NCBI RefSeq assembly: GCF_013122565.1
Contig: NZ_CP053258.1
Direction: 5' to 3' (one strand)
Origin: Escherichia coli
GTDB taxonomy: Bacteria > Pseudomonadota > Gammaproteobacteria > Enterobacterales > Enterobacteriaceae
DNA length: 64,000 bases
Shown piece after piece: positions 1-64,000 of the stretch (positions within the stretch are counted from its first letter, which is position 1; each line of letters opens with the position of its first letter). Below the pieces are notes generated by a model. It was not told where the DNA came from. It saw only the letters and a list, made by a program, of their open reading frames with translations, and did not search any database. The translations under genes and the position numbers were made by a program.

Positions 1-12000: not shown

Positions 12001-15000
12001 AGCAGCGTTAATCACATCGTCGCCGGAAACGGTGTTAATGGAAATCGCCACCGCCGCCAGATCGACGGTGACTGGATGGGTGATAGTCGTAGTCGTTTCT
12101 GCAGTGTTAGTGCCGCTTACAATGATATTCACTGTACCCGCTGGCCAGTTGCCCACGTCTGCTGCCGGAACGCCAACGCTCCATGTGCCATCGGCTAATA
12201 CTGTCGCGCCATAGGTGACGTTATTGATCACCACCGTCAGCGCCGCGCCCGCCGCCAGCCCGCTGCTGCTACCAGTTATCACCAGTGCCTGACCGTGTTC
12301 GATGCTGTTAACCACATCATCGCCCGCCACGGTATCGACGCGCAGGCCTGGCAGGTTGGCGTCGATAGTAATATCTCGCGAACCGCTGCCGGTATTGCCA
12401 ACGCCGTTGGTCACTGAGGCGTTAACCGTCAAGTCGCCATTACCGATGGCCTGAATATCCGCCGCCGGAACGTCCACGCTCCAGCTTAGATTCCCCTGCA
12501 CGGTAGCGGTGTAGGTTTTCCCGCCAAGCGTCACGGTAACCGTATCGCCCGCCGCCGCGCCCGTCACCTGGCCGCTGATGGTCTGCGCTACGCCCGATTC
12601 GGCGGCGTTAATAATATCGTCGCTCGCCACCGGATTAATGGTGACGCCAGGCAGCGCGGTATTGACCTGCACGTTATGGCTGGCGGAATTGCTGTTGCCT
12701 GCGCGGTCGGTGACGTTCGCCGTCACCGTGTAGCTGGCTTCGCCCAGCGCACCTACTGCGGAAGCAGGCACTATGGTGCTCCAGTTGCCTGCAGCGTCCG
12801 TCGTCGCAGTGTAATTTTGCCCGTTCAGCGTCAGCGTAATTGTCGTGCCTGCTGGCTGATTACTGGTGCCGGAAATTTGCAGATCCGCGCCTTTTTCGGT
12901 GGCGTTAATCACGTCATCGGTGGCGATGGTGTTAATGCCAATGGTCGGCGCGGTCAGATTCACTGTAACTGTGCGGCTGGCATCATCGCTATTGCCTGCC
13001 GCGTCGGTAATGCTGACAGTGATGGTTTGCGGGCCGCTGCCAAGCGCGGTGACATCTGCCGCCGGAACGCCGACGCTCCAGTTGCCGGAGGCGTCCAGCG
13101 TTGTTGTATAGGTTTTACTGTTTAGCGTGACGGTGACGACATCCCCCGCTTCTCCGCCCGTGCTGGAGCCGGAAATCACCAGCGCCTGCCCGTGTTCGGC
13201 GGCGTTGATAATATCATCGCCCGCAATGGTGTTGATGGTGAGTACCGGAACGGTGAGATCCACCGCCAGATTATGCGTGGTGCTCGCCGGGTTGCCCGCT
13301 TTGTCATTGACCGTGGCGGTCAGGGTGTGGCTGCCATCCGTCAATGCCGCAAGATCTGCCGCCGGAATGTTAATACTCCAGCTACCATCGGCCTGTACCG
13401 TTGCCTGATACGTATGCACGGTCGGGCTATTGAGCGTTACCGTAACAATCTGCCCTGCTTCAGCGGTGGTGCTGCCGCTCACCGTCACACCCGCATCGGC
13501 TTCGCTGGCGTTGACGATATTGTCGCTGGCGACGGTATTGATAATGATGGTTGGCGCGCTGCTGTCGACGCTGTAGTTATGCACCGCCGAGGCGCTATTG
13601 CCGTTGATATTGCTGACGCTGGCCTGCGCGGAGGCGCTGCCCTCTGGTAATGCCGCTAAATCGGCGGCAGGTACGGTGGCAGTCCAGCTACCATCGCTCG
13701 CTACGCTGGCGGTGTAATTTTTCCCGCCAAAGGTAACGGTGACGGTTTGACCGGGTTCTACATTAGTGGTGGTGCCGGAAAGGGTTAAATCAGCGCCTTT
13801 TTCTGCGGCGTTAATCACATCATCCGTGGCGATGGTGTTGATGGTAATCGCCGCCGGCGTGAGATCGACCGTAACCGGATGCGTAATGCTCACCGGATTT
13901 TCGGCGCTACTTTCCCCTGAAACGACAATATTAACCGTCCCCGCAGGCCAGGCGCTAACCTGCGCCGCCGTGACGCCCACGCTCCAGCTACCATCGGCCT
14001 GCACCGCAGTGGTGTATTCCACATTATTAATCGTAACGGTAAGCGGCGTGCCTTCTGCCAGCCCCGAGCTGCTGCCGGTGACAACCAGCGCCTGCCCGTG
14101 TTCGATGATATTGACCACATCATCGCCCGCCACCGTATCGACCCGCAGGCCGGGCAGATTGGCGTCGATGGTGATATCCCGCGTGCCGCTGCCGGTGTTG
14201 CCGTTTTGATTGGTGACTGAGGCACTCACCGTTAAATCGCCATTGCCCAGCGCCTGAATATCTGCCGCCGGAACGCTCACGCTCCAGCTTAAATTATCCT
14301 GCACGGTGGTGGTGTAGGTATTACCGCCCAGCGTAACGGTTACCGCGTCGCCAACTGCGGCTCCAGTAACCTGCCCTATGATGGTTTGCGGTACGCCCGC
14401 TTCGGCGGCGTTAATAATATCGTCGGTTGCCACCGGATTAATGGTCACACCGGGCAGCGCACTGTCGACCAGCACGTTATGGCTGGCGGTGTTGCTGTTG
14501 CCGATACTACTGGTCACCGCCGCTGTTACCGTGTAGTTGGCCTGGCCCAGTGCGGTTACTGCCGATGCCGGAACGGTGACGCTCCAGTTGCCGGAGGCGT
14601 CGGTCGTGGTGGTGTAATTTTGCCCGTTTAGCGTTACGGTGATGGCGGTATTAACAGGCTGATCGCTGGTGCCGGTAATCTGGACATCGGCTCCTTTTTC
14701 GCTGGCGTTAATCACATCATCGCCCGCAATGCTGTTAATGCCGATAAGGGGCGCGGCGGTATTGACCGTGACGGTCAATGACTGGCTGCCCGTGTTTCCG
14801 GCTTTGTCGGTTACCGAGACGCTGACAGGATAACTGCCGTCCACCAGTCCGCTGACAACGGAAGCCGGAACACCCAGACTCCAGTTGCCGGAACCATCCA
14901 CCACCGTGGTGTAATCCACATTATTCAGCGTAACGGTGACGATATCGCCCGCCTGAGCGCCAGTAACCGTGCCGCTGATGATTTGCGCCTGGGTGTGTTC

Positions 15001-16500
15001 CGGCGTGTTGATGACGTTATCGGTCGCCACCGGATTAATGGTTACCACCGGCGGCGTGGCATCCACCAGCGCCACCCGTGAAACGCTGCTCGGGTTACCG
15101 GCGACATCGTTCACGCTGGCGGTGACCGTGGCGTTGCCGTCAGCCAGTGCGTCAACGTTGGCGGCGGGAACGGTCACGCTCCAGGTGCCGTCTGGCTGCA
15201 CGACGCCCTGATAGGTTTGCCCATTCAACGTAACGGTCACCGTCTGCCCCGGCTGGGCGTCAGTGGTGCCGGTGATGGGCAGATCCTGCCCGCTTTCGGC
15301 GGCGTTAATGATGTTATCGGCGGTCAGTGGATCGATGCTTAAGGCCGGGGCCAGGCTATCGACGGTAATGGTGCGGGAGGTGTTGCCGGTATTGCCGCTG
15401 AGATCCGTCACAGAAGCGGTAATCGCCACCGCGCCGTCAGGCAGATTTCCCATCGCGGCGGCAGGTACCGTCAGACTCCAGGAGCCATCGGCCTGCACGG
15501 TAGTGGTAAAACTCTGTCCAGCCAGGGTTACTGTGACGGTTTGTCCTGTCTCGGCCTGTTGAGTGCTACCGGTAAGGGTCAGTGGCGCACCTTTTTCTGC
15601 GCCACTGATAATGTCATCGCCAGAGACGGTGTTAATGGTGATCAACGGAGAAACACCGACCAGCGTGATTGCTCGAGACGCCGCGCCGGTATTTCCTGCA
15701 GCATCTGTCACGGTGACGAAAATCGTATTGGCACCGCGATCCAGCGTGCGGGTTACCGCTGGGTCCAGCGCCACATTCCAGCTGCCATCTGCCAGCACAA
15801 TGCCCGTCAGGACATGAGTGCCCAATTTCACCGTTACCGTATCGCCAGGAGAAGCACCGCTGACTTGTCCGGAGATGATCTGCGCGACGGCCTGCTCAGC
15901 ATTATTAAGAATATCGTCGCCCGCTACGGTATTAACACTGACCACGGGTGCTGAGGTATCTACCGTGAAATTGGCGCTGTGGCTGGTGCTGTTCCCTGCC
16001 CGATCGCTGACACTGGCATTGACAGCGTAATTACCCTCCGCCAGTGCCTGGACCTCCGTGGCAGGCAGCGTCACTTGCCAGGTTCCGTCGCTACCGACGG
16101 TTGCTGTATGGCCTTTCCCGTTTACGGTCAGTGTTACGGTTTGCCCCGCTTCTGCATTCGACGTGCCGCTCAGTACCAGCGCAGCGTTATGTTCCGCAGC
16201 ACTGATGATGTTGTCCTGAGCGATGGTGTTGATGGCAAGCGTTGGCGGTTGGGTATCGACCGTTAGCAGCTGCGCGCCGGTGACCGTATTGCCTGTGGCG
16301 TCTTTCCCACTGACCAGCACCGCCTGATTCCCTTCGCCTAACGCCTGTGCATCGGCGGTCGGTACTTGTACGCTCCAGGCACCGTTAGCGCCTACGCTGG
16401 TGGTGTAGGTTTTGCCGTTTAGCGTAACGGTGAGTTCTGTTCCCTGTGCCAAATGACTACTGGTGCCAGAAAGCGTAAACCCGGCGGCCTGTTCGCTGGC
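1..16500 (-). repeat. Tandem coding repeats, unit ~300 bp (~100 aa Ig-like domain), dozens of copies
   Basis: Plus-strand spurious ORFs in the track recur with ~300-bp spacing and related translations (e.g. starts at 155, 500, 794; 1742, 2042; 4136, 4442, 4733). The nucleotide sequence is visibly periodic and G+C-rich. Confidence 0.85.
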
Positions 16501-17376
16501 GTTAATAATGTTATCGCCTGCGGTGGTGGCAACCTGCACGCTGGCCTGACTATTGTCGATGGTTAACGTTATCGAACCGGCGTCAGTGATGGTACTGCCG
16601 ACAATTTGCACCACTGACCAGGTATGTTCACCTGCACTTTGCGTGGGTAACGAGACACTCCAGTGACCGTTGTTGTCTACCTGAGTACTGGCAATAGTAT
16701 TGCCGTTACTGTCTTTAATCTGAATAGTCGCCCCCGCCTGCCCGCTGCCGCTAAAGGTTGGCGTGGTGTCATCGGTGATGTCATTGGTGGCGAGAATGCC
16801 GCGCTGATCGCCCTGATTATCGGTAACTAAAAATGATGGAGTGGCAACACCCGGTTCAGGCACAGGCTCAGCGGGTGGCGTAGGGTTATTAATCACTTCC
16901 GTTTTCGAGTCGCCATCACCACCGCTTGCCAGCAGTGCACCAAGCGCGCCACCGCCTACCGCCGCCCCCGCCAGCCATCCCCACGGGAAGGCGCTGGTCT
17001 GAGCAACGGTATCAAGAAATGGCGCAATGCTTTCAATCGCAGTGGTCTGGGCAGTCAGTTCTACTGGGGCTAATCCACCCGCAGCAGTATCGGCAAAGGT
17101 GACATGGGTTAACTGTTGCCCATCGGCAAACACCAGTTCCGATTGTTCAGCCGTATTTGCCGCTTGCAGGAAATAACCGTTGCAGCGGATCACCGTGCCG
17201 TCCTGCATATAGATCAGCAGGTCATTTCCTTCACGGACGTAACGCGCAACGGCAGAGGCCTGAGCATGAACCTGCACCACGGAAGGCTCATAAATAACAA
17301 CCGTGACGTCGCCAGGATTAATCAGCGTTTGTTTGACGGATGTTTTACGCGAAATAACATCAATAATCAGGCTCAT
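1..17376 (-). CDS. Giant surface/secreted adhesin (BapA-like N-terminal domain + tandem bacterial Ig-like repeat domains), putative T1SS substrate; 5' end in window, 3' end beyond left edge (partial, >=5792 codons)
   Basis: Hand translation of the minus strand from ATG 17376..17374 (AGGAA Shine-Dalgarno ~8 nt upstream; in-frame TAA at 17409..17407) gives MSLIIDVISRKTSVKQTLINPGDVTVVIYEPSVVQVHAQASAVARYVREGNDLLIYMQDGTVIRCNGYFLQAANTAEQSELVFADGQQLTHVTFAD..., with no Sec-type signal peptide. Hand translation of 180..1 gives ...WTTLTVIGTSWSYADGRTLTDGTWNYTVRVVDLAGNVGQTATQNVVVDTTSPEVAKSITI, a typical Ig-like adhesin repeat. The ORF track reports no complete ORF in this minus frame between 1 and 17376, while all other frames are chopped into 60-280 aa pieces; this implies one uninterrupted frame with no stop before the edge. 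Confidence 0.85.
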   Translation of the reverse strand, partial: MSLIIDVISRKTSVKQTLINPGDVTVVIYEPSVVQVHAQASAVARYVREGNDLLIYMQDGTVIRCNGYFLQAANTAEQSELVFADGQQLTHVTFADTAAGGLAPVELTAQTTAIESIAPFLDTVAQTSAFPWGWLAGAAVGGGALGALLASGGDGDSKTEVINNPTPPAEPVPEPGVATPSFLVTDNQGDQRGILATNDITDDTTPTFSGSGQAGATIQIKDSNGNTIASTQVDNNGHWSVSLPTQSAGEHTWSVVQIVGSTITDAGSITLTIDNSQASVQVATTAGDNIINASEQAAGFTLSGTSSHLAQGTELTVTLNGKTYTTSVGANGAWSVQVPTADAQALGEGNQAVLVSGKDATGNTVTGAQLLTVDTQPPTLAINTIAQDNIISAAEHNAALVLSGTSNAEAGQTVTLTVNGKGHTATVGSDGTWQVTLPATEVQALAEGNYAVNASVSDRAGNSTSHSANFTVDTSAPVVSVNTVAGDDILNNAEQAVAQIISGQVSGASPGDTVTVKLGTHVLTGIVLADGSWNVALDPAVTRTLDRGANTIFVTVTDAAGNTGAASRAITLVGVSPLITINTVSGDDIISGAEKGAPLTLTGSTQQAETGQTVTVTLAGQSFTTTVQADGSWSLTVPAAAMGNLPDGAVAITASVTDLSGNTGNTSRTITVDSLAPALSIDPLTADNIINAAESGQDLPITGTTDAQPGQTVTVTLNGQTYQGVVQPDGTWSVTVPAANVDALADGNATVTASVNDVAGNPSSVSRVALVDATPPVVTINPVATDNVINTPEHTQAQIISGTVTGAQAGDIVTVTLNNVDYTTVVDGSGNWSLGVPASVVSGLVDGSYPVSVSVTDKAGNTGSQSLTVTVNTAAPLIGINSIAGDDVINASEKGADVQITGTSDQPVNTAITVTLNGQNYTTTTDASGNWSVTVPASAVTALGQANYTVTAAVTSSIGNSNTASHNVLVDSALPGVTINPVATDDIINAAEAGVPQTIIGQVTGAAVGDAVTVTLGGNTYTTTVQDNLSWSVSVPAADIQALGNGDLTVSASVTNQNGNTGSGTRDITIDANLPGLRVDTVAGDDVVNIIEHGQALVVTGSSSGLAEGTPLTVTINNVEYTTAVQADGSWSVGVTAAQVSAWPAGTVNIVVSGESSAENPVSITHPVTVDLTPAAITINTIATDDVINAAEKGADLTLSGTTTNVEPGQTVTVTFGGKNYTASVASDGSWTATVPAADLAALPEGSASAQASVSNINGNSASAVHNYSVDSSAPTIIINTVASDNIVNASEADAGVTVSGSTTAEAGQIVTVTLNSPTVHTYQATVQADGSWSINIPAADLAALTDGSHTLTATVNDKAGNPASTTHNLAVDLTVPVLTINTIAGDDIINAAEHGQALVISGSSTGGEAGDVVTVTLNSKTYTTTLDASGNWSVGVPAADVTALGSGPQTITVSITDAAGNSDDASRTVTVNLTAPTIGINTIATDDVINATEKGADLQISGTSNQPAGTTITLTLNGQNYTATTDAAGNWSTIVPASAVGALGEASYTVTANVTDRAGNSNSASHNVQVNTALPGVTINPVASDDIINAAESGVAQTISGQVTGAAAGDTVTVTLGGKTYTATVQGNLSWSVDVPAADIQAIGNGDLTVNASVTNGVGNTGSGSRDITIDANLPGLRVDTVAGDDVVNSIEHGQALVITGSSSGLAAGAALTVVINNVTYGATVLADGTWSVGVPAADVGNWPAGTVNIIVSGTNTAETTTTITHPVTVDLAAVAISINTVSGDDVINAAEKSADLTLSGSTSGVEAGQTVTVTFGGKTYTATVAGDGSWTTTVPAADLSALRDGDATVQASVSTINGNTASATHAYSVDATAPTLAINTIATDDILNAAEAGNPLTISGSSSAEAGQTVTVTLNGVTYSGTVLADGSWSVSVPTADLSNLTASQYTVSASVSDKAGNPASTTHGLAVDLTVPVLTINTVSGDDIINAAEHGQALVISGSSTGGEAGDVITVTLNSKTYTTTLDASGNWSVGVPLSDVTALGSGPHTITAAITDAAGNSDDASRTVTVNLTAPTIGINTIADDNVINATEKGADLQITGTSNQPAGTTITVTLNGQNYTATTDSNGNWSATVPASAVSALGEANYTVTANVTDTAGNSNSASHNVLVNSALPAVTINAVATDDIINAAESGNAQTISGQVTGAAQGDTVTVTLGGNTYTATVQSNLSWSVDVPAADIQALGNGDLTVNASVTNGVGNTGSGSRDITIDANLPGLRVDTVAGDDVINSIEHNQALVITGSSSGLTAGTALTVEINNVTYGATVLADGTWSLGVPAVDVSNWPAGTVNITVSGTNSAGTTSTITHPVTVDLAGVAITINTLSGDDVINAVEKGETLVVSGSTSGVESGQTVTVTFGGKNYTTTVEANGSWTVNVPPADLASLPDGAGNVQASVSNINGNNAQADRTYSVDATAPLVTINTIASDDILNVSEAGAGITISGTTTAQAGQTLTVTLNNNTYQTTVQADGTWSVNVPAADLSGLTASSYTVTATVSDKAGNPASADHALAVDVTAPDLTINTVAGDDIINAIEHGQALVVSGTSTGAEPGDVVTVTLNGKNYTTTLDASGNWSVGIPAADVTALATGSQTITASLSDRAGNSDSTTHNVTVDLSGPTLTISIVSGDDIINNAEKTQDLTISGGSSGLAAGTTVTVMLNGLAYSATTDGSGNWSVTVPASAVGALGEAVYSISASATDSAGNSGSTTHTVNVESLLPGVIINTVAGDDIINAAEIIVAQTISGQVTGTAVAGNTVIVTIGGNQYTATVQPDLSWSVSVPANVLQALGNGELTISASVTNSANNTGTATHDIVIDANLPGLRVDTVAGDDVINSIEHTQALVVTGSSSGLVAGAALTVVINGVTYGATVLADGTWSVGVSAADVGNWPAGTVNIAVSGTNTAGTTTSISHPVTVDLAAVAITINTLSTDDVINAAEKGSDLQLSGTTSGVEVGQTITVIFGGKSYTTTVATGGTWGLTIPAADLATLPDGAANVQASVSNVAGNIAQATHAYTVDATAPSVTINTIASDDILNANEADSALTISGTSTAEAGQTVTVTLNGVNYSGNVQADGSWSVSVPTGDLANLTASSYTVNASVSDKAGNPASATHNLTVDLVAPVVTINTVAGDDIINATEHGQAQIISGSATGATTGNTVSVTIGSNTYTTVLDANGNWSIGVPASVISALAQGDVTITATVTDSAGNSGTASHTVTVALGAPILSINTIAVDDIINATEKGADLAITGTSNQPAGTQITITLNGQNYTTTADASGNWSVTVPASRVSALGEATYTVTAAATDTDGNSGSASHNVQVNTALPGVTINVVASDDIINAAEAGAGQTISGQVTGAAAGDTVTVTLGGATYTATVQANLSWSVDVPAPALQALGNGELTISASVTNSVGNTGNGTREITIDANLPGLRVDTVAGDDVVNIIEHNQALVITGSSSDLAAGSNVTLTINGQTYVAAVLADGSWSVGVPAADVSAWPAGKVTITASGNTTAGNPVSVTHPVTVDLTAVAVSINAITVDDVINAAEKGAALTLSGSTSGVEAGQTVTVTFGGKTYSATVAANGSWSTSVPAADMAALRDGDASAQASVSNVNGNSATTTHAYSVDASAPTVTINTIAGDDILNAAEAGAALTITGSSTAEAGQTVTVTLNGTNYTGTVQTDGSWSVSVPPADLSALTASNYTVNAAVSDKAGNPASVNHNLTVDTSVPVVTINTVAGDDVINATEHTQAQIISGSATGAATGSTVTVTIGTNTFTTVLDASGNWSVGVPASVVSALANGTVTINASVTDAGGNSGSTTHQVTVNTGLPTITFNSISGDNVLNADEKGQPLTISGNSTGLATGAQVTVTLNGHNYSATTDAAGNWTLTVPVSDLAALGQANYTVSVSATSAAGNTASSQANLLVDSGLPGVTISTVAGDDIINAAEAGAGQTISGQVTGAAAGDTVTVTLGGATYTATVQANLSWSVDVPASALQALGNGELTISASVTNSVGNTGNGTREITIDANLPGLRIDTVAGDDVVNIIEHDQALVITGSSSDLAAGSNVTLTINGQTYVAAVLADSTWSVGIPAADVSAWPAGTVTITASGNTTAGNPVSVSHPFTVDLTAVAISINTVASDDVINAAEKGTDLIISGSTSGIESGQTVTVTFGGKTYTASVAANGSWSVTVPAADLATLPDGAANVQASVSSASGNSASATHAYSVDASAPTLTINTIASDDILNATEAGNPLTISGTSTAETGQAVTVTLNGATYTGTVQADGSWSISVPISALDALSASNYTVSATVNDKAGNPGSASHNLAVDTTAPVLTINTVAGDDIINDAEHAQALVISGTSTGGEAGDVVSVVLNGKTYTTTLDASGNWSVGVPAADVTALGSGAQTITASVSDRARNSDDASRTVTVSLSAPVISINTIAGDDVINATEKGSDLALSGTSDQPAGTAITVTLNGQNYSATTDASGNWSVTVPASAVSALGEATYSVTASVTNAQGNSSTASHNVQVNTALPGVTINPVATDDIINASEAGSAQTISGQVTGAAAGSTVTVELGGKTYTATVQADLSWYVSVPAADWQALGNGELTVNASVTNAVGNTGSGTRDITIDASLPGLRVDTVAGDDVVNIIEHSQAQVITGSSTGFAAGTALTVVINNQTYAATVLANGSWSVGVPATDVSNWPAGTLNITVSGANSAGTQTSITHPLTVDLTTVAISINAITPDDVINAAEKGAALTLSGSTSGVETGQTVTITFGGKTYTTTVAANGSWSTTVPAADMAALRDGDASAQVRVTNVNGNSATATHEYSVDSAAPTVTINTIASDNIINASEAAAGVTVSGTSTAQTGQTLTVTLNGTNYQTTVQADGSWSLTLPATDLTALANNGYTLTATVSDLAGNPGSASKGVTVDTTAPVISFNTVAGDDVINNVEHTQAQIISGTATGAVAGDRLVVTIAGQQYVTSTDASGNWSVGVPASVISGLADGTVTISATITDSAGNSSTQTHNVQVNTAAVSLSVSTISGDNLINAAEAGSALTLSGTGTNFAAGTVVTVLLNGKGYSATIQSNGSWSVNVPAADVAALADGTSYTVSASAQDSAGNSATASRSVAVDLTAPIISINTVSTDDRLNAAEQQQPLTLNGSTSAEVGQTVTVTFGGKTYTATVAANGTWALNVPAADLAALGQGAQTITASVNDRAGNPGQTTHALTVDTVAPTVTIATVAGDDIINNAEQLAGQTISGTTTAEVGQTVTVTFNGQTWTATVGSGGSWSVFIPAQQFAGLSDGSYTISATVADQAGNPGSASRGVTLNGDVPTITINTFAGDDVVNAAEHGSSLVISGTTTAPVGQTLTLTLNGKTYTTTVQTGGSWSYTLGSADVTALADGNAYVINASVSNAIGNNGSSNHTITVDLSAPAMGINIDSLQADTGLSASDFITSVSPVVVNGSLTAALASNETAQISIDGGVTWTTLTVTGTTWRYNDSRTLTDGNYLYQVRVIDAAGNVGATDSQNVVIDTTAPDPAVKTIAISAITTDTGLITNDFVTSDTTLAVSGTLGAALSAGEFAQISIDGGTTWQNLSVSGLTWSYLDGRTLTDGNYNYQVRVIDTAGNIGATASQIVTVDTTAPLASKTIAIAGISDDTGLSSSDFVTRDTTLTVRGTLGAALAADERAQISLDGGVTWTTLTVIGTSWSYADGRTLTDGTWNYTVRVVDLAGNVGQTATQNVVVDTTSPEVAKSITI
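2942..14200 (-). repeat. Higher-order super-repeat, period ~1794-1800 bp (six ~300-bp units), at least 6 tandem copies
   Basis: Equivalent track ORFs beginning MPPKVTVTVCP/MTVCP recur at about 2942, 4733, 6530, 8324, 10124, 11921 and 13721. Other families recur at the same spacing (5632 vs 7429; 5120 vs 6905; 11072 vs 12866). Confidence 0.8.
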
Positions 17377-17388
17377 AATGGCATTCCT

Positions 17389-17424
17389 GATAAATGGCGC
17401 ACATCCTTAGCGAGTCCATTTATC
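17389..17424 (-). promoter_or_regulatory. Perfect 9-bp inverted repeat (GATAAATGG-N18-CCATTTATC) in the OMP-adhesin spacer, abutting the adhesin Shine-Dalgarno
   Basis: Read directly from the sequence: arms at 17389..17397 and 17416..17424. Function is unknown (hairpin or dimeric-regulator site). Confidence 0.35.
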
Positions 17425-17478
17425 TAAATAAGACAAAGGTAATCACTTAACAACGGCCCACTATTAATAATGGCAGGA

Positions 17479-64000: not shown

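Follow-up and report, generated by a model that had tools for sequence, protein, structure and literature searches.

A charge-free hydrophobic segment behind the prefix domain of the Escherichia coli adhesin SiiEA: a possible non-cleavable retention module

Introduction

The adhesins most closely related to the protein analysed here are those carrying a BapA/Bap/LapF prefix domain (PF22783, NF033677), such as Salmonella BapA, Pseudomonas putida LapF and Acinetobacter Bap-like proteins. In these proteins the prefix domain is followed by a hydrophobic Gly/Ala stretch, a poly-Gly/Pro spacer and Ig-like repeats, with a type I signal at the C-terminus; the genes of a dedicated TolC/ABC/HlyD system lie next to the adhesin gene. 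E. coli SiiEA shares this N-terminal domain, its HMM scores lying above threshold, as well as the architecture and the dedicated system, and is a member of this group without material difference. The family has already been named, 'BapA-related adhesin SiiEA' corresponding to NF047714.

The LapA-type modules of P. fluorescens LapA, Bordetella BrtA, Vibrio cholerae FrhA and Pectobacterium ECA3266 are controlled by LapG/LapD. They resemble the SiiEA N-terminus in their location at the start of a giant type I adhesin, in having a small folded domain before a Gly-rich linker whose total length is similar, in the LapB/LssB-type ABC transporter and, likely, in their task, the stalling of export so that the adhesin stays at the surface. 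A stalled LapA N-terminus has reportedly been shown to block the secretion of a second substrate by the same system. The published LapG motif is [T/A/P]AA[G/V], and the LapB/LssB-like transporter subgroup has been tied to adhesins with retention modules (Smith et al.). BapA of P. aeruginosa (PA1874, bapABCD operon) possesses a 'degenerate' di-alanine, 137-AAAIG-141, followed by a poly-Gly linker (Smith et al.). When substituted for the LapA retention module, the PA1874 N-terminus permitted surface display and biofilm formation and was not cut by LapG. P. aeruginosa BapA itself was nevertheless recovered from supernatants and was only loosely surface-associated, which counts against retention.

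Salmonella SiiE (SPI-4), from which the siiEA name originates, is also a giant Ig-repeat type I adhesin retained via its N-terminal part. In SiiE the N-terminus forms a coiled coil with beta-sheet regions on both sides, and the SiiA/SiiB proton channel is needed for retention, whereas the SiiEA N-domain is all-beta, without coiled coil and without siiA/siiB genes. The name siiEA reflects annotation transfer and not an N-terminal mechanism shared with SiiE.

Results

The ATG at 17376-17374 on the minus strand opens a reading frame of at least 5,792 codons in the 64-kb window, i.e. the whole stretch of DNA analysed. As the frame is open up to window position 1, it runs off the window. The plus-strand translation of 16800-17700 contains many stops. 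The N-terminus translated by hand in the first-pass annotation, where the strand was not given, proved identical, residue for residue, to the machine translation of the minus strand from 17376. The open frame scores 502.5 bits against NCBIfam NF047714 (adhesin_SiiEA, curated cutoff 425) and matches the Ca_tandemer repeat model with E = 5e-210. RefSeq uses the same ATG, 102 nt past the TolC-family gene, and near-identical loci are annotated likewise. The gene is E. coli siiEA, encoding a giant Ig-repeat, type I-secreted adhesin. The homologue of strain SCU-102 is 7,227 aa long, and the full-length homologue ends with a secretion signal of the VCA0849 type. siiEA occurs in about 18% of the complete E. 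coli genomes; the literature was searched and no experiment on E. coli SiiEA was found. The features of the region are collected in Table 1.

Table 1. Features of the siiEA region, in window coordinates
Feature	Coordinates	Strand	Basis or remark
siiEA, 5' part	1..17376	-	Open frame, NF047714, Ca_tandemer matches, RefSeq annotation, near-identical loci
First Ig-like (Big_13/Big_6) extender domain, aa 185-274	16555..16824	-	Pfam, AF2
Gly/Asp-rich then Pro-rich spacer, aa 153-184	16825..16920	-	Translation, family alignment
Gly/Ala/Leu segment PWGWLAGAAVGGGALGALLASG, aa 131-152	16921..16986	-	Hydropathy, family alignment
Ala138-Ala139 di-alanine	16960..16965	-	Within segment aa 131-152; 136-AGAAVG-141
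All-beta BapA-prefix domain, aa 1-124, proposed plug	17005..17376	-	Pfam BapA_N, NF033677, AF2
Shine-Dalgarno-like AGGAA	17384..17388	-	7 nt 5' of ATG at 17376
TolC-family outer-membrane channel gene	17479..18834	-	Directly upstream of siiEA; TIGR01844, annotation

In complete genomes the genes of this accessory E. coli type I secretion locus follow one another as TolC-like channel, siiEA, LssB-type ABC transporter and HlyD-type adaptor, with ybaT and cueR on either side. The channel gene scores 417.6 bits against TIGR01844 (type_I_sec_TolC, cutoff 225), the downstream transporter (720 aa) is of the LssB family (836 bits, cutoff 693) and the HlyD-family adaptor comprises 391 aa.

The BapA-type N-terminal domain proposed earlier is confirmed by profile HMMs: the Pfam BapA_N model (PF22783) aligns to aa 5-132 over its positions 4-122 of 123 (E = 1.6e-18), and NCBIfam biofilm_BapA_N (NF033677) to aa 5-69 (E = 3e-20). 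The domain modeled alone with AF2 displays 11 strands (pLDDT 90.8, pTM 0.85), and 32 synonymous and 5 non-synonymous codon differences separate it from the most divergent E. coli allele. No Sec-type signal was found upon reading the sequence, in agreement with the first-pass annotation, the first 30 residues (MSLIIDVISRKTSVKQTLINPGDVTVVIYE) being devoid of an uninterrupted hydrophobic core. The AF2 layout is that of a confident beta domain, a very-low-confidence stretch and a confident Ig domain. The last begins at about aa 181-185 (pLDDT >90 for aa 181-275) and is recognized by Big_13 (aa 185-274) and Big_6 (aa 199-256). It is preceded by the Pro-rich linker described earlier, in which substitutions and a 5-codon indel are tolerated within E. 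coli. The family columns 150-155 are rich in Gly/Ser and poly-Gly follows the hydrophobic segment in 62/97 homologues. Across the family the spacer between N-domain and first Ig-like domain is typically 47 residues long (median; 10th-90th percentile 38-57), or about 160 Å when extended; the TolC duct reportedly measures about 140 Å (Koronakis et al. 2000).

The Gly/Ala/Leu segment, first placed at about 16915..16985, is present with slightly refined limits. Of the 97 N-terminal homologues, 78 contain an uninterrupted stretch of 18 or more residues, none of them charged, polar or Pro; its median start is aa 130 and its median length across the family 22 residues. Charged residues are missing from alignment columns 134-149 throughout the set of about 97 homologues, whose identity goes down to 27%. 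Gly142 is nearly invariant (86/96 sequences), Trp134 occurs in 50/95, and the segment is kept in 53 of 54 organism-labelled Enterobacterales loci. With a 19-residue Kyte-Doolittle average of 1.40, the E. coli segment is among the less hydrophobic ones of the family, many relatives reaching 1.9-2.5. Over the segment, divergent E. coli alleles differ by 5 synonymous codons and by no non-synonymous one; the segment is under purifying selection within E. coli. LapA-type modules, used as control, show no comparable hydrophobic run. The segment is more than a product of chance.

Discussion

We propose, at a probability of roughly one in two, that the plug domain and a threading tether together form a counterpart of the retention module of LapA, one that is non-cleavable and does not depend on LapG. 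Type I secretion substrates exit the cell C-terminus first, so that the N-terminal module of SiiEA is the last part to reach the machinery. The folded beta domain (aa 1-124) would then be unable to pass, export would stall and the spacer of about 55 residues would remain threaded in the TolC-like duct, thereby displaying the Ig stalk outside the cell. The small, uncharged segment, directly after the plug, would consequently come to lie where the conduit is narrowest and where selection would act against bulky or charged side chains. Both the surface retention of SiiEA and this location of the segment are inferred. The strict hydrophobicity is not fully explained in this way, because the water-filled, electronegative TolC lumen need not demand hydrophobic over merely small residues.

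The first-pass annotation had suggested that AGAAVG could be a cleavage site of LapG or another periplasmic protease, releasing the adhesin. The di-alanine does lie about 14 residues past the N-domain, the transporter is LapB/LssB-like and TAAG occupies the equivalent segment edge in 12 Pantoea/Erwinia-type relatives. However, GAAV mismatches the published motif, in-register Ala-Ala is seen in 15/92 homologues where column composition predicts 13.2, and the full motif in register in 0/92; Ala138-Ala139 is a by-product of composition and not a conserved site. The Pantoea/Erwinia position is variable as well (TAAG 12, TAGG 7, TASG 4, AASG 1), whereas genuine LapA-type modules hold the motif in 68/71 cases, in a hydrophilic context and without hydrophobic stretch. 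Similarity to the LapA N-terminal domain did not materialize: the SiiEA N-terminus gave no match to NCBIfam retention_LapA (NF033682), while the LapA bait used as positive control scored 149.9 bits, and profile-profile comparison (hhalign) gave a homology probability of about 17% between the two module types. The DPxxxL context is likewise absent from SiiEA. As had been noted for the window, neither LapG nor LapD is encoded there, and the same applies to the siiEA locus and to the region upstream of the Pantoea/Erwinia-type relatives. The sole c-di-GMP gene in the window, a core EAL phosphodiesterase (53773-55329), reaches 79 bits against the LapD model (cutoff 1020), through its EAL domain only. 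Pectobacterium, one of the Enterobacterales with LapG/LapD (ECA3263/3264), uses a hydrophilic LapA-type site, DPTQVLEATAAGNDNTGE, and AAAIG of PA1874 is left intact by LapG. Every testable LapG/LapD feature is absent for the SiiEA N-terminus. The LapG-site reading is largely refuted here, and cleavage at AGAAVG is highly improbable. As no LapG/LapD partner is present, the release of SiiEA, if any, does not follow the c-di-GMP/LapG route. The segment might also be a passive low-complexity linker or a flexible hinge, the latter considered earlier, with no specific role. The very low AF2 confidence throughout aa 125-167, the Gly-rich composition of the segment and the poly-Gly next to it would agree with this. 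Polar and charged residues are usually accepted in linkers, but 16 consecutive columns exclude both across about 97 diverse sequences, Gly142 is kept and no amino acid varies between E. coli alleles while the adjoining Pro-rich linker does. A mere hinge is improbable, given that charge is so strictly excluded and that the segment is under purifying selection.

A true membrane anchor is a stronger competitor, although still an unlikely one. The stretch would be an inner-membrane helix that tethers the adhesin while the chain leaves via the assembled type I channel; it would be inserted either during translation or as a stop-transfer element leaving the ABC transporter sideways. The length of the charge-free run, often with a Trp cap, would suit this, as would Kyte-Doolittle averages of at least 1.6 in 57/97 homologues (up to 2.46; Enterobacterales median 1.94) and a start about 7 residues past the plug domain, which fits the plane of the transporter membrane domain. 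The crude insertion energy, with a family median of +2.7 kcal/mol, is fairly close to that of the HlyD-type TM anchor of the locus (+1.9) and far from that of LapA modules (+9.0), but it is marginal, amounting to +3.2 in E. coli and lying at or below 0 in only 3/97 homologues. AF2 predicts no helix over the segment (pLDDT 33-46), the family columns lack alpha-helical periodicity (p = 0.47 for volume, 0.61 for hydrophobicity), and the acidic flanks on either side of the segment (mean K+R N-terminal to it, 0.02) leave no positive-inside signal. P. aeruginosa BapA was moreover absent from the membrane fraction. A classical form of the membrane anchor raised in the first-pass annotation is unsupported. 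Somewhat less probable still is full secretion, after which the N-terminal module would act, the hydrophobic Gly/Ala stretch mediating loose re-association with outer membrane/LPS or self-association between adhesin molecules. Gly/Ala-rich hydrophobic stretches are prone to aggregation, Salmonella BapA is described as secreted, and P. aeruginosa BapA was detected both in the supernatant and in the fraction loosely bound to cells. The LapA-like retention supported by the PA1874 N-terminus in P. fluorescens argues against it, and the constrained spacer length and LapB/LssB-type transporter are a better fit to the threaded state of the non-cleavable module.

The PA1874 N-terminus may be likened to that of SiiEA by name, operon layout and the AAAIG position, almost the same as that of AGAAVG in SiiEA. 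The bapABCD operon is similar in composition, its ABC transporter and adaptor measuring 723 and 395 aa, respectively; its outer-membrane gene is located after the adhesin, whereas that of the siiEA locus precedes it.

Reading frame, family assignment and locus

The siiEA gene starts at a minus-strand ATG at position 17376, preceded 7 nt upstream by a Shine-Dalgarno-like AGGAA, and its frame continues uninterrupted for 5,792 codons until the window ends at position 1. Plus-strand coding over 16800-17376 was considered as well and rejected, stops being present throughout. The machine translation of the minus strand is identical to the hand translation of the N-terminus made in the first-pass annotation, whose approximate placement of a hydrophobic Gly/Ala/Leu segment also agrees with the coordinates obtained here. 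The part of the protein encoded within the window displays a composition typical of repeat adhesins, rich in Thr, Ala, Val, Gly and Ser with a single Cys, and direct reading of residues 1-30 reveals no Sec-type hydrophobic core.

The BapA-type N-terminal domain initially proposed for this protein is confirmed by profile searches. Pfam PF22783 (BapA_N) matches aa 5-132 near full length (model positions 4-122 of 123, E = 1.6e-18), and NF033677 (BapA prefix-like domain) reaches 71.8 bits, its cutoff being 35. The NCBIfam entry NF047714, 'BapA-related adhesin SiiEA', is an exception-type model of 229 N-terminal positions with a curated cutoff of 425 bits; its score is 432.5 bits when aa 1-200 are searched and rises to 502.5 bits for aa 1-1000. 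Big_13/Big_6 domains come after BapA_N (Pfam), numerous Ca_tandemer or Ca-stabilised Ig-like repeats are detected by HMM matches, and the best 50 matches to the N-terminus in AFDB are all BapA-prefix proteins. The protein belongs to the BapA/Bap/LapF prefix family and, within it, to SiiEA; the assignment stands and is not new, as NCBIfam holds the name.

Features of the window and of related loci
Feature	Position	Strand	Basis or remark
TolC-family type I secretion channel gene	17479-18834	-	HMM match; directly upstream of siiEA
Hydrophobic segment PWGWLAGAAVGGGALGALLASG	aa 131-152, window 16921-16986	-	translation
EAL-domain c-di-GMP phosphodiesterase gene, pdeB by SCU-102 synteny	53773-55329	+	core E. 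coli gene, ~36 kb from siiEA
TAAG in compared loci L007, L009, L032, L033, L040, L044, L048, L049, L051, L056, L060, L062	~50-55 codons past HSELVFDDG

Beyond the TolC-family gene, the window contains ybaT, glsA, copA and ybaP, neighbours which place the locus on the E. coli chromosome, and its remainder is core genome. The complete locus could be followed in E. coli strain SCU-102, where the order is TolC-family gene, siiEA (7,227 aa), type I ABC permease/ATPase, HlyD-family adaptor and cueR. The ABC transporter of the orthologous locus belongs to the LssB family (TIGR03375 type_I_sec_LssB, 836.4 bits vs a cutoff of 693). A VCA0849-type type I signal (T1SS_VCA0849) is located at the C-terminus of the full-length SCU-102 homologue, the C-terminus of the query lying beyond the window. 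The context of the BapA-prefix family, a giant repeat adhesin served by its own type I secretion system, is found here, with the C-terminal signal seen in SCU-102. Of 5,426 complete E. coli genomes, 958 (~18%) carry DNA encoding the SiiEA N-terminus, always single-copy and always chromosomal, and these carriers include O157:H7, ExPEC and ETEC strains. The orthologue is usually labeled siiEA in RefSeq, in hundreds of genomes.

Conservation of the hydrophobic segment

With aa 1-185 as query, an exhaustive phmmer search produced 154 cluster representatives, 97 of which have a usable N-terminus. A run of at least 18 residues without D, E, K, R, N, Q, H or P is present in 78 of these 97 (median run 22, median start aa 130), the Kyte-Doolittle 19-residue average reaches at least 1.6 in 57, and poly-Gly is found at or after the run in 62. 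In the MAFFT alignment of the homologues, query columns 134-149 are devoid of charged residues, position 134 is Trp in 50 of 95 sequences, position 142 is Gly in 86 of 96, and the segment is followed by Gly/Ser-rich columns 150-155. An independent, organism-labeled sample was obtained by scanning the genome collection for the HSELVFDDG motif; the same element lies ~52 residues past this motif in 53 of the 54 usable Enterobacterales loci. At the DNA level, the two most divergent E. coli alleles differ over the 22 codons of the segment by 5 synonymous and 0 non-synonymous substitutions; in the Pro-rich linker the same two alleles display substitutions and a 5-codon indel.

The di-alanine and the LapG/LapD question

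The first-pass annotation had also suggested that AGAAVG, within the segment, could be a cleavage site of the LapG type. The published LapG motif is [T/A/P]AA[G/V] and the GAAV of the query falls outside it. Among 92 homologues, an in-register Ala-Ala is observed in 15, 13.2 being expected from the column frequencies, and the full LapG motif is found in register in none. A contrast set of 71 LapA-type retention modules was assembled using a LapA-like bait sequence, which as a positive control passes the retention_LapA model with 149.9 bits vs a cutoff of 50. The LapG motif is present in 68 of these 71 modules, at a fixed position and in hydrophilic surroundings; the longest stretch without charge is typically short in them (median 12 residues), and a Kyte-Doolittle average of 1.6 is reached in only one. 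NF033682 (retention_LapA) matches neither aa 1-200 nor aa 1-1000 of SiiEA at E <= 0.01, and the hhalign comparison of the SiiEA-type and LapA-type family alignments gives a probability of 16-17%.

One result at first favored a LapG-type mechanism. In twelve relatives of the Pantoea/Erwinia/Winslowiella type, TAAG stands at the N-terminal border of the segment, e.g. VITAAGLGALGL. This was rejected as a rescue of the LapG idea because the second Ala varies, close relatives displaying TAGG (7), TASG (4) or AASG (1) at the equivalent position, and because the upstream flanks of the TAAG carriers, which contain MFS, rcsD, rcsB, rcsC and gyrA genes, include no lapG or lapD. The EAL protein is encoded by the only c-di-GMP gene of the window; it is not a LapD-type partner, since it scores 79 bits vs the LapD cutoff of 1020, with its EAL domain only. 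The initial remark that no lapG/lapD-like gene is visible in the window holds, and none was found in the complete SCU-102 locus or in the ~90 kb around it. No E. coli homologue of LapD/LapG appears in the list of Navarro et al. In Pectobacterium, ECA3263/3264 are LapG/LapD, and the site of their substrate ECA3266 is hydrophilic and LapA-type: DPTQVLEATAAGNDNTGE. As far as sequence allows, the LapG reading of AGAAVG is refuted.

Structure prediction and possible modes of anchoring

AF2 was run on a 36-sequence alignment. Residues 1-124 are predicted as a confident all-beta domain (pLDDT 90.8 and pTM 0.85 when modeled alone) in which no helix of 4 or more residues is present, aa 125-167 have a pLDDT below 50 and are without secondary structure, and aa 181-275 form a confident Ig-like domain. 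Sequence and profile searches of the PDB gave no significant solved structure among sequence relatives, and fold searches gave no match to a solved plug domain.

The segment is uncharged and, at 22 residues like the family median run, is long enough for a single-pass TM stretch (~19+ residues); its flanks are acidic on both sides, with Lys/Arg nearly absent. A packed membrane helix is not supported by the periodicity test, no alpha-helical periodicity of the segment being detected in side-chain volume (p = 0.47) or hydrophobicity (p = 0.61). Insertion energies were estimated crudely, from Hessa scale values without regard to position, at +3.2 kcal/mol for the query and +2.7 for the family median. 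With the same crude estimate, the HlyD anchor of the locus comes out at +1.9, an ABC membrane helix at -5.7 and LapA modules at +9.0. The segment is thus hydrophobic, yet only marginally suited to membrane insertion. P. aeruginosa BapA is described in the literature as absent from the membrane fraction. Between the N-domain and the first Ig domain, the spacer is of constrained length, the median being 47 residues and the 10th-90th percentile range 38-57. If extended, 47 residues would cover ~160 Å, near the length of the TolC duct, which is reportedly ~140 Å long.

The best-supported function, in which we place moderate confidence, is that of a retention module that cannot be cleaved and includes a hydrophobic tether conserved in the family. 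A more specific proposal would make the charge-free, Gly-centred segment the hallmark of a second class of type I adhesin anchoring with a mechanism of its own, in which it might act as a stop-transfer element or 'gasket' either in the inner membrane or by sealing the narrowest part of the conduit, with retention independent of LapG/LapD and of c-di-GMP. Nearly all members of the family have the segment after the BapA-prefix domain, and LapA-type modules lack it; we nonetheless regard this proposal as rather unlikely. Were it true, the release of SiiEA would need some other trigger.

Comparison with known systems

Three defining features of a LapA-type module were tested in SiiEA, namely a retention_LapA match, a conserved LapG site and LapG/LapD alongside, and none was found; what the two have in common is where the module sits in the protein, its general layout and a transporter of the LapB/LssB subtype. 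The SiiEA N-terminus is not a LapA-type module, and the hydrophobic element separates BapA-type from LapA-type N-termini. According to a review, Salmonella SiiE has at its N-terminus a coiled coil with beta-sheet regions on either side, and it depends on SiiA/SiiB. In contrast, the N-domain of SiiEA is all-beta in the AF2 prediction, and its locus consists of channel, adhesin, ABC and adaptor genes only, with no counterpart of SiiA/SiiB. SiiEA is not SiiE-like at its N-terminus.

A parallel is provided by P. aeruginosa PA1874, in which Smith et al. described 137-AAAIG-141 followed by a poly-Gly linker; its N-terminus was uncut by LapG yet replaced the module of LapA for surface retention. We infer that PA1874 is a BapA_N-class counterpart of SiiEA, and that the 'degenerate LapG site plus poly-Gly linker' of this one Pseudomonas protein is part of a family-wide conserved hydrophobic element. 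PA1874 was not confirmed in the alignment-based homologue search, which mostly returned short enterobacterial and Acinetobacter fragments, nor was it among the cluster members found, one of which is from a Pseudomonas sp.; the HSELVFDDG scan of the genome collection matched in Enterobacterales only.

The literature search on experiments with E. coli SiiEA returned annotation-level mentions only. The finding has little novelty and its value is practical, for annotation: as the SiiEA N-terminus is a BapA-prefix module, neither SiiE- nor LapA-like, models of release controlled by SiiA/B or by LapG and c-di-GMP should not be transferred to this protein. The conserved hydrophobic element, which possibly marks a distinct LapG-independent anchoring mechanism, is directly open to mutagenesis.

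Variation at and around the locus

The closest match to the window, with 98.7% identity, is found in strain PCN033 (NZ_CP006632.1, locus L001, 20105-40781), where siiEA is annotated as a frameshifted pseudogene; in giant repetitive genes, such a frameshift may reflect either genuine decay or faulty assembly. In E. coli GDSC2227PM, the match extends over just 73% of the query (NZ_CP135595.1, 3361759-3362331, hit H27), and a short 'BapA/Bap/LapF prefix-like domain-containing protein' is annotated abutting the type I ABC gene, which suggests a natural deletion of the entire repeat region with the N-terminal module kept. Another BapA-prefix adhesin of 3,850 aa (protein P0045; locus L005, 10001-21553) resides on a 66-kb contig and adjoins TraI, TraD, TraG and H-NS-like genes, with no type I secretion genes seen in its examined flank; adhesins of this type may be carried on conjugative elements.

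In SCU-102, htpG is separated from adk by an IS200C transposase (locus L003, 30082-30540), which the window apparently lacks in the 35.3-37.3 kb region, since the coordinates of the downstream genes are shifted by ~640 bp. Just past the type I genes of SCU-102, the cueR-ybbJ interval (locus L002, 29986-32838), outside the span of the window, contains a gene for a YadA-like family protein and three hypothetical genes; the ybaT-ybbJ interval may therefore constitute a small adhesin island.

What the first reader, a model, noticed from the sequence alone, without database searches (positions are those of the whole stretch)
17377..17478. Perfect 9-bp inverted repeat abutting the adhesin ribosome-binding site in the 102-bp OMP-adhesin spacer
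GATAAATGG-N18-CCATTTATC (17389..17424) sits between the OMP stop and the adhesin ATG. On the transcript the 3' arm ends immediately before the AGGAA Shine-Dalgarno. It could be a hairpin that sets the OMP:adhesin expression ratio by partial termination or translational occlusion, or a binding site for a dimeric regulator. No T-tract follows, so it is not a classical terminator.
Basis: seen in the sequence. Interest (0 to 1): 0.4.

Follow-up and report, generated by a model that had tools for sequence, protein, structure and literature searches.

The report
Hairpin before giant adhesin start codon
The inverted repeat is real and lies in the untranslated gap between the outer-membrane channel gene and the giant adhesin gene of E. 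coli O-island 28; it can fold into a modest RNA hairpin whose loop, together with the adjacent ribosome-binding site, looks like a standard two-part docking site for the translational repressor CsrA, but only sequence supports this, so it is an ordinary, testable lead.

Summary
GATAAATGG-N18-CCATTTATC is at 17389..17424, in the 102-nt spacer between tolC28 (stop 17481..17479) and the adhesin gene siiEA/rtxA28 (ATG 17376) of E. coli O-island 28. The 3' arm ends one base before AGGAA.

Locally it exceeds chance: 0.4% of spacer shuffles contain such a repeat, and the isolated hairpin folds at -12.7 kcal/mol. It is not exceptional across the window, which holds 20 comparable repeats against 6.3 expected. 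It is also not stably predicted in longer contexts, where its pair probability ranges from 0 to 1.

The arms are invariant across Escherichia, but so are their flanks, and there is no covariation. The dyad is absent from the other genera sampled. It is not a terminator, not in Rfam, and poorly spaced for a dimeric DNA-binding protein.

The best lead is the apical loop. It reads UAAGGAU-GU, an 8/12 match to the CsrA consensus, and lies 19 nt upstream of the SD GGA. This is the glgC / ColE7 cel / EHEC ehxB layout.

I rate CsrA-mediated translational repression at 0.4, an incidental repeat at 0.3, and another RNA-level role at 0.2. If functional, it would be a new member of a known kind. Interest is low to moderate.

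The parts
17479..18834 (-). [quoted passage not shown]
   Evidence: 451-aa ORF. RefSeq annotates it as 'TolC family outer membrane protein'. Pfam OEP domain in its homologues. Named in PMC12758282.
17377..17478 (-). 102-nt tolC28-siiEA intercistronic spacer. The 5' part is variable and the 3' ~70 nt is constant within Escherichia.
17416..17424 (-). 5' arm of the dyad on the transcript (GAUAAAUGG)
17389..17397 (-). 3' arm of the dyad (CCAUUUAUC). It ends one base before AGGAA.
17398..17415 (-). 18-nt interior of the hairpin. Predicted inner pairs are 17414:17398, 17412:17400, 17411:17401 and 17410:17402. The apical loop UAAGGAU is 17409..17403.
   Evidence: Natural variants break the inner pairs.
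17401..17408 (-). AAGGAUGU, the 3' eight bases of the CsrA SELEX consensus RUACARGGAUGU. The GGA is 17406..17404. The 12-mer CGCUAAGGAUGU scores 8/12.
   Evidence: Consensus taken from PMC2896534. This is the only A[AG]GGATGT on either strand of the window.
17384..17388 (-). Shine-Dalgarno AGGAA of siiEA. Its GGA is 17387..17385, 19 nt downstream of the loop GGA, and it is the candidate second CsrA site (6/12).
   Evidence: (C)AGGAA or AAGGAG lies at the same distance from the start in orthologues.
1..17376 (-). 5' part of siiEA (rtxA28/rtxB28), the BapA-related giant adhesin. The frame is open for all 5792 codons to the window edge.
   Evidence: RefSeq annotation. BapA_N and Big domains in orthologues.
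17416..17439 (-). Competing hairpin CCUUUGUCU-UAUUU-AGAUAAA(U)GG, which uses the dyad's 5' arm (-6.6 kcal/mol)
   Evidence: One natural variant breaks a pair.
19115..19128 (-). Context: the published RstA box TAATTCAAATTACC, 294 to 281 nt upstream of the tolC28 ATG. It is the only experimentally supported control site of the island.
   Evidence: for the position. PMC12758282 for EMSA and ChIP evidence.

Best explanation
The dyad is transcribed as part of the tolC28-siiEA message of O-island 28. It folds locally into a stem-loop of 9 bp plus up to 4 inner pairs (-12.7 kcal/mol).

The stem's job is to display the apical loop UAAGGAU(GU), a CsrA-type GGA site, 19 nt upstream of the second GGA in the siiEA Shine-Dalgarno sequence (CAGGAAUG). 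One CsrA dimer docks on the loop site and bridges to the SD. This blocks 30S binding, and probably hastens decay. Synthesis of the 20-kb adhesin gene product is thereby lowered and uncoupled from tolC28, and responds to the Csr system (CsrB/CsrC and, in EHEC, CesT).

Shown here:
- The sequence and its coordinates.
- The stability of the local fold.
- The motif match and the spacing between the two GGA sites.
- Invariance of AAGGAU and of the arms in Escherichia.

Inferred:
- That tolC28 and siiEA are co-transcribed.
- That the hairpin forms in vivo.
- That CsrA binds.
- That translation is repressed.
For: Motif and layout:
- The loop 12-mer CGCUAAGGAUGU matches RUACARGGAUGU at 8/12, with all of ARGGAUGU present. 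Validated ColE7 cel sites match at 9 and 7 of 12.
- The GGA lies in the 7-nt apical loop of the isolated hairpin.
- The second GGA is the SD, 19 nt away. This is inside the 10-63 nt bridging range, whose optimum is above 18 nt (PMC7652899).
- The layout is that of glgC and ColE7 cel: a hairpin-loop site plus an SD site.
- In EHEC itself, CsrA binds an operon-internal stem-loop plus SD upstream of ehxB in another RTX/T1SS operon (PMC9132389).

Chance estimate:
- Only 3.9% of shuffled spacers carry a site of at least 8/12 lying 10-40 nt upstream of the SD.

Conservation and variants:
- AAGGAU is invariant in every Escherichia-type spacer seen.
- This includes L074, which has four other substitutions inside the hairpin. 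All four are compatible with keeping a hairpin (-11.0 against -12.9 kcal/mol).

Other genera:
- A GGA lies 16-19 nt upstream of the SD GGA in the Jejubacter-type locus (L028, in a hairpin loop, P unpaired 1.00), in the Pluralibacter-type locus (L027, 0.84) and in Enterobacter-type loci.
- The region -62..-11 is more structured than coding background in orthologues (Mann-Whitney p = 0.009 without E. coli).

Precedent:
- Deleting Rsm (CsrA-family) proteins raises surface LapA, a giant RTX adhesin, in P. fluorescens.
Against: - There is no binding or expression data for this locus.
- Sites of at least 8/12 occur 0.78 times per kb per strand in the window, so the motif alone is weak.
- GGA counts in orthologous spacers are only mildly above expectation (41 against 30.3).
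- Most clades lack a loop GGA at the matching position.
- In longer contexts the dyad's pair probability ranges from 0.00 to 1.00. The mean unpaired probability of the loop GGA is 0.34 in spacer plus 18 nt.
- Whole-spacer folds are not significantly stable (z = -1.2 to -1.7).
- The commonest polymorphism (G17402A) removes consensus position 11 and the loop-closing pair.
- One lineage carries an uncompensated 1-nt deletion in the 5' arm, which weakens the hairpin to -8.2 kcal/mol.
- No pair shows a change on both sides.
Confidence: 0.4

Rival explanations
1. It is an incidental inverted repeat. It would be a neutral feature of an AT-rich spacer in a recently acquired, little-diverged island. 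The only functional element there would be the ribosome-binding site, and the CsrA-like motif would be a chance match.
For: - 20 comparable repeats occur in the window, and about 6 are expected by chance.
- The arms are no better conserved than the flanking ~30 nt.
- No pair shows a change on both sides.
- The dyad is absent from all seven to ten non-Escherichia clades.
- Uncompensated arm changes survive in natural lineages that have an intact siiEA.
- The full-spacer minimum-energy fold does not use the dyad.
- Motif sites of at least 8/12 are common, at 0.78 per kb per strand.
Against: - Local fold stability is in the lowest ~1% of shuffles and of 528 background windows.
- The motif, its loop position and the SD spacing coincide.
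- All four substitutions in L074 keep a hairpin.
- Orthologous leaders are, as a group, more structured than background.
Confidence: 0.3
2. It is an RNA hairpin with a role that does not depend on CsrA. One option is that, after cleavage in the spacer or initiation from a weak internal promoter, it forms a 5' stem-loop that protects the very long siiEA message from 5'-end-dependent decay. Another is that it insulates or partly occludes the RBS, through the UAUUU:GAAUG extension, and so sets the tolC28:siiEA ratio.
For: - The local hairpin is stable.
- A weak extension pairs with GAAUG of the SD.
- Hairpins end 0-5 nt before the SD in L018, L026, L027 and L028.
- Orthologous -62..-11 regions are more structured than background.
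- Weak promoter-like hexamers lie at 17507..17478 and 17487..17460.
- That 5' stem-loops stabilise E. coli mRNAs (for example ompA and papA) is established knowledge, cited from memory.
Against: - In an unbiased scan, the most stable hairpin lies next to the SD in only 3 of 11 orthologues.
- Alternative folds compete with it.
- There is no covariation.
- No processing site or transcription start site is known.
- All five island genes fall together in an rstA mutant, which is most simply explained by one transcript from the tolC28 promoter.
Confidence: 0.2
3. It is a DNA operator bound by a dimeric transcription factor that controls an internal siiEA promoter.
For: - The two half-sites are perfectly symmetric.
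- The 3' ~70 nt of the spacer is retained even where insertions or an IS end replace the 5' part, which would fit a self-contained control region.
Against: - The half-site centres are 27 bp apart, and so lie on opposite faces of the helix.
- There is no sigma-70-like promoter in the 3' half of the spacer.
- Half-sites are not enriched, and none lies upstream of tolC28.
- It resembles neither the RstA box nor any motif I could place.
- It is not conserved outside Escherichia.
Confidence: 0.04
4. It is a partial terminator or attenuator. In this model the two mutually exclusive hairpins (17439..17416 and 17424..17389) would switch read-through into siiEA.
For: - The two alternative hairpins share the segment AGAUAAAUGG.
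- Each is more stable than shuffles (z = -3.1 and -3.3).
Against: - No U-tract follows either hairpin.
- The stems are AT-rich.
- No leader peptide or other sensing element is present.
- A ribosome stopping at the tolC28 UAA lies about 40 nt from the first hairpin.
- A natural variant (T to C in CCTTTGTCT) breaks the upstream hairpin.
Confidence: 0.04

Closest known systems
CsrA-binding leader of ehxB inside the EHEC ehxCABD (RTX haemolysin / T1SS) operon (PMC9132389)
   Same: - It is found in the same organism group.
- It also lies inside an RTX / type I secretion operon, not at its 5' end.
- It is a well-matched stem-loop carrying GGA sites next to or over the SD of the downstream gene.
- CsrA represses its translation and promotes decay.
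   Different: - In ehxB both GGA sites lie on the hairpin that overlaps the SD. Here the hairpin ends just before the SD, and the second GGA is the SD itself.
- The regulated gene here is the substrate (the adhesin), not the transporter.
- Binding was shown for ehxB. It has not been tested here.
ColE7 cea-cei-cel operon: T1 stem-loop plus cel SD as a two-site CsrA operator (PMC2896534)
   Same: - It is an intercistronic hairpin with GGA in its loop, plus a GGA in the SD of the next gene.
- The consensus matches are of similar quality (9 and 7 of 12 there; 8 and 6 of 12 here).
   Different: - T1 is also a transcription terminator. The hairpin here has no U-tract and an 18-nt interior.
- Binding and mutational evidence exist only for cel.
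glgC leader, the archetypal CsrA 'tether and bridge' site (reviewed in PMC7652899)
   Same: - An upstream hairpin-loop GGA tethers a CsrA dimer that bridges to the SD GGA.
- The inter-site distance is within 10-63 nt (19 nt here).
   Different: - glgC is the first gene of its transcript and has a mapped 5' UTR. Here the site lies between two cistrons, and no transcript map exists.
Intercistronic or 5' stem-loops that stabilise downstream mRNA segments (ompA 5' UTR, papB-papA); cited from memory
   Same: - It is a stem-loop just upstream of an RBS in a message whose downstream part may need a different level or lifetime.
   Different: - Those elements have mapped RNase E sites or 5' ends. None is known here.

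Membership tests
CsrA/RsmA two-site translational operator (glgC / cel / ehxB type) | GGA core motifs in the leader of the regulated gene | tested here: met
   GGA occurs at 17406..17404 (loop), at 17387..17385 (SD) and at 17417..17415 (stem/loop junction).
CsrA/RsmA two-site translational operator (glgC / cel / ehxB type) | Resemblance to the SELEX consensus RUACARGGAUGU at the level of validated sites | tested here: met
   The loop site scores 8/12, with all of ARGGAUGU present. The SD site scores 6/12. Validated cel sites score 9 and 7. The base rate of sites of at least 8/12 is 0.78 per kb per strand, and 3.9% of shuffled spacers have one in the right interval.
CsrA/RsmA two-site translational operator (glgC / cel / ehxB type) | [quoted passage not shown] | tested here: inconclusive
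   It is in the loop in the isolated hairpin and in the 51-65-nt contexts. The dyad's pair probability falls to 0.00-0.09 in some longer contexts, and the mean unpaired probability of the GGA is 0.34.
CsrA/RsmA two-site translational operator (glgC / cel / ehxB type) | One site overlaps the Shine-Dalgarno sequence | tested here: met
   CAGGAAUG at 17389..17382, 8 nt before the ATG.
CsrA/RsmA two-site translational operator (glgC / cel / ehxB type) | Inter-site distance of 10-63 nt, with an optimum above 18 nt | tested here: met
   The distance is 19 nt from GGA to GGA. The range is taken from PMC7652899.
CsrA/RsmA two-site translational operator (glgC / cel / ehxB type) | CsrA binds the RNA, and expression changes in a csrA mutant | not testable with these tools
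   No CLIP-seq, EMSA or csrA transcriptome data covering z0608/z0609 were found.
Intrinsic (Rho-independent) terminator | G+C-rich stem with a short loop, followed by a U-tract | tested here: not met
   Only 3 of 9 arm pairs are G-C, the interior is 18 nt, and the stem is followed by AGGAAUGCC. The scanner does not call it, although it finds the ybaT terminator at 19160..19138.
Palindromic operator of a dimeric transcription factor | Half-sites spaced so that both face one side of the helix, with further copies at co-regulated promoters and conservation in orthologous loci | tested here: not met
   The centre-to-centre spacing is 27 bp (read from the sequence). The window holds 20 near-matches against 12.8 +/- 3.9 expected, and none lies upstream of tolC28. 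The dyad is absent outside Escherichia.
Curated cis-regulatory RNA families (Rfam 15) | Match to a covariance model | tested here: not met
   Nothing was found in the spacer even at E <= 10.
REP / MITE-type repeated palindromes | Many copies per genome | tested here: not met
   There is exactly one place per genome in 958 E. coli genomes.
Structured RNA conserved by covariation | Compensatory base-pair changes among relatives | tested here: not met
   Of the 13 pairs, 9 never vary, 2 vary on one side only (wobble), 2 are broken in some sequences, and none changes on both sides. Divergence within Escherichia is too low for a fair test.

The most novel reading that the evidence does not exclude
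The hairpin and the SD form a CsrA gate placed specifically in front of the 20-kb adhesin gene and not in front of tolC28. The secretion channel would then follow RstA/Ca2+ transcriptional control, while the costly adhesin is translated only when CsrA is titrated (by CsrB/CsrC or, in EHEC, by CesT after attachment). The competing upstream hairpin (17439..17416) would decide whether the CsrA loop site is displayed. Giant BapA-type adhesin genes in several enterobacterial genera may have arrived independently at the same 'GGA about 18 nt before the SD' solution.
Probability: 0.12. Interest if true: 0.5.

Novelty: new member of a known kind. Interest (0 to 1): 0.27.

Why it matters
[quoted passage not shown] So far only transcriptional control, by RstA upstream of tolC28, is known (PMC12758282). 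If the spacer hairpin is a CsrA operator, the adhesin would also be under post-transcriptional control by the Csr system, which already governs LEE, haemolysin secretion and biofilm. That would explain how a cell could avoid translating a ~6900-codon gene until it is useful. The prediction can be tested cheaply with an EMSA and one translational fusion. If the repeat is merely incidental, nothing is lost: the RBS and start codon are as annotated.

Tried and rejected
1. Rfam scan of 17200..19300 at E <= 10: nothing in the spacer.
2. Promoter and terminator scan: no sigma-70-like site in the 3' half of the spacer and no terminator. My manual search for -35/-10 pairs around the dyad found only 3-4 of 6 matches.
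3. Half-site search with up to 1 mismatch: not enriched.
4. Covariation on 10 distinct Escherichia-type sequences, for both the dyad and the competing hairpin: none.
5. 'The same dyad in orthologues': absent from every non-Escherichia locus.
6. 'The most stable spacer hairpin always abuts the SD': this holds for only 3 of 11 loci, so I rejected it as a rule.
7. Whole-spacer fold z-scores in 8 orthologues: all between -1.3 and +0.95.
8. RNAalifold on 20 Enterobacter/Lelliottia-type spacers: it predicts three small upstream hairpins but no supported SD-adjacent hairpin. The covariation term is only -0.46 kcal/mol.
9. GGA enrichment against dinucleotide shuffles: weak overall (41 against 30.3) and significant only in L028.
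10. Fur, IHF and RstA motif comparisons by eye: no convincing match.
11. An upstream in-frame start or a leader peptide: none is plausible. The 14-codon out-of-frame ORF starting at 17404 has no spacing after its SD-like AAGG.
12. MITE or REP idea: rejected, because there is a single copy per genome.
13. Literature search for OI-28 locus tags together with CsrA: no data on this junction.
14. P0031 (Trabulsiella) could not be located in the contig index. L029 has a different gene order and was excluded.

Full report
WHAT AND WHERE

The window is Escherichia coli. The 2-kb stretch around the finding is 98.3% identical to O145:H28 chromosomes, and a 401-nt stretch is 99.5% identical to O157:H7. 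The locus is present once per genome in 958 of 5426 complete E. coli genomes.

RefSeq annotates the two genes as 'TolC family outer membrane protein' and 'siiEA: BapA-related adhesin SiiEA'. They lie downstream of copA-glsA-ybaT. This is O-island 28 of EHEC, with genes tolC28 = z0608 and rtxA28/rtxB28 = z0609/z0615. A paper of December 2025 shows that the island is needed for early adherence. The same paper shows activation by RstA through a box upstream of tolC28 (PMC12758282).

Both genes are on the - strand. tolC28 is 18834..17479. siiEA starts at ATG 17376 and stays open for all 5792 codons to the window edge.

CHECKING THE OBSERVATION

On the transcript strand the spacer is 17478..17377 (102 nt). 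GAUAAAUGG is 17424..17416, the interior is 18 nt, and CCAUUUAUC is 17397..17389. AGGAA is 17388..17384, and the AUG follows 8 nt after AGGA.

RefSeq annotation and the conserved N-terminus in 11 orthologues confirm the start codon.

IS IT MORE THAN CHANCE?

Locally, yes:
- Only 21 of 5000 dinucleotide shuffles of the spacer hold a perfect repeat of at least 9 bp with a 3-30 nt loop.
- The best local 40-nt fold (-14.4 kcal/mol) is reached by 18 of 400 shuffles.
- With four further inner pairs, the isolated 36-mer folds at -12.7 kcal/mol (z = -3.3).

That window contains 20 such repeats where 6.3 +/- 2.3 are expected.

The hairpin is also not robust to context. Its pair probability is 1.00 in 51 nt, 0.42 in 71 nt, 0.00 in the bare spacer, 0.53 in 184 nt and 0.09 in 301 nt. 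It competes with an upstream hairpin, CCUUUGUCU/AGAUAAA(U)GG at 17439..17416 (-6.6 kcal/mol), which uses the same 5' arm. Whole-spacer folds are not significantly stable (z = -1.2 to -1.7).

CONSERVATION WITHIN ESCHERICHIA

The arms are identical in E. coli, E. ruysiae, E. whittamii and Escherichia sp. E1V33. But so are the 17 nt upstream and the 13 nt downstream of the hairpin.

Across 958 genomes, 689 are identical over the 64 nt from 17440 to 17377. The six non-identical genomes I fetched carry these differences:
- G to A at 17402, inside the loop, in four of the six.
- C to T between the SD and the ATG.
- A 1-nt deletion in the 5' arm, in one lineage (CUWW06 and metagenome L051). This leaves a bulge and -8.2 kcal/mol.

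The most divergent relative (L074, adhesin N-terminus 91% identical) has four substitutions inside the hairpin and none in the flanks:
- Two of them give G-U wobbles.
- The other two (A to G next to the 5' arm, A to C in the 3' arm) shift the register to a new GGGC:GCCC helix.
- A hairpin therefore survives, at -11.0 kcal/mol.

A formal pair count finds no pair with changes on both sides. Within Escherichia the data therefore neither prove nor refute a constrained stem.

The 5' half of the spacer, in contrast, is an indel hot spot. It shows a 6-nt indel, 53- and 87-nt insertions, and an IS end.

CONSERVATION OUTSIDE ESCHERICHIA

I collected OMP-adhesin junctions in which the OMP is 57-76% identical. 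They came through the OMP homologues, the species-representative genomes and a metagenome scan with an N-terminal alignment.

The spacers are 41-143 nt long and are unrelated in sequence to the E. coli one. None has the dyad. In L017 the last ~30 nt are alignable (GCCAUUAGCAGGAA), but the stem is gone.

An unbiased scan for the most stable hairpin in each spacer puts it next to the SD in only 3 of 11 loci. There is, however, a group tendency:
- The region -62..-11, chosen from the E. coli hairpin, has z-scores averaging -1.3.
- It is more structured than 528 coding-region windows from the same loci (Mann-Whitney p = 0.003; p = 0.009 without E. coli).
- Several loci (L018, L026, L027, L028) have their own hairpin ending 0-5 nt before the SD.

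WHAT IT IS NOT

- It is not an intrinsic terminator: the arms are AT-rich, the interior is 18 nt and there is no U-tract.
- It is not an Rfam family.
- It is not a repeated element, because there is one copy per genome.
- It is unlikely to be a dimeric operator. The half-site centres are 27 bp apart, no extra half-sites lie upstream of tolC28, and no promoter is nearby.
- The 9-bp stem does not itself cover the SD. Only a weak UAUUU:GAAUG extension does.

THE MOST SPECIFIC LEAD

The apical part of the hairpin is CGC-UAAGGAU-GUG. AAGGAUGU (17408..17401) is the 3' two-thirds of the SELEX CsrA consensus RUACARGGAUGU, whose GGA is normally displayed in a hairpin loop (PMC2896534). The 12-mer scores 8/12, between the two validated ColE7 cel sites (9 and 7).

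The SD (CAGGAAUG) supplies a second GGA 19 nt downstream. This is within the 10-63 nt range, with an optimum above 18 nt, over which one CsrA dimer bridges two sites (PMC7652899).

This is the glgC and cel architecture. In EHEC itself, CsrA binds a stem-loop plus SD upstream of ehxB inside another RTX/T1SS operon (PMC9132389). In P. fluorescens, removing the Rsm proteins raises surface LapA.

The statistics are modest:
- Sites of at least 8/12 occur 0.78 times per kb per strand.
- 3.9% of shuffled spacers have one 10-40 nt upstream of the SD.
- The exact 8-mer is unique in the window.
- GGA is only mildly enriched across orthologous spacers (41 against 30.3).
- A GGA 16-19 nt before the SD GGA recurs in three separate clades (Escherichia, the Enterobacter/Pluralibacter group and L028). 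In L028 and L027 it is predicted to be unpaired.
- AAGGAU is invariant in every Escherichia-type spacer. The common G17402A variant, however, alters consensus position 11.

VERDICT

The repeat is real and can make a respectable local hairpin on the tolC28-siiEA transcript. My probabilities are:
- 0.4 that it is the upstream tether of a two-site CsrA translational operator acting on siiEA.
- 0.3 that it is incidental.
- 0.2 that it has another RNA-level role, in stability, processing or the RBS context.
- Under 0.1 for a DNA operator or an attenuator.

Co-transcription is inferred only from the parallel 3-5-fold drop of all five island genes in an rstA mutant. Folding in vivo, CsrA binding and any regulatory effect are untested.

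Even on the best reading, this is a new member of a well-known class. Its interest lies in giving a cheap, specific experiment on a newly recognised EHEC colonisation factor.

Noticed in passing
window 19115..19128 (- strand): The published RstA box TAATTCAAATTACC lies exactly 294 to 281 nt upstream of the tolC28 ATG (18834), as reported for EDL933. It directly follows the ybaT terminator hairpin (19160..19138).
   Followed up: yes
window 17430..17443 and 19112..19138 (- strand): ATTACCTTT and CCTTTGTCTT each occur twice: once beside the RstA box and once in the tolC28-siiEA spacer just 5' of the dyad. The spacer's GTTAAGTGATTACC carries the ATTACC half of the box. This could be a second weak RstA site or a coincidence.
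   Followed up: partly
window 1..17376 (- strand): The siiEA reading frame is uninterrupted for 5792 codons in this strain. Many RefSeq genomes, including O157:H7 and O145:H28, annotate it as a pseudogene with an internal stop or frameshift; in EDL933 it is split into z0609 and z0615.
   Followed up: partly
window 17441..17478 and loci L002-L004, L060, L069, L074: The 5' third of the spacer is an indel hot spot, while the 3' ~70 nt are retained. It shows a 6-nt indel between E. coli lineages, 53- and 87-nt insertions in two metagenomic Escherichia lineages, and what looks like an IS1 end abutting it in L060.
   Followed up: partly
loci L075-L109, L012, L027 (spacers of about 120 nt): Enterobacter/Lelliottia/Pluralibacter-type OMP-adhesin spacers share a conserved leader. 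It has a G+C hairpin right after the OMP stop (C-G to G-C swaps in 8 of 20 sequences), a UGGG...CCCA hairpin, and a motif CCCAGGGAUAGCUACAUCC that also occurs in Cedecea-type (L026) and L086-L088 spacers. Its function is unknown.
   Followed up: partly
locus L018, about 2885..2925: In this orthologous locus the OMP-adhesin spacer contains a terminator-like hairpin (AAGAGGGAUU...AAUUCCUCUU) followed by a U-run. The two genes may therefore be separate transcription units there.
   Followed up: no
window 18838..18868 (- strand): The tolC28 ribosome-binding region reads CCUGGAAGGAAGUGAC, with two overlapping GGA motifs. It is preceded by a 7-bp hairpin (ACUGGUU-AUAAA-AACCAGU, 18886..18868). tolC28 itself could also be a CsrA target.
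   Followed up: no
loci L013 (1..1284) and L029 (50..1300): Genes encoding PAS-GGDEF(-EAL) proteins lie directly upstream of the OMP gene in two orthologous loci. This hints at c-di-GMP control of these adhesin systems, as in Lap-type systems. E. coli has ybaT there instead.
   Followed up: no
locus L011 (MAG labelled Collinsella sp.): A 2.3-kb contig binned as Collinsella carries the E. coli tolC28-siiEA junction at 99% identity. This is almost certainly binning contamination.
   Followed up: no
window 17333..17360 (+ strand): A promoter-like site (TTGACG-16-TAACAT) inside the first codons of siiEA points antisense across the RBS and the dyad. No terminator follows on that strand.
   Followed up: no
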